Shown: one piece after another, positions 1-36,634 of the stretch
Layout of the letters: each line of letters begins with the position of its first letter
Position numbering within the stretch: the first letter of the stretch is position 1
Source: an uncultured virus (IMG/VR IMGVR_UViG_3300037011_000237)
Taxonomy: Duplodnaviria > Heunggongvirae > Uroviricota > Caudoviricetes
Length of the DNA stretch: 36,634 bases
Strand: one strand, 5' to 3'
Virus record (IMG/VR): IMGVR_UViG_3300037011_000237
Made by a program: the position numbers and the translations under genes
The notes under the pieces: model-generated
What the model was told of the DNA's origin: nothing
The model's input: the letters and a program-made list of their open reading frames with translations, nothing else
Database searches by the model: none

Positions 1-2
1 TG

Positions 3-1028
3 TCAAGTACCAATTTCCTCATCAAGGGGTAATTCTTCGTCAATTGCAACTTCTTCTTTGGGTGGAATGGTCTTGTTAATGATAGAAAAGGTCAATGCCC
101 TAATCCTATCCAGCATATCTGGATGTTCACTTAGATGTGCCATAGTCTTAACCACACCCTGTCCTATGTTATCCCCTTCAAAGACGTAGTAAGACCCCTT
201 TCTGCTTAACGCACCAAGCATTTCGGAGAATAGTACAAAATCTCTTAGACTATCAATGCCTTTACCAAAGATAATTGGAATAGTAAACCCTCTAAATGGG
301 GCGGCAAGTTTATTTTTCTTTACCACAAATTTAATATTTAAACCTATGGTTTCATCACCTTGTTTAATTTCTTGCCCCTTATTCATAGCAACAATTATTG
401 AGGATAGGTGTTTAATAGCATGTCCACCCGGAGTGGAATACATACTTACATAAGCACCGATTGTATCCCTAACTTGATTAATAAAGATAAATGCTATCTT
501 CTTCATTCTTACAGAATAATGATTTCTGATTAAGAATTTAGTCAGCAATCTAGGAACAATTGCTACATTAGCATCTGCAAAGTCATCTTCCTTAACTTTC
601 TTTGGTGCTAATGCTCCTACAGAATCAAAGATGATTAGTTCAAATTCACCGGAATCTATACCTTTTTCTGCAATTACAAAGGCATCTTCTGCTGTTTCTG
701 GATGAACTATATACAATTTATCATCCGGTAATTTTTCCCCTAAAAGTCCTTCTACTGCTTCATAATCCGTAAGATTTTCTACATCTACAAATAAAACTTT
801 CAATCCTTGTTTAATTGCAGACCTAGCAATACTTAATGCTAAAGTTGTTTTACCAGCAGAATCTGGTCCGTAAATTTCTGTAAATCTTCCACGTGGAATT
901 CCACCAACTCCCATAGAAACATCTAAAGATAAACTACCTGTGGGAATTACTTCCAACTTTTCTGTCTTGGAAGAATGTACCCCTTCCCCAAATTCATCAA
1001 TCAATTCTTCTATAAATTTATCTGTCAT
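3..1028 (-). CDS. recA: RecA/UvsX-like recombinase
   Basis: IPTGSLSLD..GVGGIPRGR, Walker A GPDSAGKTT, Walker B IIFDSVGAL, FINQVR, TPGGHAIK, VKKNKLAAPF. Confidence 0.95.
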   Translation of the reverse strand: MTDKFIEELIDEFGEGVHSSKTEKLEVIPTGSLSLDVSMGVGGIPRGRFTEIYGPDSAGKTTLALSIARSAIKQGLKVLFVDVENLTDYEAVEGLLGEKLPDDKLYIVHPETAEDAFVIAEKGIDSGEFELIIFDSVGALAPKKVKEDDFADANVAIVPRLLTKFLIRNHYSVRMKKIAFIFINQVRDTIGAYVSMYSTPGGHAIKHLSSIIVAMNKGQEIKQGDETIGLNIKFVVKKNKLAAPFRGFTIPIIFGKGIDSLRDFVLFSEMLGALSRKGSYYVFEGDNIGQGVVKTMAHLSEHPDMLDRIRALTFSIINKTIPPKEEVAIDEELPLDEEIGT

Positions 1029-1435
1029 TTAATGTCCTTTACTAAATTATAGGATTTTTCATCAATTACTTTTAATATTTTTACTACATCACCGCAAAGT
1101 GCTGTTGTATCACACCAACCACAACCCAAAACCATAGAACCGTATTCTACTTCTTTGTGTGTTACATATCTATCCTCTTCTTCTTCATGACAATGTTTAG
1201 CAACCCGTACTCTAATCATAACAAGTAAACCCGTAATTTTTACCAATAATTTAATTTGTTCTGCTGTGCATATCCAAACTTTATTTTTTGAATCCCACTT
1301 TGCTCCAACCATATTAAATTTATCCCGTGATGGATAAGTTTTACCCATTACATGAAATGTTCCATCTTCTTGTGGATAGGCTATAGGATGATAACACATT
1401 GCATACGGATGTGGAATAGTCATTAATGACTCCAA
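1025..1435 (-). CDS. hypothetical protein (GKTYP..D.F...GAKWD motif; Cys/His-rich C-terminus)
   Basis: 136-aa ORF overlapping the polA stop and recA start. Confidence 0.6.
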   Translation of the reverse strand: MESLMTIPHPYAMCYHPIAYPQEDGTFHVMGKTYPSRDKFNMVGAKWDSKNKVWICTAEQIKLLVKITGLLVMIRVRVAKHCHEEEEDRYVTHKEVEYGSMVLGCGWCDTTALCGDVVKILKVIDEKSYNLVKDIK

Positions 1436-3291
1436 ACTTTAGAAATAGGTCCATCTACTACTGCGGGAATTTCTCCTAAAAATGGTTGTAAAGCATCTAC
1501 CATACATTTTGTTTGAAATTCTTTTGCTTCATTCACAATATCATCATCTACTTCTGTTACAATTTCATCATGAACTTGCATTGTTAATCTTAATTTATCT
1601 CCAAATGGATTATTATAATAAATATTACACATTGCTATTTTAGTAGCATCCCCTCCCCCACCTTGAAAGATATGATTAAACCCTTCACGTTTTATTCTAT
1701 TTTCATATGATTGGGCTTCTTTCCAATCTGTAAACAAAATTTTAGTATCAAAATATCTTCTTCTTCCTAGAGGAGTGCAAGAATACTTATTTTTCCAAAT
1801 AGAGTTACACACTATGGTTTTAAATAAAGTAAGTTTAGGAAATGCTTCTTCTACTTGTCTTAAAAAATCTTCTGCTTGATTAATATCTATTTGTAGTTTG
1901 TAGGCAAGTCCATACTTTGTAGACCCATATAAGATTGAAAAGTTAATGGTTTTACCTTTGTTACGTTGATCTTTATCTACTTGTTCTAATGGAATATCAT
2001 AAATAGCAGACGCAGTTGCTGTATGCATATCAAGACCTTGTTTATATGCGTCTATAATCTTATCTTCCTTAGAAACTGCACCTGCTAGTCTGTATTCTTG
2101 TTGCGAGTAATCTAAACATAAAAATGATTTTTCCTCACCAGAAATAAAACAACTCCTATATTCTTCTTCTTTTGGAATGTTTTGTAAGTTAGGAGAATCA
2201 GATGAAAACCTTCCAGATTGCGTTCCTACCTGATTAAATTCAGAATGAATTCTTCCCGTTGTAGGATTTATGTGTTCCAAAAACTTCTCACCATAAGTAG
2301 AAAGTTTCTTAGAATGTTCTCTATGAATTAATAATAAATTTGCAAGTGGAGAAGATAATTGAATCTTTTTTAGTTCATTTTCTTCTGTAGATTTTAATGG
2401 AATTCCTAGAATATGAAATATTTCTTTTATTTGCGAGTGTGAATTAATATTAATATTATCTTTATACCAACTTTTTACTGCCACTGGATTAGTAATTTGC
2501 ATTAAAGCATTTGTTAATTTCTTAGTTTTCACGGGAATAAGTAATGCTTCCGCAGCATTAAAAGCATTTTCATATTTAGAAAAATCTAAGGTATTAAGTA
2601 TATATTCTAATATTCCTTCTCTTGCTCTAGCAATTTCTTTTTCAGCAGTATCCTGTAATTTAATCCAAGCATTTCTATTAAGAAGAACACCATTAAGTTC
2701 CATAGAAGTTACTGGTGCTATTAATTTCATCTCCAAATCATAAACTTTTACTTGGTTAGAAGAATATATTAATTTCATATGTTCTTCATAAATTTCTCCA
2801 AGATATTGAACATCTAACGCAGAATAGGTTAACAATTCATTAGAAAAAGATTCTTCAGAATAATTATAAAATTCTTCCCTAATTTCTTTATCTAAAACAC
2901 AATTACAATATTTTTCTACTAATTCCTTTAAAGAATAAAATTGTCTTCCGATTCCTTGATTTATTAGAACCTCTGTAACCATAGAATCATAAACATTTGT
3001 TAACATAACTCCAGTGTTAACAAATATAACTTTCATATCAAATTTAGCATTATGCAATAGAACTAATTTATCAGAAGATTTTATTAATTCTATAATATAA
3101 TTTATATGTTTTCCTAACTTTCTAACATCAAAGATAAATATTTTATTATTAGTTTTAACTTGTAGAAGTAACCAAGTAGAGGAGAAAGTATCTAATCCAT
3201 TAGTTTCAGTATCTAAGGTAAGAACGCTGGAAAGAATTAATTCGTGTTGAAATTCTGGAACCTGAGTTAAATTTTCTATTAGAGTAAACAA
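1423..3291 (-). CDS. polA: DNA polymerase family A (3'-5' exonuclease plus polymerase, no 5'-3' exonuclease)
   Basis: ExoI LDTETNG, ExoII HNAKFD, ExoIII YSALD; GRFSSDSPNLQNIP; motif A DYSQQEYR, motif B RNKGKTINFSILYG, motif C QVHDEI; TTG start. Confidence 0.95.
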   Translation of the reverse strand: MFTLIENLTQVPEFQHELILSSVLTLDTETNGLDTFSSTWLLLQVKTNNKIFIFDVRKLGKHINYIIELIKSSDKLVLLHNAKFDMKVIFVNTGVMLTNVYDSMVTEVLINQGIGRQFYSLKELVEKYCNCVLDKEIREEFYNYSEESFSNELLTYSALDVQYLGEIYEEHMKLIYSSNQVKVYDLEMKLIAPVTSMELNGVLLNRNAWIKLQDTAEKEIARAREGILEYILNTLDFSKYENAFNAAEALLIPVKTKKLTNALMQITNPVAVKSWYKDNININSHSQIKEIFHILGIPLKSTEENELKKIQLSSPLANLLLIHREHSKKLSTYGEKFLEHINPTTGRIHSEFNQVGTQSGRFSSDSPNLQNIPKEEEYRSCFISGEEKSFLCLDYSQQEYRLAGAVSKEDKIIDAYKQGLDMHTATASAIYDIPLEQVDKDQRNKGKTINFSILYGSTKYGLAYKLQIDINQAEDFLRQVEEAFPKLTLFKTIVCNSIWKNKYSCTPLGRRRYFDTKILFTDWKEAQSYENRIKREGFNHIFQGGGGDATKIAMCNIYYNNPFGDKLRLTMQVHDEIVTEVDDDIVNEAKEFQTKCMVDALQPFLGEIPAVVDGPISKVWSH

Positions 3292-3375
3292 AAAAATATC
3301 CTTTTTTTTTTAAAGTAGTCAATGGAATTTAAATTGACAGAATTATGGCATTGCGGGGCGTAGCCCCGAAGAGCA

Positions 3376-3561
3376 TCAACAATGTTCTTTAGGTTTATCA
3401 GTTAAAACAAAAGTTAGGTTTTGTCCTGTTTTTATAAATTGTGGATAAACATGATTCATAACTGTTTCATATCCAAAAGCCATTATTTCTATATCGACTA
3501 GGAAACAAGTATCCAAGTATCTTTCTAAAGTTTTCAGTGCTTCTTCTTTACTAATTTCCAT
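3376..3561 (-). CDS. hypothetical protein
   Basis: 61-aa ORF with AAGGA SD, downstream of the promoter at 3636-3664. Confidence 0.55.
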   Translation of the reverse strand: MEISKEEALKTLERYLDTCFLVDIEIMAFGYETVMNHVYPQFIKTGQNLTFVLTDKPKEHC

Positions 3562-3635
3562 TCTTTATCCTTTATTTATGGACTTTAAAAACATAATTTG
3601 TGTTTGTGGTCGTGGGTAAATGCTAATTTTACCCA

Positions 3636-3664
3636 ATTATAATCGAAAAGTCAAGTTTTGTCAA
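3636..3664 (-). promoter_or_regulatory. sigma70-type promoter TTGACA-17-TATAAT
   Basis: reverse complement reads TTGACA aaacttgacttttcgat TATAAT: perfect consensus, 17-nt spacer. Confidence 0.85.
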
Positions 3665-3695
3665 GGGTAAAAGCATACCAATTTTAATACCAATT

Positions 3696-3950
3696 TTAAT
3701 CCCACTCATACCCATATCCGTTTCCATACTCATCATATAACCAGTCAGTATGTTCTTCTTCTGCTTTGTCGAATATTATTTTTTCATCTTCTTTGGAAAA
3801 GAATAATTTATTTGTATTTTCTATAGCCCAAACTAAATAGGAGGCATCTGCATCATAAATATCTCCTATCAATTCTCCTTTATATTTTCCAAAGGTCATA
3901 ACATCATCAAAGGTTACAATAACTTTACTTGAGGTGGTTTTAGAAAACAT
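3696..3950 (-). CDS. small protein with FGKYKG motif (ExoX C-terminal/DUF3820-like)
   Basis: DVMTFGKYKGELIGDI..ADASYLVW pattern. Confidence 0.6.
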   Translation of the reverse strand: MFSKTTSSKVIVTFDDVMTFGKYKGELIGDIYDADASYLVWAIENTNKLFFSKEDEKIIFDKAEEEHTDWLYDEYGNGYGYEWD

Positions 3951-4049
3951 CTTATCCTTTCTTATTTAGACCGAAGGCTGGTTTTACTTAGACCCATTCA
4001 AACCTATCACTTTTTTTGGAGGACTGTAACCTTTAGGTCACACTTCGGT

Positions 4050-4229
4050 TTATCTTTTTACATTAAATCCCTTTCTGTTTATGAGCATTATCACAACAGT
4101 GCAACTGGACAGTAGAGATGATATGCCAACGATTATTATGGCTATCAGGTAGCGTTCCAATATCTGAAAACAACTGCGCATCCAGCCAAAATTTGCGTTC
4201 ATCCAGTTTATATAATCAAGTTCATTCAT
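4050..4229 (-). CDS. small membrane protein, 59 aa (not in ORF track)
   Basis: AGGAG SD; MNELDYINWMNANFGWMRSCFQILERYLIAIIIVGISSLLSSCTVVIMLINRKGFNVKR, one hydrophobic segment. Confidence 0.55.
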   Translation of the reverse strand: MNELDYINWMNANFGWMRSCFQILERYLIAIIIVGISSLLSSCTVVIMLINRKGFNVKR

Positions 4230-4246
4230 TTCAGTCTCCTATTTAA

Positions 4247-4322
4247 TATGCCTGACTGGACTCGAACCAGTATGTTACCATTAGCCTTTCTACTGTATAT
4301 AAGACAGGGGGCATACAGGCAC
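4247..4322 (-). tRNA. atypical tRNA-like gene, anticodon UAU (Ile/AUA), no canonical D-arm
   Basis: acceptor GTGCCTG/CAGGCAT, T-arm ACTGG-TTCGAGT-CCAGT, anticodon arm CTGT-CTTATAT-ACAG; D-loop-like AATGGTAA lies 3' of the anticodon arm; no encoded CCA. Confidence 0.65.
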
Positions 4323-4352
4323 TCATTGCGCTCACCATTGCGCCACCCGCCA
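4323..4352 (-). pseudogene. 5' fragment of a canonical tRNA (acceptor 5' strand plus D-arm)
   Basis: TGGCGGG TG GCGC AATGGTGA GCGC AATGA, abutting the atypical tRNA; no matching 3' half seen. Confidence 0.5.
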
Positions 4353-4376
4353 GAACGAATTTCCTATTCTACCTTA

Positions 4377-4387
4377 ATTATACCACA
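4377..4387 (-). promoter_or_regulatory. extended -10 promoter upstream of the tRNA locus
   Basis: reverse complement TGTGGTATAAT about 25 nt upstream of the tRNA fragment. Confidence 0.5.
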
Positions 4388-4441
4388 CTTTGCCATTCTT
4401 ATCTACCACCAGTTTCTTAACTTGTGGTATAATTATCATAC

Positions 4442-4470
4442 ATTATAATCGATAAAGTCATTTTTGTCAA
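4442..4470 (-). promoter_or_regulatory. sigma70-type promoter, leftward member of a divergent pair
   Basis: reverse complement TTGACA aaaatgactttatcgat TATAAT, 17-nt spacer. Confidence 0.85.
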
Positions 4471-4505
4471 GGGTAAGCTGATATCATTTTAATGCCTTGC
4501 GACCC

Positions 4506-4534
4506 TTGACAAAATTCATATTATCGATTATAAT
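4506..4534 (+). promoter_or_regulatory. sigma70-type promoter driving the plus-strand operon
   Basis: TTGACA aaattcatattatcgat TATAAT, 17-nt spacer. Confidence 0.85.
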
Positions 4535-4564
4535 AGGGTATATTTGGAAAATTCCAAATAAATA

Positions 4565-5164
4565 TTGAAGTCCGTTACACCAAAAGGAGTACAGGTGCTT
4601 AAACTGAAGCCGGAGATATTGACTCACCCAAATATTCCTAAACCGATGCATGGTCTTTCTCCTAGAACCATTGAAGGAGAAGATTGGTGGAATAAAGTTA
4701 GACAAGATGTTTATGATAAGTATGACCATCATTGTATTGCATGTGGGGTTTTTAAACTAGATGCTAAAGGACATAAATGGTTAGAAGCACATGAATATTG
4801 GAGTATTAACTACAGAAAAGGAATTTGTAAGATTAAGTCTATAGAGCCACTATGCCACTATTGTCATAACTTTATTCATTCTGGTAGATTAAGAATGATT
4901 ATGGGAAAAGAAAAATCTGTCAGAGAGGTTAAGGCTATTTTGGAACATGGATTTAAAATTCTTTCAGAAAACAATCTAGATTGTTTCCCATCAGCTTTAC
5001 ATCTTTCTAATATGGTAGGTGCAAATACCTATGGTGTAAAGGCATATTCTTTACCGAATGTAGAAATTCCTTGGGAAAAATGGTATTTACTTTGGAATAG
5101 AAAAAAGTATTACAGCAAATTTGCTTCCTACGAAGCATGGAGGAGATTTTACGGTGGCGAATAA
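4565..5164 (+). CDS. HNH-family endonuclease with Zn-binding cysteines
   Basis: CIACG...LEAHEYW...LCHYCHNFIHSG. Confidence 0.7.
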   Translation: MKSVTPKGVQVLKLKPEILTHPNIPKPMHGLSPRTIEGEDWWNKVRQDVYDKYDHHCIACGVFKLDAKGHKWLEAHEYWSINYRKGICKIKSIEPLCHYCHNFIHSGRLRMIMGKEKSVREVKAILEHGFKILSENNLDCFPSALHLSNMVGANTYGVKAYSLPNVEIPWEKWYLLWNRKKYYSKFASYEAWRRFYGGE

Positions 5165-5387
5165 AGATAGAATAACCGGAAAATATATTTGTTCTTATTG
5201 TTTAAAACAATATGACCAATGGCAAGAAGCAGATAATTGCAGGGATGCACATGATTTGTTATATGTGCAAATATCCAAACAAGACCTAAATAGGTTAATT
5301 ATGTTCTTAACATTAAAAGATGATTCGCTTCTTACAAAGACTTTAGTATCAAGTTTATATAAGTATAAGTATCTTACTTTTGATTAG
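5121..5387 (+). CDS. hypothetical protein (CSYC...C..H, possible Zn finger); true start may be the GTG at about 5154
   Basis: ORF in operon; GGAGG SD precedes gtggcg. Confidence 0.55.
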   Translation: MLPTKHGGDFTVANKDRITGKYICSYCLKQYDQWQEADNCRDAHDLLYVQISKQDLNRLIMFLTLKDDSLLTKTLVSSLYKYKYLTFD

Positions 5388-5413
5388 TAATACACCACAA
5401 GGATTGGAGGAGA

Positions 5414-5764
5414 ATGATTGCTTATAGGATTGTGGAAATAAAGAATGGAAAAGTAATGTCTCTTTTTCATGGAACAAATAAAAGTAGGGAAATAAAACTT
5501 GACAAGTGGAATAAGTGTGATAAGAAGCTTGTTCAGGATGGTAGTGGACAAAAAAGAAAGTATATCTCTGGATGGCATTGTCTATCTTCTAAAGAAGAAT
5601 GTGAAAACTTCTTTATGAAAATGTTTAAGATAAAAGAAAATAGACATATTGTAAAATGTGAAATTCGTGGAAATATTCGTCCAAAACACCCAGATGGAAA
5701 AGGAAAACCCTGTATTCTAGCAGATGAAATCCTAATAAAAAAAGAGGATATAGAAAATGTATAA
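5414..5764 (+). CDS. hypothetical phage protein
   Basis: GGAGG SD, 116 aa, SLFHG and YISGWH motifs. Confidence 0.65.
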   Translation: MIAYRIVEIKNGKVMSLFHGTNKSREIKLDKWNKCDKKLVQDGSGQKRKYISGWHCLSSKEECENFFMKMFKIKENRHIVKCEIRGNIRPKHPDGKGKPCILADEILIKKEDIENV

Positions 5765-5984
5765 AACCTATTATTGTAAAGATATAGATACAACAAGTGG
5801 TATAACACTTACTTCTTATCAAATAGGAAATGAATTATATGTTAGAAATATAATCAGTATTTGTCAGAATGACAATACTGATGATGATGTTACTCCCGGT
5901 AATTTATATCTGGATATAGAAACTGCAAAAAATTTAATTTCTTGTTTACAAGAAGCAATAGATTCTCTTCCAAAGGAAAAATAA
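5757..5984 (+). CDS. hypothetical protein
   Basis: overlaps the previous gene; SD GAGG. Confidence 0.55.
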   Translation: MYKTYYCKDIDTTSGITLTSYQIGNELYVRNIISICQNDNTDDDVTPGNLYLDIETAKNLISCLQEAIDSLPKEK

Positions 5985-5985
5985 T

Positions 5986-6117
5986 ATGTTTGATGAATAT
6001 GGAAATTATATTAAAAAATTTGTAGATTATGTTTTGGAAGTTATTAGTGTTATTGTTACTGTTGGTATTCCAGTGACTATTTTAGTTTGGTTATTTTTTA
6101 AATATATTTATAGATGA
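5986..6117 (+). CDS. small membrane peptide, 43 aa (not in ORF track)
   Basis: MFDEYGNYIKKFVDYVLEVISVIVTVGIPVTILVWLFFKYIYR; ATGA overlap with the radical SAM gene. Confidence 0.55.
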   Translation: MFDEYGNYIKKFVDYVLEVISVIVTVGIPVTILVWLFFKYIYR

Positions 6118-7070
6118 GAATACTTTTAATAGATACAGACAGTAAAATACCTAATATAGCATTAATGAAACTGTCTACCTATCATAAGAATTTAGGTAAT
6201 ACTGTTGATTTTATTAGGTTAAATGATAAACCTTTTGAATATAAAGATACCCATGATATAGCATACGGGTCTATAATTTTTAGTAAAAATAAAAATAATG
6301 TAAAAGGCAATGTTTTTCTAGGTGGCACAGGAGTTTCTTTAACTGATACACTTACAGACGAAGTAGAACACCTTATGCCAGATTATTCTTTGTATCCAGA
6401 GAATATTCATTCTATAGGTTTTTTAACTAGAGGATGTATAAGAGATTGTTCTTTTTGTGTAGTACCTGAAAAAGAAGGACTTATAAGATTTAATGCACAT
6501 GTAACAGAATTTTATAATCCAAACTTAAAAAGAATAAGAATTTTAGATAATAATCTTCTAGCATATAGTGGTTGGAAAGATTGTTTATTAGAATTAGAAC
6601 TTTTAAAAGTACCTATAAAGTTTGAGAATTTTGATTTTAGACTTTTAACTGAAGAAAAAGCGGAAGCAATTTCTAAAGTAAATGTATATGGAGATTTTAT
6701 TTTTGCTTTGGATAATCCAAGAGATATGCCAATATTTAAAAAAATATCTCCTATCCTTACAAAATATTTTCCTCCTTGGAGACCAAAGTTTTATATCTTG
6801 GTTGGTTATAATACTACACTTGAAGAAGATATTAAAAGAGTAAAACTTTGTTGGGATAGAAAATTTTTACCTTATATAACTAGGCATGAGAACTATCTAC
6901 AAAGCGAATATAAAAACTTTTATATAGATTTGTGTGCTTGGTGTAATCAACCTTGGTTTGTAAAAACAGGTGATTTCAGACATTTTATGGGTGTAAGATA
7001 CAAAGAAGGGCATCCAAGAATTAAAGAAGAATCTGATTTATTTGAATATTTATGGAATAAAGGAGAATAA
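6114..7070 (+). CDS. radical SAM protein (phage PNxALMK family)
   Basis: LTRGCIRDCSFCVVPEKEG (CxxxCxxC), N-terminal PNIALMKLS, GGTG, PDYSLYP, LDNN. Confidence 0.85.
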   Translation: MRILLIDTDSKIPNIALMKLSTYHKNLGNTVDFIRLNDKPFEYKDTHDIAYGSIIFSKNKNNVKGNVFLGGTGVSLTDTLTDEVEHLMPDYSLYPENIHSIGFLTRGCIRDCSFCVVPEKEGLIRFNAHVTEFYNPNLKRIRILDNNLLAYSGWKDCLLELELLKVPIKFENFDFRLLTEEKAEAISKVNVYGDFIFALDNPRDMPIFKKISPILTKYFPPWRPKFYILVGYNTTLEEDIKRVKLCWDRKFLPYITRHENYLQSEYKNFYIDLCAWCNQPWFVKTGDFRHFMGVRYKEGHPRIKEESDLFEYLWNKGE

Positions 7071-7072
7071 TT

Positions 7073-7135
7073 ATGTTTGACCCAGAAGAAAAAGAAAAGG
7101 AAGAACACGTTCCGGAAGAAAGTGATGGTGCATAA
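7073..7135 (+). CDS. 20-aa acidic peptide MFDPEEKEKEEHVPEESDGA (not in ORF track)
   Basis: AAGGAG SD 7 nt upstream; its TAA overlaps the next ATG. Confidence 0.55.
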   Translation: MFDPEEKEKEEHVPEESDGA

Positions 7136-7356
7136 TGGATAAAATAGAAGAATTAAAAAATAAATTTTTCAAACAATTAATGGAAGATAATAATACTAAG
7201 TTACAGGACTATATGAATTATTTCTCATATCTTATGTCTGTGGCTTTTAATAATGGATTTGATAAGGGATATGAAAAAGGATATCAAACTTCACTTGTTG
7301 ATTATGATGATGGATTAAATGCCAAAGATATTCCACAATCGGATAACGTAGAATGA
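7135..7356 (+). CDS. hypothetical protein (GFDKGYEKGY repeat)
   Basis: 73 aa, translationally coupled on both sides. Confidence 0.6.
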   Translation: MDKIEELKNKFFKQLMEDNNTKLQDYMNYFSYLMSVAFNNGFDKGYEKGYQTSLVDYDDGLNAKDIPQSDNVE

Positions 7357-7907
7357 AAGTATTAGTTGCCTGTGAATTTTCTGGTGTAGTAAGAGAAGCA
7401 TTTGCTAAATTAGGACACGATGCTTGGTCTTGTGACCTGTTACCTACAGAAATTCCCGGAAAACATTTTGAATGTGATATTTTTGAAGTAATAAATATGG
7501 GTTGGGATTTAATGATTGCACACCCACCTTGTACTTATTTAGCAGTTAGTGGAAATAGATATTATGCAAAATCTGATTTAAGAAAAGAAGCGATTAAGTT
7601 TGTAGAAAAACTTTGGGATGTGCCCGTTGAAAGAATTTGTATAGAAAACCCAATAGGTGTTTTATCTACACAAAGTACATTGGGTAAACCAACCCAAATT
7701 ATTCAACCTTGGCAATTTGGTCACGGTGAAACTAAAGCAACCTGTTTCTGGTTAAAGAATTTACCAAAATTAATTCCAACTGAAGTTGTAAATGGCAGGG
7801 AACCACGAATACATTATATGTCACCATCACCTAATCGTTGGAAAGAAAGAAGTAGAACATATATAGGAATTGCAAATGCTATGGCAGAACAATGGAGTAA
7901 TTTATGA
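7353..7907 (+). CDS. compact DNA cytosine-C5 methyltransferase-like protein
   Basis: VLVACEFSG (motif I-like), AHPPC (IV), IENP (VI), QPWQFG, RSRTY.GIANAMAEQW. Confidence 0.75.
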   Translation: MKVLVACEFSGVVREAFAKLGHDAWSCDLLPTEIPGKHFECDIFEVINMGWDLMIAHPPCTYLAVSGNRYYAKSDLRKEAIKFVEKLWDVPVERICIENPIGVLSTQSTLGKPTQIIQPWQFGHGETKATCFWLKNLPKLIPTEVVNGREPRIHYMSPSPNRWKERSRTYIGIANAMAEQWSNL

Positions 7908-8263
7908 ATTTAAAAGAATATTCTAAAAATGTTGAAAATACTAGAGCGGAATTAGAAAGTAAAGGCGTGAATAATTTACATATGCTTCTTGGAATTGTTT
8001 CAGAAGCAGGTGAATTAGTGGATGTTTTTAAAAAGAACATTGCTTACGGAAAAGAAATAGATTGGGTTAACGTTAAAGAAGAAATTGGTGATTTAATGTG
8101 GTACATAGTAGGATTTTGTAATATTAATGGTTGGGATTTAAACCAAATATTAGAAACCAATTCTGCTAAATTAAAAGAAAGATACCCAGATAAATTTTCT
8201 GAGGACAAAGCATTAAACAGAAATTTAGATGCGGAAAGGAAAATTTTGGAGAATAATAAATGA
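7904..8263 (+). CDS. MazG-like nucleotide pyrophosphohydrolase
   Basis: GIVSEAGELVD..KK, EEIGDLMWY, N..KL..RYP. Confidence 0.9.
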   Translation: MNLKEYSKNVENTRAELESKGVNNLHMLLGIVSEAGELVDVFKKNIAYGKEIDWVNVKEEIGDLMWYIVGFCNINGWDLNQILETNSAKLKERYPDKFSEDKALNRNLDAERKILENNK

Positions 8264-8691
8264 ATATAATATATGATGATTTTCTTAATAATAATTGTAC
8301 TTATACAATAGTAACTACTTGTAATTCTTTTAATAAGTATGGTGAATTAGTTATGGGTAAGGGAGCTGCATTAGCATTTAAAAAGAAATACCCAGAAAGT
8401 AATGTTTTTAGTTCTTTAGTAAAACAAAAAATGGACTCTTCAGGGTATTATGGTTTTATTAGACATGGAAATTTGGGCATTTTTCAGGTAAAATATGATT
8501 TTAAAAATCCTGCTTATTTAGAGTTAATAGAACAATCTGCTCTTGAATTAACTAAATTTGCTAAATCTCATAAAAATTGGACATTTGCAATGAATTTTCC
8601 GGGGATTGGTGCAGGAGAATTAGGTCCAGATGATGTCATGTCCATAGTTTCTAAACTACCAGATAATGTTTTTCTGTACATAAGAGAATAA
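8260..8691 (+). CDS. macrodomain (ADP-ribose binding/hydrolase) protein
   Basis: VTTCN...GELVMGKGAALAFKKKYP, FQVK, FPGIGAGEL. Confidence 0.75.
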   Translation: MNIIYDDFLNNNCTYTIVTTCNSFNKYGELVMGKGAALAFKKKYPESNVFSSLVKQKMDSSGYYGFIRHGNLGIFQVKYDFKNPAYLELIEQSALELTKFAKSHKNWTFAMNFPGIGAGELGPDDVMSIVSKLPDNVFLYIRE

Positions 8692-8693
8692 GA

Positions 8694-11093
8694 ATGTATT
8701 TTAAAGATGTAAGACCAATATCAGAACCAGCAATGAATATTCTTAGGAAAAGATATTTTTTACCCACAGAATCTTCATGGAAGGATATAGTAAATAGAGT
8801 TATTACTACTGTCCTAGGTGATTGTAAGGATGAGGAACAAAAAGAACTAACTACAGAAATGATTATCAATAGATATTTTGTTCCTAATTCTCCTTGTTTA
8901 GTAAATAGTGGAAAAGAAAATGGAGGTCTTGCCGCTTGTTTTGTTATAGATTTTCCTGATACTATTGAAGGAATTTATAGAACTAAATTTGATTTTGCTA
9001 GAATTGCAAGAAAAGGTGGGGGTTGTGGAACAACTCTAAGTAAATTAAGACCGGAAGGTGCAATAGTAAGTGGTTCTGCACATGGATATGCAGGTGGTCC
9101 AATTAAATTTGCCGATACTGTTTCTCATGATATGGATGCTTTAACTCAATCAGGATTTAGAGAAATGGCTGTCTTATTTTCTATGAGTGTATATCATCCA
9201 GATATTTTAAAATTTATTAATGCTAAATCAATAGAAGGAAAAATTTCAAACGCAAATATATCTGTAGTAGTTGACAATAATTTTATGCAATTAGTAGAAA
9301 ATGATTCTGAATATCACACATTTTTTATGTATGAAGATGGACCCAAACAAGGTCCAACATATAAAGCAAGAGATATTTTCAATTTAATAGTGGATGGTGC
9401 TTGGAAAAATGGTGAGCCAGGAATTTTATTTTATGATAGAATGAATAATTCTCCATATAAATATTCTAAACAAGAAATTATGACTTGTAATCCTTGTTTA
9501 TCTGGAAATACTTTTATTCAAACAGTAGAAGGAAAAATAAAAATAAAGGATTTGGTAGGAAAAGAAATTGATGTATATTGTATGTCCGATGATGGAACAT
9601 TAGAAATTAGCAAGGCAATTAATATTAGAAAAACAAAAATAGATGCACAAATAATTAGGGTTCAAACAAGTAGAGGTCATATTATTTGTACTCCAGACCA
9701 TTTAATTTACACAAAAAATAGGGGTTATGTTCAAGCAAAAGATTTAACTTTAAAAGATAGATTAGTAGGACTATGCAGAAAAATGCATGGAGAACATTAT
9801 TGTTCTGTTTCTCTTACTGGAAATAATAAATATGAAAAAGAACATAGATTTATAATGAGACATTATTCAGATATATCAGATAAAATAGTACATCATATAG
9901 ATGGAAATTTTCTAAATAATATAAAATCTAATCTAGAACCATTGGACAGACTATATCATAATAGTGTTTCTAATCTCAACCACTTAGATTGGAATGAACA
10001 TGATTCTTTAGGAAGATTTATAAAAAAAGATATTCATAAGAAAAAACAACAATTACAACTAGAGGGTAACTTTCCAAAAGGGTCTAACTTGTCTATTTTA
10101 GGAATAGAACATTTGCCATATAAAGAAGATGTATATGATATGGAAGTAGAAAAATATCATAATTTTATTGCAAATGATTTGATCGTTCATAACTGCGGAG
10201 AACAAGGACTTCCTTTTAATGGTGTTTGTAACTTAGGTTCTTTAGATATTTCTAAATTTCTTATAGAAGATAAAATTTTAGATTTAAAAAAATTAGAGGT
10301 TGCTGTTAGATTAGGAATTAGATTTTTAGATGCAGTTATTGACAAAACATCATATCCTACAGAAGAAATTGAAAGATGGTCAAAAAATAATAGACCTGTA
10401 GGATTAGGTATAATGGGAATAGCAGATTATTTTCTAATGAAAGAACTTGCTTATGGTTCTGATCAATCATTGGGAGATTTAGCATTTGTTCTGGATTTTA
10501 TTTATAAAATTGCAGAAGATGAATCTATAAAACTTGGAGAAGAATATGGAATTCCAAAAGCCTGTAAGAAATTACCAAGTCCCAGAAGGAACATTACTCT
10601 ACTCACTGTTGCACCTACAGGAACAGTTTCGCTTATTGCTGGTTGCAGTTCTGGAATCGAGCCAATTTTTTCAGAAATTGTTATTAGGAATGACAAAACT
10701 GGTACATACACTTTCGAAAATAATTTAGCAGAAATGCCATATTTTAGATGTGCAGTTTCTGCTAATGGTGCTACAGAAGTAACTTGGGAAGAACATGTTA
10801 AAATACAAGCAACCGCACAAACATATGTAGATTCTGGTGTTTCTAAAACAATTAATTTCCCTAATCATACACATAGGGAAACTATTTATGATGCTTTTAT
10901 TTTGGCATGGAAATTAGGTTGTAAAGGTTTAACTGTTTATAGAAACATGAGCCGAAAAGTTGAAGTTCTTACTCCGAAGAATATTAAAAAGAATTTGTGT
11001 CCTGTTTGTGGTAAAGAACTAATTGAAATAGATAGTATTAAAAAATGTCCAGAAGTTTCTTGTGGATTTATATTAACCGAAATTTCTCAATAA
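8694..11093 (+). CDS. nrdJ: class II (B12-dependent) ribonucleotide reductase with intein and C-terminal Zn ribbon
   Basis: PNSPCL.N, LAACF, GGGCG, NANISV, GEPG, NP/CGEQ, CNLGS, GLGIMG, TVAPTGTVS, SKTIN, C-terminal CPVCG...CPEVSCG; no beta subunit nearby. Confidence 0.88.
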   Translation: MYFKDVRPISEPAMNILRKRYFLPTESSWKDIVNRVITTVLGDCKDEEQKELTTEMIINRYFVPNSPCLVNSGKENGGLAACFVIDFPDTIEGIYRTKFDFARIARKGGGCGTTLSKLRPEGAIVSGSAHGYAGGPIKFADTVSHDMDALTQSGFREMAVLFSMSVYHPDILKFINAKSIEGKISNANISVVVDNNFMQLVENDSEYHTFFMYEDGPKQGPTYKARDIFNLIVDGAWKNGEPGILFYDRMNNSPYKYSKQEIMTCNPCLSGNTFIQTVEGKIKIKDLVGKEIDVYCMSDDGTLEISKAINIRKTKIDAQIIRVQTSRGHIICTPDHLIYTKNRGYVQAKDLTLKDRLVGLCRKMHGEHYCSVSLTGNNKYEKEHRFIMRHYSDISDKIVHHIDGNFLNNIKSNLEPLDRLYHNSVSNLNHLDWNEHDSLGRFIKKDIHKKKQQLQLEGNFPKGSNLSILGIEHLPYKEDVYDMEVEKYHNFIANDLIVHNCGEQGLPFNGVCNLGSLDISKFLIEDKILDLKKLEVAVRLGIRFLDAVIDKTSYPTEEIERWSKNNRPVGLGIMGIADYFLMKELAYGSDQSLGDLAFVLDFIYKIAEDESIKLGEEYGIPKACKKLPSPRRNITLLTVAPTGTVSLIAGCSSGIEPIFSEIVIRNDKTGTYTFENNLAEMPYFRCAVSANGATEVTWEEHVKIQATAQTYVDSGVSKTINFPNHTHRETIYDAFILAWKLGCKGLTVYRNMSRKVEVLTPKNIKKNLCPVCGKELIEIDSIKKCPEVSCGFILTEISQ
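9495..10193 (+). mobile_element. intein (233 aa) with HNH endonuclease in the RNR active-site NPCGE loop
   Basis: starts CLSGNT, block B CTPDH, HNH HHIDGNFLNN..SNL, ends VYDMEVEKYHNFIANDLIVHN followed by Cys. Confidence 0.92.
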
Positions 11094-11134
11094 ATTATAT
11101 AGTCCCGTTACATAAAAATGAAAGGTAGGTAGTC

Positions 11135-11803
11135 ATGCTCGCTGGTGGTACTAGAGTGTTATCTGTATATGAAGGTGCAATTTCTATTGCTGATATTATT
11201 AAAAGAGATAGAAAAGAAGTACTATTATATTCTTTTGATGATGAAACAAAACTTCCTGCACTTGCTAGAATAGAAGAAATTATCGAAACAAGTGAAGATT
11301 GTGTTTTTGATATTGAATTTGATTCTGGATTAAAAGTTCTTTGTTCTGCTACTCAAGAATTTCTTACATTTAGAGCATATCCACAACAGGCAAATACTTT
11401 ACAAACAGTACAATCAATCAGAGCATTTTCTATGTCATTACATAAAGATGGACATTATAGAGTTCATGGATTTGTTAATAATAAACCAAAACATCAGTAT
11501 GTTGCTAGAATGGTTTGGGAATATTTTAATGGTAAAATACCAAAAGGTATTATTTTGCACCACAAGGATTACAATAAGTTGAACAACCATATAGGTAATT
11601 TTGAATTGGTTTCAAACAGTTTGCACAGTTCTATTCATGCAGATGATAGAAGAAATCATAAAATAACCACTATTATTTCTAGTATAGGAAATGACCATCC
11701 AATAAAAATGTATTCATTTATTTTAGATAAACATAATTCTATTGTTGTTGCAGATGATACGCCAGTTGCTGGATGTAATTCTGGTATATTTGTGAGGAGT
11801 TAA
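11135..11803 (+). CDS. free-standing degenerate Hint (intein-like) protein with HNH domain
   Basis: MLAGGTRV resembles block A with Cys1 replaced by Met; block B CSATQEF lacks TxxH; HNH LHHKDYNKLNNHIGNF; block F/G-like end MYSFILDKHNSIVV...GIFVRS-stop. Confidence 0.7.
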   Translation: MLAGGTRVLSVYEGAISIADIIKRDRKEVLLYSFDDETKLPALARIEEIIETSEDCVFDIEFDSGLKVLCSATQEFLTFRAYPQQANTLQTVQSIRAFSMSLHKDGHYRVHGFVNNKPKHQYVARMVWEYFNGKIPKGIILHHKDYNKLNNHIGNFELVSNSLHSSIHADDRRNHKITTIISSIGNDHPIKMYSFILDKHNSIVVADDTPVAGCNSGIFVRS

Positions 11804-12618
11804 TGTATAAAGTAACAGAATGTAAAAACCCAAAATATTTTTTATCTTGGGGGAAGGGATTACAGTCCACTTGTTTAGGGGTAATGGCAACACAAGGATT
11901 AATAAAAAAACCAGATGCAATTATTACTTCCGAAACAGGCTGGGAACATCCGCATACTTATGTTGCACAAGAATATTATAAAAAATATTTTGAGGATAAT
12001 AATATTCCTGTTTATATAGTACAAGAGGGAGATATAAAAAAATCTATAGGACTAGAAAGAATTACTTTGCCTTTATGGAATAATAATACTGGAGCACCCC
12101 TACAAAGAAGATGTACCTTTTTTTATAAAATTAAACCACTCAGAAAAAAGGCTAGAGAACTTTGTGGTCTTAGATTAGATAACAAAGGTAGAACTTTAAA
12201 AAATACTATTATTTTATATTTGGGAATTTCATATGACGAAGCAGAAAGAATGAGAGATTCTGATAGAAATTACATTAAAAATGAATACCCACTTATTGAT
12301 TTAAAGTGGACCAGAAATGATTGTGCAAATTATCTTTTATCTTTAAATCTTCCAGTTCCTATGAAGAGTGCTTGTGTAATTTGCCCATATAAAGATACTA
12401 AATTTTGGGAACATACTAAACTTACTTATCCAGAAGTATTTAAAGAAGCTATTATATTTGACGAAAAAATTAGAACACCACCAAAAAATATGGTAGATAG
12501 AGGATATAACTTTAAATTATTTGTATATAAAAAATGTATACCCCTTTCGGAAGCTAATTTTTCTACTGAAATAAAAGAAAAACAAGATATTTGTGACGCC
12601 GGTTATTGTTTTGTATAA
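11803..12618 (+). CDS. PAPS-reductase-like / PP-loop (HUP) family protein
   Basis: LSWGKGLQST, ETGWEHP, RRCT..YKIKP, GISYDEAER, YPLID, PMKSACVICPY, C-terminal CDAGYCFV. Confidence 0.7.
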   Translation: MYKVTECKNPKYFLSWGKGLQSTCLGVMATQGLIKKPDAIITSETGWEHPHTYVAQEYYKKYFEDNNIPVYIVQEGDIKKSIGLERITLPLWNNNTGAPLQRRCTFFYKIKPLRKKARELCGLRLDNKGRTLKNTIILYLGISYDEAERMRDSDRNYIKNEYPLIDLKWTRNDCANYLLSLNLPVPMKSACVICPYKDTKFWEHTKLTYPEVFKEAIIFDEKIRTPPKNMVDRGYNFKLFVYKKCIPLSEANFSTEIKEKQDICDAGYCFV

Positions 12619-12634
12619 CTTTAATTTTTGACAA

Positions 12635-12666
12635 AAAAAATACCCACAAATTTGTGGGTATTTTTT
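12635..12666. terminator. bidirectional intrinsic terminator between convergent operons
   Basis: perfect palindrome AAAAAATACCCACAAA/TTTGTGGGTATTTTTT with U-tracts on both strands. Confidence 0.85.
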
Positions 12667-12692
12667 CTATACAAATAATTGTATAATAATTG

Positions 12693-13001
12693 CTAATCTA
12701 TTTCTATTTCTGAATCATCTAAACCATAATTTGAATAAAATATTTCTTCTAATTTTGCTTCAAAACCAGTATCTTCGAATTCACATCCTAGTAATATAGC
12801 ATCTCCTTTTATATCATTTATATAGTCCATTACAAATTCTGGAGAATCAAAATCTTCCAGTGGAATAATTTCATATATTATTCTTTTTTCTACCTCCGGT
12901 AAATATAATATAATATAAACTTGAGGTTCTTCTACTTCTTCAAAACCAGGAGTTACTCCAGTATCTACATCTACTATTAATTTTGCACCATTAGAAATCA
13001 T
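12693..13001 (-). CDS. highly acidic hypothetical protein
   Basis: 102 aa, D/E-rich; last gene of the minus-strand operon. Confidence 0.65.
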   Translation of the reverse strand: MISNGAKLIVDVDTGVTPGFEEVEEPQVYIILYLPEVEKRIIYEIIPLEDFDSPEFVMDYINDIKGDAILLGCEFEDTGFEAKLEEIFYSNYGLDDSEIEID

Positions 13002-13395
13002 TATAACTAATCACTCCTTTTTTTTCTTCATGCAAATAATGTTCTCTTAATGAATTTGCATCAAATGAAGAATTTTGTTCCGCATCTGTATAAACAATAA
13101 TACAATTTGTATCCGGAAGTTTCCTTATCCTATTATAAGTTAAATCAATATAATTTTCTCCTTGAGCAATTGTTCTATAAAATGAAAACTCATCCATATT
13201 ATATTTACTAGAGTGTAATTCTATAAGTAATTCTTCGGTTAAATCAAAAACATCTTGTCCTTCATATAAATATCTTCCAAGTACAATAATATTTTCTACA
13301 TCATTCATAGTAAGATCATCAAAATTTACCTCCTCTCCTATAAGAAGAAAACTACTACTGCTTGAATTTGAAACAAATCCTTGTCTTACTTTCAT
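12991..13395 (-). CDS. MKxRxGFVSNSSS-motif protein 4 (134 aa)
   Basis: internal start MKVRQGFVSNSSSSSF with AAGGAGG SD. Confidence 0.8.
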   Translation of the reverse strand: MKVRQGFVSNSSSSSFLLIGEEVNFDDLTMNDVENIIVLGRYLYEGQDVFDLTEELLIELHSSKYNMDEFSFYRTIAQGENYIDLTYNRIRKLPDTNCIIVYTDAEQNSSFDANSLREHYLHEEKKGVISYNDF

Positions 13396-13611
13396 GTTAC
13401 CTCCTTGATTAGTTGCTAATAAATATAAAAAACAAAAAACTGGAGCAATTAAAACACTCTCTGCCAAACTAAAAATAAGTAGAATACTTCTTGGAACCAA
13501 ACCTAAAATTAGATTACTTAAAGAAAACGTATCAAATCCAAATATCCATATAATAAAAAAAGTAAGAAACCCTTTTAAAACAAATTTTAAATTAATTTTT
13601 TTATCCATCAT
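13396..13611 (-). CDS. hydrophobic membrane segment, in frame with motif protein 4 (no intervening stop)
   Basis: GGAGG SD before ATGATG at 13611; two hydrophobic stretches. Confidence 0.55.
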
Positions 13612-13909
13612 ACCAACCTCCATAATGAATTCCAATTTCCTCAACAGGAACATTTAATCCGATATTTGATAAAGCATACATAACTCTATGTTTAAATTCA
13701 TTTAAAGTTTCATGTTCAAACATTTTAGTTATTTCTAAACCAATAGCACATAAATCTCCAGCCTCATCTGTAGAACACACATCTATTATAGAATCGTTAT
13801 AATAAGTTTCAAGATCATTCTCAGTAAATTCACTTTTACGTTTAATAATACCAGTAATACAAAAACTTGTTGAAGAACTATTAGAAACAAATCCCGTTCT
13901 AATTTTCAT
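13601..13909 (-). CDS. MKxRxGFVSNSSS-motif protein 3
   Basis: starts MKIRTGFVSNSSSTSF; AAGGAG SD. Confidence 0.85.
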   Translation of the reverse strand: MKIRTGFVSNSSSTSFCITGIIKRKSEFTENDLETYYNDSIIDVCSTDEAGDLCAIGLEITKMFEHETLNEFKHRVMYALSNIGLNVPVEEIGIHYGGWYDG

Positions 13910-13919
13910 TTTTCTCCTT

Positions 13920-14210
13920 TCAACTATGCCACCAGTTTATATCTTTCGATTTTACACCAATACTTCCAAGAAAATTATTCATATCAAAGTTATCCATAGC
14001 ACACACTCCAAGTATATTACCATCACGTTCTGTAATTTCCCATTCATCATAGTTATTAAGTTCATAATTATCCGGATTTCCAAATCCTGAATGTTTTGAT
14101 ATTTCAAAATGATTTTGTATTTGTAATACTTGTAAATCTGTTAATTTACTTTTACTAATAATAAAAGAACTGCTTGAAGAATTAGAAACAAAACCTGTTC
14201 TAGTTTTCAT
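13920..14210 (-). CDS. MKxRxGFVSNSSS-motif protein 2
   Basis: starts MKTRTGFVSNSSSSSF. Confidence 0.85.
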   Translation of the reverse strand: MKTRTGFVSNSSSSSFIISKSKLTDLQVLQIQNHFEISKHSGFGNPDNYELNNYDEWEITERDGNILGVCAMDNFDMNNFLGSIGVKSKDINWWHS

Positions 14211-14216
14211 ATCATT

Positions 14217-14417
14217 TTATTCCTTTACTAATTTAAGACGAACTAAACAACCTTGTTGTTCAAATTCAGAAATATGTGCTAAATATGGCTGGTTATTATT
14301 ATCTTTATAATAAATAACAAATTCTGCATCACCAATAACAGCACCCTGTTCACAAAAATAACCCAAGCTTCTTGATTCTTCAAGTAGTTTGGCTATTTCT
14401 TTAGAAATCTTTATCAT
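14217..14417 (-). CDS. hypothetical protein
   Basis: 66 aa, AAGGAG SD. Confidence 0.6.
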   Translation of the reverse strand: MIKISKEIAKLLEESRSLGYFCEQGAVIGDAEFVIYYKDNNNQPYLAHISEFEQQGCLVRLKLVKE

Positions 14418-14429
14418 TATTTCTCCTTT

Positions 14430-14966
14430 TTAATGATATTCTTGTGTCCAAATAGCACTATTTTCTAATGCTTTTAATTCTTCAGGCAATTCTCCACCCA
14501 TCCCTTCATCCGATTCCCTAAAGAATAAAATATTATCTAAACCATGTTCACTAATTATTTCTTGGATTTCATTTGCTAATTCTTCAAAAATACTAAATGC
14601 ATCATTATCACGATCTGCTTCTTTTCGTAAAAATTTTATATACTTCATTAAATCATTACCAAAACAAATGGAAGTATATCTACCTAAATCACGCTCATGT
14701 GTTTTTAATATGGGTGCATATTTAACATAATGTTTAATTTTGATTGTACCAGAAACGGAATGATTTACAAAAATAAATCCATCATTTAATAGGCGTGCTT
14801 CCTTTTGCGCTTCAAAATCTACCCCAGTATTATTTTCTCTTTCAAAGATAACCTCAGTATCTTTTACTTCATAATTATAATTTGCTAAATGCCTATTAGT
14901 ATCATTTAATACTACTATAAAACTACTGCTACTTGAATTACTTACAAAACCTGTACGAATTTTCAT
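14430..14966 (-). CDS. MKxRxGFVSNSSS-motif protein 1
   Basis: starts MKIRTGFVSNSSSSSF; AAGGAG SD. Confidence 0.85.
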   Translation of the reverse strand: MKIRTGFVSNSSSSSFIVVLNDTNRHLANYNYEVKDTEVIFERENNTGVDFEAQKEARLLNDGFIFVNHSVSGTIKIKHYVKYAPILKTHERDLGRYTSICFGNDLMKYIKFLRKEADRDNDAFSIFEELANEIQEIISEHGLDNILFFRESDEGMGGELPEELKALENSAIWTQEYH

Positions 14967-15258
14967 CTCTCTCCTTTTTTAGAAACTCAATTGCACATTT
15001 TAAAGAACAGAAACTTCTAGAATTTTGTATTAAAACTTTATTTTTAATCTCAAAATATCTATTACTTTCCATATCAGTTATTTTACTCCACTCTTCATCT
15101 GTAACTAATTCTGGTTTATAATGCCAACCAGAATGTAAAATAGCAAAGTTATTAAATTCTTTATTATGATTAGCAAGTACTTTTTGAGTTAAAACTATTT
15201 GTACTATTGGTTCATTACAAGAATCTTCTGTACAATTTGCACATTCATACATTGTCAT
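14938..15258 (-). CDS. putative Zn-finger protein (CxxC...FCSxxC, TRASH/MYM-like)
   Basis: CANC near the N-terminus and FCSLKC near the C-terminus. Confidence 0.55.
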   Translation of the reverse strand: MTMYECANCTEDSCNEPIVQIVLTQKVLANHNKEFNNFAILHSGWHYKPELVTDEEWSKITDMESNRYFEIKNKVLIQNSRSFCSLKCAIEFLKKERDENSYRFCK

Positions 15259-15260
15259 AT

Positions 15261-15320
15261 TTAATCTCCATCTTCCATAATTTTAGAATCCAATTCTTCA
15301 TCATATTCTTCTGGGTTCAT
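15261..15320 (-). CDS. 19-aa acidic peptide MNPEEYDEELDSKIMEDGD (not in ORF track)
   Basis: GGAGG SD; fills the gap between neighbouring ORFs. Confidence 0.6.
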   Translation of the reverse strand: MNPEEYDEELDSKIMEDGD

Positions 15321-15396
15321 TATTATCCTCCGGTTATTCCATCAATGATATCATCAGTTAATATTTGTTCTAATTCTTCATCATATTCTTCTGGGT
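15292..15396. repeat. 25-bp direct repeat (15292-15316 and 15372-15396) encoding PEEYDEEL
   Basis: aattcttcatcatattcttctgggt twice, 80 bp apart. Confidence 0.9.
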
Positions 15397-15403
15397 CATT
15401 CAT
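15323..15403 (-). CDS. 26-aa acidic peptide MNDPEEYDEELEQILTDDIIDGITGG (not in ORF track)
   Basis: AAGGAG SD immediately after the radical SAM stop. Confidence 0.6.
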   Translation of the reverse strand: MNDPEEYDEELEQILTDDIIDGITGG

Positions 15404-15414
15404 TTATTTTCTCC

Positions 15415-16395
15415 TTATATTGTATATGCTGGACAATTTCTTCCACTATCAAGTAAAATATTTCTCCATAAAACTACAGAAGGATTATACCAAACATCCT
15501 GTAAAAAATCTTTACAATCTACTACACTTATTCCTTCATTATTTTCTGTAAAACTACATGGATAAAATGCTCCTTTTACATTAATATAAGCACTAAATAA
15601 ACCAGATTCACATGGTTCTACATATTCTTCTAATTCACACCATCTAGGATTTTTTTTAATATAATCCATAAATTTATTTGCAGTACAACTATCAAAACCA
15701 AATCTAATTCCATTTTCTAGTAAAATATCTACTAAATTATCAAATTCAGGAGTAGTTATAGGATGATAAGAAACCCCTCTACCTCTTTGTTTCAAAGAAA
15801 GAAATACAACAGCGTTTAAATTTTCCAATCTTGCATCATTTTGTATATCATATAAAAGCTTATAAACAGGAATTAATGTTTCTTTAGAAAGTAATTGGTG
15901 AATATTTGCTTGTTTTAATCCCTTATCAGTAAGTGTTTTAATTGCTGAATAACAAATTGGTTTATTATAATTACTTACAGAAACTGCTCCACAAATACCT
16001 GCCAAAAATGTTGACCAATCTTCATTTAAAAAAGAACCATTAAAAGTAATATTAGGAATAACATTGTGTTTTCTACAATATATCATCATTTTTTTCAAAT
16101 CCATATTTGCATTTAAATCTCCTACACCAAAAGCAACTTGTGTTAAATTACCTTTAACCTTATCAAAAATTATCTTAAATGTTTCAAAAGACATATTTTT
16201 TCCAATTACAGCATTACTTTTGTAACAAAAATTACAAACCCTATGACAAATAGTAGAAACTTCTATATCTAATATTTCTGGTCCAATTGGAGAAAAATCC
16301 GGATCATCTACTGTTGTTCTTCCCCATCTATTAAATTGTCCAGTTTCCAAATCAAACTTCCATTTATAATCTTTTGAATTAAAAATTCTAATCAT
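15415..16395 (-). CDS. radical SAM protein with SPASM/Twitch domain
   Basis: GPEILDIEVSTICHRVCNFCY (CxxxCxxC); C-terminal CESGLFSAYINVKGAFYPCSF ... CPAY. Confidence 0.9.
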   Translation of the reverse strand: MIRIFNSKDYKWKFDLETGQFNRWGRTTVDDPDFSPIGPEILDIEVSTICHRVCNFCYKSNAVIGKNMSFETFKIIFDKVKGNLTQVAFGVGDLNANMDLKKMMIYCRKHNVIPNITFNGSFLNEDWSTFLAGICGAVSVSNYNKPICYSAIKTLTDKGLKQANIHQLLSKETLIPVYKLLYDIQNDARLENLNAVVFLSLKQRGRGVSYHPITTPEFDNLVDILLENGIRFGFDSCTANKFMDYIKKNPRWCELEEYVEPCESGLFSAYINVKGAFYPCSFTENNEGISVVDCKDFLQDVWYNPSVVLWRNILLDSGRNCPAYTI

Positions 16396-16572
16396 TCATT
16401 CCTCCTCTATAGAAATACATTCTTCTATTTCTTCATTAGTATATCCATAACTTTTTAATAAAGCAACAGCCTCATAAATAGACTCGAAATAATGAATATT
16501 GTCTGCTTTATTTAAAAGATATTCTTTGCCATTAATACTAATACCATTTATTGCTCTTCCTATAATAAACAT
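16396..16572 (-). CDS. 58-aa hypothetical protein (not in ORF track)
   Basis: MFIIGRAINGISINGKEYLL...; GGAGG SD; coupled on both sides. Confidence 0.6.
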   Translation of the reverse strand: MFIIGRAINGISINGKEYLLNKADNIHYFESIYEAVALLKSYGYTNEEIEECISIEEE

Positions 16573-16772
16573 TATTCCTCCATAAAATTACATAACATTT
16601 GGGATTTATGTTCTAATTCTAAAAGAGTTGCTACTTTATATGCTTCCGCTAAAGATATAGAATGAATTATTTTATTAGTTTCTCTATGTTTAACTTCATA
16701 ATATTCTTTGGTAAAAATCTTATAATAAGTTACAATACAATTATTATAATAAGGATTAATTACTTTTTTCAT
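16572..16772 (-). CDS. hypothetical protein
   Basis: 66-aa ORF in operon. Confidence 0.55.
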   Translation of the reverse strand: MKKVINPYYNNCIVTYYKIFTKEYYEVKHRETNKIIHSISLAEAYKVATLLELEHKSQMLCNFMEE

Positions 16773-16780
16773 TTTAACTC

Positions 16781-17077
16781 CTAGTCACTCCTGTCCCGAA
16801 CAATATCTTTCTCAACAATACTATATGTTGTAATAATTTCCATAAGTTCTGTTAAGTCAGTAATCGGATTATTTTCTAACATCCTTTCTAAAACTATTTG
16901 TGCTTTTTCTTTGGGCCAAATTTTTACGGCATATTGAATATTTTTAGTTCTTCCATACATACATTCTTCACCATGTGATAAAAATACATCTTTATTCATA
17001 GTAGTAATTACATAAGATTTTTGTTTGTAAATAATTCGTTCCATTTTCGGTCTCCTTTTTAAGTTGTTTTGCACCAC
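16781..17077 (-). CDS. hypothetical protein (true start probably MERII at about 17044)
   Basis: AAGGAG SD precedes the internal ATG. Confidence 0.55.
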   Translation of the reverse strand: MVQNNLKRRPKMERIIYKQKSYVITTMNKDVFLSHGEECMYGRTKNIQYAVKIWPKEKAQIVLERMLENNPITDLTELMEIITTYSIVEKDIVRDRSD

Positions 17078-17083
17078 AAGTAT

Positions 17084-18280
17084 TTAGTAAATTACTCCAT
17101 CTAATTTTAGTGATTCAAGAAATCTAGTTTCAAATTCTTTTGGAGTCATATATTTAAACATCGTTTCATAATTACATCTGCAAGGATGCATAAAATGTTT
17201 TGTACACATACGCTTTATTCCTTTTCCTTCACTTGAAATTTTTTCTGCACACGCATTACATAATCCATAATGTATATGTAAATCTAAATAAGTAATATGT
17301 GTTCTACAAGAACAACAAATACTATATTTTAGTTTATTTGTATTAAAAATTTTATTATCTTTAATAACATACACATCCTCCATCCTTTTAAAAAATAATC
17401 CTCCCTTTCCTTTTATTACAATCATTGCACTTTTAACAGGATTATAATAAGAAGACACCATTCTTTTCTGATATTCATAATCATCTATCTCTGTGCTTTG
17501 AGTTTTAAATCCTTTAATAATACCAAATTTTGTTGGATAAAATGAAACTACTTCATCATCTTTCTCACAACCTAATTCTTTTTTAATTAACTCCCTCATA
17601 GATTCCATTTTATATTTAACAAAAATATTAGAATGATAATATAAAGAAAACATAATATCTGTTTGTTTATATGTACGGTTATGAAATGCCAAAAATACTT
17701 TATTACATAGCTCTATATCATCTAAAAGTAAAACATTCTCAGGAGAAAATGCGTATTCTATTCCACGATAACAATAATTAACACCTAACCAATAGTTATT
17801 AACTTCTGAAACTAAGCTACAAAAATCTCTTTCTGTAGTATTCATTACTTTTTTACGATCACAAGGTATACTTTTACTGTACACTTCTTCAGATAAAGAT
17901 AATAATCTAAATAAACAATGAATACCATAATATAAATATTTTTTATATTCATATTTATTATTAAGTTCTATAGTTAATAGAATAGACTTTGCATTATTAT
18001 TATTTTCTTGAACATAAACACTACGATCTCCAAAAGTTATTGGAGAAATGGCTACTATTTTAATTTTAATATTTTTAAAGGAATCATTAAATGATTGTAT
18101 AACTTCTTCTATATAATCTGGTACAGCATCCCATCCAAAAATAAAATATTTAGCTGAACCATTATAAGAACTCCAAAATTGGTCAAAACAACCAGCACGA
18201 ATAAGTTTGGGTTCGACAGAAGTAAAAAGTTTAAAATCTAGTTCATCAGAAAAAGCATAATTAGTATGAAATGAGATCAT
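17084..18280 (-). CDS. hypothetical protein with Cys-rich C-terminus
   Basis: 398 aa; CCSC...CNAC...CTKH..HPCRC. Confidence 0.65.
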   Translation of the reverse strand: MISFHTNYAFSDELDFKLFTSVEPKLIRAGCFDQFWSSYNGSAKYFIFGWDAVPDYIEEVIQSFNDSFKNIKIKIVAISPITFGDRSVYVQENNNNAKSILLTIELNNKYEYKKYLYYGIHCLFRLLSLSEEVYSKSIPCDRKKVMNTTERDFCSLVSEVNNYWLGVNYCYRGIEYAFSPENVLLLDDIELCNKVFLAFHNRTYKQTDIMFSLYYHSNIFVKYKMESMRELIKKELGCEKDDEVVSFYPTKFGIIKGFKTQSTEIDDYEYQKRMVSSYYNPVKSAMIVIKGKGGLFFKRMEDVYVIKDNKIFNTNKLKYSICCSCRTHITYLDLHIHYGLCNACAEKISSEGKGIKRMCTKHFMHPCRCNYETMFKYMTPKEFETRFLESLKLDGVIY

Positions 18281-18867
18281 AATTCTTTTTCTAACTCCTT
18301 ATAAAAGTTTTCTGGTTCTAGTATTTTATTCCAAAATTCAGAATATATTAATTCTGGATGAAACTGAAAGCCTAATATCTTTAGTTTCGGATGAAATATT
18401 GCTTCAGTTAATTTATCCTTGGTGTTTCCTAAAGGATAAAAACCAGATGCTAGTTGTTTAATTCCTTGATGATGCATAGAATTTGTTTCTGGAAATATTT
18501 TTTCTAATATTTTACTCCCCCATTCAAAACCTGCTTGAGTATGACACCAATCTATATCTTGATATAAAGTACCACCAAAGAAAACATTAATTAATTGAAG
18601 TCCTCTACAAGTTCCCAAAATTGGTTTTCTATATTTAACAGCCAACCCTAATAAATTATATTCCACTGCATCCCGTTCATTATTATAACAAGAACTAATA
18701 TTTTTTTCTTTATATCTTGCTGGATTTATATCTTCTCCTCCTGTAAATATAACCAACCTAGAATTCTTTACTTGTTCTTCTATTCCTTTTTCATACAATA
18801 AATAAATACGCTCATTAAATTTACTTTGAAAAGCATGGAAAAAACAAGAATAACTTAATAGAATCAT
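18277..18867 (-). CDS. class I glutamine amidotransferase / peptidase C26 (gamma-glutamyl hydrolase-like)
   Basis: FTGGEDINP..Y, RD..E, PILGTCRGLQLINV..GGTLYQD, NSMHHQG, GFQFHPE. Confidence 0.92.
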   Translation of the reverse strand: MILLSYSCFFHAFQSKFNERIYLLYEKGIEEQVKNSRLVIFTGGEDINPARYKEKNISSCYNNERDAVEYNLLGLAVKYRKPILGTCRGLQLINVFFGGTLYQDIDWCHTQAGFEWGSKILEKIFPETNSMHHQGIKQLASGFYPLGNTKDKLTEAIFHPKLKILGFQFHPELIYSEFWNKILEPENFYKELEKEL

Positions 18868-19754
18868 ATGTGTAATATATCCTTTATATATTGAATATTT
18901 TTCTTTGCAAGAGATTGATTACAAGATAATATTGCTTTAAATGTTTGTTCTTTTATTTCCATAGTTAATCCCAATAACAAATCTGGGTCAGTTAAAATCC
19001 TTTCTATTCCTATTTTAATCCAAAATTCCATTTCATCAATAAGAGATTCATTTTTAATCGTTGTCCAAGCATTACTTGGAGTTCTATATTCTATTCCAAA
19101 AGTTCCATTTGGATATTTTTGTGGACGAAATCTTCCCGGTCTTCCATATCTATATGTTCTAATTTTATCTAATTTAGGATGTGGAGAAATACTAGTTATA
19201 AAATTTCCTACGGTAAAACTCATTGCTTTAATTGCAGGAACAGGACTATCTTTTAAAATATCAGAATCCATTACAGAAGTATGTGCATGTCCTCCAGCAT
19301 ATCTAAATTTATGTTCTGATGCATCTTCTTCTATTTGTTCTACTATAATTTCCCATGCATCATAATCTCTATCACAACCAAATCTTGTACAATAAATTCC
19401 TTGTTCATCATTTTTAAACTCATCAATATCAAAATTAATTGTAGGAACAGGATAGAATTCATAGTCATATTCTTTAGCAATATTTCTAATAACTTCCTGT
19501 CCTATTTTACAATTTTTCCAAACGGTTTTCATATTTTCACTGGCAGGAACGCATAATTCAAAAGCAGCACCATCTTCATGAATAATAATTTCTCCACCAA
19601 TTCCGTCTACAATTTTAAATTGTGGATGTCTTTCATCATCTTTTGCTAAAGTAAATCCTTTTCTTCTAATAATTAAAGGAGGAACACAATAACTTTCTCC
19701 ATTAACTTTTCTTCCCACAAAATATTCTGGGTCTGCACCGAACATAAATTTCAT
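18864..19754 (-). CDS. phiEco32-like COOH-NH2 ligase type 2
   Basis: FGADPEYF, HEDGAAFEL, FGCDRDYDAW, RYAGGHAH, YGRPGRFRPQKY..GIEYRTPSNAW. Confidence 0.88.
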   Translation of the reverse strand: MKFMFGADPEYFVGRKVNGESYCVPPLIIRRKGFTLAKDDERHPQFKIVDGIGGEIIIHEDGAAFELCVPASENMKTVWKNCKIGQEVIRNIAKEYDYEFYPVPTINFDIDEFKNDEQGIYCTRFGCDRDYDAWEIIVEQIEEDASEHKFRYAGGHAHTSVMDSDILKDSPVPAIKAMSFTVGNFITSISPHPKLDKIRTYRYGRPGRFRPQKYPNGTFGIEYRTPSNAWTTIKNESLIDEMEFWIKIGIERILTDPDLLLGLTMEIKEQTFKAILSCNQSLAKKNIQYIKDILHI

Positions 19755-19768
19755 TTTATTTTCTCCTT

Positions 19769-20131
19769 TTATTTTACAGAAATTGAGGCTAACTGAATCA
19801 ATAATGATCTAACAACTTCTTTATCTTCTCTATATTGATCAGAATGGTCAGTACAAAAAACTAATCCGGTTTTTGTGTGAACTATCATTTTATCTGCGAC
19901 ATATATTTCTCCACACTTAAAACATTTTGTATATAGTTCCTCTATCGCAAGTTCTCTTTGACAATCAACACAATAAAATATTGGCGTTTCAGAAGTAGAT
20001 TCTCCATAAGAAACTTGAGTGGGAATAATACTTTTAAGATTTCCTACCATAAAATCATGTGCAAGAAATTGTATAGGAAATTTAGCACATACTGTATGAA
20101 TTCTTCCATTATCTTTATGAAAAAGTCTCAT
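19769..20131 (-). CDS. putative Zn-binding protein
   Basis: CVDC, CFKC and CTDH motifs. Confidence 0.6.
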   Translation of the reverse strand: MRLFHKDNGRIHTVCAKFPIQFLAHDFMVGNLKSIIPTQVSYGESTSETPIFYCVDCQRELAIEELYTKCFKCGEIYVADKMIVHTKTGLVFCTDHSDQYREDKEVVRSLLIQLASISVK

Positions 20132-21144
20132 AATTCCTCCTTATAAGTTACTTCAAAATCATCAAATAATCCTATAGTATCTGCATTAACCATTTGTAAA
20201 TTTGTTCCTTTCCTAATATATAAAATTAAAGACGCCTTATCAATACAAGTTATTTTTTTAATACACGGTTGTAAAACCATATCTAATTCCAAATCAATTG
20301 GAAATGTTGAAGGTACAATTACATGAGATAATACTTCTGATAAAGGAAAGACTTCCTTAACCTGAGAAACTTTAACTATTGGAAAAGGAAGAACACCATC
20401 ATCATCATAATTTTCCTCACCATATCTAGGAACTATTCCTTCAGTTATAACTTTTTTATCTTCTTTTTTAAACGCCCTATCCCCTATTTTTAATAATGCA
20501 TCAACTATTGATAAATCTTCTATATCACAACTTTCTTCTGGAGAAAATTGTAAAGCAAAAGTATCAGTAACTTTAAATACATCATTACTAACTGGAGAAT
20601 ACATTAAATTACCAGCCAAAGATATACCAAAAGCCGTACATTCCCCTTCTTCAGCAAAACAAAACTTTTTTTCTTTCATTCTAGACAGAAGATATAACAT
20701 ATTTGTTTTTTCTTTGTTTGACACATAAAAATAACCTATTTTATCATTTCCATCTCTACCTGAATAACAAAATCCACATGCGGGTGCTGTTGAATCAATA
20801 GTACGATTAATATTTGGAGACCATTCAAAATAGTTTATATTCCTATCACCATTTTTTATTACCATATCTCCTGTCATAAAATTAAAAGTACAGGTATCTT
20901 CAATGTTAAGTTCCTTATCTAATTTATTTGCTATTTTGTCAGAAACGGATTCTGTTGCATGAGTTATACACGATATAATAATTCTTGTGTCATACTTATC
21001 TTTTTTTGCCACAGCCAACTCTTTAACATCCCCCTTGTAAAATAATACTGGTAGAATTGAAATTAAATCCTCATCTCCCAAACTAAAAAATCTTAATTCT
21101 GGAGTATCCAATGCATTATATGAGTGTTTACAAAGTATTGACAT
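20128..21144 (-). CDS. hypothetical protein (possibly degenerate Ntn/GATase-II fold)
   Basis: 338-aa ORF; only weak resemblance by eye. Confidence 0.55.
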   Translation of the reverse strand: MSILCKHSYNALDTPELRFFSLGDEDLISILPVLFYKGDVKELAVAKKDKYDTRIIISCITHATESVSDKIANKLDKELNIEDTCTFNFMTGDMVIKNGDRNINYFEWSPNINRTIDSTAPACGFCYSGRDGNDKIGYFYVSNKEKTNMLYLLSRMKEKKFCFAEEGECTAFGISLAGNLMYSPVSNDVFKVTDTFALQFSPEESCDIEDLSIVDALLKIGDRAFKKEDKKVITEGIVPRYGEENYDDDGVLPFPIVKVSQVKEVFPLSEVLSHVIVPSTFPIDLELDMVLQPCIKKITCIDKASLILYIRKGTNLQMVNADTIGLFDDFEVTYKEEL

Positions 21145-21910
21145 ATTCTCTCCCTTTAGAAGTGATTTTTATTTTTCCTTTGAATAATAATTGTGGTTCA
21201 ATTTCGGTTTGAAGGGTTTCTTTACTTACACCTAAAGAAGAAACTAATGTTTGTAAAGATGCTGTTTTTATTCTTTCCAATAATTCTAAATACTCCCTTT
21301 CTAATGAAGTCATTCCATTTATGATGTTAAAATAATCTGATATTATCTCTATTAATGAATTTATAGTTAATGTTTGCCTCCCGGTTTGTCTTAAAATAGA
21401 AGTTATTCTTACACAATATTGACTAATTCTTCTTGGATTTCCTTCTGCAGCTTCAATAATAATATCTAGCAATTCATTATTTAATCTTATTGGCATATAA
21501 CTACTAACAATTTCTCTTAATTCTTCTTGTGAATATCTTGCAAATAATAGCTCAATAACCCTAGTTCTAAATGCTTCTGGTAATAATTGTGGTTGATTTG
21601 TAGCAAAAATAAAAAAGTTTTGTTTTGCATCTATTATTGGATATATTCTTTCTACTTCGTAACCCAATCTATGAATTTCATCAATAAAAATAAGTCTATG
21701 TTTTTGTGATTCATATTCTATCCTTGAAAAAAATTCATCTTTATTGTCTGCAATTTTATATAAGAAAGTTTTATTTAAAAAATTCGCTATCTTGAATCCC
21801 AGTAATGTTTTTCCTTGTCCCGGATTTCCAATCAAAAGTAAATTAAAATTTTCTTTTGCTGGAAGTATTACAGATAATTCTTTTAGAATATGTTCTTGTC
21901 CTATAAACAT
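21128..21910 (-). CDS. RuvB-like AAA+ ATPase
   Basis: FIGQEH, GNPGQGKT, FIDEIHRL, FATN, AFRTR, YSQEEL, GNPR, C-terminal winged-helix-like EIEPQLL..G.I.ITSKGR. Confidence 0.8.
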   Translation of the reverse strand: MFIGQEHILKELSVILPAKENFNLLLIGNPGQGKTLLGFKIANFLNKTFLYKIADNKDEFFSRIEYESQKHRLIFIDEIHRLGYEVERIYPIIDAKQNFFIFATNQPQLLPEAFRTRVIELLFARYSQEELREIVSSYMPIRLNNELLDIIIEAAEGNPRRISQYCVRITSILRQTGRQTLTINSLIEIISDYFNIINGMTSLEREYLELLERIKTASLQTLVSSLGVSKETLQTEIEPQLLFKGKIKITSKGREYVNTL

Positions 21911-21912
21911 TT

Positions 21913-22638
21913 TTACCTATAAATAGTCTTTATTTTATTAAGAATATATTCTGCATATAAATTAGCAGTATGTTCATTTAATCCTGGTGCAGAATTTCCT
22001 TCAAAAACCACATATTCTTTTACACTAGAATCCCACCCTAAATCTAAAGCCATAAAACAATTACTAAACATTGGAGTTGAAAAAATCTTTTTTACAACAG
22101 AATTTACTTTTGGATATGTTTCATTTTCTCTTAAAGAAAAATGCCAGCCATTACTAGAGGTTCTAATATAATTTTCACCCCCTTCTTTACGAAAAATTCT
22201 TATAATTTTTCCTCCTAAAACATGAACTCTTAATTCAAAATCTGTCGCAATATATGGTGTCCAATATGCATTTTCATAATGAAAATCTTTTGCATTATTT
22301 ACTAAAATCATTCCTCTTCCACCAAAAGAATTTAAAGTAGTTCTTACAATTATTGGAAAATGAGATGGACTTCCTCTGGAAAATACTGGAGTATAAATGT
22401 TATTCTCTCTCATCATATTAGAAAAACTTAACTTATTAGAACAAGTCCTTATTACTTCCAAAGAATTTAATGTATCAATTCCTTCATGTAAAGAAGTAGA
22501 ACCATATCTTATTACATAATCTCCACGATTAATTCTTTCGGTTCTTCTTGTAGAAATACATTGTTCGCCTAAATTTCTTAATTCTTCAGCTAATATTCTT
22601 GCAGAAATAAATGATGTATTTGATAATACTTTAAGCAT
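21913..22638 (-). CDS. ATP-grasp ligase (phiEco32-like)
   Basis: SNKL, PIIVR....GGRG, ELRVHV, FMALDLG, VFEGNSAPGL. Confidence 0.85.
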   Translation of the reverse strand: MLKVLSNTSFISARILAEELRNLGEQCISTRRTERINRGDYVIRYGSTSLHEGIDTLNSLEVIRTCSNKLSFSNMMRENNIYTPVFSRGSPSHFPIIVRTTLNSFGGRGMILVNNAKDFHYENAYWTPYIATDFELRVHVLGGKIIRIFRKEGGENYIRTSSNGWHFSLRENETYPKVNSVVKKIFSTPMFSNCFMALDLGWDSSVKEYVVFEGNSAPGLNEHTANLYAEYILNKIKTIYR

Positions 22639-23818
22639 ATTTCTCCTTTAGAAATTTTTCTAGTTCATTTATGAAAGATATTTGCTCCGAACGAGAAGTA
22701 ATCAACATATAAGGGTATTGATGATTGTTTTCTTTGTAAAAATCAAAGGGTATAAATGGAAATTTATATTTTTCAATAAGTTTTCCCACATCTTTTCTAA
22801 AATGTTTACTAGTCGTTAGTCTTGGTATAACTTTAGTAAGAAAATCATCCATGTCACTTTCTTCAATAGTTAAAATTCCTTTTTCTACAGTAAAGAATAG
22901 TAATCTATCTATATCATCCACACTTAAATAAAATTCCTCCATAAAATTAATAGTTTTATTAATAACCCCAATATCTATCGAGGAATGTTTGTAAGTTGTC
23001 TTTTTCACTGTCGAATAATCCCAATTGCTGGAAAAAGGGATAGTTTCTTTTTCAGACTCCTTTATTTCTCCAACTTTTATTAATTTACTTGCTTTGTATA
23101 AATAAATTGTTTCTTTATTTAATTCTTCAATGGGTGTATATTCAACCTCAATTCCACTTCCTAACAATAAATTAGAAAATAAATGAATAGTTCTGTTTAA
23201 ACTATCTTTTTCCGTATTAACTGCTATTCCAATAATAGTTTCTTCTCTTGAAAATACAGTAAAACATAATTCTGCCGTTTTACCCCTAACAATATAATAT
23301 TGATTTTCTGGTTTACAATAAATCATAAAAGCAAATTTTCCACAAAACATATCCATAGCATTTTTTAATGCTGTAGGAACATCTTTTACCTTTGCATATT
23401 CAGATTCTAATGCAAAGGTAAAAATTTCCGAATCTATAACATCTGCTTTTGTAACATTTTTCTTTTTTATTTCATCAATAGTAACCTCAGATTTTTTCTT
23501 AACTACCAATGTTCCATTATGTGCTAAAACAAAGTTATCTGTTTCAAAAGGATGAGAATTATCTGAAGAAATAGTTGTTCCGAAAGACGCCAATCTAACA
23601 TGAGAAATTATTGGAGAAGTTCTAACATGATATTCTTCTATAATTTTACCAATATCTGTTGTTAGTTGTGCATTCATATGTGTTTTAAAAATTTTTCCAC
23701 CACCAAATATTCCCCAACCATCATGATGAGAAATAAATGTGTTACAAATAAGACTTAATATAGAAAACATTTCGGTTTGTGCTGGAATATTAATTTTACA
23801 AAAAGTTAATTGGCACAT
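22631..23818 (-). CDS. class II (Ntn) glutamine amidotransferase
   Basis: N-terminal MCQL, HDGWG, SHVRLAS, NSHPF, AHNGTL, IDSE, GKFAF. Confidence 0.9.
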   Translation of the reverse strand: MCQLTFCKINIPAQTEMFSILSLICNTFISHHDGWGIFGGGKIFKTHMNAQLTTDIGKIIEEYHVRTSPIISHVRLASFGTTISSDNSHPFETDNFVLAHNGTLVVKKKSEVTIDEIKKKNVTKADVIDSEIFTFALESEYAKVKDVPTALKNAMDMFCGKFAFMIYCKPENQYYIVRGKTAELCFTVFSREETIIGIAVNTEKDSLNRTIHLFSNLLLGSGIEVEYTPIEELNKETIYLYKASKLIKVGEIKESEKETIPFSSNWDYSTVKKTTYKHSSIDIGVINKTINFMEEFYLSVDDIDRLLFFTVEKGILTIEESDMDDFLTKVIPRLTTSKHFRKDVGKLIEKYKFPFIPFDFYKENNHQYPYMLITSRSEQISFINELEKFLKEKYA

Positions 23819-23844
23819 TTATATTTTCCTTTTCTATTTTGTTG

Positions 23845-25176
23845 TTATGAATTATTTTCGTCCGGAGGATTATTTTCATAATTCAGCCCGGTAATTTCTA
23901 ACTCACGATTTCTTACCTCGCTTCTATATTCTTCTACAGCAGAAGAAAGATCATTATTAGTTCTATTTATTGAAGGAATAGATTCTACTGTAGATTCTCC
24001 TGTAAACCATGTATTAGAAACTGAGATTATTGGTGGAGTATTATTTTCAATTTGTGGGGATGAAACAGTATCCATAGAAAAAGATGGTAATCTACTTCTT
24101 CTTTCTCCAACTTCTTCTGGAGAACCAGAATTAAAATTATGAATATCAATAAATCCGGAAGGATAAAATTCATTAGTATCTAATGCTTTTGCTTTCCACA
24201 CATTATCTATTGTAGTATAATCTCTTAAATGTGTTTGAATAAATTTCGGCTCAATATTAATTTTTGGAGTTCTCTCTAAAATAGTAAATAATATTTTTCT
24301 CCAATAAGGTTCTATTTCCGTATATGAACAAAATTTATCCAATAATTCTTGAGAACTCATTACTGGTTCATATACACTAGAAACAAAATCAAATGGAGTT
24401 TTTCCTTGAAATGCTAAATTGGTAAATTCTTGACAAAACCTAATACAGGCTAAAATATAATCTGAATTTAAAGTTGTATTAAAAATTCTAAATTCTAATG
24501 TAGAATGTAAGAAAGCACTAAAAAGATTAAGATAAAAATATCTTACGGGATGATATCTATTTGGAGGGTTTCTCACATCTATTCCTCCAAAATATTTCCA
24601 AAAAGAATCTATATCTTCTGATTTTAAAACTTCATTTATATCTAATAATTGAATCCATTCCCCACTTGTATTTTTTACTACTGGTGGACCAAAAAGAGAA
24701 AGTGGTCTACAAAAAATAGAATTATTTACTCTTCCTCTAAAATCATATCCCATTCCACCCAAATGAAAAATTAAAGATTCAAGAGCTAATCCTAATTTAA
24801 TAGTACTAATTAAAATTTTATGAGAAATAGGATATGCACAATGAATATGAATTCCTGCTCTTTCTTCTTCATCAAAAGCACCAAATTTACAAAGTCTTCT
24901 AGTTAAAAGATTTATTGCTTGTTCCATTTTATCAAATGTAAGTGGAGTAGAAACTAATTCTATACCAGAAACTCCTCTTTCCAAATGACGAAATATTTGA
25001 GGAAGATTTTCAGACTCTAACATATACATATTATTTCTCAAATAAATAATAGGAGATTCTATACTAGCATCATGTGTTGCTTTAAAATATTTAGCAAATA
25101 ATTCATCTTTAAAAAATTCTGGTGATAATTTTGCAGTGGTTTCAAATTCTATTCCAACAGTGTCTAATTGATACAT
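23845..25176 (-). CDS. amidoligase (Amidoligase_2-like COOH-NH2 ligase) with low-complexity C-terminal tail
   Basis: VGIEFE, HDASI, GIELVS.P, AGIHIH, RY..LN, TLEFRIFNTT. Confidence 0.85.
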   Translation of the reverse strand: MYQLDTVGIEFETTAKLSPEFFKDELFAKYFKATHDASIESPIIYLRNNMYMLESENLPQIFRHLERGVSGIELVSTPLTFDKMEQAINLLTRRLCKFGAFDEEERAGIHIHCAYPISHKILISTIKLGLALESLIFHLGGMGYDFRGRVNNSIFCRPLSLFGPPVVKNTSGEWIQLLDINEVLKSEDIDSFWKYFGGIDVRNPPNRYHPVRYFYLNLFSAFLHSTLEFRIFNTTLNSDYILACIRFCQEFTNLAFQGKTPFDFVSSVYEPVMSSQELLDKFCSYTEIEPYWRKILFTILERTPKINIEPKFIQTHLRDYTTIDNVWKAKALDTNEFYPSGFIDIHNFNSGSPEEVGERRSRLPSFSMDTVSSPQIENNTPPIISVSNTWFTGESTVESIPSINRTNNDLSSAVEEYRSEVRNRELEITGLNYENNPPDENNS

Positions 25177-25185
25177 TTATGCTCC

Positions 25186-25746
25186 TTAAAATAAAGCTAC
25201 CGAATTTAAGAAAATTCTTGGACTGTTATCAAGAAATTTATTATATAAATCAAAAGCAGATATTTTTCTATCATCCTGTACAAAATAAATATTATCTTCT
25301 ATTTTATAATTTAAAATAACATTTGCAACAATTCTGTGTCCAGCCACTAAATTTTTAATCTTTTTAGTTGTTCCATCTGGAAATAAAATAAACAAATCAA
25401 TAGGATTTACATCTACAGTATAAAAAGGAAACCAACAACCAGTATAGGGAGAATGAATTTTTTCATGTAATAATAAACCATTTATCGGGTTAATACTATT
25501 TATTGTAACTTTGTTTCCAATCATTGAGTCTAATTTAAAAGGATAACCTAAACCCCAATGAAACTCATTTCTTTCATAATTTGTTAAAAAACAATATGTT
25601 GCATTAACTATTACTTCTGATCCAAGTTTTATATCAGGATGTTCTTCAAACCATTTATTTTGAAGTACTCCATAAAGGTTTTGTCTATATGTTGTATTAC
25701 ATACTGGGGAACTAGAAGTTGATGAACTACAATCGTAAGTTGCCAT
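25186..25746 (-). CDS. hypothetical protein
   Basis: 186 aa, GGAG SD. Confidence 0.6.
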   Translation of the reverse strand: MATYDCSSSTSSSPVCNTTYRQNLYGVLQNKWFEEHPDIKLGSEVIVNATYCFLTNYERNEFHWGLGYPFKLDSMIGNKVTINSINPINGLLLHEKIHSPYTGCWFPFYTVDVNPIDLFILFPDGTTKKIKNLVAGHRIVANVILNYKIEDNIYFVQDDRKISAFDLYNKFLDNSPRIFLNSVALF

Positions 25747-25832
25747 TTTTCTCCAATAAATATATTAAATTGTTGGAATTAAATTACTTTATTACCCCCT
25801 ATAAAAACTGTTTTGCACCCCAAGGTTTTATT

Positions 25833-26303
25833 TTAATTTGTACAAAGGTTTCCCCAATCTCCAAAAGATAAACCATATTCATCATTATTATTAGAATCCT
25901 GATGTAATCTAACACCCCTTTCAGATTCTAAATCAAATACTCTTTTCTTAAGCATATTACACATTTGATATCTTAATTCTTCACGTGTATTCCACAAAAT
26001 ATTCATTACTTCCATTAATGTTATTTCTGGTTTATAAAATATAACGTGTCTCCAAATATCTAAAGAACTTCTATGTCTTCCGGTTGAAGTTTCTACTTCT
26101 TTTGTTACAGTATTTTTAGAATAATAATGTTCTTTGTGTCGCAAAATACAAGTTACTAATTTTACTGTAGAATCAATTTCCTTCTTCTTGATTTGTTTCT
26201 TAATTCCAAGATTAGAAGGATTTCCTTCTGAATCACAAAAAATTAATGGTGCTTTTTCTTTATCTGGTAACTTCTTTAAATATTCTTCAACATTGTTTGC
26301 CAT
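25833..26303 (-). CDS. hypothetical protein
   Basis: 156 aa, AGGAGG SD. Confidence 0.65.
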   Translation of the reverse strand: MANNVEEYLKKLPDKEKAPLIFCDSEGNPSNLGIKKQIKKKEIDSTVKLVTCILRHKEHYYSKNTVTKEVETSTGRHRSSLDIWRHVIFYKPEITLMEVMNILWNTREELRYQMCNMLKKRVFDLESERGVRLHQDSNNNDEYGLSFGDWGNLCTN

Positions 26304-26312
26304 TTATTCCTC

Positions 26313-26564
26313 CTATAAATATATTAAATATTTGAGAATTAAAACCACAATCGCTATTGGAATAGTTAATTCTCCACTAAACATTCCAATAACAAATGCC
26401 CAAAACAAAGGAATTGTTTTACCAAGAAAAGTTAACAGTAAATAATTTACTGACCATATTCCAAGTACCATATTAATAAGAAGTATTAGAAAGAAACATC
26501 CACCCCTTATTGTGGAATTTCTTTCCTCCGTTTGATAAAAAGAAAGAACATTTCTTACTTTCAT
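26313..26564 (-). CDS. small membrane protein
   Basis: two to three hydrophobic helices. Confidence 0.65.
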   Translation of the reverse strand: MKVRNVLSFYQTEERNSTIRGGCFFLILLINMVLGIWSVNYLLLTFLGKTIPLFWAFVIGMFSGELTIPIAIVVLILKYLIYL

Positions 26565-26858
26565 TTATTTATTCTCCTTTCTAATCTTGAAATTCTTATG
26601 AAATTCCAGCCAGAAAATAATTCTTTCGTCTCTGGAATACTTCTTTATAGCCTTTTGAAATGCCCTTGCTTTTCCTAAATTTCTATTTAACTTATCAATT
26701 GGATTTAATTTAGAAACTCCTTTTGTAATTACTACTTTCTTATCGGGTTCAGAAATCCAACAGAAAGTTGTAAATCTTTTCTTCTTTCTACTATTCGCAT
26801 CTGTTACTACATGGTGAAAATGTACAATATATACTTTCTTTCCAAGTGTTACTTTCAT
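26565..26858 (-). CDS. small phage protein with T.C.I...G.S...P.D..NR..GK..A..KA motif (N4 gp49-like)
   Basis: TTFCWI...GVSKLNPIDKLNRNLGKARAFQKA. Confidence 0.5.
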   Translation of the reverse strand: MKVTLGKKVYIVHFHHVVTDANSRKKKRFTTFCWISEPDKKVVITKGVSKLNPIDKLNRNLGKARAFQKAIKKYSRDERIIFWLEFHKNFKIRKENK

Positions 26859-26885
26859 TTTATTTCCTCCTTTTTAATCAGAATA

Positions 26886-27086
26886 TTATTGTTTATTTTT
26901 AGGTGCAAGTTTTACTTCTATTTCTACATTTCTAATTTCTTGTACAACAGCAATTTGATAATCACAAATTTCTACACCACTAATTCTAGCATCATGTTTA
27001 ATAAACTCGAAAGCATCATTCAAAGTATTAAGAACAACAGAAGTATCTGTGATTTTATTGTTATAAAGAACAATATACTTTGGCAT
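26886..27086 (-). CDS. hypothetical protein
   Basis: 66 aa, AGGAG SD. Confidence 0.55.
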   Translation of the reverse strand: MPKYIVLYNNKITDTSVVLNTLNDAFEFIKHDARISGVEICDYQIAVVQEIRNVEIEVKLAPKNKQ

Positions 27087-27088
27087 TT

Positions 27089-27262
27089 TTAATGTCTCCT
27101 ATTAATTCGGCGGGAATATTTTTCTTGCTTTCTTGCTTTCTTATTCTTTGATTTATCATCTTTAGTTATCCCTACTTTACTTCCTCCTTTATGAACAATT
27201 CTTTCTTCAAGTTTTTCCAATTCAGATTTAATTCTCATTGTAATAGTATTTCTTTTTGCCAT
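27089..27262 (-). CDS. 57-aa basic protein (not in ORF track)
   Basis: MAKRNTITMRIKSELEKLEERIVHKGGSKVGITKDDKSKNKKARKQEKYSRRINRRH; AAGGAG SD. Confidence 0.55.
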   Translation of the reverse strand: MAKRNTITMRIKSELEKLEERIVHKGGSKVGITKDDKSKNKKARKQEKYSRRINRRH

Positions 27263-27928
27263 TTATTTCTCCTTTTTGTAATTATATGCACTTACTGGTC
27301 CATTACAAAAACTACCACCAGTAATAATTTTATTATCCTTTACAATAAAGTTTATATATGAACAAAATACATCTGGATCACCAATATCAAAGGAAAAATC
27401 ATTTTCATAATCTGTATTATAACTGGAGATAATAATAGAAATAATTTGTTTAGCAATCTCTTCTCTATCTTTATCTTGCCAAGTTAAATTAATTTTAGTT
27501 CTGGTTTTAATCTTTGAAAATACTTCATCACTCATTGATACAAGAAATGAAATAAAGTGAGTATATTTCCTTTCCAAACTTTTTCCTTTAAAAATAAAAC
27601 CATCATCTACTACTTTATATTCCCCACCACATACTATTTTTGTCATGTTACAATTTCTTAATAAATAAGAAATTAATCTTTTATTAAAATGAGTGTTATC
27701 AAATCCTATTTTTACATAGAAGTCACCATCACATTCTTCTGTAATATTTAATATCTCCATTAATTCTTCTCTACATTCTATTTCCTCTTCCACAGAAAAC
27801 TTTAATTTATATTTATTATGCAAATCAAAACAGTCTACAGAAAAATTACTATCAATACCAAAATCATCTTCCAAAGATGGATCATGTTTAAAATCTTTAT
27901 TATTAGAAATAGTTAAATCAAAATACAT
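27263..27928 (-). CDS. hypothetical protein
   Basis: 221 aa, AAGGAG SD. Confidence 0.65.
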   Translation of the reverse strand: MYFDLTISNNKDFKHDPSLEDDFGIDSNFSVDCFDLHNKYKLKFSVEEEIECREELMEILNITEECDGDFYVKIGFDNTHFNKRLISYLLRNCNMTKIVCGGEYKVVDDGFIFKGKSLERKYTHFISFLVSMSDEVFSKIKTRTKINLTWQDKDREEIAKQIISIIISSYNTDYENDFSFDIGDPDVFCSYINFIVKDNKIITGGSFCNGPVSAYNYKKEK

Positions 27929-27930
27929 AT

Positions 27931-28290
27931 TTATTTCTCCTTTGCCATAATTTTTTCAATATTATCTAAATTAGTTATTGGTATAATTTTCTTTATTCCG
28001 GAAAGTTTTAATTCAATATCCCCACACATTAAACTTTCCCCCTTTATTTCTAGTTTTGATAAAACACTAAACCACCAATCATTCTTAAAAATTACCAAAA
28101 AACTATACTTTGCTTCTTTTGTTTGGTTTTTCTTTTCTTTTGCAAGTAATTTAAATTTTATATCACAAAAATTACAGGAATAATCAACATCATGAATACA
28201 ATTTATAGAATCATATATACATTTTTCTTTCTTTTTCATTTTATTTTCTCCATTTATTAAGGAATAAATTCTGGGTCTAAAACAATACAT
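27931..28290 (-). CDS. hypothetical protein (likely start MKKKEKC at about 28239; Cys cluster)
   Basis: GGAG SD before the internal ATG; C..CNFC. Confidence 0.5.
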   Translation of the reverse strand: MYCFRPRIYSLINGENKMKKKEKCIYDSINCIHDVDYSCNFCDIKFKLLAKEKKNQTKEAKYSFLVIFKNDWWFSVLSKLEIKGESLMCGDIELKLSGIKKIIPITNLDNIEKIMAKEK

Positions 28291-28643
28291 CCTTGTTCTA
28301 TTAAATAAGATGCAAGAGAATCAACATCAACTCTTTGTGTTGTAAAGTTAACTTCCGGACCTAAATCATTTTTATCTAATTTAATAAAATTTTCATGTTG
28401 TTCTGACATTCTTTCTGCTTCATCTTCATCTATCCAATAATATTGAAAAATTCTTTTTCCTCTAATTGTCCCAGAAAGAAGCCCGTAAATGTCATAGTTT
28501 TCTAAAAGAAATTTTCTAACAAGAAATTCAATAGTTACTTCATAAGGAACAATTACTATTTTATATATACCCCCCTCACGATAATCTTGTAATAAATATA
28601 TTCTATTATTAAACACTTTGTTTTCCTTTCCTAAAATCAACAA
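28257..28643 (-). CDS. hypothetical protein
   Basis: ORF in operon; start probably the GTG at about 28616. Confidence 0.55.
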   Translation of the reverse strand: MLILGKENKVFNNRIYLLQDYREGGIYKIVIVPYEVTIEFLVRKFLLENYDIYGLLSGTIRGKRIFQYYWIDEDEAERMSEQHENFIKLDKNDLGPEVNFTTQRVDVDSLASYLIEQGCIVLDPEFIP

Positions 28644-29184
28644 TTGGTTTTAATGTTTTCATTTTCTTTTCAATATCATCTAATGAATAAGGAAAGAAAT
28701 TATTTGTATCTACTCCAATATCAAAAGATAATCCATAAGGTTCTAATCTTCCATGATGATGTCCAAATAAATGATAACTTGCATAATGTGATTTATTCCA
28801 ACTTCTCATAGAATAATGACACAATACAATTAATCTATCTTTTCCATATTCATCTTTTAATTTTGGATAAATTTCCATAATTGGTTCATTAAAAGAAAAA
28901 TAACTTCCTCCTCTAGAGATCATAGCATTTCTTGTTGGATAATTATCATGTGAACCAGGAATAAAATAGATACTGCCATTTAATCTATCAGCATATTTTC
29001 TAAACCCACTTGTATTTCCCCAATGAAAATCACCAAGAAAATAAACCAAATCATCATTTTTAATAACAGAATTCCAATTATGAATAATAGTTTCATCCAT
29101 TTCTTGGAGAGATTTAAAAGGTCTATTGCAATATTCAATTATCTTTTCATGTCCTAAATGTAAATCTGCTGTAAAATAAATCAT
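28609..29184 (-). CDS. calcineurin-like metallophosphoesterase
   Basis: FTADLHLGH, LGDF, PGSHD, LCHY, HLFGHHH, DIGVD. Confidence 0.9.
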   Translation of the reverse strand: MIYFTADLHLGHEKIIEYCNRPFKSLQEMDETIIHNWNSVIKNDDLVYFLGDFHWGNTSGFRKYADRLNGSIYFIPGSHDNYPTRNAMISRGGSYFSFNEPIMEIYPKLKDEYGKDRLIVLCHYSMRSWNKSHYASYHLFGHHHGRLEPYGLSFDIGVDTNNFFPYSLDDIEKKMKTLKPIVDFRKGKQSV

Positions 29185-29369
29185 TTTGTTTTCCTTACTC
29201 TATAATCATTTAAAAGATAATCAATAATTTTTCTTCCATATTTATAAATTAATATTGCCAACAAATTAGCACACTCGTAAAATTGCGGATCATTTGTTAC
29301 AATTTTATATTTCGTTTTACATTCTTCCGCATATTTTAAAGCATTTTGATAATCTTGTGGAGTATCCAT
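29181..29369 (-). CDS. hypothetical protein
   Basis: 62 aa, GGAGG SD. Confidence 0.55.
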   Translation of the reverse strand: MDTPQDYQNALKYAEECKTKYKIVTNDPQFYECANLLAILIYKYGRKIIDYLLNDYRVRKTK

Positions 29370-29373
29370 TTAT

Positions 29374-29628
29374 TTATTCCTCCCCAAAATCAAGATATTC
29401 TTTATAGATCATTTCTCTTGCTTTTGTAATATCTTTTTCTTCATACAAAATACAATTAAAATTATAACCGGCGTTTGGATAGAATTCATTATAAAATGCT
29501 TGTCCAAATCTTAATGCTTTATTTTTTGGATTTGCAAAATGCTTTTGACAAAACTTTAAATATTCTGCAAAAGGAACTCTCTTTAATTCATTATCTTCTT
29601 CGTCATTATCTTCTTCACTGTCATCCAT
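29374..29628 (-). CDS. hypothetical phage protein (LRFGQAFYN motif)
   Basis: 84 aa, AAGGAG SD. Confidence 0.6.
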   Translation of the reverse strand: MDDSEEDNDEEDNELKRVPFAEYLKFCQKHFANPKNKALRFGQAFYNEFYPNAGYNFNCILYEEKDITKAREMIYKEYLDFGEE

Positions 29629-29630
29629 TT

Positions 29631-30110
29631 TTATTTCTCCTTTGGTATAAAAGAATCTCTTACGGTTTCTAATATTTTTCCTAAATGATTATATTTATCT
29701 TCAAAAATACACATATTACAACTACAACTTCCCCAATAATTATCATGCCAATAATTTCCTTCAACTAATTTATGTGGAGATGTCTTTATTAACATATTTT
29801 TTAATTCTGGATTTTGTTTAAACTTTTCAAAAATTACTAACAACATCATATCTAATTTAATTATTTCCCAATCTTCACGAATGGTTAGTTTTTTACCAAC
29901 TCTTTTAGCAATTCCTGAAGTTTCACATTTCAATATTTTTTCTTTTTCTTCCACAATATTTGTTTTTAAAGATTGATAATAATGTTCAGCACTAGGCCAA
30001 TTAAAAAAATAAATTTTATCTTTTGATTTATATGAAATAGTATCAGAAATAACACACGGGTAAAAATTACTTAAAAATGCATATTTATCTTCTTTAAAAG
30101 AAGTTATCAT
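29631..30110 (-). CDS. NADAR (YbiA-like) family protein
   Basis: FLSNFYP, SAEHYYQS.K, AKRVG, REDWE, KFKQNPEL, LVEGNYWHDNYWG, NHLGKILE.VR. Confidence 0.9.
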   Translation of the reverse strand: MITSFKEDKYAFLSNFYPCVISDTISYKSKDKIYFFNWPSAEHYYQSLKTNIVEEKEKILKCETSGIAKRVGKKLTIREDWEIIKLDMMLLVIFEKFKQNPELKNMLIKTSPHKLVEGNYWHDNYWGSCSCNMCIFEDKYNHLGKILETVRDSFIPKEK

Positions 30111-30112
30111 TT

Positions 30113-30448
30113 TTACATTCCAATTCTTTTTGAAATATCAACAATCGTATCTAATTCAAAAGCCTCTATTTTTGATATAATACGTGGGGGAATAAAATAA
30201 TATCTTTCATTTGAATCAATAAAGGCAGCAATTGCATTACCAACAGTATTAGAAATAATGATAAATTCTTTTTTAATACTATTATAATTATAAGAATTTT
30301 TTTCAGATTTTACTTTAACAAGAAATAGTTTACCATAAATTTCTAAATCTTGTAAATCTTGTAAATTATGCATTTGTGCTGATATTGTTATTTTTCTTAT
30401 TTGATCTAATATAGATTGATTGCCCGCTCTATATAATTTTGTTTCCAT
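30113..30448 (-). CDS. hypothetical protein
   Basis: 111 aa, AAGGAG SD. Confidence 0.6.
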   Translation of the reverse strand: METKLYRAGNQSILDQIRKITISAQMHNLQDLQDLEIYGKLFLVKVKSEKNSYNYNSIKKEFIIISNTVGNAIAAFIDSNERYYFIPPRIISKIEAFELDTIVDISKRIGM

Positions 30449-30460
30449 TTTATTTCTCCT

Positions 30461-30940
30461 TTATAAAGCATCTAAATATATTATTCTATTAATTGCTGTT
30501 ACTGGACGAATTTCTCCAGCAACCCAACTAATTCTAATAGGATAATTTAATTCTTTTAAAATGGGATTAATATGATCACAAATAATATCCAATTCTTTTG
30601 TAGAAATATTCTTTTTGAAACCAAAATAACTTCCAGTGTAATCAGTTGTTGAAATTATTTCACCAGAAACAATATCATCTATCCATTGTAATACTAATCT
30701 AATATCTTCTAAATTAATCTTGGGATAGTTCTTTCCATTTTTAGTTTTTCTAATCCGATAATTTCTAAAACATGTTCCTATTTCATCATTCAGTTCATTT
30801 CTTCTTTTAATTTCACCTATTGTTGGTCTAAAACAATTATTTCCAATAAAACCAATAGTGTCATTAATATCTAGATTCATTTTATTTCTCCATTGATATA
30901 AGGTTTTTAAATTGTTTTGCAACATCAAACCAATAACCAT
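30461..30940 (-). CDS. hypothetical protein (likely start MNLDI at about 30880)
   Basis: GGAG SD before the internal ATG. Confidence 0.55.
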   Translation of the reverse strand: MVIGLMLQNNLKTLYQWRNKMNLDINDTIGFIGNNCFRPTIGEIKRRNELNDEIGTCFRNYRIRKTKNGKNYPKINLEDIRLVLQWIDDIVSGEIISTTDYTGSYFGFKKNISTKELDIICDHINPILKELNYPIRISWVAGEIRPVTAINRIIYLDAL

Positions 30941-31208
30941 AAGAAAATTTAAGAGTTATTGGATGTTGCCAAAAAAGAATCCAATTTGTTTCATCACCAA
31001 AATCTTTCATACTATATTCTATATAAGTAAGATTACAAATTTGAAATCTTAATTTATCAGCATTAAACCAACTCCCCGCATAAAATGATACATCCTTTAC
31101 TTCTATTTCCCCAATTCCACCATATTTATTTGGACAATCTATCTTAATAATTTTATTAGAGTTAAATGGTTCAATTTTTATATCTTTTAATGATAATTTT
31201 ATATACAT
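30882..31208 (-). CDS. hypothetical protein
   Basis: 108 aa, AAGGA SD. Confidence 0.55.
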   Translation of the reverse strand: MYIKLSLKDIKIEPFNSNKIIKIDCPNKYGGIGEIEVKDVSFYAGSWFNADKLRFQICNLTYIEYSMKDFGDETNWILFWQHPITLKFSYGYWFDVAKQFKNLISMEK

Positions 31209-31218
31209 TTATTTTTCC

Positions 31219-31632
31219 TTAAAAAGTCTTAGAAGAATATATTATACTTTTATAATATTCAAACATAACAAACTCTTTTCGAGTCATTTTATCTAATAAG
31301 GTAGAACAAACATAAAAATTACAAATATAAGAACGATATTTTCTTTCTAAAACACACCCAATACCCTCTTTATAAAACCCTAATTTTTCATCAAAAAATT
31401 TCTTATAGTATTTTTTAAGTTTTTTATATTCTTCATTGTTATAAAAGTTTAAATGTAAGTATCCATAATTAGTAGCACAATGTCCACAACAACAAGAAAC
31501 TTCTTTTGTGGATTGTGGATTTCCTATTGACCCAATACAAATATTATTTTTAAACTTACAATTAATTTTTACGTTATTATAAAATAAATCTATTTTGTTT
31601 TGATATTTGTTTGTGCCAAGATAAAGTTTCAT
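31219..31632 (-). CDS. Cys-rich putative metal-binding protein
   Basis: CKF..NIC, SCCCGHC, GC.L..KYRSYICNFYVC. Confidence 0.55.
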   Translation of the reverse strand: MKLYLGTNKYQNKIDLFYNNVKINCKFKNNICIGSIGNPQSTKEVSCCCGHCATNYGYLHLNFYNNEEYKKLKKYYKKFFDEKLGFYKEGIGCVLERKYRSYICNFYVCSTLLDKMTRKEFVMFEYYKSIIYSSKTF

Positions 31633-31654
31633 TTTTGTTTCCTTGTTTAATTAG

Positions 31655-31727
31655 AATCCCTATCGGGATTTGAACCCGAAATCTAAAGATTAGAAGTCTT
31701 TTGCATTATCCATTATGCTATAGGGAC
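31655..31727 (-). tRNA. tRNA-Arg(UCU)
   Basis: GTCCCTA/TAGGGAT acceptor, GCAT-AATGGATA-ATGC D-arm, AAAGA-CTTCTAA-TCTTT anticodon arm, TCGGG-TTCAAAT-CCCGA T-arm; no encoded CCA. Confidence 0.92.
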
Positions 31728-31741
31728 AATTTATTTATTTT

Positions 31742-31996
31742 TTATAGTAAAGCATCATTATATTTTTTTAACATTTTTTTCTCAAATTGATCAACTTTTA
31801 TTGCAGCATATAAAACTAAAACAATTAAATCTTCTGCATCAGCAATATTAATCTCACTTAAATTTATAACGGGAAGATCATTTCCTTTAAATACTGTATA
31901 TGTTGTTTTATACTTTCCATTTCTAACTCTAAAATTTAGTACAATTGAATATTTATCATGTTTGATCATTTGTTGTTCTTCAATAAGTTGTGACAT
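31742..31996 (-). CDS. hypothetical protein
   Basis: 84 aa, GGAGG SD. Confidence 0.6.
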   Translation of the reverse strand: MSQLIEEQQMIKHDKYSIVLNFRVRNGKYKTTYTVFKGNDLPVINLSEINIADAEDLIVLVLYAAIKVDQFEKKMLKKYNDALL

Positions 31997-32011
31997 TTTA
32001 TTTTCCTCCAG

Positions 32012-32338
32012 TTATTTAATTACATAATTTTTAATATTTAATTTCTTCATAATAGAATGTGCTATTTCTTCAGCATCTATTCTATTTGTTCCAGTAATTA
32101 AAAAATCTCCATTCAAAGATAATTTATAATAAAAAGTATCCCAAGATTCTGTAACTCTTTCAATACAAAAATTAAATTTTTTCCACTTTATTGCCTGTTT
32201 TATGATTTTCTCAAAATAAACAGCCTTTTCAAAATTATTTACAGGAATTAAACATTTCTTTGATGGCATTAATGCTGTTTTATACATTACTAAAGATTTA
32301 CCATTTGCTACTATTTCATTACAGGAAATTTCTATCAT
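32012..32338 (-). CDS. hypothetical protein
   Basis: 108 aa, AAGGAG SD. Confidence 0.6.
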   Translation of the reverse strand: MIEISCNEIVANGKSLVMYKTALMPSKKCLIPVNNFEKAVYFEKIIKQAIKWKKFNFCIERVTESWDTFYYKLSLNGDFLITGTNRIDAEEIAHSIMKKLNIKNYVIK

Positions 32339-32541
32339 TTAAATCTCCTTTTAATGAGTATATTTACTAAAATAAATTTGTTCTACGTCTTTTTTTAATA
32401 CTTTAAAATTTCCAATTTTAATATCTTTTCTTTTTTTATCTAACAAATCTTCTACTATTTGATTTAATTGCGACAAATTAATTTCCCCATTTCTTGTTCC
32501 AATTTTATCTTTTATAGTAATTGAAATCATTTTATTTCTCC

Positions 32542-32817
32542 TTATAAAAACTTTACAAGAAGTATAACATTATTATTTAAAACGGTATATAAATCTAATA
32601 ATTGTCTCCATTGTTCTATTAAAGTAGTTACTTCTTTATCTGCTATTTGCCATCTTTTTGTAAAAAAAAGTAACCACCATCTTTTTACAACAAAATCCAT
32701 TTCTTCAAATAAGAAATTAATTCTTCCTTTCATTAAACTAAATGATTGTTCTATCATTTCTAATTGTTTATTATTATTTTGTATTTGTTCATAAACCGTA
32801 TAAAAATTTTTAGACAT
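32542..32817 (-). CDS. hypothetical protein
   Basis: 91 aa, AAGGAG SD. Confidence 0.55.
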   Translation of the reverse strand: MSKNFYTVYEQIQNNNKQLEMIEQSFSLMKGRINFLFEEMDFVVKRWWLLFFTKRWQIADKEVTTLIEQWRQLLDLYTVLNNNVILLVKFL

Positions 32818-32964
32818 TTTATTTCTCCTTTATGTAATAATATACTACATGATTAAATATGTTAAATTCTAAAACACTAGCATATTTATCCCAATACATA
32901 AATAATGATGATATTCCAATAAAAAAAGAATTAAATTTATGTAATATTTTCATTTTATTACTAC

Positions 32965-33303
32965 TTATATTGCAATCCAAATTTCTTTACTCATTTCTAC
33001 TAATTTTTCTCTTTCAGTCAATTTAAAGAAAAAAGTTTGTTCTTGTTCACGATAAAAGAAATTTTTCCATAAATATTTCTTTTGCGTTGATGATAAATCT
33101 TCTTTAGAATATATTTCAGCAATTATCCCTAGAATTTCTCTTTCTGTTAAAAATCCCCTTTTATTACTAAATATTACACAAATTCTTTTTAGATATGTAA
33201 ATGTTGATTCTTTATTTTTTCTAATACAATCATAATTAAATTCCATATTGTAATAACTATGAAATTGTTTTATTTTTTCAATAGAACAACTAATTAAAGA
33301 CAT
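32965..33303 (-). CDS. hypothetical protein
   Basis: 112-aa ORF. Confidence 0.5.
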   Translation of the reverse strand: MSLISCSIEKIKQFHSYYNMEFNYDCIRKNKESTFTYLKRICVIFSNKRGFLTEREILGIIAEIYSKEDLSSTQKKYLWKNFFYREQEQTFFFKLTEREKLVEMSKEIWIAI

Positions 33304-33543
33304 TATTTTATCTATCTATTATTGATGAAACCATACATGCAATTACTAAAGCAATTAAAAATAAAGTAACAAATATTATAATCAAAATTATTTTTATCAT
33401 TTTATTTTTCCTTTTTTGTAAGTAAAACTAAAAGCATGGCACAAAATAAACAAAGATGTCTCCAATCAAATCCAGGAAAAAACATATAAGGTATAAAAAT
33501 TAAAAAATAAAGTACCATCCCATGAAAATGAGTAAATTTCATT

Positions 33544-33747
33544 TTATTCCTCCTTATTTTGATTACGAAAATTAATCACTTTTACCCCTGGATTTATTAA
33601 TTCTTTTCCTAAAAATCCTTCTGCTTTTTTTATTGCATCATGTTTATCTTGTGCTTTACGAATTAAAACTGGAGAACAATTTTCTGCTTTTACAATATAA
33701 CTACTATTTGATTTAATAATAGTTTTCATGGATTTGCTCCTGAACAA
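33544..33747 (-). CDS. hypothetical protein (likely start MKTII at about 33729)
   Basis: AGGAG SD before the internal ATG. Confidence 0.55.
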   Translation of the reverse strand: MFRSKSMKTIIKSNSSYIVKAENCSPVLIRKAQDKHDAIKKAEGFLGKELINPGVKVINFRNQNKEE

Positions 33748-34015
33748 TTACATTATTATATTCTGCTTCTGTTAAAATTACATGTTCAATACAAGCAGTA
33801 AAATTTAATACATTTAAAAAATACCATTTTGCAAATACCCTTACATCTTTTACATCTTCCGGTAAAATTTTTGGTAGTGTAAACTTTCTTAAATAATATC
33901 CATCAAAATTTGTCAAATTACAGATCGCAATAAAAGTTCTATTTTCTGTTTCATTCATTTTATTTACTCCTTGAATAATTCTGTTGGATTTATAAATATT
34001 CCGATCATCCACCAA
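33713..34015 (-). CDS. hypothetical protein (likely start MNETE at about 33958)
   Basis: AAGGAG SD before the internal ATG. Confidence 0.55.
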   Translation of the reverse strand: MVDDRNIYKSNRIIQGVNKMNETENRTFIAICNLTNFDGYYLRKFTLPKILPEDVKDVRVFAKWYFLNVLNFTACIEHVILTEAEYNNVIVQEQIHENYY

Positions 34016-34383
34016 AAAATTATTTCTCCAATTCTTCCATTTCCATCATTAAAAGGATGGATTTTTTCGAACTCAATAAAAAATTCCCTTACTGTAATTC
34101 TATATTCTTTTTTTGCTATACAAATGTTTTCAATTAATCTCAATATTTGAGCATAATGAACACCAATAACTATATTATTTATAGTAACATTAGTATTTCT
34201 AAATCCATTATTCTTTTCAGAAATAATATTTCCTAAATTAATAATATCTTGACAAGTTAAACAATTATCAATATTATAAATATATTCACAAGCACGAACA
34301 TATCTTTTTATTGAATCAATTGATAGATCATCTTGAATTATACAAGATTTTTTTGCTTGAATAATTAATTCTTTTCTTTTCAT
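33964..34383 (-). CDS. Fic/Doc family protein
   Basis: GFRNTNV and FEKIHPFNDGNGRIGE. Confidence 0.85.
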   Translation of the reverse strand: MKRKELIIQAKKSCIIQDDLSIDSIKRYVRACEYIYNIDNCLTCQDIINLGNIISEKNNGFRNTNVTINNIVIGVHYAQILRLIENICIAKKEYRITVREFFIEFEKIHPFNDGNGRIGEIIFWWMIGIFINPTELFKE

Positions 34384-34399
34384 TTTATTTATTCCTTAT

Positions 34400-34645
34400 T
34401 TAATTTAATGAAAAAGATGTAGAATTTCTCGAACAAATTAGAATGTCCGTTAATGAAAAATAAATAAATGATAAAAAACAATCCCCTAATATATATTTTT
34501 TCATAAATAATATTGCATCATTTTCATTTTCTTGATTTGTTTTTATTGTACAAAAAAATGCATTATTTTCTTTTTTTAAAACAATTCCAATATAAGTTTT
34601 TCTAGTATCATTTCTTTTATATATTGCAAATGTATTATCAAACAT
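34400..34645 (-). CDS. hypothetical protein
   Basis: 81 aa, AAGGAG SD. Confidence 0.5.
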   Translation of the reverse strand: MFDNTFAIYKRNDTRKTYIGIVLKKENNAFFCTIKTNQENENDAILFMKKYILGDCFLSFIYFSLTDILICSRNSTSFSLN

Positions 34646-34661
34646 TTTATTTTCTCCTTTG

Positions 34662-34689
34662 AAAACAAAAAATCCCCAAACCTGGGGAT
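34662..34689 (-). terminator. intrinsic terminator
   Basis: reverse complement ATCCCCA-GGTT-TGGGGAT followed by TTTTTGTTTT. Confidence 0.7.
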
Positions 34690-34710
34690 CATTATTATTA
34701 TTTATTTATT

Positions 34711-35169
34711 TTAATTTATAAAATATCTTTTCTTATTGAAATTATCTATTGTCATTTTTACTGTTTTCATATCTGCTTTATAAATTACTAATGTTCCATT
34801 TTCTAATTTTATATAAGGAAATCTTTCTCCCCAACAATTTTTATAATATCCAGTTTCAAGAATTTTATTTGTTGATACTACAGTATTTATAATATTATTT
34901 ATTGATAATCTAAATTTTGTAATTCTTTTTGGTGGAATTCCAAAATCTGAAAATCTTTTCTTTCCTTGATTTTTTACATGTACTTGATAAATTTTTCCTA
35001 ATGAAATTTTATCTAAATCTTTTTGTGGATTAGGAATTAGATCATAAAGCATATATCCTTTTTCTGATACTTCAAATATTTTATTATTATTTTTGCAATA
35101 CTCTATTATTTCCCCTAAAGAAGTATTATGATTGAACAATTTCTTTTCTTTTTCTTTTATTTTAGCCAT
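34711..35169 (-). CDS. hypothetical protein
   Basis: 152-aa ORF ending just before the terminator. Confidence 0.55.
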   Translation of the reverse strand: MAKIKEKEKKLFNHNTSLGEIIEYCKNNNKIFEVSEKGYMLYDLIPNPQKDLDKISLGKIYQVHVKNQGKKRFSDFGIPPKRITKFRLSINNIINTVVSTNKILETGYYKNCWGERFPYIKLENGTLVIYKADMKTVKMTIDNFNKKRYFIN

Positions 35170-35325
35170 AATGTTCCATCCCTGTATATGTTATTTTATA
35201 ATCACTTCTTGAAATTATTAATTTAATTTCTAAATTATTAGAAAAAACAGTAATTTCATTATTGTTTTTAATAATATATACTTCGTTATTATTATTATTT
35301 TCAATAAGTAAAGTAAATAATTTAT

Positions 35326-35748
35326 TCATTTTTCTTTTTTAAAGAAACAAAGAACTCTTTCATTTTTATATTTTTTAAGAATAAAACCACATTCTTTTTT
35401 TGTTTTTAGTTTTATATACTTATTAAATTTCTTTTCTTTTTTCTTGGCAATTCCAGGGAAACAACATAAAATTTCTATATTATTTTTATATTCATTACTA
35501 TCAAATAATTTTATTATTTCATCTAATTCTTTATCAAATTTAAATCTTTGTTTTTTTCCATAATGGCAAATAATAATTATTTCATTCCAATCTGTTTCAA
35601 TATAAATAGGTGTTTTTTTATTTTGAAATTCTTTTTTCTTTTTATCAAATATAATGTCAAAAAATCCATTATCAGTAAAATTTTTTGAATGATAATAGAT
35701 AGAAGTATTTATTTTTATTCTTTTTATTGTCTTATATTTTGAAGACAT
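35326..35748 (-). CDS. Lys-rich hypothetical protein
   Basis: 140 aa; IIICHYG and EILCCFPG motifs. Confidence 0.5.
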   Translation of the reverse strand: MSSKYKTIKRIKINTSIYYHSKNFTDNGFFDIIFDKKKKEFQNKKTPIYIETDWNEIIIICHYGKKQRFKFDKELDEIIKLFDSNEYKNNIEILCCFPGIAKKKEKKFNKYIKLKTKKECGFILKKYKNERVLCFFKKEK

Positions 35749-36116
35749 CTTTTACTTTTGGATCAAAAAGGAAAAAGATTAAAATAATATGCTAATCCTA
35801 AATATATTATTATATAGAAAACTGATAGATGAAATAGTTTTTTCATTTTTTATTTACTCCATCCAAAAGAATAAAATCCTAAATCAAAAAATAATTGATT
35901 AGGATTTTTCATAATTCCAATGTAAAAAACATTATTATAGTGTTTATAAAAATATCTTTTCATTTTATTTTCCTTTTAGTAATTTATATATTGTAAGTAA
36001 ATTATAATTCCTAATGTAAAAAGAAAAGCAAAAGAAATAAATAAAAAGATACTATAAACATTATGTAGTTTATAGTATCTTTTTTGTTCTTTTGTGAAGA
36101 AAAGTTTTTTATTCAT

Positions 36117-36368
36117 TTATTCACCTTTTATTATTTTATTTCTATTTATTCCAATTATTATTTTTCTTCTTTCCTGGCTCGTATATCCTAAATAATCTAA
36201 AATTTTTACCATATTTTTTAGATTAATTTTTCCTAAAGAAAAATTATCTATCAAATTTCTAAAAGACATTTGATTAGATATTCTTTTTATTTGAGATAAA
36301 GAATTTATTTTTAGATCATTCATTTTATTTATTTCCATTGAATAAATGTTTTGAAAAGAAAATAGCAA
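36117..36368 (-). CDS. hypothetical protein (likely start MNDLK at about 36323)
   Basis: ORF in very AT-rich region. Confidence 0.45.
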   Translation of the reverse strand: MLFSFQNIYSMEINKMNDLKINSLSQIKRISNQMSFRNLIDNFSLGKINLKNMVKILDYLGYTSQERRKIIIGINRNKIIKGE

Positions 36369-36634
36369 AAATTACTTTCATGACTTATTTTTACTATTTT
36401 TGCTAATGGAATATCTTTTCCATGATTGATTTTATTTATCATTCTTATACTTTCAATTATGTTTTTCATTTTATTTTATCCTTATTATCGGTATCCGAAA
36501 GATTATTTTTTTATTCTTTTTTTCAATTATTTTACTTATAATGTCAAGTTTTTCATGTAATATTTGAAAATAATTATATCGTAAATTATTTATTATTTTA
36601 TTATTTCGTAAATTATTTTGTAAAATACGACATT

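Follow-up and report, generated by a model that had tools for sequence, protein, structure and literature searches.

A predicted phage tRNA-Ile(UAU) on a non-cloverleaf scaffold and its family of Ile and Arg tRNA candidates

Closest described tRNAs and the layout of the element

D-armless mitochondrial tRNAs are shortened and have lost the interaction between G18 G19 and the T loop, permuted tRNA genes are restored to a canonical mature tRNA by processing, and tRNA-Ile(UAU), which is rarer than the GAU form, reads AUA without lysidine. Metazoan mitochondrial tRNA-Ser(AGY) and nematode mitochondrial tRNAs lack the D arm and have a short 5' connector, as described in parts of PMC7609411 and PMC4013460. 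Cyanidioschyzon merolae has permuted tRNA genes in which the 3' half is encoded ahead of the 5' half, according to a part of PMC3728597. A section of Mukai et al. 2017 (PMC5389517) presents allo-tRNAs and 8/4 or 9/3 tRNAs as natural non-standard tRNAs from metagenomes and phages, some of them with a UAU anticodon.

The DNA analysed here (the window) is a stretch of 36,634 nt from an uncultured virus of the Caudoviricetes (IMG/VR record IMGVR_UViG_3300037011_000237). A first-pass annotation had described, at 4247-4322 on its minus strand, a rearranged tRNA-like RNA with a UAU anticodon and a D-loop motif on the 3' side of the anticodon arm. On re-reading, the sequence it gave for this 76-nt element matched exactly, and the acceptor stem, T arm and 7-nt anticodon loop (U33, UAU, A37) that it had listed as intact were all present. 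The acceptor stem comprises 7 bp (G1.U72 plus six Watson-Crick pairs, so that 7/7 form) and is followed by an unpaired discriminator; the T arm has a 5-bp stem and a 7-nt loop with U54 U55 C56 R57 A58; and the anticodon arm has a 7-nt loop with U33 and a purine at 37, closed by only four Watson-Crick pairs plus a C.U mismatch replacing pair 27:43. Between the acceptor and anticodon arms there is only an 8-nt linker, as had been stated, and the D arm bearing G18 G19 that a tRNA has there is absent. The D-loop nucleotides instead sit 3' of the anticodon arm, in a 21-nt stretch that contains the GG-bearing, D-loop-like AAUGGUAA. Neither CCA nor C74 is encoded in the window copy, the three bases after the discriminator being UUA.

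Conservation and pairing were evaluated in two alignments of relatives, A1 with 100 sequences and A2 with 150 sequences and the window left out. The resulting parts of the element, together with two upstream promoter-like sites, are as follows.

4316..4322, minus strand: acceptor stem, 5' strand GUGCCUG (RNA 1-7), pairing with 4248-4254
4313..4315, minus strand: linker U8 A9 U10, with U8 and A9 invariant in A1 and A2 (fixed in all A2 scan patterns and free only for the A1 members from the exact-core and first looser scans) and U10 at least 90% conserved
4310..4312, minus strand: D-stem-like helix, 5' strand G11 C12 C13, with its partner at 4284-4286
4308..4309, minus strand: two unpaired pyrimidines, C14 C15, from alignments A1 and A2 (C U in most members)
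4293..4307, minus strand: anticodon arm with 4-bp stem CUGU/ACAG and loop CUUAUAU, from stem covariation, U33 and A37
4299-4301, minus strand: anticodon UAU within the loop CUUAUAU
4287..4292, minus strand: connector UAGAAA (family consensus NNGAAA), from the scan with the connector left free
4284..4286, minus strand: D-stem-like helix, 3' strand G G C, from covariation of pair 11:39
4272..4283, minus strand: D-loop-like single strand UAAUGGUAACAU, from R:Y covariation, the conserved GG and the isotype-dependent base after GG
4255..4271, minus strand: T arm ACUGG / UUCGAGU / CCAGU, from stem covariation and a loop with the Rfam consensus
4247..4254, minus strand: acceptor stem, 3' strand CAGGCAU, pairing with 4316-4322, plus unpaired discriminator A (4247)
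4442..4470, minus strand: promoter-like TTGACA-17-TATAAT, a 12/12 sequence match in a consensus scan, about 120 nt upstream of the tRNA
4405..4377, minus strand: second promoter-like site, TG plus 10/12, a sequence match in the same type of scan

Within UAAUGGUAACAU, the order is an A14-like base, an R15-like base, G18 G19, a U20-like base and CAU with a Y48-like U, after which the T stem begins. A C at position 15 was counted manually in 7/100 sequences of A1, the window copy included. Across the family, the 3' strand of the new helix is G-G-N-U, which continues as A-R-Y-U-G-G-(U/A) and then runs through C-A-Y into the T stem. This strand would read as positions 10-13, A14, R15, 16, 17, G18, G19 and N20 of a canonical tRNA, and the linker strand U-N-C-C would stand for positions 22-25, with C-Y leading on like 26 and 27; this correspondence to positions 10-25, 26 and 44-48 follows sequence logic. 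It appears that the D-stem 5' strand and the D loop have moved, as one block, from before to after the anticodon arm, and the D-like helix and the anticodon stem would together form a single long arm of about the usual stacked length.

As in canonical tRNA-Ile, the scaffold has a 7-bp acceptor stem, a 5-bp T stem, the T-loop consensus and a 7-nt anticodon loop with U33 and A37, and its Ile members carry A73 and a U after G18 G19; as with canonical phage tRNA-Ile, it is found in tRNA arrays and fits AT-rich codon use. Canonical tRNA-Ile has a D hairpin between acceptor and anticodon arms; the scaffold lacks it there and places the D-stem partner strand and the D loop on the 3' side of the anticodon arm, which gives a three-helix junction with one long arm in place of the four-arm cloverleaf. 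The acceptor stem leads to a short connector with no D hairpin, as in the D-armless mitochondrial tRNAs covered by the parts of the reports cited above. Unlike those mitochondrial tRNAs, the scaffold has a normal length of 76-78 nt, retains the GG together with the T-loop consensus, forms a D-stem-like helix and shows a covarying 15:48-like pair, and its hosts have bacteria-type translation systems. Measured against the class as described in PMC7609411, a mitochondrial-type D-armless tRNA was ruled out by the kept GG, the T-loop consensus, the D-stem-like helix and the full length.

Segment order is non-canonical, as in the C. merolae genes described in the cited part of PMC3728597, but in the scaffold the acceptor 5' and 3' strands keep their normal order at the two ends of the gene, where they base-pair, and the displacement affects an internal block only. 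Because the displacement is internal and the termini are in normal order, the mature scaffold RNA should be non-canonical; the order of the termini also eliminated a permuted gene. With the allo-tRNAs, as presented in the cited section, the scaffold shares that it is a natural non-standard tRNA type of phages and metagenomes with UAU among its anticodons; there, however, the acceptor and T-stem lengths are altered and the cloverleaf and D arm are retained, whereas here 7/5 is kept and the core is rewired. Class II tRNAs (Leu, Ser, Tyr) also have a long stretch between the anticodon and T stems, which in the scaffold measures 21-23 nt. In class II, the D arm is normal and the variable hairpin is self-paired, whereas the scaffold stretch pairs with the 5' linker and carries D-loop nucleotides. 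A class II tRNA was rejected on these grounds (no 5' D arm, pairing of the 3' stretch with the 5' linker) and because the anticodons are those of Ile and Arg only. A tRNA intron or group I intron was dismissed for lack of a second exon and of a complement to the tRNA-like fragment upstream, and a 3' tRNA fragment of the attP type because the acceptor stem is complete and covaries.

Detection, relatives and covariation

Standard tRNA finders had been proposed as a check in the first-pass annotation. ARAGORN made a single call in the window, the canonical tRNA-Arg(UCU) at 31654-31727 (minus strand; 70.3 bits in Rfam), and left 4247-4322 uncalled; Rfam with default filters likewise reported only the Arg(UCU) tRNA. 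The Rfam tRNA model (RF00005) detected 4247-4322 (minus strand) in the region 4150-4480 with sensitive filters only, at 29.6 bits (E 2.1e-4) against a gathering score of 29, and its alignment deleted the D arm (4 nt vs 15) and inserted 17 nt ahead of the T arm. With these filters, no non-tRNA Rfam family was found at 4150-4480 up to E 10, and a riboswitch or leader RNA was discarded, the hits up to that value being tRNA only. When 20 other members were run with Rfam defaults, 3/20 reached threshold (30.8-35.7 bits), compared with 46-69 bits for the adjacent canonical tRNAs. ARAGORN calls overlapped 2/133 members (one locus per member), as a 94-nt Ile(UAU) call and a Leu call on the opposite strand. 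The scaffold family is missed by ARAGORN and marginal in Rfam. That the element went uncalled by ARAGORN and unreported in the default Rfam run would also be expected of a decayed or rearranged tRNA pseudogene without function, and a piece resembling a tRNA 5' fragment directly upstream, at 4351..4323, hints at local rearrangement.

Relatives were gathered with blastn and with pattern scans. The element itself had one blastn match among GenBank phages, in the crAss-like phage cr130_1 (81.7% over ~58 nt, unannotated). An exact scan of IMG/VR for a 23-nt core gave 37 loci, and two looser scans of viral contigs gave at least 119 and at least 120 stretches. In the species-representative genome collection, the exact 23-nt core had 0 matches, and a looser pattern returned 18 stretches, which were sorted by manual reading into 10 complete members, 2 cut by a contig end, 1 with the 3' part only and 5 chance matches. 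At all four loci of complete MAG-contig members on which ARAGORN was run (L306, L310, L312, L313), tRNAs adjoined the member. A marine-type member, with the anticodon loop CUGAUAA (anticodon GAU), matched 80 phage records as a blastn query, 77 of them Streptomyces phages; among the 60 listed of these records, 58 had no feature at the place and two, both of EGole, labelled it tRNA-Leu. This label does not fit the GAU anticodon, and most sister Streptomyces records have no annotation.

After filtering for acceptor, T and anticodon-stem pairing, four viral-contig scans and the looser scan of species-representative genome contigs yielded at least 133 distinct members, each 76-78 nt long. Leaving the connector unconstrained in a fifth viral scan added 39, for a total of at least 172 distinct relatives, so that homologues with the same layout, on which the first-pass annotation had made its reading depend, do exist. 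They come from crAss-like, Streptomyces and huge phages, mostly within tRNA arrays; MAG contigs account for about a dozen. The gathering patterns fix parts of the core and were combined with pairing filters, so conservation of those parts is partly by construction; pairs 11:39 and 42:56, the anticodon and position 20 were unconstrained during gathering, as was the connector in the fifth viral scan. In huge-phage records, covariance model R1 picked up two diverged members, their cores differing in sequence, one Ile GAU (57.5 bits) and one Arg UCU (41.5 bits), and both fold into the same three-helix topology.

The scans also met an unrelated conserved stretch (L039, L040, L065, L068, L075 and about 15 more) that shares CTTATAY-TCCG-TAGAAAGG by chance and runs on as GCGAAAAAA...CTCCTGAYGGGG. 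It recurs across many viral contigs, and a comparison with Rfam placed it in no family at gathering score.

In A1, 89.2% of the cells of the consensus structure were paired, compared with 60.3% in shuffles. The corresponding values in A2 were 98.4% and 64.9%, with 0/500 shuffles reaching the observed value, and the covariation score was 0.882 vs at most 0.146 with slid partners. Every pair of the three tRNA-like stems covaried in A2, namely all seven of the acceptor stem (98.7% of cells paired), all four of the anticodon stem (99.3%) and all five of the T stem (96.8%). Pairs 11:39 and 42:56 are the most informative, since they were not used in member selection, unlike the filtered stems. Of the proposal in the first-pass annotation that the 5' linker pairs with the 3' stretch through both GCC:GGC and ATG:CAT, the first half was borne out: pair 11:39 occurs in A2 as CG 77, AU 50, UA 12, GC 10 and UG 1, that is, in four Watson-Crick types, and is unpaired in 0/150 sequences. 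The second half was not supported, as the ATG:CAT pairs showed no covariation; in A1, 11:52 was paired in 3/100 sequences, and 9:54 was paired in 71/100 and did not covary. On these counts, pairing of A9 U10 G11 with C A U was rejected, and a 15:48-like pair is preferred. This R:Y pair, 42:56, was AU in 111, GC in 30, GU in 3 and other in 6 of the 150 sequences of A2; the U of CAU covaries with the A/G of UAR, as in the Levitt pair 15:48.

An all-against-all calculation of mutual information over 133 sequences placed 11:39 seventh and 42:56 fifteenth, the other 13 of the top 15 being acceptor, anticodon and T-stem pairs. RNAalifold independently returned the acceptor stem, the T arm and a helix 11-13:37-39 enclosing the anticodon stem 16-19:27-30. 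The window was kept out of the 150 relatives behind covariance model R2, which recovered the window copy at exactly 4247-4322 (minus strand) with 82.1 bits and E 1.6e-22, and gave 19.4 bits to the canonical tRNA-Arg of the window. The GG of the D-loop-like strand is at least 90% conserved. Of the members gathered with an unconstrained connector, 98/98 retain G and the final two A and 97/98 the full GAAA, with the first two bases variable (TAGAAA 59, TTGAAA 25, TCGAAA 5, ATGAAA 3, CAGAAA 3, TGGAAA 2, TAGGAA 1); our guess is that GAAA fills a groove in the manner of a variable loop. When folded as single sequences, neither the window copy nor L064 adopted the consensus fold. For the window copy, a different pairing was preferred (minimum free energy -20.6 vs -17.6 kcal/mol for the consensus structure), with a z-score of -1.29 and 23/200 shuffles folding as well.

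The first-pass annotation had reserved the reading as a decayed tRNA for the case that homologues or covariation, and a stable processed RNA, were missing. Homologues and covariation were found: compensatory changes occur in every helix across at least 172 distinct relatives, the window copy scores 82.1 bits with a model from which it was excluded, and no change occurs inside the element in contigs from other sequencing runs. Conservation and covariation make the pseudogene untenable, and we give it a negligible probability.

Anticodons, identity elements and the question of decoding

The anticodons of the 133 members are UAU (80), GAU (22), ACG (20), UCU (8), CCU (2) and UCG (1), all of them Ile or Arg. 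A scan for members with position 35 other than A, run to completion, gave 35 loci, and all recovered members were Arg; a scan for NAV anticodons on the scaffold core gave 0; and in the scan that left both anticodon and connector free, 98/98 members were Ile or Arg. GG is followed by U in 101/102 Ile members and by A in 30/31 Arg members, C35 is present in 31/31 Arg members, and the discriminator is A in 102/102 Ile members and G (20), A (9) or U (2) in the Arg members. Anticodon position 35 with the base after GG was the 16th pair by mutual information. Table 1 of Giege and Eriani 2023 (PMC9976931) lists A20, C35, U/G36 and A/G/U73 as bacterial Arg identity elements and A73, U20, A35, U36 and A37 as those of Ile; compared with the sets in that table, the putative identity elements of the members match their anticodons. 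The GG, which the first-pass annotation had likened to that of a D loop, behaves as G18 G19, because the next base follows the position-20 isotype rule. CCA is encoded after the discriminator in 27/133 members, and a C stands there in about 126/133.

In a FastTree phylogeny, the isotype labels cluster, with 9 changes compared with a shuffled mean of 43.4 and a minimum of 35 (200 shuffles); on ~70 columns, the tree resolves too poorly for counting isotype switches and was read for clustering only. Isotype switching on the scaffold would be mutationally easy, since UAU and UCU differ at one base. That only Ile and Arg occur may be a matter of which synthetases can cope with the rewired core.

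These results bear on whether the family is used in translation. A non-translational tRNA mimic would keep the anticodon loop and elbow for recognition rather than decoding and would serve as a decoy or sponge for a tRNA-cleaving defence nuclease of the host or a tRNA-binding enzyme, or as a tRNA-like primer or handle. The restriction to two isotypes fits a mimic aimed at particular nucleases, and the core wiring is retained across very different phages. The Streptomyces phage EGole moreover has canonical Ile(UAU) and Ile(GAU) genes besides its scaffold copy, which is therefore redundant for decoding, so that decoding capacity cannot explain it. On the other hand, it is hard to see why an anticodon-nuclease decoy would need a covarying 7-bp acceptor stem, and the mimic leaves unexplained the isotype-specific discriminator (Ile A 102/102), the isotype-specific position 20 and the CCA in 27/133. 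Scaffold members are also the only Ile tRNAs found in huge phage G003 and in cr130_1. In the first 80 kb of G003, ARAGORN identified 45 tRNAs, none for Ile, and two scaffold members (UAU, GAU) adjoin the Lys cluster; all R1 cross-matches in this genome fall within these 80 kb. The tRNAs of cr130_1 are Gln, Leu and a CUA suppressor, with the scaffold member as the sole Ile tRNA. The UAU anticodon of the window copy, finally, fits heavy ATA use. The decoy that the first-pass annotation had offered as its second option is disfavoured, because synthetase identity elements are conserved, and we regard a mimic of any of these kinds as improbable.

Two side observations concern the same phages. The 45 tRNAs of G003 (a 372-kb phage record; loci L365-L368) include one UUA and two CUA anticodons, which suggests stop-codon recoding. 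In EGole (L157 660-1271) and Jay2Jay (L158 660-1271), the scaffold tRNA-Ile(GAU) lies 13 nt past a nucleotidyltransferase CDS and is followed by an FtsK-like gene.

Genomic context and the predicted role of the element

The window has a GC content of 27.2% and is part of a phage replication module, with a DNA polymerase, a UvsX-like recombinase, a ribonucleotide reductase, HNH endonucleases and a radical SAM protein. In its 34 ORFs, ATA accounts for 286/785 Ile codons (36%), in agreement with the earlier statement that AUA is common in this AT-rich genome, and AGA for 262/342 Arg codons. Its two tRNAs are the scaffold Ile(UAU) and the canonical Arg(UCU), with no tRNA array around the element; these two genes cover the heavily used A-rich codons ATA and AGA.

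Co-transcription of tRNAs with mRNAs is common. Downstream of the discriminator, AGGAG starts at 7 nt and ATG at 18 nt, opening a small ORF at 4229..4050. This position, between the consensus promoter at 4470..4442 and AGGAG plus ATG, and the missing tRNA array around the window copy would suit an element that acts mainly in cis, as a signal for processing or stability within the leader of the downstream small-ORF operon, where RNase P cleavage sets the mRNA 5' end. Against it, 89/133 members have a canonical (ARAGORN) tRNA within 300 nt, the downstream genes vary among phages, and tRNA-mRNA co-transcription is compatible with tRNA function; a cis role is, in our estimate, very unlikely.

The reading we favour, and consider quite probable from the sequence comparisons, takes the element to be a functional phage elongator tRNA-Ile(UAU) on a non-cloverleaf scaffold, processed and charged by the host and reading AUA. 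After the acceptor stem would come U-A-U and a long arm made of the 3-bp D-stem-like helix and the anticodon stem, joined by a small internal loop (C-Y / NNGAAA). The exit strand would supply the single-stranded equivalent of the D loop (A14, R15, G18 G19, N20) and lead through a short variable piece, C-A-Y48, into the T arm. Transcription would start from the upstream consensus promoter, and host RNase P and 3' trimming would excise the tRNA from a transcript running into ORF 4229..4050, with CCA added by a host enzyme. The GG would dock on the T loop to form the elbow, host IleRS would charge the tRNA by way of the anticodon, A37, U20 and A73, and AUA would be read without lysidine. In other phages, the same scaffold would carry Ile(GAU) and four Arg anticodons.

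As to why the wiring has been kept, our best guess is escape from a host or phage factor that recognises a normal D arm, such as a tRNA-cleaving defence or a host shut-off nuclease. The full proposition, a translation-active non-cloverleaf tRNA that is accepted by host IleRS/ArgRS, EF-Tu and ribosomes and retained because it is invisible or resistant to such a factor, is tentative, and we think it rather doubtful. If it were true, it would amount to a counter-defence built into a tRNA fold, directed at a tRNA-cleaving defence system or at the phage's own host shut-off, and to a ready-made orthogonal scaffold.

The scaffold is best described as a large, conserved and mostly unannotated family of predicted phage Ile and Arg tRNAs, and we rate it as a tRNA family with a new core topology. 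The layout was not described in the full-text literature searched (main texts), which included parts of PMC7609411, PMC5389517, PMC9976931 and PMC6409571, the last a survey of viral tRNA genes. If charged and used, the family would be a widespread natural exception in bacterial-type translation, and the L-shape would be buildable with a different strand order. Inventories of phage tRNAs and analyses of codon supply would then count too few Ile and Arg tRNAs. For engineering, the scaffold is a candidate natural orthogonal or robust tRNA body, and a clientele limited to IleRS and ArgRS would help to show which synthetases tolerate a rewired core. Whether tRNA-targeting defences shape phage tRNAs could also be tested with it, and cultured Streptomyces phages such as Jay2Jay and EGole carry members, one of them at 75265-75341 of NC_055791.

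Several minor observations were made around the locus. On the plus strand, a 12/12 sigma-70-like match at 4506..4534 faces away from the minus-strand match at 4470..4442 and leads to the HNH endonuclease ORF at 4565-5164. The piece directly upstream of the element, at 4323-4351 (minus strand), resembles a tRNA 5' part in which a 7-nt acceptor-like strand is followed by a D-arm-like hairpin, GCGC-AAUGGUGA-GCGC at 4343..4328 (minus strand); it has no matching 3' half. A truncated tRNA 5' part is likewise found directly upstream in cr130-like phages (L001 ~1447-1493, L005, L007) and is absent in most members; it could be the scar of an insertion or rearrangement.

In contigs of four other sediment-metagenome runs, the element was unchanged inside 4247-4322; the sole difference was at position 4243, and X2 and X3 each span 4150-4480 unbroken. 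A 151-nt contig of a further sediment-metagenome run, X9, matches 4280-4317 only, with 5 differences and a different T arm beyond, and is a further family member from a different organism of the same habitat type.

Follow-up and report, generated by a model that had tools for sequence, protein, structure and literature searches.

What does a radical SAM enzyme do beside a set of phage proteins that share nothing but their first residues? The question is raised by a virus of the Caudoviricetes known from an uncultured sample record (IMG/VR IMGVR_UViG_3300037011_000237), whose 36,634 nucleotides are referred to here as the window. According to the ORF list, four genes on its minus strand encode proteins that open with the tag MK.R.GFVSNSSS.SF. 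The features of the module are the following.

15415-16395, minus strand: radical SAM enzyme, 326 aa (ORF list)
14938-15258, minus strand: untagged Cys-rich ORF, 106 aa, between the enzyme gene and tag gene 1
14430-14966, minus strand: tag protein 1, 178 aa, N-terminus MKIRTGFVSNSSSSSF
14217-14417, minus strand: untagged ORF, 66 aa, between tag genes 1 and 2
13920-14210, minus strand: tag protein 2, 96 aa, N-terminus MKTRTGFVSNSSSSSF, 'MDNFDM' family
13601-13909, minus strand: tag protein 3, 102 aa, N-terminus MKIRTGFVSNSSSTSF, 'DDET..QFK..WYDG' family
12991-13395, minus strand: tag protein 4, 134 aa, N-terminus MKVRQGFVSNSSSSSF
14919-14951, minus strand: tag core GFVSNSSSSSF of protein 1 (pattern match)
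14163-14195, 13862-13894 and 13348-13380, minus strand: equivalent tag cores of the other three proteins (pattern match), the last in protein 4

The length of tag protein 4 is counted from an ATG internal to a 220-aa ORF (12991-13653) that includes the string NQGGN-MKVRQGF. A AAGGAGGA-like ribosome-binding site precedes this ATG inside the longer ORF, and position 13395 is the true start. The 106-aa ORF overlaps the start of tag gene 1 by 29 nt; it had no family match in Pfam, PHROG and further family searches and no homologue in other tag loci, and its membership in the module is uncertain. The 66-aa ORF had no match in Pfam or PHROG.

A degenerate back-translation of the tag matched the window four times, against 0.00 matches expected from 100 shuffles, and a looser six-frame scan of the window found no fifth in-frame tag. 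In the matched strings, the mix of TCN and AGY serine codons differs among the four DNA copies, so the tag is conserved at the protein level. The residues invariant among the four proteins lie almost only at positions 1-16 in a MAFFT alignment, and both this alignment and profile-profile comparison of the families show the proteins to be dissimilar past the tag. The observation made in the first-pass annotation is thereby confirmed: co-oriented genes with a common N-terminal tag, a radical SAM ORF directly upstream of them, divergence beyond the tag, and conservation of protein rather than recent duplication of DNA. Its interpretation, that the tag is the recognition and modification site of the enzyme, is partly supported, as described below.

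The tag behaves like an N-terminal module that is portable among protein families. Four tag families aligned with hhalign over their first 20-35 residues only, and profile-profile comparison detected no homology between families beyond that point. The tag heads a leucine-rich repeat (LRR) protein, zinc-ribbon-like CxxC proteins and membrane-anchored proteins, and bacterial tag proteins of 467-742 aa have a hydrophobic segment directly after it. Among 240 distinct tag proteins from 79 enzyme-anchored viral loci, R4, G6, S9, N10, S11 and S12 are present in 240/240 (the search pattern partly fixed the G, N and serine classes, but not R4, K2 or the Met spacing), and Met lies exactly nine residues ahead of N10 in 226. 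Position 7 is aromatic in this set (F in 236, Y in 3, W in 1), is H in one bacterial variant tag, and is Leu in a few relatives.

AlphaFold2 models of two window proteins were otherwise confident, with mean pLDDT of 86.7 for tag protein 1 and 78.7 for tag protein 3, yet residues 1-11 fell below 50 in both. The first strand is at residues 13-19 and 13-24, respectively, and the order of secondary structures differs between the two models; that of tag protein 1 matched no known fold. The first-pass annotation had said that a motif serving just as a core strand of a common fold would refute its proposal; with its low-confidence residues 1-11, the unlikeness of the families past it and the variety of proteins that it heads, the tag is not simply such a strand. 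As for the individual families, that of tag protein 1 is characterized by RESDEGMGG and a C-terminal EYH; the tag protein 2 family is the most widespread (24 locus groups), its Atlas matches being viral hypothetical clusters only; and the tag protein 3 family occurs in 22 locus groups, its profile without the tag retrieving 2271 representative clusters. Tag protein 3 itself weakly matches a PHROG annotated as a virion structural protein, a match that holds for only 1 of 20 members of its family.

The enzyme has the CX3CX2C motif (C50, C54, C57) and a C-terminal Twitch-like cluster motif (C237, C262-x12-G275-x4-C280, C321), and these cysteines are invariant across 28 homologues. It scored below the cut-off for Pfam Radical_SAM (E = 3.6e-4; 21.2 bits against 29.5), reached no curated family cut-off in the family scans, and matched phrog_7293, a family of unknown function, at 1.3e-77. 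The profile of the phage enzymes gave weak matches to the twitch region of BtrN (E = 0.008) and to SkfB (E = 0.014). The earlier label 'SPASM/Twitch' holds in its second half: besides CX3CX2C there is a CX12GX4C half-motif, but the full SPASM motif, CX2CX5CX3C, occurs in none of 89 phage-type homologues or in the window enzyme, which is thus Twitch-like rather than full SPASM. Bacterial homologues exceed the SPASM cut-offs (TIGR04085, 38.2 against 27; PF13186, 28.4 against 21.5), and the best partial matches of one, among the best 25 of 54, were the peptide/protein maturases MftC (1.1e-26), WgkB (3.9e-21) and PqqE (1.9e-18). Only about 45 residues precede CX3CX2C in the window enzyme, and an RRE-type recognition domain is absent.

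The first-pass annotation had named frequent occurrence of tag proteins apart from this radical SAM family as evidence against its proposal. The counts show the opposite. The enzyme profile retrieved 80 viral loci, of which 74 had at least one tag ORF within 8 kb on either side, and the tag ORFs of enzyme-anchored viral loci were all on the enzyme's strand; the usual position of the enzyme is directly upstream of the tag genes. Starting from the tag, 36 of 49 well-flanked locus groups, each covering 8 kb or more, contained the enzyme (30 in the locus itself, 6 at another place on the contig). The remaining 13 groups are fragmentary, 2-40% complete by CheckV, and all four tag-anchored records that are at least 77% complete have the enzyme. 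De novo clustering of the loci recovered the enzyme and tag families only, and other window genes recur in no more than three other locus groups. Adjacency is not obligatory, since phage RB16 has two tag genes approximately 20 kb from the enzyme. Phages carry the tag in arrays: the window has four copies, and one viral contig has at least 10 tag matches. In addition, residue 9 of the tag covaries with the enzyme clade: it is Ser wherever the enzyme is of the phage type (89 of 89 loci) and Thr in 24 of 29 loci with the divergent enzyme type. Since essentially two clades account for this covariation, the pattern could stem from shared descent.

The system is not confined to phages. The enzyme clade (E <= 1e-80) occurred in 11 of 401 Bacillota genomes, with a tag gene adjacent in 11/11 (nine recognized by profile and two, with the variant tags MKIKMDFVTNSSSESF and MKISIDHVTNSSSESF, by eye), and the other 390 genomes had no tag match at E <= 1e-5. 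Bacteria have one tagged protein and the enzyme, on chromosomes and a plasmid, and an Avs-like STAND NTPase is often their neighbor; an Avs2-like STAND gene lies directly upstream of them in 14 of 16 loci. The gene order is STAND-p136-tag-rSAM. Other bacterial loci (L251, L263, L275, L242, G611 and G658) are two-gene cassettes in which enzyme and tag are adjacent and no STAND gene is nearby. Given the phage arrays and these bacterial neighborhoods, the module is probably part of the conflict between phages and their hosts.

The pairing of enzyme and tag most likely represents an unstudied protein-modification system, and a single radical SAM maturase that recognizes and modifies many tagged substrates is the reading we moderately favor. 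In this reading the enzyme, a radical SAM protein that ends in an auxiliary Fe-S domain of the Twitch/SPASM type, would recognize M-K-x-R-x-G-F-V-[S/T]-N-S-S-S-x-S-F, strictly at the N-terminus of otherwise unrelated proteins, and would most likely modify it through hydrogen-atom abstraction. The first ~12 residues may form a flexible peptide able to enter the enzyme, with residues ~13-19 beginning the first strand of the downstream domain. The invariant V-[S/T]-N-S-S-S core is the candidate site. Two candidate chemistries, each with a mass change of -2 Da, are an aromatic-to-C-beta cross-link within aromatic7-V8-[S/T]9, as in triceptides, and a dehydrogenase reaction of the anSME/BtrN type that oxidizes a Ser/Thr side chain. 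The specific analogy with anSME drawn earlier fails at the substrate, as the tag lacks C/S-x-P/A-x-R. The genomic coupling, the portability of the tag and its covariation with the enzyme clade are shown by the data, whereas the role of the tag as substrate and the choice of chemistry are what we infer; the coupling would fit equally well if the tag proteins served the enzyme as partners, regulators or scaffolds. The literature search found no publication on this tag, and the earlier statement that the motif has no characterized function still holds within the literature and databases searched.

Among the other explanations, a chance low-complexity similarity or a functionless recent local duplication might be suspected from the serine-rich motif and from the commonness of tandem paralogues in phages. 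The shuffle statistics (four matches against none expected), the occurrence at hundreds of independent phage and bacterial loci and the enzyme-anchored co-occurrence refute this, the unlike serine codon mixes speak against it as well, and we give it virtually no weight. Very improbable, too, is a reading in which a single divergent superfamily has conserved the motif as its catalytic or structural core, such as a phosphate-binding or nucleophile loop that follows strand 1, with the enzyme no more than a pathway neighbor. Such a core would suit the first beta-strand modeled at residues ~13-19 in both proteins, the aromatic-His/Asp endings of several families (EYH, ISHH, WYDG), whose position could be close to the N-terminus, and the retention of the tag in 133 of the best 150 relatives of the 102-aa family found without it. 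However, the most conserved part, residues 1-11, is modeled as unstructured, the two models arrange their secondary structures in different orders, the family profiles compared show no similarity beyond residue 20-35, and the tag sits on LRR, zinc-ribbon-like and transmembrane proteins.

Two further alternatives accept that the tag is functional. It could be a docking or targeting signal for a reader other than the enzyme (an NTPase of the STAND/Avs type, a step in export or membrane insertion, or T4-like virion packaging), while the enzyme would act on another substrate of the pathway, a small molecule or nucleic acid. The STAND genes directly upstream in bacteria point this way, as does Avap2 of the KpAvs2 operon, which physically binds the STAND protein (PMC11564622); the signal-anchor-like hydrophobic segment of several large bacterial tag proteins and the weak virion match of the 102-aa protein can be added. 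Phage loci and many bacterial cassettes nevertheless keep enzyme and tag adjacent with no STAND gene nearby, residue 9 follows the enzyme clade, and the virion match is limited to one family member in 20. The tag appears to have no T4-type protease site. We consider this explanation unlikely. Still less probable, in our judgment, is that the enzyme has the tagged proteins as its obligatory partners, be they activators, specificity subunits or carriers, whose tag plugs into it and whose variable domains steer it to different targets. The same co-occurrence data fit, and LRR and zinc-ribbon-like modules are typical of binding proteins. But a flexible Ser-rich peptide at the extreme N-terminus is more substrate-like, membrane-anchored proteins with large non-cytoplasmic-looking regions would be odd adaptors, and no SPASM/Twitch enzyme is known to use exchangeable adaptor subunits.

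Modification of the tag by the enzyme would have partial precedents. Like MftC, PqqE, WgkB, SkfB, anSME and BtrN, the enzyme combines a CX3CX2C core with a C-terminal auxiliary-cluster domain, and, as with radical SAM maturases, one enzyme is genetically linked to motif-bearing polypeptides; that it acts on the tag is our proposal. Unlike in those systems, the enzyme would act on entire folded proteins (90-740 aa) rather than on short precursor peptides, the motif is at the extreme N-terminus, and the enzyme has no RRE-sized N-terminal domain. The internal proteins of phage T4 are likewise diverse, fast-evolving tandem proteins with a short conserved N-terminus, a capsid-targeting sequence that is read by the prohead and cut off by the prohead protease without any radical SAM enzyme; the tag, in contrast, also occurs beside the enzyme on bacterial chromosomes and a plasmid. 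Triceptide (three-residue cyclophane) synthases act on aromatic-X-X motifs (PMC11499958), and aromatic7-V8-S/T9 would fit aromatic1-X2-X3, with a possible cross-link at the C-beta of X3 (-2 Da). The parallel is purely a chemical analogy; the family scans revealed no kinship to triceptide synthase families among the best 25 of 54 matches.

In the NTPase-dependent 'VMAP ternary' conflict systems, FxSxx C-terminal peptides accompany a radical SAM-SPASM gene (Kaur et al., eLife 2020, PMC7159879). There, too, a short conserved motif on highly variable precursor proteins is coupled to a radical SAM enzyme, and the tag contains F-V-S-N-S; but the FxSxx motif is extreme C-terminal and released by a peptidase, whereas the tag is extreme N-terminal and no peptidase is linked to it in phages. 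The bacterial tag loci resemble the KpAvs2 operon of Klebsiella pneumoniae, found in defense islands and composed of the Avs2 STAND nuclease, Avap1 (radical SAM) and Avap2 (DUF6375-like) (Bechon et al., Nat Commun 2024, PMC11564622): each has a radical SAM protein, a small protein of ~130-140 aa and an Avs2-type STAND NTPase. Differently from KpAvs2, the window has no STAND gene and phages have tag arrays rather than one copy. Pfam DUF6375 (PF19902) matched none of 34 tag-protein members at E <= 10 and nothing at the tag loci of five genomes. By eye, in translations of the published KpAvs2 inserts, the start of Avap2, MKIWNGYGSEHS, agrees with the tag at M1, K2, I3, N5, G6, aromatic 7, S9 and S12, and Avap1 has F-D-x-N-T-G ahead of CX3CX2C, where the window enzyme has FDLETG and a Veillonella homologue FDENTG. 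Possible homology of Avap1 and Avap2 to the enzyme and tag proteins is a lead, not a result. In KpAvs2 the radical SAM partner was dispensable against one phage, and the small protein binds the STAND protein; if the systems are related, this would argue for a role of the small protein that goes beyond being a substrate.

The enzyme, a radical SAM protein, opens a gene module on the minus strand of the window, in which four genes (tag genes) encode proteins that start with the tag, a 16-residue N-terminal motif, MKxRxGFVSNSSSxSF:

15415-16395, minus strand: radical SAM ORF, 326 aa (the enzyme), first gene of the module
between the radical SAM ORF and the 178-aa tag gene, minus strand: Cys-rich ORF, 106 aa
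14430-14966, minus strand: tag gene, 178 aa, protein starting MKIRTGFVSNSSSSSF
between the 178-aa and 96-aa tag genes, minus strand: ORF, 66 aa
13920-14210, minus strand: tag gene, 96 aa, protein starting MKTRTGFVSNSSSSSF
13601-13909, minus strand: tag gene, 102 aa, protein starting MKIRTGFVSNSSSTSF
start at 13395, minus strand: tag gene, 134 aa, protein starting MKVRQGFVSNSSSSSF

The first-pass annotation had reported four tag genes with differing mixes of TCN and AGY serine codons and products that show no likeness past the tag. All three observations were borne out: the window holds four matches to a degenerate tag DNA pattern (0.00 expected from shuffles), the codon mix of the tag serines differs among the four DNA copies, and the proteins give no meaningful alignment past the tag. 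A looser pattern scan found no further in-frame copy in the window. Pfam, NCBIfam and PADLOC contained no family for any tag protein scanned, and the match to PHROG phrog_7397 (unknown function) is confined to the tag. A lead to a virion structural protein (phrog_16130) was dropped, as it holds for 1 of 20 family members. GenBank phages gave no match to the region by megablast or to the 178-aa protein by tblastn, searches in which the low-complexity filter probably masks the tag.

The module is flanked by a PAPS-reductase-like protein (11803-12618, plus strand; Pfam 2.8e-5, phrog_424 1.9e-36), a 398-aa Cys-rich protein with no family in Pfam or PHROGs (17084-18280, minus strand) and a Peptidase_C26/GATase protein (18277-18867, minus strand; 1e-32); none of these three genes recurs with the module at other loci. 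A 799-aa ORF (8694-11093, plus strand) resembles by eye a ribonucleotide reductase into which an intein is inserted, with junctions C...SGNT ... VHNCGEQ. The ORF after it, of 222 aa (11135-11803, plus strand), shows an HNH-like stretch by eye and could represent a free-standing intein or what is left of a homing endonuclease.

Tag and enzyme are coupled in viruses. Searching IMG/VR for the tag DNA pattern gave at least 152 stretches; 151 loci and the window formed at least 106 groups with at least 269 distinct tag proteins, many of which are incomplete at 116 aa, being read from 648-base stretches. Among the matches listed, the richest contig has 10 tag matches, and 30 of the 49 tag-anchored groups with at least 8 kb of sequence contain an enzyme homologue (E 1e-60 to 1e-99 in most cases), which as a rule sits immediately upstream and in the same orientation. 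When whole contigs were searched for the remaining 19 groups, the enzyme was found elsewhere on the contig in 6. The 13 groups without it are all fragments, estimated to be 2-40% complete, and no tag-bearing record at least 77% complete lacks the enzyme among the matches listed. The enzyme-anchored set was drawn from 126 viral stretches with an enzyme relative, of which 80 were kept, some of them near-duplicates or overlapping the tag-anchored set. At least one tag ORF lies within 8 kb on either side in 74 of these 80 loci, and every such ORF is on the strand of the enzyme. Clustering of all ORFs at the loci returned the enzyme and tag families only, and none of the other window genes occurred in more than three other groups. 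The co-occurrence expected in the first-pass annotation, which had proposed the tag as the recognition or modification site of the enzyme, was found from both directions (74/80 enzyme-anchored loci and 36/49 tag-anchored groups).

The tag is strongly conserved. Among 240 distinct tag proteins in 79 enzyme-anchored loci, R4, G6, S9, N10, S11 and S12 are each present in 240/240 and K2 in 235; position 7 is aromatic (F/Y/W) in all 240, followed by V/I at 8 and S at 9, and the initiator Met stands exactly nine residues ahead of N10 in 226. Across variants, the invariant core reduces to V-[S/T]-N-S-S-S-x-[S/N]-F. The proteins behind the tag are diverse, and the following families recur:

'MDNFDM' family: 24 groups, including the 96-aa protein of the window
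'DDET..QFK..WYDG' family: 22 groups, including the 102-aa protein of the window
CxxC zinc-ribbon-like family: 20 groups, absent from the window
'SDNDG..LEHG..ISHH' family: 18 groups

The tag also heads an LRR protein, proteins of 227-507 aa that belong to no family, and proteins of 467-742 aa with a hydrophobic segment after the tag. A profile of the 102-aa family built without the tag retrieved 2271 representative clusters; among the best 150 of these, 125 carry a canonical tag and 8 a variant tag. Most of the other 17 are entries of 60-104 aa whose start falls within the domain, perhaps because the gene was called too short. Within this family, the tag is obligatory.

Two models were used to examine whether the motif originates from a shared fold. 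AlphaFold2 models of the 178-aa (pLDDT 86.7) and 102-aa (pLDDT 78.7) proteins both have low-confidence, unstructured residues 1-11 and a first strand from residue 13, and the order of secondary-structure elements in one is unlike that in the other. Neither matched a known fold: Foldseek against the PDB had no hit at E <= 0.001 with the 178-aa model; in VIA-align wide, the best Z was 6.4 over 47 residues with this model and 4.2 with the 102-aa model. Profile-profile alignments between tag families are confined to the first 20-35 residues. A shared fold was thus not found, with the two models differing and the families aligning only over residues 1-20/35. From the unstructured residues 1-11, the unlike element orders, the short alignments and the varied proteins that carry it, we conclude that the tag is a portable N-terminal module, with a second half that merges into strand 1, and not the core of one shared fold.

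The enzyme belongs to the radical SAM superfamily (PF04055) by its CX3CX2C motif, the ligand motif of the SAM-cleaving 4Fe-4S cluster. The three cysteines (C50, C54 and C57) are invariant or at least 90% conserved among 28 homologues. The Pfam match of the window enzyme (E 3.6e-4, 21.2 bits) is under the cut-off of 29.5, and a Veillonella homologue, with 49 bits, is over it. A complete SPASM domain has the seven-cysteine motif CX9-15GX4C, gap, CX2CX5CX3C, gap, C and binds two auxiliary clusters, and Twitch (BtrN-like) is a shortened SPASM-like C-terminal domain with a single auxiliary 4Fe-4S cluster. C237, C262, C280 and C321 are invariant among the 28 homologues, and C262-x12-G275-x4-C280 forms a half-SPASM motif. 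The CX2CX5CX3C half occurs in 0/89 phage-type versus 19/29 divergent, mostly bacterial, homologues. The window enzyme has no SPASM Pfam match at E <= 0.1; bacterial homologues are over the TIGR04085 and PF13186 (SPASM) cut-offs. Since CX2CX5CX3C is missing in all 89 phage-type homologues, we tentatively classify the window enzyme, on its cysteine pattern, as Twitch-like, with full SPASM in divergent, mostly bacterial, relatives. Of the initial assignment to radical SAM enzymes with a SPASM/Twitch domain, the radical SAM part stands, a Twitch-like domain is probable, and the full SPASM motif is absent.

Other searches placed the enzyme in phrog_7293 (function unknown, 1.3e-77) and gave weak partial NCBIfam matches only. 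Among PDB sequences, BtrN in its twitch region (E 0.008) and SkfB (E 0.014) are the only plausible, though weak, matches of its profile; pentatricopeptide rows are regarded as spurious, being summed repeats of one 35-residue stretch. Anaerobic sulfatase-maturating enzymes (anSMEs) act on a C/S-x-P/A-x-R motif on a sulfatase. The enzyme does not fit this class: the tag lacks the motif, no anSME family is among the NCBIfam matches listed for the enzyme and its bacterial homologue, and no sulfatase among the window genes scanned with Pfam and PHROGs. RiPP radical SAM maturases with an RRE carry an N-terminal PqqD-like element and act on a short precursor made of leader and core. Here, about 45 residues precede CX3CX2C, Pfam matches of the enzyme and the bacterial homologue include no PqqD/RRE family, and the presumed substrates, unlike those precursors, are whole proteins.

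In GenBank, 172 phage records encode the enzyme, among them Escherichia phage RB16, many T4-like phages of Klebsiella, Enterobacter, Cronobacter and Citrobacter, and Vibrio phage D479. The D479 enzyme has a tag protein encoded 1.4 kb upstream. In RB16, the enzyme (RB16p156) is about 20 kb away from the tag proteins RB16p106 and RB16p111, and all three are annotated as hypothetical. Between the two RB16 tag genes is RB16p109 (locus L231, 3921-6140), a 739-aa protein annotated as vWA-like, and a vWA-like family recurs in 5 viral tag-locus groups. This neighbour is of interest since the conflict systems of PMC7159879 also include vWA proteins. A 178,077-base contig in a Flagellimonas marina assembly (L248/L249) encodes tag proteins near-identical to RB16p106 and RB16p111 and looks like a T4-like phage genome within a bacterial assembly, not a chromosomal locus. 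An assembly labelled Promethearchaeota (L280, 2640-3908) encodes a 423-aa protein that joins the tag to internalin-like leucine-rich repeats and directly follows a phage-type enzyme (E 3e-142).

Bacterial and archaeal assemblies contain at least 143 stretches with the tag pattern, some clearly phage contigs. One cellular arrangement comprises a STAND NTPase, a protein of ~136 aa (~121-142 aa in the examples below), a ~131-137-aa tag protein starting MKIRNGFVTNSSSTSF, a radical SAM/SPASM protein and a ~302-aa protein; its carriers are Veillonella parvula, Acetatifactor muris, Verrucomicrobia and other MAGs, and an Agrobacterium tumefaciens plasmid. Examples of the operon are:

locus L259, 3648-10346
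locus L235, 5672-12605
locus L372, 3553-8005

Of the 16 loci with this arrangement, 14 have the STAND gene immediately upstream. Two STAND genes scanned with PADLOC matched Avs2 models (E 1.2e-17 and 9.3e-16), and an Avs1a/LmuA-like metallo-beta-lactamase gene precedes the STAND gene in both. SIR2, Macro, SUKH and type IV restriction genes are found in the surroundings. No family was found for the two small untagged proteins of the operon (~121-142 and ~302 aa). At the three example operons, the STAND N-terminus is trypsin-like or 'SMEK' and the surroundings are defence-island-like.

In the second cellular arrangement, a single large tag protein comes after the enzyme, and in many cases a transmembrane-like segment follows the tag. 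Such a hydrophobic segment was seen directly after the tag in proteins of 467-742 aa (L251, 5823-8048; L252; L288; L290; L374, 4282-5685; L375, near 3100), an arrangement that would put the tag on the cytoplasmic face of a membrane-anchored protein. Among these large proteins are one with a lipobox-like LGSC and one with a long stretch of DGT-rich repeats. In a Hungatella MAG (L293, 6924-8786), the enzyme and a 262-aa tag protein form a single 621-aa ORF; the near-identical L263 has two overlapping genes (6925-8001 and 8001-8786), and the single ORF may reflect a genuine fusion or an error in the sequence.

An even sample of 401 Bacillota genomes was searched. The enzyme clade is present in 11, and a tag gene adjoins it in 11/11 (a profile detected nine of these tag genes; the other two, with variant tags, were spotted by eye). 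None of the other 390 genomes, which lack the enzyme clade, has a tag match, and the possibility raised at the outset, that tag proteins commonly occur without this enzyme, found no case there.

Residue 9 of the tag covaries with the type of enzyme. Loci with phage-type enzymes have Ser at this position in 89/89 cases, and those with divergent-type enzymes have Thr in 24/29. This covariation fits direct reading of the residue by the enzyme, and shared descent is an alternative explanation, because essentially two clades underlie the data. A complex prediction for the enzyme and the 96-aa tag family scored 0.63 against 0.76 for one control with another protein in place of the enzyme, and thus speaks neither for nor against the pair. 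The best-supported reading, which we consider fairly probable, is that the enzyme has the tag as its substrate. Candidate chemistries would be a cross-link on aromatic7-V8-S/T9, as made by triceptide synthases, or Ser/Thr oxidation of the anSME/BtrN type.

The tag system is real, widespread and undescribed in the sources searched, and the bacterial contexts suggest a role of the module in phage-host conflict. In a bolder scenario, which we regard as unlikely, tag and enzyme would be a shared currency of this conflict, with both sides using matured tagged proteins. On the bacterial side, an Avs-like STAND immune sensor would have as its accessory a single tagged protein, matured by the radical SAM enzyme. 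On the other side, large phages (RB16/RB43-like T4 relatives, Slopekvirus-like Klebsiella phages and jumbo phages) would bring their own enzyme and an arsenal of up to ten or more tagged proteins, which, matured by the same chemistry, could engage or block that host immunity as effectors, decoys or mimics. Whole proteins would then carry a new kind of post-translational mark at their N-terminus.

If the tag is the substrate, one radical enzyme would mark many unrelated proteins on a wide scale, and radical SAM maturation would extend from short RiPP precursors to full-length proteins. The scale is indicated by the 2271 clusters from the tag-less profile of one tag family and by the 172 sequenced phage isolates with the enzyme. 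RB16 and the T4-like phages of Klebsiella, Enterobacter and Cronobacter used in therapy research are tractable carriers, and a portable 16-residue N-terminal tag could become a biotechnological handle.

The first reading knew of no characterised function of the motif, and this holds for the literature searched: queries that included motif strings found no paper describing the tag, in a coverage mostly outside subscription journals. In glycyl-radical enzymes, the glycine loop R-V-x-G-[FYW] belongs to a large barrel protein. This reading is rejected for the tag, whose R-x-G-F is one residue shorter, and also by the size of 90-200 aa and the G6D bacterial variants. Triceptide synthases cross-link aromatic1-X2-X3 motifs (PMC11499958), to which aromatic7-V/I8-S9 of the tag (T9 in the divergent clade) corresponds. 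This triceptide (3-CyFE) likeness is one of substrate motif alone, from which the chemistry does not follow, and no cyclophane-synthase family is among the NCBIfam matches listed (the best 25 of 54 for the bacterial homologue). The nearest conceptual precedent comes from Kaur et al. (PMC7159879), who predicted that radical SAM-SPASM enzymes modify C-terminal FxSxx peptides within conflict systems built on NTPases; the tag itself holds F-V-S-N-S.

The closest published system is the KpAvs2 operon of Klebsiella pneumoniae (PMC11564622), which encodes the nuclease-NTPase Avs2, the radical SAM protein Avap1, needed against some phages, and the DUF6375-like Avap2, which binds Avs2. Avap2 starts MKIWNGYGSEHS in the printed inserts, resembling the tag by eye, and F-D-x-x-T-G precedes CX3CX2C, again by eye, in both Avap1 and the enzymes studied here. 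PF19902 (DUF6375) matched 0/34 members of the tag137 family at E <= 10 and nothing at the tag loci of 5 genomes; the published DUF6375 assignment used HHsearch, which is more sensitive than our PF19902 search, so that distant kinship may have been missed. A PF19902 search of 400 genomes of one class had no hit, nor had its control genomes, and carries no weight. With no PF19902 match and a likeness read by eye, the possible kinship of the tag proteins with Avap2, and of the enzyme with Avap1, is a lead only. A STAND gene is adjacent in 14 of 16 bacterial loci, but not in the window, where PADLOC and Pfam found no STAND or Avs among the module proteins scanned. The bacterial versions next to Avs-like STAND NTPases bear on the role of the radical SAM accessory in the KpAvs2 operon, and we suggest that phages carry a mirror image of this type of module.
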